Assembly (NCBI GenBank): GCA_964036045.1
Contig: OZ038378.1
Location: 146,196,001-146,260,000 of the forward strand
Length of the DNA: 64,000 nucleotides
Direction of reading: 5' to 3'
Source of the DNA: Eutreptiella sp. 'Long Island Sound 2002'
Taxonomy: Eukaryota; Protista; Euglenida
Below the pieces are notes generated by a model. That model was not told where the DNA came from, did no database searches, and saw nothing but the letters and a program-made list of their open reading frames with translations. Made by a program: the position numbers and the translations under genes. This document shows, piece by piece, positions 1-64,000 of the stretch. Position 1 is the stretch's first letter. Every line of letters starts with the position of its first letter.

Positions 1-994
1 GAAGAGAGGGCCAAATCCTGCCAAAATGAAAAAGTCAAGGAACATGCGGGGGGGGCATAATTTCGGCACTCTCCGAGTATGGCATGCCAGCCCTCCAATG
101 CAACTCCCACCCCCTCCCCCGCACTCCAATTGATGCTACTACACCCCAAACAAAATATCCAGACCCACCAAAATCGTTTCAACTTTTGCTTTTGCTCTTT
201 TGTTTGCCAGCTCCAAGTGTATACCCACCGAGATCCTTGCCCTTTTGTTCCTTCCTTTCGTGGTGTTCTTGCCCCTACGGTTACTAATCCCGCTGCTTCT
301 GCTCCTAGAACCAACCCTTAGTGTATTGCTCCTTTGTGGTGGAGTGTATAAGCTACCTAGTGCTCTTTGGTAACGTGGAAGTTTGTGGTACACCACCACA
401 ATTGGCCCTTTCCTACCTCCACACACACCTCCATCAAACCACCATATTCTTGTAGTGGCTCAGTCCAATTAGAAAAAAATTGGTGGCCACATCGAGTACT
501 TTGCGGGTTGTGGACTTGGCATTCCATAGTTAGGGTCGCTATGGGGTGCTGTACAAAACCAGCAACGGTACGTATTGCAAAAGAGGCATTATTCCGGAAA
601 AAAAAATTGTACTCGCCTTTATCGAAAAAAGAAAATTACACACAATCAGCTAGTTGATACACCACTCATCAAGTTCTAGCTGCAATTTTTGGGCACCTAT
701 CTAGCACCTCGGACCAATTGAGGGGTGTCCTCCTCTGTGTAAGGAGTGGCCATGGCAGGTTACCCCTTGGGCTTTGCGGCTTCCATGTTTCGCTCCAAGG
801 AGGGATCCTTGCCTTCGAGCGGGTGGGGGTAACGTGAACACCATCTGGGGTCTCAGAAAGTGCACCCTCAGAAATTGCACCCTAAACTTGGGTGCTGGGG
901 GTGAGGTAGGAGGGGTATGAAGCTCAGTCACCCCTTCCTGAATGATCCACACAGGGCAATCAGCATCGGGCAGGGACAAAATCAACGCGGGAAT

Positions 995-1250
995 GAAATC
1001 AAAGTGGCCACATAACCCCGACTATCCTGGGATCCCCAAAGCAGGGACCAAATCAAAATGGCTACACAACCCCTGCCGTCTTGGCTTCAGAGTGGGTTTC
1101 AAATCCCATCCGGTACCACAGCCACCAATGTGGTGCGTTTCATCATCTTGGTTGTTGCCATCTTGGGATTCGGGCAAAAATGGCTGCATAGCCCCTGCCA
1201 TCTTGAGGGTCCCCAAAGTAGGGAGGAAATCACAATGGCTCACGGCCACT
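995..1250 (+). repeat. Degenerate ~55-bp tandem repeat (3-4 units, core AAATGGCTACATAACCCCTGCCGTC); related units at ~62935-63010
   Basis: Recurrent TGGC(C/T)(A/G)CA(T/C)A(A/G)CCCC at about 1003, 1058 and 1180, each preceded by AAA. A similar CATAACCCCTGCCATATCAGGTCCCCAGAG occurs at 62941-62970. Confidence 0.6.
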
Positions 1251-3177
1251 AGTTGTTTTTCGTCGTAACTGTGAATGATGCATTTTTCCGCTTTTTTTTT
1301 GTTTGCGGTAAATGCGAGGACCCAGTTTTGCAGTACTCACAAATACCGTTTTTTGTACTTGCGTTTACTGCAAAAAAAAAAAAAAACTACATGACCGTAT
1401 GTTTTTTTTGGTACTCGTGTTTACTGCAAACAAAATTACACAACTTATACAACGTACACACACACTTCTCGTGGAATAGTTGTAAGCAACGACCAAAAGA
1501 GAAGACATCACTTCGACTTGACCAAGCCACATGCAATGGACCCCCAAATCCCCACATGAACATAAAAGCAGGGGGTTCCTCAACCAACAACCCATCCTAA
1601 GCTGACAACCACCAACCCTGTCTTGTGCAGCTCTAAATACGAACATGCCTGGGACCATGAGAAAAAGGAGGGTTGCTGAGGCATGTTGAAGGAAGGAGAC
1701 AAAGAACCCATCATGGGCCACAGGTGTTGTGGGGTAATTGAGGGTTGTTGAGCGTTGACTCAGGTTTTTGTGAATAATGAAAACCTTGCATCAGTGACCA
1801 TTGCTGGACGTTGGTCACGGCTATCAAAGATTGTGAAGGTGGTTGCAATTTGTTGGGTGACACAACGAACAGTGAACACATCACGGTGTTCTTGAACCTT
1901 GCCATACCTTGTAATGGGCAGTTCTTCAATTTGGTGGTGGGGGATATTCCGTGCCGTACTCAAACACACATGAGCAAACAAATGATGCATATTCCATGCG
2001 ATTGTAAATTTTTCTGACTTTGCATAGGGCGAACATTGTGCACACCACCAAGCTTCAGATCCATCACAAATGCCACAGAATCAGCCTTGGTCACGAGGAT
2101 GATGAACATCAGCGGAATGTAAAGGCAATGCACCGCAACTCCGAACACAAGTGCAGCGCCGGAGAGATAATACTGTAGTGAGGAGGGGATGTGGTAAAAG
2201 AGGATGGAAGGGCAATAGATGGTGTGATCCATCAACCTCCGTGGGTTACAATTGCACGTTTCTGCTCAGCCCTCATTTGGGCTGTTGAGCTGTTGTCAGG
2301 CCCTGCTGTTTGGCCTGCATCCAAGACAAATTCGGTCCAGCGTGCGCACTGATTTCGGCCAAGGAACAACAACTCAAGCCTAGGTGATCAAATAGAACTC
2401 AGCTCATGACTGGTTCCTCTTGGTTTCTCAAGCAAGTGGTCGTCGTGTGGTTGTCTATACCTCCCATTCAATGGGGCCCCACTGTGACTTGTGTTGTTTG
2501 GGCAGGGGACAGAGTGGGATACCTGACAACATTGGGTCCCAATCTTCCCTGGGCTTCCGGTGCACACACACAATCACACACACACACAATGGAAACCGCA
2601 AAAACAAGAACAGAGCAAGAAAAGCGGTGAAAGAAAACTCCTCAGGAACAGCAGAGCTGTCCTAGACGTCTTTCGGTCTGTTGACAAATGCAGTAATGTG
2701 CAGCATTGTGTTCGGTCACAGTTCTTCCCCTCATCCCTGCCCTGCGATTCTGTGCTGCACCACCAACAGACCATAATTCACCTACGGAGGAGGTCGTGTT
2801 TTTCTAGTCCAACTTATGCAACCTGTGCTAGGTGCTTCCATCTAGCCGCACACACACAAGGGGGCATAGCCGGGGGGTGTTTCACGGACCTGTCCCACAA
2901 ACCTGCAATAAATGTATGTCCGTGCTCCAAGTGGGTTCGTACCCTTCCGGCTGGAGTTCAGGGGGTATCATGGTGTCTGTGTAGTGTTTGTCATTCCACT
3001 TAGCATTGTGCTTGAGCCAGTGGATTAATTTTGTGACTACTGCCGACCGTGCGCATGATTGGTGGTGTGCAATGGCGTACACCGCGCGCATAGTGTTTTC
3101 TGAGTACCAGGGAGGATGCAGAGTACACACGGCGCACTGACTTGTGCATCGCGCGCATCACCGTCATCCGTGCATAG

Positions 3178-4460
3178 TCACAGGCCAGCGCAACCTGAGC
3201 CCATGCCAGGGCAGACAGGATTTGGGACCCCCAGCTGTGCAGCCATGGTAATGCAGCCGTAAGGCCGCTGGTAAAGATGCACGCAAGGTACTCGGGGCCG
3301 CACGACTGGGGAGATCAGTGGTTTCCCGTATCTCAGGGACCAGTCCTCTTTCAGTGCTGAGGGGTGGGTCGTGCTCAGCCCTACACCCTCCCTGACAGTC
3401 ATGCTGATTCCCAGTGCCTGTGCCATTTTTGACAGGCACTGTCCTTCGCAGATCACTGCTCCCCCGTCCAGGCAAGGGCATAGTACCTCCAGGTCCCATA
3501 TCTTGGACAGTGTATCAGAGGTCATCTGGATTACACTGGTGGTCTGACCCGGGCGCATGCTTGACGCACACAGAATGTTATCCCTGAATTGGCAGAGGAT
3601 AAACCAGACGGGGCCTCTTTGCCAGACTAGGTATCCCTCTTCGGACACACTCAAAGTACCCCAGTCCCGCAGTTTCTTGCCCGCACATTTTGTTTTCCAG
3701 AGTGTATGTAAATCAGCGCTTTGTGCTGAAAACGGGCCTCCCATTGGGATACTTGTGTCGCGTTGCCAGAGGGTGCCAACTGCGTGCGGTACGTTGTTTT
3801 TTTGCATTTCAAATTTCAGTAACCGCATCAGTAGATCATGTGAAATGCACCAGAACCTGCTGTTTGTGGCCTGTCCTGCCCGATCAAGCTTCGGGGTGTC
3901 CTTATTTACCGACCACTGCAGCTGTGTTTGACTCCAGCGCCGTTTTTTGTACAGCCAGTGTGACGCCTCTTTGAATGCCTGTAGTATCGCGCGGGGGTTT
4001 ATATTGTCAAACTGCTTTTTGCAGTCAAGCTCAGTCAGAGATCGCACCCCCTTTCGGGCAACAAATTGAAACCAGCTAGAGACCTGTTTTATATCCGCAC
4101 ATTGGAAGATATTCGGTACTTCACTCTGTAGCATGTGCAGCATGTAGGTAAAGGACCGTGCAGCCAGTTGCAGTTGCTGTCTGTCCAGTATTGGGACGAG
4201 TGATGCGGAAATCCCCCTGAACACCCAGGTTTTGTGCATAGGGATTTTGCTTTAGCTAGCACATATAGTATGCACAACCGCCCCTTCGGGTTGTGTTGCA
4301 GGTGCATCTCCTTGACTGCCTTGGAAATTTGGCGGTCCCATTGTTCTTGCGTGCAGCCTGCTGGCACAAAATTTTCTTTTATCATGAACTCCTCTATCTT
4401 GTCCCACGGCCAGGCTGAACAAAACCCCCACATTTCCCCAGCCCCCTTGTCGACAGTCCT
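3178..4460 (-). pseudogene. Reverse transcriptase domain of the Penelope-like element (catalytically decayed)
   Basis: Motifs in order: TVDKGAG, LYVLAKAK, FRGIS, ELDCKKQFDNI, SIPMGGPFSA, QFRDNIL. The last is the YxDD equivalent with the second Asp replaced by Asn. Frameshift near 4230. Confidence 0.85.
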
Positions 4461-5159
4461 GATATATTGTGACCTGGCAAGGAATTTGGACAGGTGGCGC
4501 AGCTGGCTCAGCAAGTTACCGGATTCAGGGGACAAGGAGGGGGGCAGTAGCTGGTCCAATGGGGGTACATGCGTGTGTAGGTGCTTGCAGAGATCTGTGA
4601 TGCCCTCAATTGCCTTCGCTCTGGCCTTGGCACCTGGTACGGGAACAGGGTCGTTGGGACGCAGTGCCTCATGGCCCCCCACCCCGAAGTTGACAGGCAA
4701 TAACGCTGCGTGTCCTTCAATGTCAACTACTCTGCCGAATTCGGCTGCTCGCGTTGCGAAATGAGCACATCTACACGCAGGTCTGGCTTGGAGACGTGAC
4801 TGAGACATGGCGTGTGACTGGAACAATGACCTGACGGTGTGTGGGTCTGACCAGAAAATGCGTACGCTGTGCTTGAGTGCTTGTCTTTTGTATGCTTTTA
4901 GTGTTGAGGTGTGTAGGATTCTGCGAACCACATTTGTGACAATTTTCTTCTGTGGTTTTGTCAAGTTGGGAACCACAATCGTGCCGCAGACATGGAAGGG
5001 CGGCGCCAACTGGCTGGCGGTGTCCCGCAAAACTGTCTGGAGTGCTTTCAAGCGCTGTGTGTCCCGCTCTTGTTTCGCCTGTCTGAGTTCCTGTAGGACG
5101 TGTAGGATTGTACTGGTGATGTATGCACATTTTGAATTTGACGTGTCATTTTCTGAAAT

Positions 5160-5440
5160 GCCTGGTGGTATGTCATTCACTGCCTAGTGGCGGAGGTCAG
5201 ACCACCAGTTGTGCTCAGCCAAACCTGTCTGGAACAGGGTGTTACAGTACTGTACAGGAATTGTAACCCAGTCCGCCATGTTTGTTGTCAGCAGCAGCTT
5301 GTGAAATGTTGCACAGTCGGCTGCCGAACGTGCGTCTGTATGGTGTTTGCGCAATCTCTGGACTGGGCTCTGGCCTGTCTGTCTGACATATACAGCGCCT
5401 GTACGCAGGTTGACAGACACACATATATCACATATTGCGG
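5160..5440 (-). pseudogene. GIY-YIG endonuclease domain of the Penelope-like element
   Basis: YVIYVC (frame of ORF 5288-5818) shifts into VSVNLRTGAVYVRQTGQSPVQRLRKH ... GLAEHNWW ... then an in-frame TAG ... AVND. This matches the GIY...YIG-T...R..EH...E...N pattern. Confidence 0.8.
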
Positions 5441-6291
5441 GGGTGGGATGTGCACGTACCACTCATTTGTGTGTGCTTTTCGCCGGATAGTGCGAAGGGA
5501 GGGGAGTTTTGTGAAAGGCCAAAATAGTATGCTGGCTTGCATCAATTCTGCCCACCGCCCAAGGTTTGTTTCAGCCAGTGCCCGCTGCATCTGGTACAGG
5601 AGGGCGGACGAAATGGCATCTCTGTGTGGTGGGATTGGCATGGGAAATGCATATTTGCCATATCCGGAAAATAGCATATAGAGGCGTTGGGTTTGTACAG
5701 TGGACAGAGAACCCCACGCCGCTGCCGTGGCCCACAGCGTGTGCTCATCAATGGCGCACATCTGTCTAAGCTGTGGCATCTCATCCAGGCCGGATCCTGT
5801 CTGTGCCCAAACCCACAATTTGTCCTCTGTGGAGAAAGATAAGAATATCCTTGTGCCAAGATCAGACCAGTTCGTAACGTAGTGTGTATCTGCGTGCGCA
5901 TGTGTGTTCAGGTGTGGTGGTGGTTACTCTGGCGGGGGCCTGGGCCTGATTGGTATGTGCTGTACCGTCGCACGACAGGCTGGGTGATCCCACACGGACA
6001 CCCCCTCAAGGGTATGCAGCAGTTGCCGCTGGATGTGAAGTGCAGGCATCGGGATGTGTCTGTTACTCTGCTCTGTGATGTCCCTGGCCCGTCCCCGTGT
6101 CAATAGCTGTTCTGTACCCTTTTTAAAGGTCAGTATGTGTTCATCAGCTTGTGTGTGCAGTTGGTCAAACAAATGGTGCCGGCGTGCAACATTTACGGTG
6201 GGGTGTGTGGCATGTTGGTACCGCAACAGGTAGTAGTTGTAGCGCAGCAGCAGTGCAGAGAATTGGACAGCAGCGGACAGAATTACCCCTG

Positions 6292-6404
<113 letters not shown>

Positions 6405-6776
6405 TGTCAACAAACAGGCGAGCACAACGCCAAGTCCGGATGCCAATTCCTTGTTAGCTGGTCATCAAACAAGACAAAGCATGTTCAACGCCAGTAGGCG
6501 CCTTTCTGCAGTACAGGGCGAGAGGAGGCACAGCCTGCGCTCGTTCATGAAGGTCTCCAGCCCTCGGCAGCTGCGCAGAGCGCTAAGCCAAGGGCCTGCA
6601 AAGGACAGACACAGATGTTAAGCTGGTTCAGTACTGGGCTGTGGGAATATTTCGGAGCCCTCACCTCCATGTCCCTGCACTACTTTCACCGCCCTCCGAG
6701 GTTTGTGGAATCGTCAGTTCAACAGGGGGAAGAAAGAGAGAAAGAATGAAGCCAGAAATGCACCATCATTGGTGCA

Positions 6777-6964
<188 letters not shown>

Positions 6965-7128
6965 CACCGGATGCTATCTGATCCCTCAAAGCACAAAGTT
7001 GCAGATCCACAGCAGTCAAAACAAAAAACTCATCAGTGACAAAGCCACATGCGGTGTTCAGTTCATTTCCAGACCCCAATACCTGTGGTCGACAGGGGGG
7101 TCTAGAGGGGGGGGGGGGTCAAATTTTT

Positions 7129-7131
<3 letters not shown>

Positions 7132-7178
<47 letters not shown>
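7132..7178. repeat. (GT)n microsatellite, opposite polarity to the preceding (AC)n tract
   Basis: Seen directly. Confidence 0.97.
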
Positions 7179-7179
<1 letters not shown>

Positions 7180-7771
7180 CATCAAAACTGAGTGAGTATG
7201 CCCGTCGGTACTTCTGGGTGGATACACTTTTTTCAGGAGGCAATCCTCCAGTTGGCTAACCCCAACAGCCGGGCCGGGAGGCTGGGGGGGGGGGGAGTGG
7301 TACATGTCAAACAATGGAGGATCGATACATGTCAAACAATCGAGGGGATCCTTGTTGGGATGAGCCAAGACTTGGCATTAGGGGGGTGATCCATCCAACA
7401 TAACCAAAAAGTACTTTTTTGAATGTTACTACGAAAATTGTTCACAAAAACACACAGTGAAAATTTTCAGCCCTCCGTTTTATGTGTCTTCTATGGCAAC
7501 ACTTGTTTCGAAATGTACTATAGCGCAATAGTACACTTAGTGTGGTGCACTGTACAGTATAGCACACTGACAGTCACAAGCCTCCAATGTACTCCATGGC
7601 TGCAACGGCAAATTAAGATTCATCAATCGGGGTTTCGTGCCAATTGTGGCAATTTCCAATTTGAGGAGTGATAATGTCATATTATCACTTCCATGTTTGC
7701 ACTATTCTTGCCGCAATTTAAGGCCCAATATGCTGTACATGCCCCTTCAATTCTACTGCGGCTCTGGAGTA

Positions 7772-9804
7772 AATCACCTCGCAGAGGTTGTTAGATCAAA
7801 GCCAGGCAGGCGTATATAGGGGAAAATGCCACATACCCCCCCATTTTGGCCTTTTTGGGCCTATTCGCGTACCCTACCCCAAGGGGTTGAATTGTTAGTT
7901 TAACCCCTTGTAAAATCATTATTTTGTCCAATAAACGCATCCCCCAATGAGTTTTTGGTCCGGACCCCCCTAGACCCCCCCCACTTGAAACCCACTTTTT
8001 TCAGGTTTTCAAGGAGGGGGGGGGGGTGGGGGGGTGGGGGGGTGGGGGGGGGGGTCAAAAAATGACCCCCACTTTTTTTGGGTCGCAAATCATGAATCTT
8101 TTGGTTTTTTTTGATTTTGAGCCGAAAAAGTGTTTCCGGGTCCCGACTCCATAGGGTTTGTATGGGGCGGAGTGGGACGAGCGCTTATGCAGTTTATGCA
8201 CTTTTTCAGCCATTTTTGCTATGTTGGCGGTTTTGGCGACCTCGGTGACCCCGTGGTATCCACTTTGAGGGGTGTGAGTGGGGATGTTGTGACAGTATCT
8301 GCCTCCTAGTATACGGAAGGACGTTTTTTGCAGTCTCTAGCCTTGCTTAGGGCCGTTCACAACCCGTGCCAAAAACGCAAAATGGCTCTTTCCACCAATA
8401 ATGGCTTAGTGAATGGGCTGGTACGCAACCTGCTTATGCAGTTTTTTACCCTGGACAGCTCAAAAATCGAAGTTTCCGAAACTTACTTTTTTGACATCGT
8501 GATCACCTAAAATGACCATCCAAGCTATGGAAAGCATGTTTTAGGCCGTATTTACGTGTTTTTCGCCCGATTTGGGTATTAGGTCCGGGGGGGGGGGTCT
8601 TCCAAGGGATTGGTACACAACCTGCTTATGCACTTTTTCACTATGGGCAGCTCAAAAATCGAAGTTTTCGAAACTTGTTTTTTTGATGTTGTGACCACTT
8701 AAAATGACCATCCAAGGTATGCAAAGCATGTTTTAGGCCGTATTTGCGTGTTTTTCACCCTATTTGGGTGTTAGGTCCGGGGGGGGGGGTCTCCCAAGGG
8801 ACGGGTGCACAACCTGCTTATGCAGTTTTTCAACCCAGACAGCTCAAAAATCGAAGTTTTTGAAACTTGTTTTTGTGACATCGTGATCACCTAAAATGAC
8901 ATCTCAAGCTATGCAAAGCATATTTTAGGCCGTATTTACGTGTTTTTCACCCTATTTGGGTGTTGGGTCCGGGGGGGGGGGGTGTCTCCCAAGGGACGGG
9001 TGCACAACCTGCTTTATGCAGTTTTTCAACCCGGACAGCTCAAAAATCGAAGTTTTTGAAACTTGATTTTTTGATATTGTGACCACCTAAAATGACCATC
9101 CAAGCTATGGAAAGCATGTTTTAGGCCGTATTTACGTGTTTTTCACCCTTTTTGGGTATCAGGTCGGGGGGGGGGGGGGGGGCTCCCAAGGGACGGGTGC
9201 ACAACCTGCTTATGCAGTTTTTCACCCCGGACAGCTCAAAAATGGAAGTTTTCGAAACATATTTTTTTGATATTGTGACCACCCAAAATGACCATCCAAG
9301 CTATGTAAAGCATGTTTTAGGCCGTATTTACGTGTTTTTCACCCTATTTGGGTATCAGGTCGGGGGGGGGGGGGGGGGGGCTCCCAAGGGACGGGTGCAC
9401 AACCTGCTTATGCAGTTTTTCACCCCGGACAGCTCAAAAATGGAAGTTTTTTAAACTTGTTTTTGTGATATTGTGATCACCTAAAATGACCATCCAAGGT
9501 ATGTAAAGCATGTTTTAGGCCGTATTTACGTGCTTTTCACCCGATTTGGGTATTAGGTCCAAGGGGGGGGGGGGTCTCCCAAGGGATTGGTACACAACCT
9601 GCTGATGCAGTTTGTCACCCTGGGCAGCTCAAAAATCGAAGTTTTCGAAACTTGTTTTTTTGATACCGTGATCACCTAAAATGATCATCCAAGGTATGTA
9701 AAGCATGTTTTAGCCGGTATTTATGTAGTTTCCACCCTATTTTGGGTGTGTGTTGCTCGCGGTAGATTCTCTGCGAGGTGGACTTGCCGAAGGCAATAGA
9801 ATTT
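7772..9804 (+). mobile_element. Non-autonomous Helentron/Helitron2-like (HINE/DINE-1-type) element, copy 1
   Basis: 12-bp asymmetric inverted repeats: CACCTCGCAGAG at 7775-7786 and CTCTGCGAGGTG at 9769-9780. Hairpin TTGCC-GAA-GGCAA at 9784-9796, end ...TAGAATTT at 9804. Internal tandem array, no ORF. A near-identical inverted copy at 26412-28876 fixes the same boundaries. Confidence 0.75.
8426..9740 (+). repeat. Tandem array of about 7 units of ~195 bp inside element copy 1
   Basis: Marker CAGCTCAAAAAT recurs at about 8457, 8648, 8840, 9036, 9230, 9430 and 9625; each unit has a variable-length G run. Confidence 0.95.
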
Positions 9805-11638
9805 ACCAACGTCCCTCATGAACCTTCTGCGAACTGGCTTTCAAGGTTCAACATGATTCACATACCATCAAATTTATCATAAACTTTCTTTTTCAACAAA
9901 GAGTGAGTAATCACCTTTCTGATCTAGGTCTGGTTCCTTACTACAGCGTTGTAATAGGTAGTGCAATGTGTGAAATGAAAACACTGTTCAGAACACTGCT
10001 GATGTAACGATTGGAAAATGACAATTTCCGATCCCTAATGGACACAAATATAGTATCAAAAATAGCCAACTATTGTGCCGTAGTAAATGATTCCAGGCCT
10101 CAAAATTGTGCTGTTTTGGGACTCTGCACATACATGACACGCATGGTGCCACAAATGATAAAAAAAAAACTACATCTTTCAAACATGGCATGAAAAAAAA
10201 TCACATTGTGATTTTACCATGATATTTGAAAGCAAAAAAATGTTGTCAAAAGAAAAATTGTGTGTGATCGGGTAGATAGACGCCCTAAGTTGACCGGCAC
10301 CACAAACCAAACAAATTATTGATCTGTGACATTGGCAGCTGAAAAACGGTCTCAACATAAAAACCATCCTGTGCACACTTTTTGCTTAAAACTACCTGCA
10401 ACCACCGATCAGTGAGTCCAAACCTAGGGTTGATTGGTTTGCATGTGGTGGGGCTTATGCACCAAAATGCCTACGACGCTGGTCCACATCAGAGTCGTCA
10501 CTCAATTCGCATGATTCGTGCAGAGCAACCCTTTCCTTCCCCTCTCTCTTTGCAAGCGCTGAGGTGCGCTTGTGGTTGTTACATTGCCACAACTACTTGG
10601 CTTGCATCCTCAGGCGACAAAAACTCCGAGGCACTAGATGCATTGTTGGCGCTACTATTGCTTGACAATGAGCCAGATATCCATGGCAGTGTGCCCCTCG
10701 AAAAACTCACCTCATGCGCCGGGCAAAGCCGTCACGTGCTTCAACCTGGACATTCGGCCAAGAAGGGTTTCCGTCTCCCGAATGATTTTGGTATTTGCCT
10801 CCTGAACACCACCAAATTGTGCTTTCGAATTGGCCCTGAGGCCCGCGATTCGGGAATAGTGGTGAAATCCCCATGAAACCGCAAGATACCGAGAGACTTT
10901 CGCACCCCAATCCCATTGCCTGGCCCCTCGTCATCATCATGAACGATGAAAATGCCTAGAAATCAGATCTTGAGCGCCAAGACGCGCATTCAGAAGATTA
11001 TACTGAACTCGTTCGCTGGCCCATCGCCAACCGCCAACCGCAGCATATCAGGCACCAAGCGAAAGCGAGGCGGGTGGCGCGCGTGATATGGTTGAGGGAA
11101 GAGGAGTATGCGCCAATCGAAAGCGGGACTTACCGAGATGCACATCACAGGGACAGACAGACACGGTTGGCCTGGCGAAACAGCAAACACACCAGCGCAT
11201 TGTCCGGGATGTCCAGGAAAGTGAGCAGCAACCGCACGAAATCAGCAACATGACTGTGTACGAGGGTACAAGGCAAGACATGCTGCAAGGACCAGCCCTG
11301 GCCCCCTAATACGAAACTTTCGGAGGAAATGCCCAATGACGCACCATCCGGCAGATGAATCCGTGGCAATCCGTGGCGAAAGCAGAAGGGGCTGCACACC
11401 CAATCAAATTGGGAGGGTAAAGTGCTGATAGAAGCGTGAAGGCGTTGAAATGCAAACAGTAGAACAAATTCGTGATGTACGTGAGGAAGATACTTTGGAA
11501 CTGGTGGCACCTGCGGATGGCGGAAAGTCGCAATAATCTAAACCGAACAACACAAAAACAATGTCATTGCACCTACATCTTGTACGTGGTCCACCAATGC
11601 CTGTGAATGAGCCTCGCAATGACAGTGCAGAACGTCAC

Positions 11639-11709
11639 TGAGGCCAGAGGGAATCGAACCCCCAGCGTTTGATTTGGAATCAAACATGTTACCATTACAC
11701 CATGGCCCC
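11639..11709 (-). tRNA. trnW-CCA: tRNA-Trp (anticodon CCA)
   Basis: 71-nt cloverleaf: acceptor GGGGCCA/TGGCCTC, D arm GTGT-AATGGTA-ACAT, anticodon arm TTTGA-TTCCAAA-TCAAA, T arm GGGGG-TTCGATT-CCCTC, discriminator A. Confidence 0.93.
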
Positions 11710-11796
11710 TCTGGGTATGCTACAGTGCGTGCGACTAGCAACCCGCCAAGGGCCATACTGCGTTAGTTACAAACAGAACATGCATGATACTAGTGT

Positions 11797-11869
11797 AGGC
11801 CCCGGCGGGGTTCGAACCCGCGACCTCACGCTTACTGGGCGTGCGCTACTACCACTGAGCTACAGAGCC
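11797..11869 (-). tRNA. trnT-AGT: tRNA-Thr (anticodon AGT), with atypical C33 and an extra base in the D arm
   Basis: 73-nt cloverleaf: acceptor GGCTCTG/CGGGGCC, anticodon arm CACGC-CCAGTAA-GCGTG, T arm GCGGG-TTCGAAC-CCCGC, discriminator T. The D arm reads GCTC-AGTGGTAG-TAGC. Confidence 0.85.
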
Positions 11870-14299
11870 ATGTTGTAACGGGATGCAGGGTGCAACACTG
11901 GGCTCGCCGGCTAGGATGTGGGGCAAGCATACCAACCAACATACCGAGACTTCTAGGGTAGGTTTGGTGTACGTTTACAACAGGCATCCTTCCTTGTGGC
12001 AACATTCCTACAACATCCATCCTTTTCGATGAATCATAAAGGACGGTTTCGTCCATGTGGAGGTATTTTCGGGGGGAGGGGGCACCCAACCACCCATGAA
12101 AAGCGTCAGCGTCCCCTCCGTGCCCCTAGGATGGATGGGTTACCAAAAACCTTTGTTGCCGTATGTGATGCTTCTCGAAAAGCGAAAAGTGACACGAGGA
12201 GACATTCACAAACCTTCTTTCCATTGAGGATGCGCACCACGCCGTCGCAGCTTGTTCACGCCCCAAAGAGACATGATGAACAAGTTGTTAGAAACGAAGC
12301 CGTGGTTTGAGAGTCAATGTGTTCTGGGAGGGGAGGGCTATGTGTCTACTTTGCTTGTGTGCAACACGCGAGAGAAGCGTGAGGTGAAATGATAGCTCAT
12401 ACTCAGAGCTCAAATTAGAGCTCGGCCTCACCAAGTGCAAGCTTACAATACGAGAATCCTTCTGCCCCCCACCACACGTCACTACACGTACCTGGTGAGG
12501 GCTAACAACACGAACTTTGTGATCGTCAAACAACCGAAAAGCACGACGATGGTCCAAAACTCGACATTGAAAATTGCTTTGGCACAAAAAGATGCTGGGA
12601 CTTCTCCCGTTCTTCGAGAATTTGCGTACCTAACAACAACAAAAAGGATGCAAGCATGCGGGGAAAAAGAAGCCATTTCATTTGCAAGCATCCGACAAAG
12701 TATTTTGAGTGGGGATTCGTACCACATTTTTGCGACGCCATCCAGGAGCACCAATTCAATGCGGTGTTGACAAGGCGGTCGCACTCATGATTGATAGCAG
12801 GCGACGAGGCACACACAATGGAAACATCAATTTGAAGAACACAAGCACGCAACAAGGGACATTATGGAGACAACACAAGGGTGGCGACCTTCTCTTGTTC
12901 ATACTACTTTGCAGCAATCACAAAAGAGGCGAACGCCACCAATGGGACACACCTCACAATTATGGCGGCACAATTTAGAAGTCCCCCGGCGATGAATGAA
13001 AGGGTCATAAACACATCGATTGCACTCACCCGATAACTAGAGTAGTACTCGAGTGGCGGGTCTTCGGGACTACAAGCCGGTGCGGAGAACAACAGTGGTT
13101 AGTCGGCTAAAATCGAAGGTCCACTCCAAAAAGCACGGACATGACTCTCAACGAGGGAGACATGAGCCACATGAGCATCACGCTATTGACAACAACCACG
13201 TTAGCGATTTGGATCTTGAGAAGCTAGTGCCTGCATTAACAAAGCCCCTCATTTCGTCAACGCGCAAGGCCAACCTCGGCAAGGAAACATTGCTCCGATT
13301 CGACACGTTTGAAGCGGTTGACTGTGAAAAGCGTTGTAAACTAGATGTTGAGGGACTTCCAGGTGGATTGCCGAGGAGGTGCCTTTCGGTTTCCGACAAC
13401 CCGGTTGCCGAATTCGGCATCTGCACAAAAGTTGTCGAGGAAGCGTGGCTTTGCTCAAAAGCAATGCTCGGTACTGCGGCCAAAAGCCTGATCCGGTATT
13501 GCATACAAAGTGGTTATCCAAGATCCAAGATGAAAGTGGTATTGTGGGAAAGTGTCCATATTTGGAAGATAAGGGTGCACCTACGTTTCGGCGTTCTTGA
13601 GCGTTAAGCATACACCCCACCAAGAGTTTGGAACAAGTGACTAACCTTGGCTTTTGGCGGTCGCGGGTCGCCCGTCTTTGCGATCAATTTCGGCGATCAC
13701 TCTTGCAATCACTCTTTGGAAGTTGCGAATGAGGAGGTTGTGCAACTCTAGGTGAGTCGAGTTTCCATCATGCTTAGTTTTTTTTTTCAAGATTTTAGAT
13801 ATTTTTCAGATTTTAGATGTTAGTTCATTCCACTGGAAAAGCGGGGCTCAAAAATCAGTTTTCGAACAGACCAAATCTGAAACATGTGCTTCACATGGTG
13901 GTGTTGACGGCATTTACGAAAAAAACGACGATCGATTGTGTATGTATTCGGCGGAAACCAAAATCGGGAGGGCAGATTTGTAGCCCAAGCACTGTTCCAA
14001 GTGGTGTGAATATCTGCTGCAGAGGTACAGGGGTGAGGATTGCAGTTTTCTAGGCAGTGTGTCTGTTGGCACATGGTGTCGGGGAGCCTGGGCCTTAGCA
14101 ACTGAAATGATAACGGTTCTGGCGCTTTTTCGCGACCAACCTTATTCACCCATTTCGCTTTCAGCCAATGTCACATGACGATGTCACATTTCCTCGTCTC
14201 CGCATAATTTGACAAGCCAGGTATATATATTTATGTAGTGGCGTGCAAATTTCCTTTTTGCCACATGACCTGAGACGCACACGCACTGAAATCTAGAAG

Positions 14300-14885
14300 A
14301 TAACAGTGGTAGAAGATAAAAGATATCATCATCGAAGCCTCATTGGAACGAGATTGCTCACACACATCCTCATCAAATACCACGTTTCCCTCACCCCGCA
14401 CCCGTGACCAAGACATTTTCTTATCCATCCAAATATTCGAAATTGAATTTAGCCGAAGGAACACTTGTTTTCGTCCACTTTGTTAAGAAGGTACATGAGA
14501 CCATGGTTGTATTTCGATTGCAGGGCCCATGTAAGTATAGCTTTGATTTCTTCGCCAACTTCCCGTGACCGCAACCATGGATTTCGACGCCATTAGCCAT
14601 ATGAGCGACTCCACCAAGATACGAACGCGTCGACAAAGGGCCCCAATCATCAAGAACAAGAGGTTATCATGCACTTTCGGCAACGTTGCATTGTTGCAAC
14701 GGCTCAACGAGATGGAGCCGGAACGGCGGAATGATTACGTCGACCGAGTGAAGTCCATGTTGCACATGTGCAAGGTGTTGAATCGAGGGATCTTCAACCA
14801 CGTCACACGCTACCGACGCGTGCGCCTCCACGCCAACCGCATGAAGCAAATCTTTAGGTTGTTTGTTGGTGGTTGCATTTGCTAA
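14300..14885 (+). pseudogene. Probable decayed DDE transposase remnant (Harbinger/ISL2EU, DDE_Tnp_4-like)
   Basis: ORF 14565-14885 contains RLNEMEPERRNDYVDRVKSMLHMCKVL, resembling the N..(S)..R..VER.IG.LK.F.IL catalytic-Glu motif. Upstream frames give TFSYPSKY and EGTLVFVH, resembling YS.YK and DG.I.FVS. Motif resemblance only. Confidence 0.4.
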
Positions 14886-15022
14886 AAGGATCCGTTCGAA
14901 TAAGTGGTGTAGTGCATTTTCATGTGGCTTGAAAGTTTCCAAAATTGTCACCAGCACGATAAGTTGTGGTTTCTATTTTTTCCCTTGAAGCGCAGCGCGG
15001 CGGAGGCATTCCGTATCGAATT

Positions 15023-16570
15023 ATGCTAGTTCGGGGGGCAGGGCGAAATGACTTAAGGCAAATCCTTGCCGTGTGCGTATTTGTCTCGTGGAATGTAGCC
15101 CGAAAGGAGGGTTTTGCTCTACCCTTGAGCTTTGCACGCCGGAGCCCGGCGGTTAGCAACCAACTCCCCGGTTGCCGGAGTTGGACATGGTCAATCGAAT
15201 GCCGCGCTACATTCAGGCAAATTTTTCGTCGAAAACTTGGGTCCTCCCCCGAGAAGGATGGCCCAAGCGATCGTAACGCAGGATTTCGTAATCATGATGT
15301 GGCTTGTGTTTGCCGCAGGAGTCAATTGCATTGGCGGGACGTCAACTTATGGCACATGCTGGTGCTTTGGAACGAGGCCGAAGCGGAATTGCGGCGATAC
15401 TCGGGCATTGGTAGCCACGGCGGCGTCCTTGAAGTCGGAAACCTCAACTTGCAAATGAGCCCCACACTGTTGCAACAAATCCACGACACCACCTCATGTC
15501 TTTGTTGGACCCGTTCTCCCCCGGTCCCTAAAATAACTACCGGTGAACCCCAACCCCTGCCGCGCGCGGCGACTGGGTGCGCGGCGCCGAATAGCCCGGA
15601 CTCCCAACACGCATCCCAGCCCTCGCCGCCGCGCAATATTTTCCCTCCACAAGCCTACTCCTACTCGCCACCGTCCTCTGCCAAGTCCGGTGTGTCGCCA
15701 CTCTCCTCCCGGCATTCTAGCCTCATGCCACGGATATATGTCGCCCCCAAAACCGGGCAAACTGGTTCATTGTCCAAGCGAAGGCCCTTTGGCAAAAGTG
15801 CATCCCCAGTGATCGACCACAAGCTCTCTTCGCCTAATGGCCGTCCGCGCCCCGGATGCGCCGCCGCGGCGGGCACGCCGCACGCCGCGTCGCCGCGGCT
15901 TCGAGTCTACATGACCGGATTGTGTAGCCCAAGATCGAGCGCCGCGTCCTCCGCTTCGATGTCTCCCCGCGACCATGTCACCTTACGGTCACCACGCTCG
16001 ACCTGGGTAATTCGTGCAAAGGGCAGCGACAGCGGAGCCTCTCCGCGCTCCCAGTCCCATCGCTGTCTCAGTGAAGGCACTTCGGCGTCGCCGTCGACCT
16101 TGAGTCCGCGATCTCCGCGCGTTTTGGCTGAGAGCCCAGGCCGTTCCCCAACGTGTTCTAGGCTTCCGTGGATGCCGGCCCCGTTCGATCCCGCCGCGGT
16201 GTGTCAATCAATGCGCCGCGGGTCTAGTTCACAACGACGCATGCGGGTCTCTCTATCGAGCTCCCCGACGCGTCGGCTTTCCCGCACTTTGCCGGGGTGC
16301 ACCGACGCAATAATTTGGAGTGACGCGTCCCATGCCATCGGCAAACTCTCAAACAACCGAAAGAGCTCCGGCGGACCCCTCAGCTGCAAGACCATCGCGC
16401 TCGCATGCATCTTTTGTCGCCGAGCAAGCGCCGCAGATCAAATTTTCGGGATTGGGCTTCGGCGGCGGTCAAGCCGTACGCTGTCGTTAATGCCTGACGC
16501 CGGGCAGCCGCCGCAGGGATCGCAGGGATCGCTTGCCGGTGACGGAGGTGACGATACCATCAGCATTTGG
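15023..16570 (+). CDS. Orphan Ser/Pro/Arg-rich protein, predicted exon 1
   Basis: Part of the 552-codon ORF 14966-16624. Pyrimidine-rich acceptor TTTCTATTTTTTCCCTTGAAG ends at 14990; first ATG at 15023. Donor TGG|GTATGT at 16570/16571 is phase 0, matching the next exon. Confidence 0.5.
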
Positions 16571-16942
16571 GTATGTGCGCCCCTTGTTCAAGAAGGTCCA
16601 AAGCAATTGTTGCAATTGCGCTGAAACGAACGCTGAACGCAGCAGGGTAGGATGGGCGTGGGGGTGGGGGCGCTGAGCCTCGGACAAAGAATGGCATGAT
16701 CGTGAAGAGTCAAGCAGCGTAAATCACTGTCGTCCGTTTCCCGTTCTCTCCTTCCCCAAGCCCTGTTGGTGTCCGTGCCAATCTCAGTATTGGAGGGCCA
16801 AGGTTTGCACGTATGGAAGGCCGTACCCGTGGTCGCAAATGTTGCACCCTCCTTGGGGTGGCCTGGCAAGTTTCTAGTTGGGTCTTCTCTAGGCTGGGCA
16901 GATCTGGGGCATTTGCCCCAACAGTCGCAGACCCGCACAACG

Positions 16943-17229
16943 CAACCATTGCTGCTCAAAGCAGCTATCTATCTCTAGGCCATACAGGCGGCCTTAGCAG
17001 CTGGGCTTGGCTGTTGTGAGCAGCTGCTTGTTGCTGTTTCGGCAGCTGTTTGATGCTGCTCTGTGCAGCACGGCTTGGTTGCTCTGTGGAATGGCTTGTT
17101 GCTGCTGATGCTCCTACTGCTCCAAGCTGTCCATCTGGCCGGAGAAGGGGCTAACTTCAGCTGCCCAGAGCAGTAACAGTTGAGTGCGAACATCAGCTGC
17201 ATGCAGCAGCGACATCCATCTGCTCAAAG
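16943..17229 (+). repeat. CAG/CTG-rich dispersed repeat, copy 1 (copy 2 at 21891-22217)
   Basis: About 285 bp, near-identical to 21891-22217, which carries a ~40-bp extra segment. Confidence 0.9.
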
Positions 17230-17865
17230 CCGTGCGCGCGCTTGTGCTGCGCTGAAGCTGCGGCGCGTGACGTTGGGGGGTCTGGGTCCTGTGGTCCTCT
17301 GCCGGGCAATTTGGTGTGAAAGTCCGCATGTGCGGTGCTCTCCGTCTCGTGGAAATGATCTGGTGGCATCTCCGGTGGATAGCGTCAACCGATTGCCCAG
17401 TCGCTTCCGATGAGGCGGGCGAGCGCTGGATTGCCGGAACTTTGTGCCGCTGTGAGTGTCCCGCGCCCCACGTGCATGCCCCTGCCTTGCCCTGCACGGC
17501 GGGGCCGACAGACGTCATGGAAACCCTCTTGCCCGTGCACTGGCGTGGGCATTTTGTGTGCGCATTTTCCGTGTCCAAACCTCCGTGCCGCTGCCCCGGC
17601 GACGGAGGGGCGCGTGGGCCTCTGGGACCGAAACAATGAAGGTGGCAGCCGCAGCCCCGTTGGCGCGAGGGAATGCACAGGCGCTTTGCAGCGGCATCCC
17701 ACCGCGCGAAAGGGGCACCCGATGCCGCGGTGTGTACCTTGTGCCCCGTGGAGGCCCCCCGAAGGGGTGGTGGGCGTATTGGTAAGGGGACGCTGGAGGC
17801 TGGACATTGCCCGGCACGCCACCTCTGCCTCTGCTCCGATCCACTGCCATACCCGCCGTCTGCAG

Positions 17866-18179
17866 GGTCTGTTTCGAGGAAGAAACGTGTCGGAGCGCGT
17901 CAAGTGGCTGGTGGTGCAGCAGCTGTATCAACTCCGCAAGGTCTGCCTGCTGCACGGCTCCATGACGCCGCCGGGCTCGGGGCTGATCTACCAGCCCAAG
18001 TCCGACTCCTGGAGCGACGTGTGGAGCAACTTCTTCCTCGTGTCGGGGTCCAGCAAACCGTTCTGGCTGGAGCTGCTCGACCTAGACCCCTCGTCGCCCC
18101 GGCTGCAGGCCGCTGAGCGGGACCTCAACCGCGTCAAGCAGCAGCTGGGCCACGCGTTGCCGAGCGCGCACCGGAAAAG
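17866..18179 (+). CDS. Orphan protein, predicted exon 2 (GLFRGRNVSERVKWLVVQQLYQLRKV...SAHRK)
   Basis: Strong G/C third-position bias and globular-looking translation. Acceptor CTGCAG|G, donor AAG|GTCTGC (phase 2). Confidence 0.75.
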
Positions 18180-20387
18180 GTCTGCGGGGGCAGGCGGCGG
18201 GAGGCCAGAAGAGAGAGCCCCCCAACAAGGCCCGGCGCCGGTGCAATCAAGTTGGTCTGCGCGTGCCCAGTGTATCATCCCAGAGTCCGTCTGTGTCAAG
18301 GCACTAGACTGACGCGCTCGGCGGTGCTGTTGCGTGTTTTGGGCAAGTGTGCTGCCCAAGTGCTCTGCAGGAACTCGTTTCTGTCGGGGCGGGGGGCTCT
18401 GGGGGGCTGCCGCAAGGGGATGCTCCTTCGAACTTCATTTTTTTAGCGGGCCAAGTTTTGGAACGAGATCTGGTTTGTGGGTGCGGGCTCCGCTGCCCCT
18501 TTGTAAACGGGGACTACTGGTGCTCTGCGAGTCTCATCCGGGCGTTGGTTGTGCGCATTTTCCAGCGCTTGCTTTGGGCCCCGTTTGTTTCGTCGTGCCG
18601 TTGGCGTTGTTGGGTCGTGCTGTTGGTTGTCAGATAGGCTTTTGGAGCCCCCCCCCCCCCCCTCCGCGCGCAGTAATTTCGGTCATAGCGCGACCCGTCG
18701 ATCATGTTCACGGACTGTGTGCCTGGGGGTTCAACGCGTGGTGGGTCGCTGTTCGAGTGTGTCGTCTCCGTTGGATCTGCATGAGTCGACGGGGGAGGAG
18801 GGGCAGAGTATCTGCGGTGGTCTTTTCTGCGATTGTGGGTCCCACGGTCGCGCACGTTTGACTGGCATTCGGTCCTGCGTCCCGCTTCCCCGACCACCCC
18901 CGGAAAGGCCCCCCATGCCCCAAACACACGCCCCGGGCAGTGGGATGACGTCTCCCTCTGACCTGCAGACCTGTGTTTTCCCTCCCCCCCACGACCTCGG
19001 CAACCGAAGCCGGTCGGACCGGTCGCACGGGCCCCACATCCCGGGGCCCACAGGAGACCCCCCCGCCCGCTCTGCCGTAGGGGAGGCCCCCCGGCCGGCG
19101 GTATGGGGGTGTCCGCTTGGACGCCCCCGGCCAATGGCGAGGGCCGTTGCCCTCCTCCTCGCGGACCCGACACGGGGCAGTGAAGCGGGGACAGCCCGGG
19201 GGCTGCGTTGGCACAACCTCCCGAGGGAAGGGAAGGGGTTGAGCAGGGGGGTGAGGGTAGGCCAGGCAGAGGGAGAGGGAGCGCACAAGGGGATGAGAGG
19301 CCGATGGGCCCTGCCGCCTGCGGGGGGAAAAGGTTCAAGTGACCAGAGGCCAATACGCGCCGCCAGCCGCAGACAGCAGTCCACTGCAGGTGTCATGCCA
19401 ACCCTCCTACTCCCCCTCATGTCTGCAGGGTGGGTGTCAGAAGACACGTAGCTGCCCGTCCCCGCCGATGGGGGTGGCGGTGGGGCCGTTTGGTGTCAAG
19501 TTGGGGGTTTGGGCCGTTGTTGCGAGCCTTTGGTTTCTGACGGCTGCGAGGGGCTTCGGTGCTCAGCGGACAGCATTTGGCGAGGCCGAGGTCCGCTGTT
19601 GAGAGCAGGTCCCGCAGGGGCAGAAGGGAAGCAAATTCCATGGAGTTAGCACTGCTGTTGCACAGCATCGCTGGCTGCAGCGGCATGTGTCAGCAACGGC
19701 GCATCATTGGATTGTGTGCGCCCCCCCCGCCCCTCCCCCCAGGGGTGCATTAGAAGGGAAGGGACCGCAGAGGCGGCCTCAGAAGCGGTTAGGCAGGCGG
19801 TTGGAGGAGGATTGCCAAAGCGGTCCGGGGCGGTTACTGTCGGTTACAACTGCCATTGAAGCTGGCACTTGCCGTCAGGGAGGCAGTGGCTGGGCATAGG
19901 CTGGGCGCCCTGGAGGGGGGGGGGGGGGCTCCCCCTTCCAATGCATCCCCCCCCCCCCCCCGCATTCTCTGCAGAAGCTCAGCATTCCACCCTCAGACGG
20001 GTGTAAGCCATCGAAGTGCCCAGGTCTGCTGCGGGGGCATATGTAGGGCGGCATCGAGAGATTGAAGGGTCCGCGTTTGATATGCGGAGGCGTCAAACCC
20101 CCAACAGCAGCCGAACCGCAACTCTCAAATGCCTCCAACATCCCGAACAAACCGTTGGCAACCCCCCAACAGCCAACCACAGCCCTCACGGACATCCAAC
20201 AACCTTCAGAGGCCCTCCACCGGCCCATCCTCACCAACCTTCCCGCCGGCAGCCCTTCCACAGCCCCTTTACCCCCCGGTCCCGTGGGTTAGTGCGGCTT
20301 TCCAGAGATACCACCAACGCCAGTGCGTCAGAGGGTGCCCAATGTACCGGTTCTGCTCCGTCCACTGTACGCCCGCGTTGGCCACAG

Positions 20388-20871
20388 GCATTCTACCCCA
20401 CGCTGCTCCCCTGGCCTCCGTCTGGATCGGGAGGATTCGTCGACATCGGCTGCGATCCCTCGCAGGCAATCGACCCCAGGACTTCCCTCTGGGCCCCGTT
20501 CGGATCGGGTGGATTCCCCAACGCCGGCTGCAACGCTCCGGCAGCCCTCGACGCCGGGGCCCGGTCGGTCGCCGCGGCCCCGGGCCATTTCTTGGAAGGG
20601 CATCACGATGCCCGTCCCCCGGCCGGGGGTGGTGCTCCCTCAGATCGACACGCGCCGCCGCTCCATGTCCTGCCCCGCCCCGAACCAGTTCGCCGATTAC
20701 GCGAAGGCGATGGAGTGGGGCCGCATGCGCCGCTATTTCTCCGTCCCTTTTGCTAAGGTGGACGAAAAGGCCGCGCGGCGCCGGGTGCACCCGCTGAAGT
20801 TCAAAGTCCGCTTGCCGTCGCCGTCCCAGTCGCCGCCGTCACCTGTATCGTCACCAGAGCGTCGGCAGCAG
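20388..20871 (+). CDS. Orphan protein, predicted exon 3 (HSTPRCSPG...FADYAKAMEWGRMRRYF...ERRQQ)
   Basis: Acceptor CCACAG|G is phase 2 and matches exon 2; donor CAG|GTGTGT is phase 0. GC3-rich open frame. Confidence 0.7.
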
Positions 20872-21487
20872 GTGTGTCTTGGGGGTGGTCGGGCGGTGGC
20901 CCAAAAGTCGTTGAAACGTAGCCAGGGGGCAGTTTGAGGTGCATGCGAGGGTTGCGGGGGGTGGATTACCTGGTTGAGGCGAACCGGGTCCGTGACTGGA
21001 ACGGAACTGGGGGTATCGGAAGGGTGCGAGACCGGGGCTGCCACCACCATTGGTTGGCACAGTAGAAATGGGTTGGGACCCCCCTGGGATGGGGCGGAAG
21101 GGAATTTGGGCCGAGCCATGGGTGCCAGAGGATGTTGTGGGGGCTGGGGGGACTAGCCTTCGTCAGGGTCACCGTTGCAACAGTGGCTTCGTGATTTTTA
21201 TCGCTCTGAAATCACAGAAATGTCGCAAAACAAGGAGGCTCCGTTCCAAGACCCGCGGAACGTGGGTTTTGGTGATGGCGTTTGCGATGAATTGCGCGCC
21301 TGGGGTTGTGTCCTCTGCTGTGGATTGTGTGAGTTGATTTGCTCCCACCCCGAGCAAAGGGTCTAAGGCTGTGAGCGATGGGTTTATTGCTGTGAGCAAA
21401 GGGTCTGTTGCTCTGAGGCCGGCAGCAGGCGATGCGCGATCGGCGGGTGCCAGGTCATCCCACTGCCATGGGCGCTGCACATGACAG

Positions 21488-21763
21488 GCACTGGGTAGGA
21501 GGCCATCCTGGAAATCAGGGAAAAACGTGCACTTCGAACTGCCGAACCCACCCACATCACCCCAACCCGCGCCCACATCCTCAATCCCCGTCGCCCGCCA
21601 CATGCCACAGACCCGCAAGAGGCATAGCATCGGTGCGCCCGTTGTGACCAGCACACGACGTAGTCCAGTACCTGCTCGGAAGCGCCTGAGCCTCGGCCAC
21701 GTTTTGCCCAGCCCAAGTGACCTGGCGAATCGGCGGACCAAAGTCGCTGGCGCCCTGGCTCAG
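21488..21763 (+). CDS. Orphan protein, predicted exon 4 (ALGRRPSWKSGKNVHFELP...GALAQ); 3' end of gene not found
   Basis: Acceptor GACAG|G (phase 0), donor CAG|GTATGG (phase 0). Same Ser/Pro/Arg composition as exons 1 and 3. Confidence 0.6.
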
Positions 21764-21890
21764 GTATGGCTGTGTGTCTGCGTCGCTGTGACGTCTGTGG
21801 TTCCGCCGTTTGCTGGTGTTCTTTGAAATCCGTTGCCAAGGGCAGGGCCCTCCGCACACGGTGGGTGTGGACAGTGGACACTGAGGGGCT

Positions 21891-22217
21891 CAACCATTGC
21901 TGCTCAAAGCAGCAATCTGTCTCTGGGCCATACAGCCGGCCTTAGCTAGCATTGGTGCTTTGTGCAGCTGTGGGCTGCACCTTGCAGCTGGGCTTGGCTG
22001 TTGTGAGCAGCTGCTTGTTGCTGTTTCGGCAGCTGTTTGATGCTGCTCTGTGCAGCACGGCTTGGTTGCTCTGTGGAATGGCTTGTTGCTGCTGATGCTC
22101 CTACTGCTCCAAGCTGTCCATCTGACTGGAGAAGGGGCTAACTTCAGGTGCCCAGAGCAGTAACAGTTGAGTGCGAACATCAGCTGCATGCAGCAGCGAC
22201 ATCCATCTGCTGAAAGC
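21891..22217 (+). repeat. CAG/CTG-rich dispersed repeat, copy 2
   Basis: Direct repeat of 16943-17229. Confidence 0.9.
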
Positions 22218-25200
22218 GGCAACATGAAACTGCACGAAGCAGCAACCCGCCGCTGCACAGAGCAACAAAACCTGGCAGCAACCCCCCAAGAACCCCAGGA
22301 ATCCTGCCATGTCAGAGGCCGCCACAGGGTCGGTTGGTCGTGGCTTGCAAAGCGGGGCACCTCCCACACAAGGCGCGCAGCGGGACCGTGGCCTCTGATC
22401 GGCAAAGAGGTCACGTGGAAAGATCTTAGGATATTAGGTTCAGGCTTGTGTTTGTTTGTGCTTTGTGGGTTGACACTTTTTTGATTTCTTTTGGTTTCTT
22501 CTTTTTTGTTGGATGGTGTGCTTGGACGTGGGGCATGCACTGTAGCCAGGGAGCTGACAAACCTCAAAATAAAAGCAAGGTAGACACAGAAGAGCGGTTT
22601 GACTATAACGGCCCAAAGGGTGGCTGAATTTCTTTTAGATAATAAAAGTACCCAGGACATGCCTGGTTCGCGCAGTGCATCACCTGCTAGCCTGTGGTTT
22701 GGAGAAAGAAAGAACACACACAATGAACAACCGTGAGGTCAAGGCCAAAGAGAAGTGGTGAAAATGAAGAACAAGGTGTCCAAACCGGTATTGCGCATGC
22801 ATCATCAAGGCAGCGCAGAAGCCTTTTTGAATGTGGGTTGAGCAAAGCAGCAAGAAAAAGGAGAAAATGGTAAGCTACTGGCACATCACTGCTGCCATCC
22901 AAAAGTCTTCACCACCATGAGCAGCTAGATTTTCCTGCACAAAGCCGCAACATACCACTGCACAAGGGATCCACGCACAGCTGCACCAGAGCAGCCAAAT
23001 GGCACAGCGGAACACAGCTCTGCACAGCGGCTAAATTTATCTGTGCACAACAGCTACATTTGGCTGCACAGGTGGAAGCATGGTGCTGCATGAAGCAGCA
23101 CTGCACAGCTGCACTGAGCAGCTGAAATCATGCGCGTAGCAGCAACACTCAGCGGCAAAACACATTGGCACAAAGCAGTGACACAAGGCTGCATTGCGTT
23201 CTTGCGGACCATATGCAGACACCCATATTGTGGTTGGGAGAAGGGGTTTGTGCCTGCCCCCTGGTAACAGTAGCAAAAATCAGCCACTGCACCCAATAGA
23301 CTGTGGACCCTGAAAAGAATCGCCCCCCCCCCGCCTCCTCCCTCTGCCATACTGTCCGGGTGGGCTCTAATGCCTTTTTTAGTGTTGTCCATCATGTACC
23401 CACAAAACCACAAAAGTAGTGATGTACACAGTGGCGTATGCAAAGTTGGTCATGCCACATATATTCTTTTGGCTACCCGACACACTCAGAGGACCAGTCT
23501 GAATATAGCACAAACCGGTCACTTTGTGGGTGCACAGTGGGAAAGGGCTGTGTCGGAGGTTTTTGAAGATGGCGGAGATGATGGTTTTGGTGTTTTTGGA
23601 TTAAGAGAAATGTAGGAAGACCAATTTTGAAGACCGGAGAGATTGGTCTTGGTAGTCTGATGGTTTTGTACCACTTGGCACCATTTTAGAGCACTTTATG
23701 ACACTTCCCTACCCTCCTCCCCTTTGCCCGCGCACACGTGCATGCGTGCAACCACACATCACACACAAAGAGCACATACAAACACCTAGTCCGTATTTTA
23801 GTTCCCATGAAGGGCTGTAAAGCATTGTTGCACCTTAAATGAAAGAAATGCACCGTTTTGTCTTACTGGTTACTTGAACCCTAGTTTTGGCCCTTTTTCA
23901 CCAGTTGGTTGTTCCATAACAGGTTTTTTTTTTTACACTTCTTGTGCATTGAGGATGTGGCACATTTGAATTGCCACCTATTTTGACCCATTTTCAGCCA
24001 TTTTAGCCCATCTTCACACGGCTTTGCTGCATGTTCTTTGTGAGAGGTGGATGGTGGATTATGATGATGGGGAACCACTAGACGTGGTGTACATTCACAA
24101 TGCAAAAAATCGGCAAGTGGGTTGTTACACATTCCAAAGCGGATTCTAACCTTCATGGCCATTGCTTTGCTATCTCTAGGAAACAATGTCTTTTGTGGGT
24201 TCTCTTTATGAGCCAGCACTTGAACCCTCCATCTGCACTCTCGGATGATCGCAAATCAGTAGCATGGCTTATCAGTTCCGAGGGAGCGTTATTGCGAATT
24301 GAACAGACCCGTCCACTTTAGACCATTTTAGCATTCGCTGTGCCAATACTGGTCTTGCCAGTCTTTGCCAATCTGCTAAGTGAAATGGACCGTAAAGTGT
24401 GCTAAAGTGGACCGTTCCGTTAAGCTTGCAAAGACCAGTCTGCCCGGTCTACCCGATCTGACTGAGCTGACCGTTTAGATGCAAAACACTAACATGACAC
24501 AAAGTGGTTTCCTTTGCCTGATTTTTTACATCTGAAGCGGCCCTAACACAAGGACTAGAAACTGGTCGTGATACTGCTCGCACGTGGGAGCAAAAGGAAT
24601 ATGCACAGGAGTACACATGTCCCTGCACACACACTCGTACGCGCGGCACACACACACACACACACACACAGTTTGCTGCGGGGAGTGTTGAGTCATCGAT
24701 TCTACTGAAGTGAAGCACCAGAGCCACAATCGGCTGCTAGGCCCAAGCAGAGACAACCAGCAGTAGTGGCGTCCTTAATCAGTGGTCTGGGTGTCCAAGG
24801 TTGTTGCGGGTTGTGAAGCCCTTGTGCCTTGTCTAGCCAAGCAGGCTTGACTGTCAGTCCCCACCTCGCCCATGGGGCCGCTGGTAGCCATGGATGAAAG
24901 GGCAAGTTGCAGACACAAGCGTGCATGTGCGTCCTTTGGTGCTCTGGATGGGACCATGTGGCAGGAGCTACTGGCGGCACTTTGTGCATATTTTGATAGC
25001 AAGCCCCGACAAGGGTGGCCATTGCAGGGCCACAATATGGAACAAATGGTTGTTTGTAGTCTAAGGACTATAGACATGTGGAACCTTGCACTTTGCAAAT
25101 GATTGGATGATGGCCGTGGCCCCCCCCCAGCCCCCACCCCTCCGTATACACTGCAAAACTCAATGAGCAGTTGCCCATCTGATGGCGCCATGATGAGTGG

Positions 25201-26411
25201 GACCGAACCACTATGAACGCTCAACGCTCAACACGCAATGCCCCCCTGCCCCCAACCCCCTCGACATCTGCGTGCCTGCTTGACTCCCTGCAGTTGGTTG
25301 AGATGGAACCCCCCCCCCAAAAAAAAGGCTCCCAAATTCGATCTTCCCATACTAGATTTGAGGAATGACTCCGCTGAGGCAGAGCCTCTGAGGACACACA
25401 ATCAACCATATCTCAGAAGACATGCATGTCAAAGTCAGCCTTTGGGTGCACCTGCATTGTATTCTATTTGGCTTATACTCCTTGGGCCGTGTGCTGCGGG
25501 CCGTAGGTTGAAAAACTCAGTGGGTTCAGGCGTGATTAAGGCGACTTTATTCATATGGATAAAGACATGCTACACACGGCCATACAGGTTTGTGGGGGCC
25601 ATCTGTGGGGTGGGGATTTGGCATTACATAAAGACGGTGATTCAAGAGAGCATAGGCACAAGAAGCACCGGGACAGCCACCCAGCAAAAACCCTGACGCA
25701 GTGCGAATGAATTTGCTGGAGAACAATGGTGGGAAGTGTCTACGATGGGGACATCCGATTCAACTTACTGACCACCTTACTGCCCTCCCACACACGCACG
25801 TGCACACCCACCCACCCACCCACACACACACACTTGTCGTTGCTGAAGGCACTCTTCCCCAAAAGCCAAGAGCAACACCATTTGCGTGTGCACTACAGCC
25901 ACAGCATCAATGTTGGCGATGTGCCAAGCGATGACAGTTTGTGGACATGGTGATGAGTGGCCCTAGGCTGGAATTTGTACACATGAAGCGCTAGTGTATT
26001 GTAAGCCTCCCTGAAAAGCATTGAGCGCACCGTATACTTATGCACCCTGCCCCCACTTTGTATTGCCGCTGACCACCACATATTATGTGGTGGTGGCTTA
26101 TAGACAGGGTGATGAGCGCCCTCAGGCAGGATTGCTGCAGACTGTAGACACAAAGTGCCATTACTTTGTTGTATATTTTCCAAGAAGCTCTATGCAACAC
26201 CATCTGCCGTTTGTGACATATGATACATTGCCACATGCGTGTGACATGCTGCGCAGTAATGCATGTGTGATAATGCAAATCCACTCAACAAATGAAGGAC
26301 ACCTTTGGGTCTGGAATTCTCCCAACCAACGGCAGAGGGGAAAGCTGGGATGTGTTTAGTGCTTGGCCTACCCTTGGGGGGTGGGGGCGGATAGGTGGGT
26401 GAGTATTAGGG

Positions 26412-28876
26412 AAATTCTATTGCCTTCGGCAAGTCCACCTCGCAGAGATTCTACCCCAAGCCACACACACCCTAAATAGGGTAAAAACTACATAAATACG
26501 GCCTAAAAAATGCTTTACATACCTTGGATGGTCATTTTAAGTGGTGACAATATCAAAAAAACAGGTTTTGAAAACTTCGATTTTTGAGCTGCCCAGGGTG
26601 AAAAACTACATAAGCAGGTTGTGTACCAATCCCTTGGGAGCCCCCCCCCCCCCCGTGCGGCCAAAACCCAAATAGGGTGAAAAACATGTAAATACGGCCT
26701 AAAACGTGCTTTACATACCTTGGATGGTCATTTTAAGTGGTGACAATATCAAAAAAACAAGTTTCGAAAACTTCCATTTTTGAGCTGTCCGGTTTGAAAA
26801 ACTGCATTAGCAGGTTGTGTACCAATCCCTTGGGAGACAGCCCCCCCCCCAGACCTAATACCCAAATAGGATGAAAAACACGCAAATACAGCCTAAAACA
26901 TGCTTTACATACCTTGGATGGTCATTTTAGGTGATCACAATATCATAAAAACCAGTTTTGAAAACTTCGATTTTTGAGCTGCCCAGGGTGAAAAAAAACT
27001 ACATAAGCAGGTTGTGTACCAATCCCTTGGGAGACACCCCCCCCCCCCCCCCCGGGACCTAATACCCAAATAGGGTGAAATATGCGTAAATACGGCCTAA
27101 AACATGCTTTACATACCTTGGATGGTCATTTTAGGTGATCACAATATCAAAAAAACCAGTTTTGAAAACTTCGATTTTTGAGCTGCCCAGGGTGAAAAAC
27201 TACATAAGCAGGTTGTGTACCAATCCCTTGGGAGCCCCCCCCCCCTCCCCCCCGGACCTAATACCCAAATAGGGTGAAAAACATGTAAATACGGCCTAAA
27301 ACATGCTTTACATACCGTGGATGGTCATTTTGGGTGGTCACAATATCAAAAAAACAAGTTTTGAAAACTTCGATTTTTGAGCTGCCCAGGGTGAAAAAAA
27401 AACTACATTAGCAGGTTGTGTACCAATCCCTTGGGAGACCCCCCCCCCCGGACCTAATACCCAAATAGGATGAAAAACACGCAAATACAGCCTAAAACAT
27501 GCTTTACATACCTTGGATGGTCATTTTGGGTGGTCACAACATCATAAAAACCAGTTTTGAAAACTTCGATTTTTGAGCTGCCCAGGGTGAAAAAAAACTA
27601 CATAAGCAGGTTGTGTACCAATCCCTTGGGAGACACCCCCCCCCCCCCCCCCCGGGACCTAATACCCAAATAGGGTGAAATATGCGTAAATACGGCCTGA
27701 AACATGCTTTACATACCTCGGATGGTCATTTTAGGTGATCACAATATCAAAAAAACCAGTTTTGAAACTTCGATTTTTGAGCTGCCCAGGGTGAAAAACT
27801 ACATAAGCAGGTTGTGTACCAATCCCTTGGGAGCCCCCCCTCCCCCCCGGACCTAATACCCAAATAGGGTGAAAAACATGTAAATACGGCCTAAAACATG
27901 CTTTACATACCGTGGATGGTCATTTTGGGTGGTCACAATATCAAAAAAACAAGTTTTGAAAACTTCGATTTTTGAGCTGCCCAGGGTGAAAAAAAACTAC
28001 ATTAGCAGGTTGTGTACCAATCCCTTGGGAGACCCCCCCCCCCCCCCGGACCTAATACCCAAATAGGATGAAAAACACGCAAATACAGCCTAAAACATGC
28101 TTTACATACCTTGGATGGTCATTTTGGGTGGTCACAACATCAAAAAAACAAGTTTCGAAAACTTCGATTTTTGAGCTGCCCGGGGTGAAAAACTGCACAA
28201 GCAGGTTATGTGCTGGCCCATTCACTAGGCCATTATTGGTGGAAACAGTCATTTCGCGTCTTTGGCATGGGTTGTGAACGGCCCTAGGCAAGGCTAGAGA
28301 CTGCAAAAAACGTCCTTCCGTATCCTAGTAGGCATATACTGTCACAACATCCCCACTCACACCCCTCCGAGTGGGTAGCACGGGGTCACCGAGGTTGCCA
28401 AAACCGCCAACATAGCAAAAATGGCTGAAAAGTGCATAAACTGCACCAGCGCTCGTCCCACTCTGCCCCATACAAACCCTATGGAGTCGGGACCCGGAAA
28501 CACTTTTTCGGCTCAAAATCAAAAAAAAAACCAAAAGATTCATGATTTTCGACCCAAAAAAAGGGGGGGTCATTTTTTTTGACATTTTTGACCCCCCCCC
28601 CCCCCACCCCCCCCACCCCCCCCCCCCCCCTCCCTGAAAACCTGAAAAAAGTGGGTTTCAAGTGGGGGGGGGTCTGGGGGGCTCCGGACCAAAAACTCAT
28701 TGGGGGATGCGTTTATTGGACAAAATAATGATTTTACAAGGGGTTAAACTAACAATTCAACCCCTTGGGGTAGGGTACGCGAATAGGCCCAAAAAGGCCA
28801 AAATGGGGGGGTATGTGGCGTTTTCCCCATATATACGCCTGCCTGGCTTTGATCTAACAACCTCTGCGAGGTGATT
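26412..28876 (-). mobile_element. Non-autonomous Helentron/Helitron2-like element, copy 2 (inverted relative to copy 1)
   Basis: Reverse complement of 7772-9804: AAATTCTATTGCCTTCGGCAA at 26412, 12-bp inverted repeats at 26436-26447 and 28862-28873, the same unique 5' segment with the G/C-run tract, and a longer internal array. Confidence 0.78.
26465..28205 (-). repeat. Tandem array of about 9 units of ~198 bp with 3-mer higher-order structure
   Basis: Marker TTTTTGAGCTG occurs 9 times. Diagnostic unit variants recur every ~598-600 bp. Confidence 0.92.
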
Positions 28877-30564
28877 CTGGGTGTTTTGGTCAGGTTGGGC
28901 AGTGGGTGGGAGGAGTCCCCAACAGCCCCCCACCCCGCACCCCTGGTGGGGGTGGGATATTTTGGGTTTTCTCAAAAATTGGATGGGTGGGTCTCTAAAT
29001 TGACCCCCCCCACCCTTTCAGGATAAGCACATCCCTGGCCAGAAGCAACCCTGAACTCCGTGAGAATCATCCCCACACCAGACTGCAGGAGATGCCAGTT
29101 GTTTTTCCACATATTTTTTCTTGCAACTTTCATTTACAATGGTTTGCATAGTGTTCCCTTTTTTTGTTGAAGATTGCGGAAAGACCTTCGCTTGAACACT
29201 AAGAAGCTGGCCACCCCAGGCTGAAGGAGGCAAGGGGGTGCAGGTGTTGAATGGGTATTCAAGGAGTCAATGTTTTTTTGGCAAGGTGGGTGAGCAAGAT
29301 GGGCAACATCTGGCGTAGGATTGCACATCTCTTGGTCGATCGAGTTGTGTTGCTTGTGTGCCGTCGGCATAAATACATTTTCTGCGGTTTCACCGGTGCT
29401 TCAGTGTTGGGGTTGCCTTGGTGGTTGGATTGGGCAGCCCCTGTTGATGAGTTTGTTCATTTTCTTATGAAGTGTCTTGGAAACCTTTTTTGTTTTTTGG
29501 TGTGCTATTTCACGACCCCAGTTGTTGAGGCTTTGTCTGGCTTGCAGGCTGTTGAGGGTTGCTGGGATGCCGCTGAACCAACTGTATCTCTGCAGAATCG
29601 CTCTCTCCAGCCTCACATGGTTGACGCCAGATTATTCCCCAAGTGTGCAGATTCCATTGAGACCAGCGACGTTGTGTCCTCCGTACCCTTGCATTTGAAT
29701 GCAGCGAAGCAGCAGTTGCTGCAGCAGCGGTGTCGCCTGCTGAGCACGCCCGGGCCATACAGCCCCAGAGCAAAGTGTAGTCTGCCAGGGCGGCACACCA
29801 CACATGTCGCTGGTTAGTTTTGACTGCGTCAAATGCTTAGTGATACCGATTTCGAGTCAAGAGACTCCATATTAGTCCAACAAAGAGGATAGGTCCAGAA
29901 ATGCAAACTGGGAGGTGGAACATACACTTGGGGCCCCTGAGGCGTCTGAGCCCCAATAAGGAGGAAGAGGGTCAGGTAAGGGGGGGAGCAACCTCCCCTC
30001 CTCATGTTTTGGTAGTATATATATATCGGCTTCCCTTGGTGTCGTTGTGGATTGTCCCACTCTTCCGGGGCGGCCCGGTCTTCTCCGCAGCCACTGTTTT
30101 CTGGACCCTAACTGCCTCCCACAATGGCATTTGCATCGGAAAGTATCCTCCCCGGCTGTTTCCCACCCCCTCCAGCTGCCTCCAGAACCTAGCCCGAAGG
30201 TGGGATAGGGCTAGCAGTGTGGAAAAGAGGCTCAGACAACCCGTTCAAACTGATTACCCCCACCAAACACATGATTGTGTGCTGGTCGACAGCTGTCGCG
30301 CCTCCCATACCTCGCGGCACCAAGTCCCACATCCAACGCCCCGCATCGTGCATCTCATATCCCATGTTTTGCTCCATGTCAAGCTCAACACTACCTCCCC
30401 TGTCTCCTGTCTCGTCCTTCGCTTCATCCCTCACCCCGACGCCTCCCGCAAAAGTACAAGGGCAACTCACACAAACAGACTTCACGCTACCTCACGCACC
30501 TCATGTGTGGCATGCCCCACGCCGAGGCCTTCTACTTCAGTGCCGGGTCATGACCCTGCGTTCG

Positions 30565-30890
30565 CGCGCGCGGGGTCGGGAATCGGGGACGGGAATCGGT
30601 ACGGGCAGGGTCGGGGGCCGATGCGGGCGGGGTTGGGAATCGGCGCACGCGGCGTCGGGAATCGGCGTGCGCAGGGATGGAATTCTGTGCGCACAGGGTC
30701 GGGAATCGGTGTTGGTGATGTCGGGAATCGGCGTTCGCGGCGTCGGGAATGGGCGCACGCGGGGGCGGGACTCCGCGCGGCTGCGGGGACGGGAATCAGC
30801 GCGCGCGCCGTTGGGACCCGTCCCGCACGGGGGCGAGAATTGGCGCGCGCAAGGTTGGGACTCCGCGCGCGCGGGGTCGGGAATCGGTTA
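30565..30890 (+). repeat. GC-rich degenerate minisatellite, unit about 20-21 bp (GCGCGCGGGGTCGGGAATCG-like)
   Basis: Repeated GGGAATC(G)G cores interleaved with GCGC blocks; explains the overlapping Gly/Arg-rich ORFs at 29901-31251. Confidence 0.85.
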
Positions 30891-32449
30891 CATATCACGA
30901 CCTGGGCCCCTCTGCGGCTGCACTGAAGCTGCTGCTGTGCTGTATATAGACTGCCATGGGTTTCCCATCCGCTGTCCGAAACGGACACTCGCGAACTTTT
31001 CCGACCCTTTCCGAAGCCGGGTCGGATGCGTCATTCAGCATCATCCCCGTCGCAACGCAACCACGAGGCCAATCCGCAGTCCTCTGGCATTTATTTGTTG
31101 TGCTTCTCCGGAACACCGGAGTGAACGTGCGTATACATCACTTTTCTCGCGACCTTTTGCACCATTTGTCCGGCCTCTGCCGCCCATTTGTGTAAGAGTG
31201 TTGCTCTGTGGGCGGGGGGATGTGCTTCCGGTGAGAAGTTACGGAGTTTGATGACCCTGAAGAAGCCTGAATGCATCCCCTGCTGAGCCCTAAGAGAACT
31301 TTCATAACTGTCCCAGTCGAAGTTGCTGCCCCCACCCTGAGATTGTGTATGCCTGGGTCATACTTCAGCTGCAGCTCGTTGCTGCGAACTATCACCTGCC
31401 ATTGCCATCGCCGACCGCCAGTCCCCCCTCCTGCCCATGGGGGCAAAGGATCATCCTTTGGAGGGCGAAGCCCCCTGTTATGTATTGGAAAATTATGATC
31501 TCCCTCCTCCTGTACCTGCCTCCGCCGCAGAGTTGCAGAGGGTCAGAGCATGGATACTTCCGACGGCGTTCCCCTGGTGGACCCCGACCCCCCTCTCCAC
31601 TCTTTGCCGTCTGCTCCGGCCCTGTGATCCAGACCCCGGGGGCGCCGGGAAATTGTGACCTTCTCCCAGGCCCCTTTTCTCTACTCAACTCCGACAGTCA
31701 CCCCCGATGCATGACAATGGCTCCGGACGGGGGCAGGCAAAGAGTAGCATGCCCCCTTGCTCAGGGACCCCTGCAACAGAGCCCAAGCAAGCGGAGCCCT
31801 CTGGGCGCGGCAGTGGGTCTGCGGGGTGTGGCTCCACCAATGCAGCACTGAAACAGGGCTGCCGTGCCGCACAAGGCACAACCCCCACCCACTGTCGTCT
31901 GCCTGGCCAGGGCAACTGTTCCAGGCAGGCAAGTACGGGGAGAGGACACTGAAAAACCCTCCTTCAACAGTCCAAAAAAAATGCTATCTGGTATTGAAAA
32001 ACACAGAAAATCCGCCAGACCACACGGGAGGGGGAGTATGGCAGCATCCTCCCAGCTTTGTCGCACCCCCACCACAGTCGCACTGGGTACCTCACATCGA
32101 CTTGTGGAAAGAGGAGAGACCCTCCACAACCGCTGTCCCCGACCGTGATGGTCGTGCCTCCCAGGGCCGTTGGCTGGGGCAAAGAGGAGAATCTCAAAAG
32201 CTGCAAATGAAGCGAGTTGATGCTCCTGGATGTGCAGGCAGAGCTCGGCCTCTGCCTGCACGATCTCTTGCATCTTGTATTTTCCATAACATGCTATCAG
32301 AACATCAGCAAAAAACCCACTTCTTTGGGCTATCATGGTGCAACGTTGTTGAACTGTGATGGTTGATATTCCAGCTTGCCTTCTCATGTGCCCCACGTTG
32401 TTTTGCAGTCATCTGAACATACTAGTGGGTCATGTTGAAGCGAAATAGT

Positions 32450-32660
32450 GGCAGTCGGGTTGGCAATTGTTGACAATTTTCAACAGAGAAATCATCAAAT
32501 TTGCTTTATGATTTTCACTTTCGTTGGGCAAATTCCAAACCAAATCCAATATACATTTGAATGGCTTCCGGGGAGTGTCAGTTTGTGTTTGTGGACAATT
32601 CAATTTGGACAAACTGTTCAAAAATGTTCCATTATCAAGCTGATGCAAGCAGAACCGGGT
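32450..32660 (+). pseudogene. Possible second Penelope-like RT remnant
   Basis: A stop-interrupted frame gives VCVCGQFNLDKLFKNVP, resembling the Penelope RT motif xFDVxxLFTNVP. Single motif only. Confidence 0.25.
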
Positions 32661-35600
32661 AAAGGCATTCAAACAGCTTGGTTTGGGACCTTGGGCCTGG
32701 TAATGGATGTGGCCACGGGGGCTGCAGCAGCTGTACTGTAGGTTGCACAGATTTTAGAGGCCGGAGGGTCAATTCCGTTTGTGAATGGCAGTTAGCGGGT
32801 CATTTTGGCTAGTGGTCAGTGGCAGTTGGCAGATCATCTTGGAAAACACCAGCCTGTTACCAACCGCTGCATGAAAAACACGTCTAAAATCACCTTTTAC
32901 CAACCGCTGCATATATGAACTATTACCACCCCCTGTAGCTTCAAGGGAAACACATTCTCACTGACCAATCGAGTAGAAGAACCCGGGACAGGGCCAGAAC
33001 TGGTTTACCCCGATTTTGTGGCCCAAAAGTGTATGTTATTGACTTTAAAATCGCTGTTTTCTGCCCGTCTCCGCGAGCGATGATTGTCGCCATCGCCAGA
33101 TCTTTTGTGAACTTTTGAGATTTTATTTTTCGATTTTTCGGGGTTTTGATAGTTTTATGCACAGAAATATTAGTTTCTAGACTAGGCACATCGTAGGGCA
33201 ACAATGTAACAAACAAGCAAGTGCTGATCTGTGAGGGTGTATTTTTGGGTTGTAGGTCAAGTTGGCGATTTTTCATAAATTCACCATACCGCTATTTCAA
33301 TCATGCTAGTTGCCAATAGTATAGGGCAGTAGGCATTGTGTGCATGCATGGTTTCATTGAGCGTTGAAACGACGCATGCCGGTGTCTACGTGTGTAGGGG
33401 GGAGCGACGCGAACATGTTTTTTTTGGGCCAAAATGGCTTTACTTCATTGTATTGCACTCTCCTACCCTGGGTATCCGTCCCCCCACCCTGAGCTGGACA
33501 CCACGCGTAATGCGCAGTTGCTCTTGACGGTGTCAACGCGTTGTTCGTCGACCAATGTGATTTGTCTTTGAAGAAGTAGATTGATAGTTTGGGATAGGCT
33601 GCACCAAAACACCAACAACAAAAGCAACAAAAATCTCCGATCTGATTGAGAAAGCGGCGAAATTAGCACAAAGGCCAGTTTCTTCGCTTTTCGTTTCACA
33701 TTTGCTAATCTTCAGTCTTTAGCATCATTTCGAGTTGTTGTGAAATTCTTGTCGAATTTGCAATTACATTCTGGTGAGCGCACAGTGTTGGGCTATTGCA
33801 AAAATTAAGAAGATTTGCTAGCCTAGCTTTGGAGCAACAACAGTCTTACAAGCCATCACCGATGCGTGAACACATATTTGTACAGCTGCACACTTCTGCA
33901 GCCCCCTGCGAGTCCCTTACCCTAATTCAATTGCACTTTGGCCAATGAATTGCCTTTTTAGGATGGCCAAACTAGTTCACTACGCCAACCGGCAGCTCTA
34001 ATGCTGATGTTTTTTCGCACCTACCAGCACGCACATAGGGAAAAATCTTTTTCTTTTTTTGTGGAGTGGTTGCTCAGGCTGCGTATGGGCGTTTCAAGAT
34101 GAGGTGTATGGCATAACACGTGAGCGTTGTGCAATGGCAGACATTGTTGTAAACCAAAAACCTGTGGATAATAACAATCATCTGTACGCAATATTTACAA
34201 TTTTTTTTTGACAAAACACTCCCCCTTTCATCGGACTCATCGCTGTCATCCAGCCAGCAACCACACGGGGCTGCACCCGCCCTTAGGTAGCTTTTTGAGG
34301 CTCATTACACTCAGCGTTATAAAAAAAAGAGACAGAGTACCGCATATACTGCACATTGCTTCAAAAACATTGGTGCATCACAAAACTGCACCAACATATT
34401 TGTAAGAATCATGCTATTCCGCCCGTTTTGATATATGGTAATAAATTTAAAGGTTTTTGGCCTTAGTATTTTTTTTTTGTGCATTTCTCCAGTTGTTATG
34501 ATTTTCATTGCACTATAGCAGACTCTTACTAAGACGGAAATTTTGGAATTCAAAAGGCGACTTTGACTTCTGTTTCGGTACAAGATATTTTTTGACAGTT
34601 TTCAGCTATTCGTTCGATTGCCTTTCATGGTCTATCAATAAAAGTGCCCATCGACCTTTACTAACCGAGATGTTACTAGAGTGAGAGTTCTTACAAGCGG
34701 AACCTGTGCTCCGGGCTATATACCATCCTTGGATTGTTGGTGGAGTCCATGGTAATGGCAGCTTCCCTGAAGTTTACCGACTTGTATGCTATGGGTTCTG
34801 CACATTGTTGGACTGATGACGGGATGGTGGCGCACTCTATTTAGGGTATTGTGGGTTCCCATTGTCAGTGACTTTTTTTGTGTATCGTGTGCCTCGGAAC
34901 GATGCGTTGTCGCTTGTTGGTGCTCTAATGGGTGTTTGATATTTCCCATAGTTGTCCCACACCTCAACATCCCCGTTCAGGTTGTCTACGTCAAGCTTGC
35001 CGAAGGACTCCAGCTCCGGCTTAGCGTCCCAATATACTTTGCACCCCGTTGATAGGGCCTCGTTGGGCCAGCCTTTTCCATACCCTCCCTGCCTTTGCAC
35101 TTGTGCCATAGTCAAGTTTTGTCGTTTCAAAAGGGTATTTGGACTCTAGCTTTGAACTGGTACTTGGAGTACGGTTGCTCCACCAGTGGCGGTGGAGGCA
35201 CCGGTGTTTCCAGTTCGCTTCCGGATCAGACGGGGCTTGTCGGGCACCGTTCCACTCGCCGATGCTACCAAATTGCCCGCCATGGTTGATGGGGCCGAAG
35301 TAATCTCCAAAGCCTTGTTGGGTAGCCGGCGTACTTCTTGGCCCTAGCTTTTACAAAATTTTTCACAAAACCTTTTCAACCTGGGCGCCGCGGACACCAC
35401 ACAATCTACAATTCGTCTTGACCAACGCTTGCTGTGCGCCGGCACCACCGGCTGGTACATGCTCTATGTCATGTAACCAGAGGCCGGTTGAGAAAGTTGA
35501 CTTGGTACGGTGGCTTCCATGCTCAGCCGCTACAAGAGCAATGTTGGCGTCATGAAACTCCCCGCTCAAGAATTTGCCCATGTTGAAGAGTGTCCGCTAG

Positions 35601-38532
35601 TGTTTGAAAATGCAGCTTGGTGAATTGATTGACCCGGAAAATATTTGTTTGAGATTATGAAGCTGTAGCGTACCTTGTGCTAGGTTGGTACCAGACCCTC
35701 GGCATTCGCTGACATCCAAATCCATCAAATCCACCAAATACTGATTTTGAAATCAGGACATTTGATGCCAATTAAATTTACTAAACACCACTAAAGCACA
35801 TACCAGACCTTTTCTAAAACATTCAATTGTTGTTGGGGTGCTTTTAGTCTCTTTTTGGTGAGCTGTGCAAGGATTTATGAACAAACGTTACCTCTTTTTC
35901 ACCACACAGTGTTTCTGAGACTTCCGAATCATGTAAACATTTGAAATTAAAAAAATCAAATTAAATGAAAACATCTGAAAGCCTGATGTTTACATTCTTG
36001 TTGGTAGATCCCCCGTGCAGCACCTCATTCCCCCGTAATGCCGGTACTACGGTGACAGTACAGGCGTGCGAGTTGACACCGCATACGCCAAAACAAGCCA
36101 CCCACCTCCTCTACTGTATGACGCACCACCACAAACCCACCGATGTTTTCGCCGTAGATGACCGGAGTTGCTTTGTTGAAACTCTTCTTTTGAATTGGTT
36201 GGAGGAAGTTGTCATATTTCTTCTTGATCTTGTTTGGACTGCGGAAAAGGGTTGTTACTTGGTTTTGCTCGCGTTAGGTGGAGTTCTCTTTCGTCACCTT
36301 CGGACAAGATACAACAACCCAGTGCACTGTCCCTTATCATAGCATTGCGCGTGCCCGCGCAACTGTGTAGGTTAGTGGCGAACAAAATGCAAACAATCCT
36401 CAACGCAAGCCACAGGACACACACACATATGTGTTGTTATTCCAACTTCACACATTGCAAGGATGCTGTATAGCAAAACATATGGACAATCGGCAACCTG
36501 CAGCCCCTAACAAAGGTTAACAAAGAGCCAATACAGGGTTACACATGCCCGCCATGCCCCTTGTGGAAACCATGAGCTACCGATAAAAGGGTCAACCCCC
36601 CCCCCCCCCCTCACGTCACCTCGTCCCCACGTCACTTCGTCACAACCCCCCCCCCCCCCCGGGGGTTCACATAAACTGCAGGGGGCAGGGGGGGGGGGTT
36701 CTCCCCGACCACTCCGGGCTGCATGCCTGCATACTTGCAAGCCGACAACAGCCAGTGATGTTGCTGACCTAGCAATTTGCACCTTGGCTGTCGTCGTGCC
36801 TGTGCAATAGGCAATAAAAGCCATCTGATTGCACAGCAATGGATAAATGTCCTCCTACTCATGCACACAGGCAGGTGTAGAAGTACCCAACTGAAGTCCA
36901 GGCGCGGTTGCCCGCACTCCGCCTCTTCCACAGCTGCAGCTTTGCAATGGTTCGCATGTGGTAGGTTGCAACCAGGTGACGCTTGCATCAGCCCCAAGGC
37001 AAAGGTGGTATGAATACAGCACGACATATATGCGATACGCAATCCAGTCAAGCCTGTGTCTGCAACAGAGTGAGCCACTTGAGAGCGACCACCATCCGCC
37101 TCAAAGAGGGGACTTCAAAAAAAAAACCGAGGCAGTGTCAGATGTTATAAAATTGTACATTACATTGTGCCCTAACGCCACAGGGCACTGCTCCGATGAA
37201 AAAAAGGCCAACAAAACAAAGGAGATGCCCAGCGAAGGCAAAGCCATGCTTGTGTACGGCGTGTCCTGTGACAACGCATTGTAGGGTTCAACATATTGCA
37301 GCTGTCCAATGCTCTTGAAGGCCATGCTCACAACCCTGCAGCGCAAACACAGCCAAGGTCGGACCTTGCTGGGTGGGTTTGCTGATTCAATCACCCAGGC
37401 AATTGCTTGCCATGGACCGAAATCCATCCAACCATTCACCGCCGTCAGGGGTTTGTTGGTAAGATTTGGGACGGGGGTTTTTTTTTGGTAAGATTGGGTA
37501 AGGTGGGATTCTGGCGGGGGGATTTCGGTACAAAAACAGGGGGTCTTTTAGTACGCACCAGAGGGGAGGGCTGCCAGAAATGTAATACTGTTGGGCAATG
37601 ACCTCATCAGCACATGGAATTCTGGTGTTGTTGGAGTGGACACTGGAAGTGCTGTTGGAACATGTTTGGCCTGCTTGGGTGTGCCTCTGGTACAAGCAGT
37701 GCATTGACGCTGGGGCTTGGAAAGCCAAACAATCATGTGAAAAGCTGCTTGTGCATGGCAGCCGTGTTGAGCCTTGCGTGACTGCAATTGACTGCATTTT
37801 GCATTCCAAACTTATGCAGCAAGCAGCGGCCCTCATCGTCTCGTGGTGCTCGCGGTGCCAGCCCCCCTGCTACTGTCACAACCCTGTGTGGGTGGCCACA
37901 GGTATCCTCAGAGACAGCGTGGAAATTGTTTTTGGCGTACAGGGTTCATGCACCTTTGCGACCAGGCAGCAGCCTGACCGGCAAACTGAAATACAACGGC
38001 AGTGAGTGCTCGGGTCTGGAGCGGAGATGCCATTGGTTAGACTTGGCTACACAGCAACCTCCTCAATGCGTGCTGAAGGCACTCAGGAAATGGTGGCGCC
38101 ACTCAGAAATGTCCGGGGAAGCCTGCTCCCTGCCAGAAGGCAAGGCAAGTCCCGGGTGAGTTGGGGGATGTTGGAGCTGAGTTGTTGAGGGGGCCTACTG
38201 GGGCATGGGTGTAATTACAGAAGGCAGCCTGGCCTGGCCCTGCCTGACATGTTGTTGAGGAGCAATGTTGGATCGGGTGACCAGGGTCGAGGATGGGTCA
38301 GTATGTTCTGGCTGCCTAGATCAGGAGGTCAAGCAGTGCGAAGGGGCACAGGCTGCCCGCAGTCACTGTGTTCCAAGGGCCCCACCTGAAGCGCAAAGGA
38401 GGCAGATTCTGGACTAAACCTTAGGGTTAGGCTGAGGGGTTGGGTTTGTAGGGTCAGGGTCACCGAGCTGGTGGAACCAGTCTTGGTTTTATAACCCTTT
38501 TTAGGGTCTAGGGTGGACCTACCAGGTTTAGC

Positions 38533-38580
<48 letters not shown>
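38533..38580. repeat. (GCAA)n microsatellite
   Basis: Seen directly; about 12 units with GCA interruptions. Confidence 0.95.
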
Positions 38581-38582
<2 letters not shown>

Positions 38583-39480
38583 CGCGCGAAATGGGAAAAA
38601 ATCAGAACTCCGTCGTGGTGCTTCAGATTCGGGTGAAATTTTGGTGCATGATACCTATGGGTGTGAAGTACAATCACACAAAGTTTGAGCAAGAAACTCA
38701 ACGGTGGCAGCCGGGAACGGGATTCGCAAGTGGCGGACCTCAGTTTCAAAAACTGCAGTTTAGGGCCAAAAACAGCCATTTTTGGGCCAAAAAAGCCCCG
38801 GAACACATTCAAAACGGCCAAACAAAGGGAAAGTTCGGGTACACTCCACGTGCGGCTTGACTTTCCCGTGCCAACGAGCCCTTTGCGGCCCTCTAACTCC
38901 ATGATATGTCCCGGAAACGGCCCAAAAAGGCCCCCAGAAGCTCAAATGCCGACAGCCACAAACCAAGAATAGGCCATATCTTTGGCTACATGGCTCAAAA
39001 TGTGATTCCGAGGGCACCTAGTCCACCCGCAACCCCCCACTTTTTGTGGTTTCCACCCCTCGAATTTGCCCAAACAGACGCCTAGACCCCAATACCTAGG
39101 CCCACTAGGCTGCGGCAAGCTGCAAGCTCAAGCCCAACCAAGTGGGTGCCCAAATGGGTCAACAGGGTCCACTAGGGGCAAAAAGATGACTTTTCTCAAA
39201 AATGATCCTAGACCATGTCCGACGCTAAAACAAGTGTTTTTGGACCGTTTTGAGCTTGTGGTGGTGCATTTTGGTCCTCCGAAAATCCCAAAATGCCTTG
39301 AAAATGGGCTGTTTTGGGACCACAAAAACGCATTTTTCCAAACCTCATCCTAGACCATTCGGGGTGCACAAACGGGTGAAATGAGCCCATTTTGAGCCCA
39401 TTTTGGGCCATTTTGGCCCCTCAAGAGTCCAAAAAGCCTTGAAAGTGGGCCTTGTGGTGATGGGGTTCACTTGCAAGCTG
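38581..39480. repeat. Non-coding interspersed repeat; related fragments at about 23950-24200 and 46670-46860
   Basis: AT-rich segment with A/T runs and recurring CCCATTTT / GGCC...AAAA motifs shared with the other loci; no coherent ORF. Confidence 0.4.
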
Positions 39481-39868
39481 ATTTCACTTTGTCAGGAGCC
39501 ATCAATGTGTGAAGCATTCTTGATGTCCCTCATCAGTCATAGCTGATGTTCCCTCCCCCACCAGCTCGGTCCCAATATTCAGTCTTGATTAGGGTTGCAT
39601 AAGCCCTGCCGTCTCCAGGGAATGGGATCGAAAGTGGAGAGATGATGTGGCTGATGGGGACCAAATCATCCCTCCAGCACCTTCGGCGCCCGTGCACCTT
39701 TGGGTGCCTTCGCTGTCTGTGGACTCTGCAAGCCAGTACCTTCAGCAACCAACTGTGGCGGGAGGTCCCCCTGAGGGAGGGTGAGGGGGGGCGTCCAGTA
39801 CCGGTGGAGCCCCCCCATGCAATGACACCCATGTTTGTGGTACAACTGAGACCCCCCACACACTTCAC

Positions 39869-39871
<3 letters not shown>

Positions 39872-39915
<44 letters not shown>

Positions 39916-39951
39916 CCAACAACCCAACGACAACGACAAAATCACACGAGT

Positions 39952-39990
<39 letters not shown>

Positions 39991-40342
39991 GCTTGTAAAA
40001 CACGAACAGTGGACGCACTTGTTGATATGATGCCTCTGGCAACTTCAGACCCTACAGCGCCTGCTGTAGCGCAGCGTAGGGCATCTGATACATACACACA
40101 CAACGCACAGGACACAAGCAGCGACTGGTGCTCAGAGCTCACTGCAACCTGGGTTCAACCAAGCCATCCCTCTCCATCAGCGAGCACCTTGGTGTGACGT
40201 CTCACTGACATCGCTAACTTCTTGGAGGGGTAAGCCGCTGCACCAAGGGTCCAGTCGCTCAGTACACGCAGCACAGAGGCACAAGCAGTACTATGCAGCA
40301 GTACACAGCACACCTGTAACACACCGTAACCGGTATATTGAC

Positions 40343-40412
<70 letters not shown>
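39872..40412. repeat. Cluster of three (CA)n microsatellites (about 39872-39911, 39953-39989, 40344-40412)
   Basis: Seen directly. Confidence 0.95.
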
Positions 40413-40417
<5 letters not shown>

Positions 40418-40549
40418 GTCCGTAAACTCAATGCAGTTCCCTCCCCGTCACATCAGCCATTCAGAGTTCAGCGCGCAGCAACAAACGAGCCACAGAACTA
40501 CACAATTTCAAACACACACATTCTCCAGCCCAGATTGGTCCTGAAAATC

Positions 40550-41650
40550 CTCGATCCTACGCCCAGGAGCCTGTGCACGCCTTGCTTGCAATATGCTGGC
40601 GCATGGATGCTGAGGAAGACGAAAAGCCCTGTGTGGCCCCCATCAAATACCATATGACCTGCATGGCTGCACAGATCCCATCCGTACAGAAGTGGCCGCA
40701 AGCCCCGGTGCAGCAAAGTAGGGGCAATGCAGCAGACAATCGTGCAAGAGCTTCTCGGGCTCACTGGGGGCCATGTTGGGATGGAGTTGTTCTTGCAGAT
40801 GCCTGGCAAATGTGTGTGTGAGGATGCAGCAGCAACATTCATGTCTGAACCAAAGCACATCAGGTGGGTACCCCCTGAGCAGAGGCCGTGGGGGGGGTGT
40901 TCGTTGGAAACAACGAGGAGGGGGCAGGGGGTCTGTGCAGAGCGTTGGCAGTTTGCGCCCAGTCTTGTGTTGTGGGGGAGGCCATTTGTGGGGCCGCCGA
41001 AGCCCGACAAAATAGGTGCACACGCAAGCACAGGCTCCCCCCAAAAAGCCGATGCTTGGCAACGTTTTCTCGCCAAATGCGTGGGCCATGCATACGGAGG
41101 CAAATTGAACAGGCTGGTGTGGTCTGCATTGAGGGCACCCAACCCTGGACCTGACGGCCAAGTCAAAAAGGAGAGCACAGCACCTCAGCCACAGTTTGCT
41201 TGAGCTGCCTTTAGCACTTGAATTGGGAGCCATGGACAGGGCACCGGAGGAATTACCTTTTCTCACGGGCTGGCCCAATGTGGAGGCGTGGCAGGCACCA
41301 TGCGCACCTTGTCAGGCAGACATGGAGGATGGGGGTGTTCATGCACAGCCCATTTGGATGGGAAATGCTTGTCAGGGGAACCGTTGGCAGACGCCAAAAT
41401 GTGGCACAGAGAACGTTGATCTGCGTACCAGAGGCGAAATTTCTCGTTCTCTCCCCCATTGGCTGTTTCCAAACACCCCCGTGTCATGTGGCCGGGGACA
41501 ACTAAGGACCCCATCCGGTTGCACGAACCTCAATGTCTTCGGACGCTCGTCTCGTGCTATGGCAGAACTTGAGATGCCACGCTGCTTCACTATCTTAGCA
41601 GTGCCCCTCCCTCGCCCATGATCCCTCGATCCACCTGGCACACTCCACCG
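40550..41650 (+). pseudogene. Possible highly decayed non-LTR retrotransposon coding remnant
   Basis: Several overlapping Trp/Cys-containing frames with protein-like stretches (e.g. WQRFLAKCVGHAYGGKLNRLVWSALR), but no intact diagnostic motif. Confidence 0.25.
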
Positions 41651-42359
41651 GCGATGAGGCCCCGGGCGCTTGGGTGGTGACGCGCAGCACAACAGCGCAC
41701 GGGGGCGTGGGGTGGGGCGTTCACTGTATTTGGCTGAAACCCCCATGCGCCACAGAGTTTGGCGGGCGACACTTTGGCAACCGTTTGGTGCACCACCGAT
41801 GCCGAGTGAGCACAACCATCGCCCCTGTTCCTCTGGCTCGTGCAGATTGTTCTCCAGCGCCCAGTAGTCCTGGGACAGGGGGGCCCTCCGCATCAAACAC
41901 AACCTCCAACCTCTCACCATCCACCAAATGCCCCAGCCCACCCGAAATGGCAACTCAGGTTTGCCTGCGGGCTCTGGGAGGCCCCCAAACACCAGAATCA
42001 AGTGCGCCGACCGTGGTGCATCTTTTGGTGCCCCCCAATCAATCCATGAGACCTACTCTGGACATTGAAACGCGTCTTTTCGGGACGGGACCCCTTGTCA
42101 ATGCCCCACCCGCAGCGGGGCCTTGTTTCACAGCCCCATCAAAAGGGTCCTGGAGAACTTACAGCCCCCGGCAGAACGGTCCTCTAGCAGCCCCTTAGCG
42201 CCCAATGTATTGTTGACCAGTCGCTCCCAACATCCACTTCATGCCCCTGTGGCTGCTCAACACAACTCCGGGTCAAAATACCTTCGGCGCCGCTCCCCTT
42301 GCTTTTGCAGGCAGCCCCTGATCCTTCTCCTCCGCACACACCTTGGCAACGACACGCGA

Positions 42360-42595
42360 TCACTGGTATGCGCTGTGCAGGAGGTGCACCAGCTCGTCCT
42401 TCTCGATCACCCCCTCGTAGCTGATGCCACGCTGCTGCAGTCGCTCCTTCAGCTCCCTCACAGGCATTGCACTGATCTCCTCGTGAGTGGGCGGTGGCGG
42501 GGCCTCCGCCTCCTGCAGTGAGGCCAAGATGGCTTGCTGCATCAGTGCATCGTCGTCCATGTGGGCCCCGGGTGGTCCCATACTCACATTGAAGC
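42360..42595 (-). CDS. RING-H2 E3 ubiquitin ligase, last exon (UIM plus HeH/SAP-like domain)
   Basis: DDDALMQQAILASLQE fits the UIM consensus. EISAMPVRELKERLQQRGISYEGVIEKDELVHLL fits the RNF34/RFFL-type HeH pattern. Acceptor CATCAG|GC, stop TGA at 42362-42360. Confidence 0.85.
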
Positions 42596-43008
42596 CTGAT
42601 GGACAGCAATTCCACATATGCGTGCCCATTTCAGAGGGAACGTCTGTACGGCAACACACACGACAGACCCAGTGACGACTTTTCTCGTGGCTTTGTGTGG
42701 TACTTTTGTGTGGAAGTATGACTTTAGGGATCCAAAGGGCGAACCAGCAAGGGCAATGGGGGGGGGGGGGAGGATGGCTTTCCTGGGCTTGTCAGGGGGC
42801 CATGCAGGGGCCAGGGGGCAGGGACGGGAATGGGAACGGGGATGGAAAAGGGGAATGGAACTTTGCACTTGTGGGAGGGCCACCCCGGGGGCACAGGCAA
42901 CGCAGACGGCTACGCCCGTGACCCTGACGTACGAACAGCCCCTTGCTGCCCAACAATCCAGAGTAGGTTCCCCTTGGAGGGAGGCAATGTGCACCTTTGC
43001 ATGCGAGC

Positions 43009-43823
43009 GAGCAACGCAGGAGACTTCAAGAGTGAAAGTGGCATATGTTCAACTGTCACTCTCTCCATTGTTGTCCGGAGTTCCGCTGTGCCAGTCATGA
43101 TGCCACAGGGATGATCCTCTCTTTGTACACGAGTCTAGCTCACCCCCCCCCCCCATACACGGGCCGGCTGGTCAGCTGCCGGGTTCCCTGTGGGCGGGGT
43201 CGGTGGGTACCCCAACATACATGCCTCAAAATGATCCCCATGACGTGCGGATCCTTTTAAACATTTACAAATGGGGTAAATTTGTTTTTCAATTGCCCGC
43301 TCAGCCTCCCATCAGCCAAGGTCTGACTGGGAGGTTGGGTCGGGGGTCAAAAAGTTTTTTTTGTGTTTTTCATCCATTTTTGAATTCTCCACAAAATTCG
43401 GAGTGATTTGAGGGAAAACAGATCAGGTAAACCGAAAAAAATTCCCCCTCGGGTGGCCCAAAAAAAAAAAAATTCCGGCGCCTTTGGTGCCAACAGTTGT
43501 CCCCAAAATAAACATAAAACAAGGGGGCTGGCACAGAAGGCGGCTGTCCCAACGCCCCGCCCCCCCCGCAAAGCAATTTTCGGGTCGCCCGCCCCCCCCA
43601 CCCCTCGCTTGCAATCCCAACCCACCGACCCCGCCCACAGGGAACCCGGCAGCTGACCAGCCGACCCGTGTATGGGGGGGGGGGGGGGGTGAGCTAGACT
43701 CGTGTACAAAGAGAGGATCATCCCTGTGGCATCATGACTGGCACAGCGGAACTCCGGACAACAATGGAGAGAGTGACAGTTGAACATATGCCACTTTCAC
43801 TCTTGAAGTCTCCTGCGTTGCTC
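43009..43823. repeat. Foldback structure: ~200-bp near-perfect inverted arms (43009-43208 and 43620-43823) around a ~410-bp spacer
   Basis: The arms are reverse complements except for one substitution and G/C-run length. Lies inside the last intron of the RING gene. Confidence 0.95.
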
Positions 43824-44321
43824 CCCTTTTGTCAGGCCGGGTCCCCTCCAAGGGGGGGGGGGGGGGGGCAGTCATGAAGTGACGGTTCTCCCCCTGGAGG
43901 GGGGGGGGGATTGCACCACAAAACTGTACCATAGTATCACAGTGTAAATCTTTGGCGCCGGGGGGGGGGGGGCGTCAAATTGTATGCCTCTCTGGACCGC
44001 ATTGTCGGTGCCCCAGCCACTGCCCTCCGTGAGAACAACCCCAAGGGCCTTGACAAAGAAAACTGGCGCCCGGGTGGCCCAAAGGGGGAGGGGGTTCGCG
44101 TGCACCGACCGGGCCCGGGACCCCCCCCCCCTCCCCCGTTGGATCGGACACGGACAGCAGCGGTGATTAGACCGGGGCAGCCACTCCACGAGGGCAGTGA
44201 TTCCGCACGGACAGTGAGTGCACAACAGCGGTCGTCAAGGGCACCGACGGGACAGCCCCCGCGGTCGCACGGCGGCGGCGGGGGGGCGGTGACCAGGGCC
44301 CGGGCGGCGGGGCAACGACAC

Positions 44322-44603
44322 CTGGCGGCATCCCCGAACAGCCCCGGGAACGCCCCCTGGAACGGCGGGGGCTGGGGGCGCGTGCGGCTGGGGGGCGGCG
44401 GCCGCGGCGGCGGCGGCGGCCTCGGCCGCTTTGGCCGCGCCCTCCGCGTCCGGGTCGAACTCGTGGCGGCAGGTGGGGCACGTGTTGTGCTCCCGGAGCC
44501 ACGGGAGGATGCAGTCGCGGTGGAAGATGTGCTCGCAGGGCAGCGGGATGGCGCGCTCCCCGGCGCCGAACTCCTCCATGCAGACGGCGCAGGACTTGCA
44601 GAC
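44322..44603 (-). CDS. RING-H2 E3 ubiquitin ligase, RING exon
   Basis: CAVCMEEFGAGERAIPLPCEHIFHRDCILPWLREHNTCPTC is a canonical C3H2C3 RING-H2. Acceptor CCGCAG|GTC, donor CCAG|GTGTCG. The reading frame is ambiguous in the last ~70 nt. Confidence 0.93.
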
Positions 44604-46156
44604 CTGCGGACGGGGGGACCACGGCGCGCACCACCGCACGCCACCGTTCGGATTGCGTTCCCCCGGGGGAAGGTCCGGAGTTCCCCCTCCGCTTGGCTCT
44701 CCGGCACAGCGCACCCTCCTTTTCCCGCCCCCGTCTCATCGGCCGGCGTACCCACCCACCCTCGTCCCATGGCCCCGCAGGGCACCGTCCGTCACCCTCT
44801 CAGTGCCCGGCTGTCATGGACGCCCACAAGCGTTGGTGTCCACGCGGTCCTTCTGTGCCCGTGAGGGTCTCGCGGCCGCGGCAGCGGAGGGACTTGGGCG
44901 CCGACCTCCGCGGTCTGACCCCCCCCGGACACCGTCGGGGGGGTCCACTCCCCCCGCGCACAAGGGCCTCTGTGTTTTGGTGCTGCCCGAAAAAAAAACA
45001 GACCTCCGACACCCAAGCGTCGTACTCAAGAAGTGGGTGGGGGCGTTATTAAGTTACGGAGGCTCAAAAGCATCAAAAACGCGCTCTCCCCACATCAAAT
45101 GGGCAGGCACCGCACTTACCCATATCAGACTTTGACACACTTCATTTGGGGGGGGGGGGGGGTAATGGGTCCTCAAAATGTGAAGCAATTCCTCCCCCCG
45201 CCCATTCCAGTGCCCACTGAAGGGGGCACTGGAGGAGCCCCCTTCAACGGCGCTGTTTGAGTTGGGAGGCTTGCCACAAAGGGCTGAACAAGTGTGCCGG
45301 TTGGTACTTCCGGGCGTATGTGCGTGTGCGCCTTTTGAGGAGGGCATCCTCCAAAGGCGTGGAGAGGGGGGCTGGTTGGTTGGGGGGTGGCCGGCGGGGG
45401 GGGGGGGGGAGGGGCTCAGAATACAGCTACGGTACCAACTTGCTGCGTTATGTGTTACTCATGTGCGTGTTGTGTCCAGGACATGATGCGCACCAAAACA
45501 AGCAGCGGGGGCAAACGTGGGTGCACCCTGTGAGACCTGCCTGTGCATGACTCTGGTGGGAACATGTGCACACGTCCTGTTCCTTCTCTCCTCCAGCGCC
45601 CCCTCCCGTGGGAGCCGCAGGCCAACCCAAAACGCAGGACACGCACGTGCCGTGTCGAATGTTTCCCATTTGTCCTGACACCCCGAGCCCCTGTACCCAA
45701 GCTACACAACATGTATGAGCGTGTTGATTTTGGGCAACAAAACTATTTCGGTGCCGTCAGAGGCCAACATTTTTGGGGTCTTCTGTTTTTGGCTAAACTT
45801 TGGGGGGGGGGGAGGGGGGGGGGCGCAACCAACATTCACACTGCATCAGTTCAATGTTTGATGGGATATGCTATGAACAAATCTAGATGAGGCATATACT
45901 TCATCTTTCACAAATGCACATATCTACAATCAAACTGCATAATGCAACCTCAAGAAGAAGCAATATATCGGCAAGTGATGCCTGCATTCTACGCACTGTG
46001 TGTCCTGCCAGCCTCGGTCACCGTAATCAAGCACTCCTTTGGCTCTCGGTTGCCGTGGTTGTCCTAGTGTGTTCTATGTGTGTTCATTGGCGGCTGTGGC
46101 TGGGGAAAAGGGGGGGGGGGCTTGGCACAAGGTAGAACAAAAAGAGCAGGAAGGAC

Positions 46157-46409
46157 CTGCAGATCCGACGGCGTCAACTCGCGCTCAGACGATGCGAGCT
46201 CCTCAAGGACCGTCTTTTTGGTGGGAGGAGGTCCCGGAGGAGTGTAGGCGTCAAAGAAGCGGTTGATCAGAACGTCATCGCCCCCACCGCCGTGCGGCGC
46301 CAACTGCATCATCAGCTCCATGAAGCCCGGCTGCTGCAGAAGGGTCCGGAACTGGGGGAATAGCTGGAAAATGGGGTGCTGGGAGACTTCATCCTCGAAG
46401 GACTGCATC
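46157..46409 (-). CDS. RING-H2 E3 ubiquitin ligase, first identified exon (STI1/XPC-binding-like helix plus pre-RING PPP motif)
   Basis: MQSFEDEVSQHPIFQLFPQFRTLLQQPGFMELMMQL...GPPPTKKTVLEEL...DLQ. Acceptor TGCAG|GATG, donor CTGCAG|GTCC (phase 0). PPPTKKTVLEEL matches the PPPASKxAIExL motif that precedes RNF126/RNF181-type RING-H2 domains. Confidence 0.8.
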
Positions 46410-48650
46410 CTGCACCCGATGGACTGGTGTACAAAAGATGTGCACTCGTGGGAGGGCGCCGGGCGGTGTCAGGGCAGCACAACAAGCAGGAGGGGCCAAG
46501 TGATCAGGAGTGCACCACCACATGTGCGCCATGTCCGCATTCTGTAGCACCAGAGATGCCGTGGACTGATGCCGTCAGACCAGTTTTTCTTCCTTTCTTC
46601 TTTTTTCCGGATATGGTTGGGGACCACCCGGGATGGGCAGAATGGCATTGGTGGGCCGTCACTATACGCAGTTGGTTCCTTTGTGTACTAGCAAAACATC
46701 CCAATGCCTTCAACAAGGCCCATTTTGGCATTGAAAATGGGTTAAAAGCGGGTGAAAACTGACGAACGTTCTCAACACTGAAAATGGTGGACCATGAGGA
46801 CGCAAATTGACTTTATTTTTCAAAAGTCCAGAAACACACTTCAATGGACCATTGATATTGGGGAATGGTGCACTGTGCCTGTGCTAGGGTAGGGTTACTC
46901 GGGGTCACCAAGGGCCGAAGAATTGGTCAAAAACGAATTTTTCCAGTGATCAGGGACCACCGAGGATGATACAATATCCTCCTTGTCACGAATTGAAATG
47001 CTTGACAATGGGAGCGAGGCGTTCATTCGGTGGCCCACTCCACCTGCACCAAATCTTGCTGGTGTCCACTGACGGTCTCTTTGTCTTGGGATGCTTACTC
47101 CTCTTCTGCAAATGTCAGCGTGGCCCATTGTCTATTGAAGGTTTACAAAAAAGAGACCATTAAAACCTTGTTTCACACCTAAGGCGTTCCATTCAAGAGT
47201 TGAAGCCTGTTGACGACAAGACAACATTGAAAGTGTACAAGAAGTATCACACAAACTGATTAGGACAATAATGATTTTTTTACATCAGAAAAGCACAGTA
47301 ACAAGATCCCACACGCGGCGTATTTCTCGGCAACTGTTGTAGCTAAACACCCAAATTTCATACGCCACAGAATTGTGTACACCAGTAGTTCCACTGCTTC
47401 AAAATTCTTTAACACATCAGACTACCTTGAGCTGTAAAAACAACACGGTGCTTGAAGGTGGCATGCACAGTACACATGTGAAGAAAATGGTAGTGTGATT
47501 GTTGACTTGCCACAAAGCTGACAGAAAGAAAGAGGAGCGCCTGTAGCACAGCACTGAGCTCCATTTCCATTGGTGTTCCACCATAGTAGACGCGTAATGT
47601 AGTACCCTTTCCCCCCCCCTTGCAAAATCCCGGGTTAGCGCGCGACGGTCTCCCGGGTGGGGGGGGGAGACGGTCGCCAAGTGACGGTCTCCTGGGGGGG
47701 GGGGGATTGCAAGGGTAGGCCCCACAACAATGGCCAACACATGTGCACCAAGTGTGCGTGAGTGGTACCGTACATGGTCACCGGGAGAAAACATCTTGGG
47801 TCTGAAGTAGCAACACAACACACCCATACAACGCCTTTGGAGAGAGAATATCACAGAACACACACAGGTGCTTGATTTGTAGTAATGGGAAAGCAATGCA
47901 AGGCCATGCGTAAAGCAGATGGGCAACACAAACCAGCACAATACATGTTAACTAGAAAAACATGGAAGTGACGGTCTCCCGGGTGGGGGGGGGGGGGAGT
48001 TTGCAAGGGGGGGGGTAGGGTAGTGTAATGTACAGTAGTACCATTCCGTAAACTACGGTAGAACGGCATCACTAACTAGCTCCAACTCAGTGGCCTCTTT
48101 GTCCATGAAAAGTAGCCATTGATGTCTTTGGTACCATTTGCCCTAGTGTACAAGACAGCAACACGCTACCCTACCGGCGATGGTGCCCAGTGCTGCTCTA
48201 TGGTCATGCCTGCTTCTTTCAAAATTTGAACGACACTCCTTGGGAAAGCTTCTGCAACAACATCTCATGCCACCATTATGCAGACATGATGATGCGACTT
48301 TCCCAGAGGAACACCAAATGCAGCACCTGATTACAGTTCTGATCCTGACACCAGCACCAATTCTGAACCGGAGCTCCGCAATTCTGATGACCCATCTTCT
48401 GCCTCGCATTCCGGGGAGGGTGCTGAAATGCAGATTGGGTGGGCCAACACGGCCTGTGGCATTTGGGGCCTTGGCCGCCATGGTTTTGAGGGCAGGGTTG
48501 ACTTGAAGCAAGAGACAGCCTTGTCCCAAAGAACAGGAAGCCCAAACCCTTTGCCCACCACTACTGTGTTTTGCAGGCCCAGCGACGCCGATACCTGGGT
48601 GCTTGCCTGACCAGGTGTTTGGGCACTCCAACCAATGCCAGTCTAGACTA

Positions 48651-49013
48651 CCCCCCCCCCTTTGTATAAGCTACGGCAAAGTACCAAATGAATACGGTCC
48701 CTACGCCTACTGTAGCTTGGACAAGGCCGTAGATACCCAGGTTCAAAAAGAGAAGATTGCATGATGAGCTGGTGCAAGAAATGGGAATATAATGCACTAA
48801 TATCCCCAAAAGCAGAGCTATGTGGCTTCAATTGGGCAAACACTCACAACAAATGTGTCCATGACCCTATGTAGCTGGCAAATTTGTCACCAAATCCATG
48901 TCTCATGTCGCTGCACGAACTTGTACTGAATCAAATTAGGTACCAAATTAATATGGTCCCTACGCCTGCTGTAGCTTGGACAAGGGCGTAGCTTAAACAA
49001 GAGGGGGGGGGGG
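48651..49013. mobile_element. Small MITE-like element with ~25-bp imperfect terminal inverted repeats and internal 52-bp direct repeats
   Basis: Left end C10-TTTGTATAAGCTAC, right end GTAGCTTAAACAAGAG-G run. Direct repeats at 48681-48732 and 48940-48991. Confidence 0.55.
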
Positions 49014-52000
49014 AGCATGGACCTCTTTCATCGACTGATTCTCTCCTTGGACAGCCTTGACACCGCTGGATTGCTGTGCCACCCACATGCCTGCCATGCC
49101 CTGGCTCCACCGTCCAATAATAGCCCTTGTCCTGTCACACCAGAGAGCCAAACGCCGCTTGCTGCCGGGATGCTAGGCCACGGGTTCCACCCCCACCAGC
49201 GAATTCCTCCCCTGTGGTGACACCTCCATCCTCATTCGGTCCTTTGCAAATAGAGTGAGTTGGTTTTTTTCCGTTGGTAGCCCCCCCCCCCCCCCTTCCC
49301 CGTACAGGCAGACCTGTCGGTTTGGGTTTTTATATTTCCTATTTTTAAGCCAGGGCGAGTTTCAGGCTTCCACTGCGCAGACGGCGCCCTAGGACACCAA
49401 CGAAGGCCGGCACCGACCAGACACTGGCGGGCGAAGATTCCAAAGCTGGCACTTCATCCCTTTCCCTGCTACTCTTGCCTGGCAGTCCCGGTTGCTGCAT
49501 CTGGGTGCGCCCCCCCCCGCAGCCCACCACCAATTTTCCTCTCCTCCTTGTGTGGTGTTTCTTGCGAGACATCTTTGGCCCATCTCTGCACGTCCTGTGC
49601 CCCTCGTTGACTGTGACCCCCCGGGGACATTTGGAGAGGGCGATCACACATGTGGGGCCCCTTGTATTTATGCCTTTTCCACTTGCACCTGACCATGACC
49701 CCAGTGTGCTGAACCTTGACCACGGGTATCCTTTGTAAATGGGCTAACCCACCCCCATTGGGACTGCATCATTGGACTCATGGACTGGTATCCCCCCCCC
49801 AAAAAAAAGAGAGAGACGAAAGATGGTACCTTTTGCTGTTTTGGAGGGATAGAGATGATGTGATGTGGATCTGCCCGGGTGGCACCATGTCATGAAGAGT
49901 AAGGTGCAGGCGGTCGTTAAAACCATGCGCAAGGTACCAAGAAAATACATTTTGGTGGTGCTCATCCACGCAAGCCCAGACAACAAGTCCTAATTGTGTG
50001 CCATGCACCACTTGTGCGCACTTTCATCCAATCCAATGCACCCGTTCAATCATCCTTGGGCTGGTCTGAGAAGCTGCGCAATGCTGGGCCTTGAGTAGTT
50101 CAACACAGCCCAGGATATGGACCACAGCAATGTTCAGAATGCAGTGATCGGGCCTCTGCCTTTGGAGGTCCAAGCAAAGAACAGAAGGTTGAACATCTTT
50201 TTGCAAACTGCCCTGTACATGCAGACAAATCATATCTTTGCACATCACATCCTTACGTTACACACCCTCACTGAGGACATGCAGCTCATTCAAACCATCC
50301 AATGCAAGAGAGCCATCCCTGCCATTCCATTGCCACCCGTCCAAGGATGAGAGCAGCCATCAGCTGGTCCCCGCTGTTCGGGCTGAGTTCCCTCCCGGAC
50401 AGGCTTTACAACACATTGCAGCACAAGCACACACGACACAAAAGCGACAACTCAAATTCTATTGCCTCTAGCAAGGCACCTCAAAGAGAGTGCTAGCACA
50501 CTAGAGTCAGTCAATTAGGCCAACAGTTAGCCAATCACTCAGTCAGTCAGTCAGTCAGGCAGGCAGGCATGTAGGCAGAAACACCCAGTTTGGCTTTTTT
50601 GGTGGCGGCGTGCATCTACAAGCGATGGTGAACCTCATGTGTGCAGGCAAAGTCAGTGGTTGAGTGGAAAACCAGTTCGCAGATGGCCGAACGTAGGCTC
50701 AAATCCTGTACTTGATAGCCGACCGTGTGATGGGGTGTCCTTCCGCTGTTTTGCGGACCAGGGCTTGAATCCCACTGAGCACAAACTTTAGAACCCACCC
50801 CCCATCCACCCCCCCCCCCACACCCCCAAATACGGGGTGCCAGAGACTTCAAAATCGAAAATTTCATTGGGGGATCATTTTGTCTCGCAAAACAATGATT
50901 TCACAAGGGGTTAGACATCCAATGTCATGCCTTGGGGTATGCTACGCGAACAACCGCCCCAAAAAGGGGGGTGCATGGCGTCCATGCCCGCGCGTGATCC
51001 AACGACCCCTCTTCGAGGTGATTTTCTCAGTGTGCCGTTGTCCTGTTTGGAACCAGGGTGCACGACGGTGCACACACAAAAGCAAGATCTCGGATTGCCT
51101 TGGGGGCCCATAACGCGCAACAATGCTCTTCGGGTTTTATATCGCACGCCCCCGCCCGGCCAAGAATGGTGGGGTTGACGGACTTTCGCTTCAAAAGGGG
51201 GGGGGGGGGTCACAGGAGCCCCCTGACTGGACACCCCCACCCCCCGAAAGGGCTCCCGTGACGGGACCCCCCAAAGCAACCCAGGAACATCCCAGGTTTC
51301 CATGGATGTGGGCGGGGGGGGGGGTTACTACAAGGCAGAAAGGGGGACGGGGGGGGGGGGGGTTGGCAGGGGATTGGAAGGGGAGGGGGGCACTTACTTG
51401 CAGTGAGAGTACATGCAGGTCAAACCCTAAATCAAGACTGAATATTGGGACTGAGCTGGTGGGGAAGGGAACATCGGCTACAGGGCTGCATCAGGATGCA
51501 TATTTAGGGACACAAGAACGATTCCCGCCAAGTGCCCCTTCCGGCGCCCTTGGTGCCAATGGAAATCATGGTCTCTGTCACGGGAGCCCTTTTCCAAGCC
51601 CCCCCCCCCCCTTTTTAGCCCCCCTGCCCCCCCCCCCAAGCGAAATCCGCCACCGCATGCAGCACTCATCCACCCCCCCCCCCTTCCGGCCCCCCACAGG
51701 CTGTACTGCAGGAAGACCTCATGAAGCTCTGCCTGAATCCCTTGGGACGCATGGCCTGGTGCTTGAAATATGCACAAACCAACAGCTCAGTCAAAGTGCC
51801 CTGCGGATCCCTTGAAGAGGTCAGGGAGGCTCTGTGTTGAACAGACTAAAGGGAGCAGATGGTGTGCTGCCTGCACGAAGGAGGCCACTGTGCCCCCCCT
51901 CCCCCCCTGCCGCCCCCATAATTTGGAAACCATGCCTCACGTGTCAGCTCGGTTTTGTGCGTTCCATTTCTCAATGGCTGGCCCCGGTACTGAGGCAATA

Positions 52001-53571
52001 CGTGTTGATGAACACATCTGCTGTTCCCTAGACCGCGAATGGGAATTGGGGGCCTGGGGGGGCGGGGGGGCTGCATGGGTCTTGAGGTTAGAAGGGCCGC
52101 ACGGAGCAGGGCTTGGAACATCATCAAGGGTGCTGATGTTCACCCTCTTCAAGAGCTGCAATCTCGATTTAACTTCGACAATCCGAATCGATGGCTGCCC
52201 GTGTTGTGTCACCGTAGCGTAAACCAGACGTCACACGAATCCACAACCTCGACACAGCCATTTCCATGAACGCGAGCACTACGCAACGTCAGCTGCCAGC
52301 CTAATAGACGAAGGGTGATGCCCTGGTGAGAAACTGGTAGGAAAGAGGAGGATCATCTTTGGAGGAGAATCCCTGGGAGCCACAAGAGTTCAGCTGATGT
52401 CCTTGCACCCACAGAGGACTCTCTGGCGGGCGCCTGCTTTTGTCTCTCTGGACCTCTACTCACCATGCCAGCTGGAACATGCAGGATGCTTCCCTGACAA
52501 CCTGTGGGCAACGCCATGGAGGAAGCTACTTGCAAGGTCATGCATCTTTTGGCAGCCTGTGCACTCCATGACTAGGGGCAACTGCACAAATTTGTGTCCG
52601 GAGGGCTGCAAAACGAGGCAAAATCACGTCAGTACAGAATCAAAGAAGAGGCCATGATTACACATGCGTGAGTGTGGGAACGTGCATGCGTGCACATGTG
52701 TGTACCATGCCGCAAATTTCACATTTGCTCGAACTACAGTATCAAGCGAGGACGTCGAAAGAAGGCATAGTGCCCGGCCATGCACATGTGTGTGTGCGTC
52801 CATTTGTGGGTCAGGGTTAGTGGGAAAGCGAAGAGGTGTGTCACTTGTTGTTAGCAGGTGGGCGACACAGTGGCGGTGGTAAATGGCAGACATTCGGTGG
52901 TTCCTTGCGCTGCCCCCATGTGCCCCAAGGAACAGACTGGCAAGGCCGTTCTTGTTCCTCCATCGCGAACTCTAACTCCCAACCCCAACCTCGAAATTAG
53001 CGCCGCTTCACTGTGTGTATGTGGGCGGCTATGCTGGCGGGGGGGGGGGGGGGGCAGCATAGTCAAGAGGGCCATAGCCTTTTTCGGTTGGGGGTAGCTA
53101 CACCCTGGCGCCATTCGCCGCTTCGTAGGTAACGCAGATCATAGATCCAGTTGTGGAGAATGTGAATGTTACGCACGGATACGTCTATGCGTCCCGGGCC
53201 CAGACTCGCAATACGCTCGGCTACAGCAGGATACCCACTGATATCTGGAATACACGAAGGACACATACATGGAAACCAAACGCTCACAGTGGTCTGTTCC
53301 GGTCTGCGTCTACATGCGTGCAGCAGGGCTGGAAAAAGTGGATATCCAGGGCAGAGGAAAAGACATTTGCGGGGATACATGCCGTTTCCACACAGGATAC
53401 ATGGGATACAAATGGGATACTTGCAGGAAAAAAACAAGCGGGGTACAAAGGCTTAAACAGGGGATGTACAATACACGGAGTACTCTGTACATCTTCCTAC
53501 ACATTACTGTTCTGCACCAATCAGGCGCCTGCCATGGAGGTCCTCCGCAAACGTTTCTGCTGGCCTCCAAT

Positions 53572-53695
53572 CTACACCTTCTCCACTCCACCCATGGTGT
53601 GCGTGAAGTACCCGTTGTAGTCCAATCGAAGCAGCAGCCCAGAAAGCACCATCTCCTGCTTCTTGGTGGACAAAATGGTGAACAGGAAATGGAAC
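53572..53695 (-). CDS. TUBGCP4: Gamma-tubulin complex component 4, terminal exon
   Basis: FHFLFTILSTKKQEMVLSGLLLRLDYNGYFT contains the LLLRLDYNxY(F/Y) signature ending GCP grip2 domains. Acceptor TTGCAG|G, stop TAG. Confidence 0.93.
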
Positions 53696-54884
53696 CTGCA
53701 ATCGGAGACCACTGGATGAGTCGAGGGTGCAGGAAGGTGCTGCTGTGAGGGTAAGGCCAAGACAGACATTGATTTTCGCCTGTGGCTAAGGTCTGCAGTG
53801 CACGACTTCTTTAGAGAGAGGGATGACAGTTTTGTTGTTTTGCTGCGCTTTGTTCTTGTTAGACCGGCAGTGCTGGATCAAGGAGTCATCATCATCATCA
53901 AGGAAAGGCAGGTATTGTCCAGCCCCTCCCCCACTCACCCATCCGTTCTGCTCTGCCGATGTACAGCTGAGGCCTGAACTAGCAGTCTTTCGCAAGAACA
54001 GAACCTCAGGACTCTTTGAACACCGGGCCAGACGCAAATACCAGGATGACGGCAGTGGTTGTAGAGGGGAGGAGGGTGTGGGAAGGGGGGAGGGTGGGGA
54101 GGGGAGGGGTGTGTGCGCAAGGGGGGATTCAGAGGGGTGCTACGTGGGTTTTTTGCTTTCGTTCTGGCACCCCATGAGTGTCATGGGTGTCAAGTGTGTG
54201 CAGGGGCGTAGAAAAACTGTATTAAGGAGGGAAACTAGCACAGGTCAGGGTCAGGCATGCATCACAGGCTCTCCTCTTTTCACAGTTGGGCCCCCAGTAG
54301 ATCAGGATCCCTGCACCTGTCCCCTCAGTGTTGCCACGAAGTGCTTGTGTTGTGTTGTGCTGCCACCAAGCCTGTGCCGGCCACAAATGATGGACACGTG
54401 CAGTGGGCCATGGAGCCACTGACTTCCAGGACACACACGGGTGGCCAAACAGTGAAGACCAGGATGACTGCCAGTGCAGAGCCCCAGCCAACATAGCCCA
54501 GTCAGCAAGAGAGCAGTGCCAGATGTGGACACAGAGTGGATGCCAAAGCTGAGAACACAACACAAGCACTTGGTGGCAACACAACACAATACAAGGGCAA
54601 CAAAATAGCTTCAACACTGTTGCCCCACCCTTTGCCTTCCCCTACTCCACTCCAATACCCTCTCGCTCTCTCACACACATCACGTCCTTCTCACATCTCC
54701 CCACATTACTTCCTGCCACACACCCTACTCCCTTTTCCAGTGTGCTGCACACACATACATTGTCTATGGGCCTGGTGAGAAAAGCCGTTTTCAGGCCGTT
54801 ATGGGTTGGCTGAGTGACCTCCGACCACCCCTAGTGACAGTAGGGCTTCCCAGGGAATGAAGCTTTCAGCCTCAACAATTCAAA

Positions 54885-55135
54885 ACACCAAATTTCCAAA
54901 ACTGATTTTTTTCGATATTATGACCACCCGCAATGATCAAATATCCCATGCAAAGCATCTTTTGGACCCTGATTGTGTGTATTCTGGTCCACTTGGCCTT
55001 TGGGTGCCAGGGTGGGGTCCTTTCCAAGGAATGGGTGTACGTATGCCTTGCCCATGCAGGTTTCAGCCTCCTCGGATCAAAAATCAAACTTTCCAAAACC
55101 ACCTTTTTCGACATTGTGACCACCCATAATAATCA
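54885..55135 (+). repeat. Diverged monomers of the ~195-bp element repeat (also about 57950-58075 in reverse, and a diverged 5' segment at about 50880-50980)
   Basis: AAAA..AAATTTCCAAAACTGATTTTTTTCGATATTATGACCACCCGCAATGATC..ATATCCCATGCAAAGCATC resembles AAAAATCGAAGTTTTCGAAACTTGTTTTTTTGATATTGTGACCACCTAAAATGACCATCCAAGCTATGTAAAGCATG. Confidence 0.6.
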
Positions 55136-56430
55136 AAGATCACATGGTGTGATTTGCCACAGCCACTAGATTGTGAACCGGGCAATCCAACTGTTTGCTA
55201 GTGCTGCGCAACCACCTCTAGGGGCACCACAGGAGCAGTAATCAATCCCTCTTCGAGATGCCTTGCTGAAGGCATTAGAGTTTGATGAGAAATAAATACT
55301 GCTGAATGGGAGTGTTGCTTTGCACACTAGTGTGACGCAAAGCATGACTCAAAACGTGACTGCTCACTGAGCACTGCTGTCAAGGGAGCCATGATTGGTG
55401 GAGTAGCAGCAAAATTGGCATAACGAAACAAAAAACCGAACCACCCCCTTTGCTGGCACAGTGCACCCTGCTTTTGGCATGCACGGGGCCATGCCAAAAG
55501 CATCTTGGATCTTGGAAACTGGGAGCTAGCCCCCAGGACCCCCGTCATTGGTTAGAGGGTCCATATAGAAGAAAAGTGGAATGGGACCTGGGTCCAAATT
55601 GACGCACAGTGGCGGCTATAGGCCAACCAATTTTTGCCCACTACAGTGCAAACAGGCCCAAAACAAGCTTTCGGGGGCAATAAGCACCACTAGGAGGGCC
55701 TAGTTTGTGCTACATGGATCCCCATGGGTTTATACGTACTCCCATTGTCACCAAATGATCACCCAACAACAGCCCGAGGGTCCCCAGGGGTTGTTGGAAG
55801 TCACCCAGAAATTGCAACTCTTCAGCCCACCCATAACCGCCTGAAAACGGCCAAGTACCCCGCCCCCGTACCCCGCTCCCTAGTTACACTGGTTGACTAT
55901 CAAGTGCACTGGTTGACCATGAAGCACTGCCAAGTTACTCATGCGGTGTTGAATGTGTCACATACCCCTCAAATTTTAGGTGCCTTGAGGAAATCTGGTT
56001 TTTTCCCTGAGGAAAAGTTTCTAATGTGGGTGGGTGGTTGGGTTGGCAGGGGGCATGTTGCTCTTTTCTCAGGGGCTGGCAAGCAATCCGCAGCAAGCAA
56101 CGGAGGTGTTGAAGGCAAACATGGCGCAACCAATAGGAGTGGCAAGGCAACCAATTGATAGGGTAGTTAGTCTACAAGGGTGGTCAAAAAGCAACAAAAT
56201 TGTGTGTGCTCACACACCACCCTGGTTCTTTGAGATCACTGGAAATGCAGTGTAACAGCAGTACGCTGAGAAAAATGGGATGTAGGTGGTGGTCATGACC
56301 CTGCGAAAGGATTGCTGGTGAGAGAGAGAGGTGTACCAGTAGTGTCCCAGTGTTCTGTTCATTGTTCAAAGGGAGGGGATGCACCCAGCAGCACCAGCGA
56401 CACGCACATCAGATGAAGTCAGGATGGAAC

Positions 56431-56534
56431 CTGCGGTCGAAATTGGTGGTCAGCCCCAAAACCTCCGACATGTCCAACTGGTCCAAATGGAATGCGGCGT
56501 TCTCCTGAGTTACTGACTCCCCACGCCAACCAAC
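56431..56534 (-). CDS. TUBGCP4: Gamma-tubulin complex component 4 exon
   Basis: ...ENAAFHLDQLDMSEVLGLTTNFDRR supplies the missing helix with F at the expected position. Pyrimidine-rich acceptor TTTCGGCAG|G (phase 0), donor CGCAG|GTTCC (phase 2); both phases match the neighbouring exons. Confidence 0.75.
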
Positions 56535-58429
56535 CTGCCGAAACGCAACGAGGGCAAAAAGCAATTGATGTCATTGTGCAGAAGAGGGAGACTCAGCATG
56601 ATGGACCACCCAAGGGACACCATGAAAGGATGTTTGCAACATTGTGACGCGCGTGCGTGTGTTAAAAAAAAAAGAGCGGTGTGTGGCACCAATGACAGAG
56701 TAAACAGTTCTATAGGCTGGGTTTGCAGATTCTTCTTCATGCAGAGATCTTGTGGCCAATTGCCAAGGCGCACCCTCAAGCGCGCCCAAACACAGGGACA
56801 TGTGGTCTTCTTCGTGGGGCATACAATTGCAGTTGTTGTATCTTCCCCCATTTTCGACATTGGTGGCCTTGTCTGCTGCTGCCAAGTGTCCTCGTCCCAC
56901 TCGCTGATAGCAAATGAGTGAATGACTTGAATGAAGGTACGTCGGAAGGTATGTCTGACGGCTTTGTCTCGAGAAAAGCAAAACTGACTATGAAAATGCC
57001 GGCAAACGCATCTTGCCTCGTATTTGGCGCATGCGAGCGGTTAGACATGGTCAGAATTGCATTTCTTTTCATGATGGAAAATAACTTCATATTGCAACGG
57101 GGGGCTTTTGATGCCAAGATGCATAATTCAACAAACTTCGGGTTTGGAATTGCTAAATATTCAGCTCTTGAGACTGAAAAGTGCTCAAGCAGTCTGTGAC
57201 CAACCTTTGCCATTTGAAACCCCATCATCAGTGGCGAAATAGGGTGGATATCACACAGACAGATGGCAGATAGTTTTTTTATCATTGTGGGCAGTCACAA
57301 CATCCGAATCTGAAAAATGGTTTTGAAAATTTACCATTTGTGCACCAGCCCTTGCCCTTACAAGGTCCTGGCACTCAGTGGCAAAATAAAGTACCCTCCC
57401 CCCCCCTGAAATCTCCCCCCATAGTGCAGCAACAACCGTCTCCCCCCTAAGGGGCGGGGGGGACGGTCCCCTAGTGACAGTCTCACAACCTAGGCACCCG
57501 GTTGGGCAGCCAACACAGGAAGGGCATCCAGCACTCCGGGGGGTCGTAGGACTTCAGCACGGAAGGCCAAGGCGTGTGCACGTCGTTGGCAGGGGCGGCC
57601 ATTGCACGATCCGAGTGCAATGTGTTGAATGTGAAGAATGCGGCAGATGGCCACCAGACCTTGGCGGCCATGGAGGGATGCCGAGGCAGAACTACCCCAA
57701 GGGCAGTCGGCGTCACGCAGGGCGCTGGAAGTCGCAAGAAGGCCGAAATTCCCACGGCACATGACCGGCCGCAATGTGCCTTGTGCAGCAGCAAACAGGC
57801 AGTACACACCATGCATGCACCGCGGGCACGACGTCGCCCTGTGTAGCATGCGGGCGGGTAGCGGGACAAAAGGGTTGTGGCTCGGGTGAGTCAGCCTCAC
57901 CATGGGGACGTTCACAACAAAAGGCCTGAAAACCACCTTCAGAGGACCGAAAACACGTTCTACATGTGTTTTATTTGATCTTGAGTGGTTACATGTGAGT
58001 TGATTTGATCATTATGAGTCGTCACAGTATCCCCAAAAGCCGGTTTTGGAATTTTCGATTTTTGAGTTGTTCAAGTTGCAAACTGCTGCCATTTCCTGAA
58101 CACCACCACAGCCGAGGTGCTTTCTTAAGGCTGGGTGGATCTAACAACAGCGCTTGCAATGTGAGTTTGGCAGCAGATGATGCAGGAGTGCCCTTGCCTC
58201 CCTTGCAAAAAGGGACACCTTTGCCGGCTTTCATTGCTGATAGCGCTGAGTGTCATTATCCATTCAAGGGTTTGCAGGACATACTACTGCCTGAGATTGG
58301 GCGCCAAACTGGCATAACAGCAGGTCGTTTGTGGTAGGGGCTGTCCTCATCGTAGGTGGACAAGGGGGCCAAAAGTGTGTGTTGGTGATACGTGGGCCCA
58401 GCCCCACCTGCCGCGCACATTGCAGAAAC

Positions 58430-58620
58430 CTCGTGTGTCTTCCCCCGGGGCCGCGCCAGAGATGAAGGCTCTTGGCATGGCCAGCCCAACTTGTTGGTGA
58501 TGTTGACCAGGCTGATGCAGTGCATGAAGAGCTCCTCAAGCGACGTACAGAGCACGTGATGGTCCAGAAAGCAGGCGCTGACCAGCCCGTGAATGTACTT
58601 CTCATGCGCCCGGTGAGCCC
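58430..58620 (-). CDS. TUBGCP4: Gamma-tubulin complex component 4 exon
   Basis: AHRAHEKYIHGLVSACFLDHHVLCTSLEELFMHCISLV matches GCP4 IRLAHDHFLSNLLAQSF...LNEILDLC. Acceptor TTGCCAG|GG (phase 1), donor GAG|GTTTCT (phase 0). An alternative donor exists at 58408. Confidence 0.85.
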
Positions 58621-60934
58621 CTGGCAAGGAAGGACCAGGCATCATCAGAGGCTGAATGAAAATATGACTGATCAGAGAATCCGAAGGGGCCACTCACAGG
58701 CCGATGGGTAGGACGACACCGAAGTGGATGACGAGGAGCACGACGAGGAGGGCGACAAGGAGGAGGACAGCAACGAAGACAAGAGTGGTTGCCTTTTTGG
58801 TGCCTGCCCCGTTCCCCCTCGTCGTTACGGCAAAAGAGCCTGACCCTGGCCGGCTGTTGGCCACGAAACCCCTTTTTGGTGTGGCCGCATGCGTCGCTGC
58901 AAGGCAAAGGACTCCACACAGCTTTGCCACTCACACCGTCTGTCGCAAGTGGAGTGTGCCCTGACAACGGTTGGCCTGTAACCGCCGGCAGTTGGCCCAT
59001 GACCACCGGCCCTGGGCTTGTGTGTTCACATGAAAAAAAAAACAAGAACTGTGGGCGTCCTTAAACAACATCTTATCTGTGCACAGCATTGCCGCCAGCG
59101 GGTTCTCGCATGCCGGTTCCCCGTACCTGTCTTGCCCAGCCGCCCCCTGCATACAGCCGGCCAGCTGCGGAAACACTGCACCCGCTGTCCATGGCTTGGA
59201 GGCACATCTCCACGAACACGAAACCAAATGTGTTAGACCGGAAGTGTCAACCGACAAACCCCGACCCCACTTTTGATGACCCCACCCCCTAACTTTCACA
59301 GAACCGACTTCGACCAGCAAGAAGGCCATACCAGAAACGTGGCACTGGGCACCGGTTGTGCTCGTAGTAACCCCGAGCCTTCACGGAACACCCCCCAACA
59401 AGCAATGCAATGCATGTCACACAAAAAGATCTTGTGTTTGTGGTGCTGCATACGATATCAAATGCGATATCAAATGCGAACAAAACTGTGGTCCACCGCT
59501 GCGTACTGCTCCACCTGCGTATCCTCCCCTTGAGACAGCCCTGGCACTGCTGCCAACCCCCCATCATAGCCCAGTGGGAGCCACACAGCGAAGGGCAGGC
59601 TGCGCAAAAATGTCCAGAGAGACCGGATCCCCATGGCACACTAAGCAGCAGTGTGCCCCATTATCAGGCAGGCCACAGAACCCGCAAGACTCGGGAAGCG
59701 CAGCAACAAGTACACAAATCAACACACCGTTGGAATGTGATTCAGCTGTGCTGAGCCGCTAGAAAATTGGAAAATTTCTGACTTTTTGACCCATCTTGCC
59801 TCATTCAGCCCATGGCAAGTAGTGCATTGCGAAAATGGGTACTTCTGCACTGCCCCAACGAGGCTAGGCATCCGAGATGAAAGGTGAACAAATGACTTTG
59901 TGCGGAAGATGCATGCCGGGCTCCAGTGCACAGTGCCACAGTGGCATGGCTCCCTAATGATAAGCAACCAAGCATTTCCAATACGGTGTGAATCCTAATT
60001 CTTTGCGGAATCCTAAGTTTTGCGTTGGGTATTTTGCATTTTATTTTGGCAGAATTTTGCTAGCACCCCAAAATAGTGGAAAAGTATTTTATTTTTTGCA
60101 ATTTTTGGAACCCAATTTTGCGAAGGGCATGAAGCTGAAAATCAATTTTTTTGCGTTTTCTTTTGTGTTTAACCCAGTATTTTCGGGAAGTCATGGTTCA
60201 GTCATTTTGATGCCACTGCAAAGTACCTTGGGTATCTTGGACTCTGGGATTGCAGTCCATTCCTACAAAGGCATACAAATGTGCACCAGTTGGACTCTGG
60301 GATTGTAGTCCATAGCACAGACATGTAGACCAACAAGCAACTGTTTTGGATTATTCAGCCCCCCCAGGTTTTCAACCTACCAGTTCCAAAGTTCGTGTCG
60401 ATAACGGTGCACAATGCACAACAAACCCCTTTATCTGCTTTGGGGCACAACAAACGCAATCCCAGATGCCGTGGAAGAGACTGCAATGTGCAAAATGGGG
60501 CATGAGACGTGGAAGAGGGGGGAGGGGGGTCAACAAGCTTTGCCTCAAAAACAGCATCCCTCCTGCGATTCTGACATGGATTCACTCGAAAAGGGGGGGG
60601 TGGGGGGCAAAAATTATTTAATTTTTTCGATTTTCTTTGCGGAACTCATTTTTGCAGAAGGCATGAAGCTGAAAATTAATATTTTTTTGCGTTTTTTTTT
60701 GCGGTAAAACAACACCTTGTGCCAGGAATTAATTATTTCTGCAAATAATTAGGATTTGCACGATACGTGCCTTGCTTGGCTGCTCAGGTGAGCAGGTACC
60801 AGGACCCTGTGCAATACCCATAAATGCAAGCACATGTTGCCTAGAGCACCAGATCCAGCCAAGCCTCGTTCATGCCCCCTTTATCACGGCGCGTCGCAGA
60901 CACGGGGCAGGGAAGGGGATGGTCAAAAATCCAC

Positions 60935-61170
60935 CTTGAAAATCTTCTGCCTGGGATACACGCTTCATCAGTTGTGTGTAGTGCGTCTCGAGAACATCCA
61001 CTTGCAAATAATATGCAATGTTGTCTATAAAATGGGCCATGCGCTGCCGCAGGGAGATGAAAACGTTCAGCTTCTGTCTCCACAATGCAAGCTTTGGCAT
61101 CCAATTCCGGTCCATGGCCCTGGAGAACACAGGGTTGTCATGGGCGAAGCCACGGTGCAAGGGCCGTGGC
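60935..61170 (-). CDS. TUBGCP4: Gamma-tubulin complex component 4 exon
   Basis: LRQRMAHFIDNIAYYLQVDVLETHYTQLMKRVSQAEDF matches GCP4 LRNHMAFLVDNLQYYLQVDVLESQFSQLLHQINSTRDF. Acceptor TTCAG|G, donor CAAG|GTGG. Confidence 0.93.
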
Positions 61171-61559
61171 CTGAAGGTGCAACCATGGCAAAGGATTGCA
61201 TGGCGCGTGCTCAACCATCCTAGCTCTCCAGCTCCGGAATCCACAGCTTGACACTGGGCCCAAGGAAAATCAGGAAAGCCAAAACTGTGGAAAACCACAG
61301 AAAACTGTGCTTGTATTGCGGGGGGGGGGGGGGGCTTATCGGGAAAAAAGAATTTGTTTTACCAATGAAACCACCTGCATCCAACAATTTGCCTACAAAT
61401 AGTGGAAATGGACACTTTCCTCATAACAGTGAAACCGCCTTCAGTGTGTGGGGGCTCTGGTGATTGCTAAAGAGAAAATGGCAAAATTTGTGCACCCAAG
61501 GAGGCGTTCAGCACAGCACCAAGGAAGAAATATGCTCGTCAGTGGCAGAGGTACCTTTC

Positions 61560-62540
61560 TGTTACAAAGAGTGAGATACGAAGATGACCCTGAATGGGAC
61601 ACCTGCAGAGCTGGACCTTGCATGCCCACCGGACCTGCCGAAACATCCCCTGGAGGGCACTGATGGTTCCCTTAATCAGTCCCTGCTCCTAGGCCATCGC
61701 CAGGGGAGCATCATGTCGATGTACTTCATGTGCTCTATGCTAGCTACGACCAGCGGTCTCTTCAAGGCTTGCGCCAACTCTACCGGAAGTGGGAGCATGG
61801 TCGCTGCATCTGGCGAACCTTGCCCCAGTCGGATAGCATCTGCCTCTCCGTGCACCCATCCCTCCCACCAGCACATGGCGTCCTCCAGAGTACGATTGTC
61901 CAGATTCCATAGATTCAGCCCACGACTGTCAATGGCCAGAGCTTCATGCCCCCCTTTTCCCATGGGGATCAAGGAGGTGAAACCCTCAGCCACTCGGTCC
62001 AGACGCAGTTTTGGCAGATTTCTAGGGTGGCAGGGACGCAGTGGCCTAAGGGGTTGGCATACAACAACGGAGACCTCCACTCTACCACCTCACTAATGTC
62101 ATCTTGGTTGTAGCCACCCACACCCCCTGCCGGGGAGGGGTGGGGGGTGTTGAGCATAGGGAGACCTCTGTGGCACAGCCTGCACCACAGAGGGCGCCCC
62201 ACAAGTTGCCTAAGCCTGCTGGGCAATTGTTTCACACATTTTGGAGTTCGGAAGTCACGGGGTGCATCATTGCTGTGAGGTGCCCAATAGGGTGCCCACG
62301 CCTACGTTGCGTGCGTCCAAGAATTGCTGGATGTGCACCACGGCGTGCACCATCCAGTGCAGTTTCTGCATCTGATCCCACAAAGAAGCCCAGCACTTCC
62401 CGAATGGGTCACGGCACACAGCAGTGCAATTGCGTAAGCACATGCTCTGAACGTGTGTGCATGAAACTGTGGGCGTCATTGGCCTTCATCTTCCAAGCCA
62501 GCATGTCTTCCCTGCCATCCCACAAGCTCTACTTATGCTT
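61560..62540 (-). pseudogene. Decayed LINE-type reverse transcriptase remnant inside a TUBGCP4 intron
   Basis: Across frameshifts: EGFTSLIP-GKGG, then MKLWPLTVVG*IYGIW (RP(L/I)...Y..W motif), AIRLGQGSPDA (GFRPGRS..D), SIEHMKYIDMM (D..KAFD) and IQGHLRIS (QG.PLS), in the expected order and spacing. Confidence 0.7.
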
Positions 62541-62749
62541 GTAGGAGAGTGGTGTTTACAGCCCACAGTGACTAAATGAAAATACAAAGCATTCCTAAGA
62601 TAACATCAAATACCAGGCGCACCGCGTGGTGCACCGCGCATTCGTCTCTCTTTGGGGGGGGGGGTTCCAAAACAAAGTGATTACCACACTGCACTGATCA
62701 TTTCGAGGTATATTTGTTCGGGTAAAAAAGATTGTTCGGCGGGCCTTGG

Positions 62750-62787
62750 TGGTGGTGGTGGTGGTGGTGGTGGTGGTGGTGGTGGTT
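62750..62787. repeat. (GGT)n microsatellite
   Basis: Seen directly; about 12 units. Confidence 0.95.
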
Positions 62788-63789
62788 GATCATGCAGCTG
62801 GAAGCTGGGGACAAACAGGAGCAATGATGCTACTCAGTGTATGACATTATTATTCAACAGCTCAACCACCCAGGAGTGCAAGAAGTTGCCGGGGCCCTGT
62901 GACTCCAAGGGGGCTTTCCTGCCAATCAGCTGGTTATCAACATAACCCCTGCCATATCAGGTCCCCAGAGCAGCGAGGAAACCAATGGCGACAAAACCCC
63001 TGCCGCATGAGGGAATACACTGGCACATCAGCAATTGCCAGCAAAATGTGAACATGCATGCCTCTCAGTCATTCCCTGGGAGGACCAGCGACAGAGTTAG
63101 TCTTCCAGTGCGTTTGGCACCAACAGCAATGTGAGGCCCAAGCCTGCGGACATGAGGCAACCGAAGGCCACAGGGAGAGACAGCTGGGTGCTCAAGGGAC
63201 GCCCCCCCCCCCCCCCAGCCCCGACACACACCTGATGGGACCTGGAAAGACAAGAGCGAAAGCACAAGAAAAGCGGTCGGAGCAAACCCCTCAGGAGCTG
63301 CAGAGCAGCCCCGAGACGTCTTTCGGTCTGTTGAAGTTGGATGGAGTGCAACAGAGTGCTGGCGTGCAAGAGTGCCACTCCCTCCTGCCCTCCCCAGACC
63401 CAAATAACCAACACCCCCCCCCCCCCCCCACACACACATGTGGCTCAGGCTTTCCTCATCTGTGGCCTGAATGTGGCTGGTACAACACGTGCCAATTGGT
63501 TCCTGGTCCTAAACACTGGAACTAAGGCACGTGGTTCAGCTCGGGGATCCGTGATACGTGTAGCAGTCCATTTAACTGGTCACATGCGTGCCTCTCCCCA
63601 CCAAATACCATCATGGTGGCGCCCCAGGGAGGCAGTCCCTGGGCGAAAAGGGGGCGTACCTGTGCCTGTGTGGTCGCATTGCCCTGTGATCAAGCGGAGG
63701 GCATTGCCTGGGGTTGTGGGGTGGGGGCTTGGATTTGCATCTGCTCGACACCAAAAAAACACTGCACCCTCTCCCCTCGGCACAAACAC

Positions 63790-63943
63790 CTTTGGGCAAA
63801 CATTCGGGTGTACGCCATCAGCTTCTTGCACAAGATGTGCAGACTGTTCTTGATGCGCAGGACCACAGTCAGAAACTGGACAGTGTGCAGAGGCAGCATC
63901 AGGATGTTGCGCAACGAGCACCCATGTGTGGGGAATGCGCAGC
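63790..63943 (-). CDS. TUBGCP4: Gamma-tubulin complex component 4, first exon visible in the window (5' part of gene lies beyond 64000)
   Basis: TVQFLTVVLRIKNSLHILCKKLM aligns with the GCP4 grip2 helix FKYLLSVRRVQAELQHCW (from memory). Donor AAAG|GTGT is phase 2 and matches the next exon. Acceptor position is less certain. Confidence 0.65.
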
Positions 63944-64000
63944 CTTGGAAGGGGGAAGGGGGTGTTCGAGGCAGGGGGCACCAAGTAGTGCGGCACCAAG

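Follow-up and report, generated by a model that had tools for sequence, protein, structure and literature searches.

Elements of the kind described here are already known from flies and oysters. HLE2 elements and their non-autonomous relatives, the HINEs, are defined by inverted repeats of 12-16 nt, a stem-loop following the right-hand repeat, central tandem repeats and the lack of a target-site duplication (TSD) (PMC4067079, PMC11417382). On the protein side, DUF6570 is the marker that separates HLE2 from HLE1, and both DUF6570 and UCH have been reported as HLE2-associated (PMC11417382).

The 64,000-nt stretch of DNA analysed here (the window) carries two copies of an element with this architecture. 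Our reading, to which we attach a probability of about 0.9, is that it is a HINE-type non-autonomous member of a Helitron2/HLE2 rolling-circle family in a Euglena-type genome, moved by the protein of an autonomous master element. The evidence base is one genome assembly. Throughout, a slash in a sequence marks the point of insertion or the junction between element and flank.

Anatomy of the window copies

The boundaries of copy 1 were set by comparison with copy 2 and with about 100 genomic ends (Table 1). The original prediction had described a 12-bp inverted repeat near both ends and a short hairpin; both are present, the repeats being exact complements that recur in thousands of copies. Its limits of 7772-9804 were 2-3 nt too wide on each side, since the left-hand AA and the right-hand TT(T) are target, and what had been taken for a T-rich terminus of the element is the 3' half of the AAA/TTT target. 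The two copies are alike from ...AATCACCTCGCAGAGG to ...GGCAATAGAATTT and divergence starts right outside. Copy 1 is flanked by ...GGAGTAAA/ and /TTTACCAAC and copy 2 by ...ACACCCAGAA/ and /TTTCCCTAAT, in both cases without a duplication, as had been predicted; comparison of filled and empty sites agrees. A 14-mer end motif, allowing up to two mismatches, occurs five times in the window against an expectation of 0.36, so its recurrence is not due to chance.

Internally, the anticipated seven or so repeats of 195 bp in copy 1, and nine in a second copy with the same boundaries, correspond closely to what Tandem Repeats Finder delimits, the second copy being inverted. Every unit of the array, of about 193 bp, contains a poly-G run and a mini-palindrome, CGAA-GTT-TTCG, while the 5' inverted repeat of copy 1 itself sits within a small palindrome, ACCTC-GCA-GAGGT. 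The leader, of 653 nt, shows 85-99% identity among sampled genomic copies (blastn). The G-run tract within it, correctly foreseen as having G-quadruplex potential and as being retained in both copies, is conserved in copy 2 (28592-28634) and also in the autonomous partner copy on chromosome 1 (L077:1532-1575). In copy 1 the G-run forms the 3' arm of a C-run/G-run hairpin (about 7963-8036) whose fold is not significantly better than that of shuffled sequence (z = -1.8) and for which Rfam yielded sub-threshold miRNA-like matches only. Open reading frames of more than 250 aa in the window gave zero Pfam matches, and tblastn of RepHel ORFs against the non-autonomous element found no coding remnant. 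Two relatives also lie in the window, a short sister-family element and a decayed one for which a 5' end was not found.

Table 1. Positions of the window elements, their parts and relatives, and of two autonomous partner copies
Feature	Position	Strand	Details
Copy 1, non-autonomous element	7774..9801	+	2,028 bp, TCACC...CAATAGAA; 7775-9802 under a T/T cut
Copy 1, 5' unique leader	7774..8425	+	about 650 nt; 89-92% identity to autonomous partner
Copy 1, 5' inverted repeat CACCTCGCAGAG	7775-7786	+	exact complement of 9769-9780
Copy 1, G-run tract	8016..8054	+	G-runs split by single T; fits G4 motif
Copy 1, tandem array	8426-9747	+	6.8 units of 192 bp, 89% identity (Tandem Repeats Finder)
Copy 1, 3' subterminal inverted repeat CTCTGCGAGGTG	9769-9780	+	21 nt from terminus
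Copy 1, 3' stem-loop TTGCC-GAA-GGCAA	9784-9796	+	5 nt from terminus
Copy 1, terminal TAGAA	9797-9801	+	after stem-loop
Copy 2	26415..28874	-	2,460 bp; about 90% identical to copy 1, both boundaries common
Copy 2, hairpin	26420-26432	-	
Copy 2, 3' repeat	26436-26447	-	
Copy 2, array	26469-28211	-	8.8 units of 196 bp (Tandem Repeats Finder)
Copy 2, 5' repeat	28862-28873	-	
Sister-family short element	50457..51021	-	565 bp, without satellite; GAGAAAA/TCACCTCGAAGAGG ... CTCTTTGAGGTGCCTTGCTAGAGGCAATAGAA/TTTGAG
Decayed relative	54860..55283	+	two degenerate monomers of about 190 bp, then related 3' end CTCTTCGAGATG-CCTTGCTGAAGGCATTAGAG/TTT
Partner copy, chromosome 1	C1:140.267-140.285 Mb		fetched as C1:140,266,100-140,286,099 (L077+L076)
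Partner copy, chromosome 7	C7:76.777-76.794 Mb		begins head-to-tail after three passenger units

Family size, target site and junctions

Searching the genome with the ends, as had been proposed, returned thousands of each. The 34-mer at the 3' end, of which CTCTGCGAGGTG is part, has 3,408 exact copies; the 24-mer at the 5' end occurs 3,982 times with a preceding AA, 338 times with a base other than A at -1 and 46 times with a base other than A at -2, giving about 4,400 5' ends in total, and reversed-pattern controls gave 0 for both ends. At least 40 copies match copy 1 at every position of the first 129 nt. On the first 97 Mb of chromosome 1, the 42 elements with both ends exact measure from 0.6 to 5.8 kb (median 1.8 kb; 40 of 42 below 3 kb), with lengths that step by about 195 bp and so correspond, in bulk, to about 1-12 monomers. 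The family amounts to roughly 8 Mb, or about 0.35% of the 2.28-Gb genome, a share of relevance to repeat annotation. As regards the host, a 24-nt query which we take to be the Euglena gracilis spliced leader matched 7,483 times (up to two mismatches) against 0 for the control, and we read this as evidence for a Euglena-type genome rather than as proof of species.

A monomer-specific 24-mer has 10,388 exact genome matches and, being found exactly in about 44% of sampled monomers, leads to an estimate of about 23,600 monomers. The resulting figure of about 5.4 per element equals the sampled per-element content, so the dispersed elements account for the monomers of this variant and free-standing arrays are not needed. 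The proposal that the family disperses and seeds a satellite consequently holds in part: an array of at least 18 kb (C1:154.845-154.864 Mb) is built from a related repeat variant, but the monomers of the present variant are explained by dispersed elements.

The target site is palindromic, (A)AA/TT(T). A stands at the three positions preceding TCACC in 45/45, 45/45 and 30/45 non-tandem left flanks, and T at the three following AGAA in 41/41, 39/41 and 36/41 right flanks. One element is flanked by GCTCAAAAATGGAAA/ and /TTTCTGAAACTG, and these flanks, when joined, reproduce an empty site that is frequent in a related repeat, indicating that insertion is precise and without duplication. The 338 left junctions lacking A at -1 are nearly all of the form GCTCAAAAAT followed by C or G and GAAG/TCACC, equivalent to native satellite ...CGAAG/TTTTCGAAAC, and their right-hand counterpart, AGAA/TTTTCGAAAC, occurs as well. 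At one such G-type insertion (L081) the 3' side is another head-to-tail unit.

These CGAAG/TCACC junctions, about 300 in number, establish that the flanking AA is target rather than element and exclude an AAT duplication. They bear directly on an alternative reading of the borders as those of a cut-and-paste MITE, with terminal inverted repeats and a 3-bp duplication (AAT-CACC...CAATAG-AAT). That reading would account for the 12-nt inverted repeat, for the AAT bordering CACC...CAATAG on both sides in most copies and for the single AAT in the empty site GGAAATTTCC, yet the G-type left junctions have no AAT, 21 nt, including a hairpin, separate the right repeat from the end, junction orientation is almost wholly one-sided (below) and the partner codes for a RepHel instead of a DDE transposase; a MITE is thus extremely improbable.

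For the rolling-circle element preferred here, a cut at A/T (TCACC...AGAA, between A or G and T) and one at T/T (CACC...AGAAT) fit equally well because the T that opens the element can be exchanged for the first T of the flank; of the T/T insertion without duplication originally predicted, the second part is borne out and the first is compatible with the data, as A/T is equally. An element-borne AA (AATCACC...CAATAG) was also considered, prompted by junctions without a native AA, and is ruled out by the G-type junctions. The junctions in question, at which several left ends adjoin partial upstream units, read CAGC-AA, CACCC-AA, AAGG-AA and CGGT-AA before /TCACC, and their break sites are all natively xA/TT(T), one change from the canonical target. 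We infer that they arose by insertion into mutated copies, after which the stretch between the outer 5' end and the first 3' end was mobilised again.

Junctions between family members are strikingly uniform in orientation. Genome-wide, the head-to-tail junction GGCAATAGAA/TCACCTCGCAGAGG occurs 983 times, compared to two tail-to-tail sites and no head-to-head junction. Head-to-tail arrays reach 7-9 units, for example at C1:198.09-198.11 Mb and, with a spacing of about 1.03 kb, at C24:10.313-10.327 Mb. In one case (L017/L018) the tandem unit is repeated along with 12 nt of 3' flank, which is what read-through of a terminator would produce.

Could such arrays instead reflect insertions that took place time after time, in one orientation, next to a resident copy, each recreating AA/T at its own edges, rather than rolling-circle concatemers or terminator read-through? 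Each insertion leaves AAA/TCACC on the left and AGAA/TTT on the right, both near the preferred target, unit lengths vary within one array, and there are insertions almost adjacent to a 3' end, 6 and 12 nt past it (L060, L017). Set against this, AGAA/TTT is AAA/TTCT on the other strand, such that random orientation predicts many tail-to-tail junctions where two are found against 983 head-to-tail, and the flank-carrying unit of L017/L018 resembles read-through. Re-insertion is accordingly the less likely origin of the arrays, albeit one that deserves to be taken seriously. With concatemers and read-through as the preferred origin, the 983:2:0 orientation and the read-through units form a clear genomic trace of transposition that runs in one direction and depends on a terminator.

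The position of junctions within the satellite suggests, more tentatively, a role for the monomer. A single monomer position accounts for about 7% of all 5' junctions, and about 20% of sampled non-tandem junctions, with at least five distinct flank variants, lie at the homologous position of a sister repeat. The 193-bp monomer might conceivably be a working module of the transposon, either a landing pad or an iteron-like RepHel binding site, although we consider this unlikely. Read as a landing pad, the centre of the mini-palindrome would be a near-cognate cut or target site, CGAAG/TTTTCG here and GGAAA/TTTCC in the sister variant. Were this true, landing-pad arrays would steer insertions into the family's own repeats, leading to self-nesting, chimeric units and array growth.

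The autonomous partner

The original prediction had suggested looking for an autonomous Rep/helicase element with the same ends. One was found, about 18-19 kb long and present in about 28 genome copies. It was located through Pfam DUF6570, for which there are 262 candidate matches, one of them between family ends on chromosome 1. None of the best 150 Helitron_like_N matches is adjacent to the listed family ends, the partner having been missed there since its scores on that model are too low; it surfaced via DUF6570 alone. Two further RepHel families were tried as partners and rejected: family B (about 1,924 aa, 12-15-kb tandem spacing), in which the 10 kb between ORFs (L074) lacks the end motifs, and family C (L073+L075; 2,535 aa; Rep, PIF1, SAP), whose upstream tandem repeats are its own and whose 14-nt inverted repeat, bordered by (TA)n, is a different one.

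The two partner copies examined, on chromosomes 1 and 7, each have the family 5' end, the 653-nt leader, the satellite and the 3' terminus. From left to right, the chromosome 1 copy comprises the 5' end TCACCTCGCAGAGG, the leader with its G-run (89% identity to that in the window), 193-bp monomers, a 25-bp repeat (72 units), a UCH ORF, a 2,668-aa ORF with DUF6570, Helitron_like_N and PIF1, and a 1.1-kb 3' UTR followed by CTCTGCGAGGTG-GACATGCCGAGAGCAATAGAA/TTTT. One satellite monomer is split between its left and right flanks, so this copy is itself a clean insertion. The chromosome 7 copy is collinear with it, at 90-98% identity, over the fetched stretches, those on either side of C7:76,784,800-76,791,499, and in those same stretches no terminator motif was found before the 3' terminus. 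It contains a single open frame of 3,451 aa with UCH first (74 bits) and DnaJ, including the HPD motif, last (32.9 bits).

The partner protein reaches up to about 3,450-3,500 aa and combines UCH, DUF6570, Rep, PIF1 helicase and J-domain, the Pfam families matched being UCH, DUF6570 (51 bits), Helitron_like_N, PIF1, AAA domains and DnaJ. The HUH motif in the Rep domain is LHIHW; the catalytic tyrosines were looked for in the Rep protein and not located. The Rep domains of the approximately 28 copies are 94-100% identical and at least seven copies have open frames of 3,065-3,498 aa. Recent activity of the family is plausible on sequence grounds, given these closely alike partners, their seven or more frames exceeding 3,000 aa and the 40 or more identical 129-nt 5' ends.

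The DUF6570 marker, together with UCH, is consistent with a placement of the partner's RepHel in HLE2. An endonuclease domain gave no Pfam match, and relaxing the threshold to E <= 1 over the C-terminal 1,068 aa did not change this, although a very divergent domain could escape such a search. With no such domain detected, the partner would be of Helitron2 type and not a Helentron in the strict sense. The earlier label of Helentron/Helitron2-type is therefore apt as far as structure matching the HLE2/HINE definition is concerned, but not for its strict Helentron component.

In both examined copies the 3' hairpin beside the coding part is weakened (ATGCC...), and downstream of it come a few monomers and then a second, canonical 3' end; either of the two might be the master's functional right end. 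A 4.3-kb non-coding variant with 13 exact copies retains the partner 3' UTR and is another deletion derivative.

The presence of satellite within the master raises the question of whether the 193-bp repeat is a pre-existing host satellite, landed in or captured by the family, with the satellite-bearing master a chimera produced by nesting. The family does often insert into the 193-bp repeat and into the related repeat, of which the variant array of at least 18 kb exists, and both examined partners lie in or beside such repeats, each trailed by a second 3' end. Yet the two partners, on different chromosomes, are collinear through 5' end, leader, satellite, 25-bp array, UCH and RepHel with no terminator between in the fetched stretches, a 5' end stands at the corresponding distance in a third partner copy, and the estimated monomer total leaves free arrays unnecessary. 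A host origin is in our view quite improbable. The alternative that we favour, an array within the master's own 5' region, means that passengers inherit the array rather than acquire it.

Proposed mechanism and relation to known systems

The window element would then consist of the master's 5' end and leader, its array of about 193-bp units and the last 60 nt or so, with all coding sequence deleted, and the master's large protein (UCH, DUF6570, Rep HUH nuclease, PIF1 helicase, J-domain) would move this passenger in trans. The enzymatic steps are all put forward by analogy with Helraiser. Rep would nick one strand at the left boundary, and the helicase would peel that strand away toward the 3' end, where the 12-nt right repeat and the hairpin would signal a stop, with a cut after ...CAATAGAA(T). 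The single strand, probably circularised, would then enter (A)AA/TT(T) without duplication. Missed or extra terminators would give rise to head-to-tail multimers and chimeric units.

Compared with canonical Helitrons (HLE1), the family is similar in its 5' TC and A/T insertion, under one of the two readings of the cut, in a 3' hairpin near the end and in the lack of a TSD. It differs in its 3' end, ...ATAGAA (CAATAGAA) rather than CTRR, in having inverted repeats and in the HLE2 marker domain of its partner. The resemblance to HLE2 as treated in HELIANO (PMC11417382) lies in short inverted repeats at both ends and a stem-loop after the right one. The present data are as compatible with A/T as with the T/T rule given there, and the partner RepHel is fused to an N-terminal UCH and a C-terminal J-domain. 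The text of the HELIANO survey (PMC11417382) has 0 matches for 'Euglen', and our literature search found no paper on Helitrons in Euglena; active-looking Helitron2-type elements are now placed in a euglenid.

Closer parallels are offered by HINEs and DINE-1 (Thomas, Vadnagara and Pritham 2014, PMC4067079), which likewise have a T-rich target, no TSD and a partner with common ends. In their case too, subterminal inverted repeats of 12-15 nt lie 2-4 nt in from the 5' end, tandem repeats occupy the centre and a short palindrome is placed close to the 3' terminus; the inverted repeat is, as here, partly palindromic in mite and Culex HINEs (PMC4067079). For DINE-1 the likeness is one of architecture alone. 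In mite HINEs the right repeat lies 38-60 nt from the end (PMC4067079), as against 21 nt here, and the palindromic (A)AA/TT(T) target, the partner with no detected endonuclease domain and the euglenid host further set the present family apart.

The oyster Cg_HINE, with Cg170-type repeats in Crassostrea gigas (PMC7492417), also carries short dispersed arrays between HINE-type flanks, lacks a TSD and has an oligo-T target. Its monomers, of 140-180 bp as compared to about 193 bp here, average 4-5 per element. Set against the oyster elements, the euglenid family has a quarter of all its ends in head-to-tail junctions. No autonomous element could be linked to Cg_HINE in the oyster (PMC7492417), whereas here the partner is identified and has the array in its 5' region, providing a fully linked pair of master and satellite-carrying passenger in a transposon class thought to spread satellite-like repeats.

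Relatives of copy 1 and other repeats in the window

The window that holds copy 1, the non-autonomous Helitron2-type element with its satellite of about 193 bp, also contains an element of a sister family, probably the one that targets AAA^TTT, which carries a G-run of its own, and a decayed relative, whose 5' end was looked for without being found. The features located here and elsewhere in the genome are collected in the table below.

Locations of related elements, repeats and a further RepHel family
Feature	Location	Strand	Details
Sister-family element without satellite	window 50457-51021	-	565 bp; ends GAGAAAA/TCACCTCGAAGAGG ... CTCTTTGAGGTG-CCTTGCTAGAGGCAATAGAA/TTTGAG
Decayed relative	window 54860-55283	+	two degenerate ~190-bp monomers, then related 3' end (CTCTTCGAGATG...GGCATTAGAG/TTT)
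Direct-repeat pair	window 16997-17230 and 21984-22217		234 bp each; 98% identity; spacing 4,987 bp
Three long dinucleotide tracts	window 6293-7178		(CA)55, (AC)92, (GT)23; directly upstream of copy 1
Tandem array, 22-bp unit	window 30586-30888		13.7 copies; 65% matches; within GC-rich stretch
Second array of partner	L077:4045-5848 = C1:140270144-140271947		25-bp repeat TTGGATCTCCGTTGTGTGAACCAGC; 72 units
Different RepHel family	L073+L075 (C6:28327800-28343799)		2,535 aa; Helitron_like_N, PIF1, SAP

The direct repeats look like an LTR pair. Their interior is GC-rich (62-65%), and the ORFs that it contains had no match in Pfam. Likewise, no Pfam match was obtained for the two ORFs of ~340 aa that are overlapped by the GC-rich stretch holding the 22-bp array.

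Arrays and ends of RepHel elements

In the partner, the autonomous RepHel element, the 25-bp array follows the 193-bp satellite and precedes the UCH ORF, and it is also conserved in the copy on chromosome C7. In the separate family on C6 the 2,535-aa protein had no match to DUF6570. Upstream of its ORF lie tandem repeats of ~160 bp that are the family's own, and its leader has non-coding relatives at two other loci (L033 and L041). The 14-nt sequence CTACACCCCTCTCC occurs there twice, in inverted orientation and ~15.1 kb apart, each time adjoining (TA)n.

Spliced-leader matches and head-to-tail copies

A genome-wide count of the Euglena spliced-leader 24-nt sequence, allowing up to 2 mismatches, gave ~7,500 matches, dispersed and on both strands, far more than expected from SL-RNA genes alone. 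The excess may derive from retroposed spliced transcripts or from SL-derived repeats.

Among family copies elsewhere, those whose unit recurs with 12 nt of 3' flank (L017/L018; C3:129643154-129647912) have satellite arrays broken by runs of N, which represent either gaps in the assembly or sequence that was withheld. At C24:10313403-10327165, at least nine 3' ends of copy 1's family follow one another at a spacing of ~1.03 kb, an arrangement of whole short elements in head-to-tail repetition, resembling a higher-order satellite.
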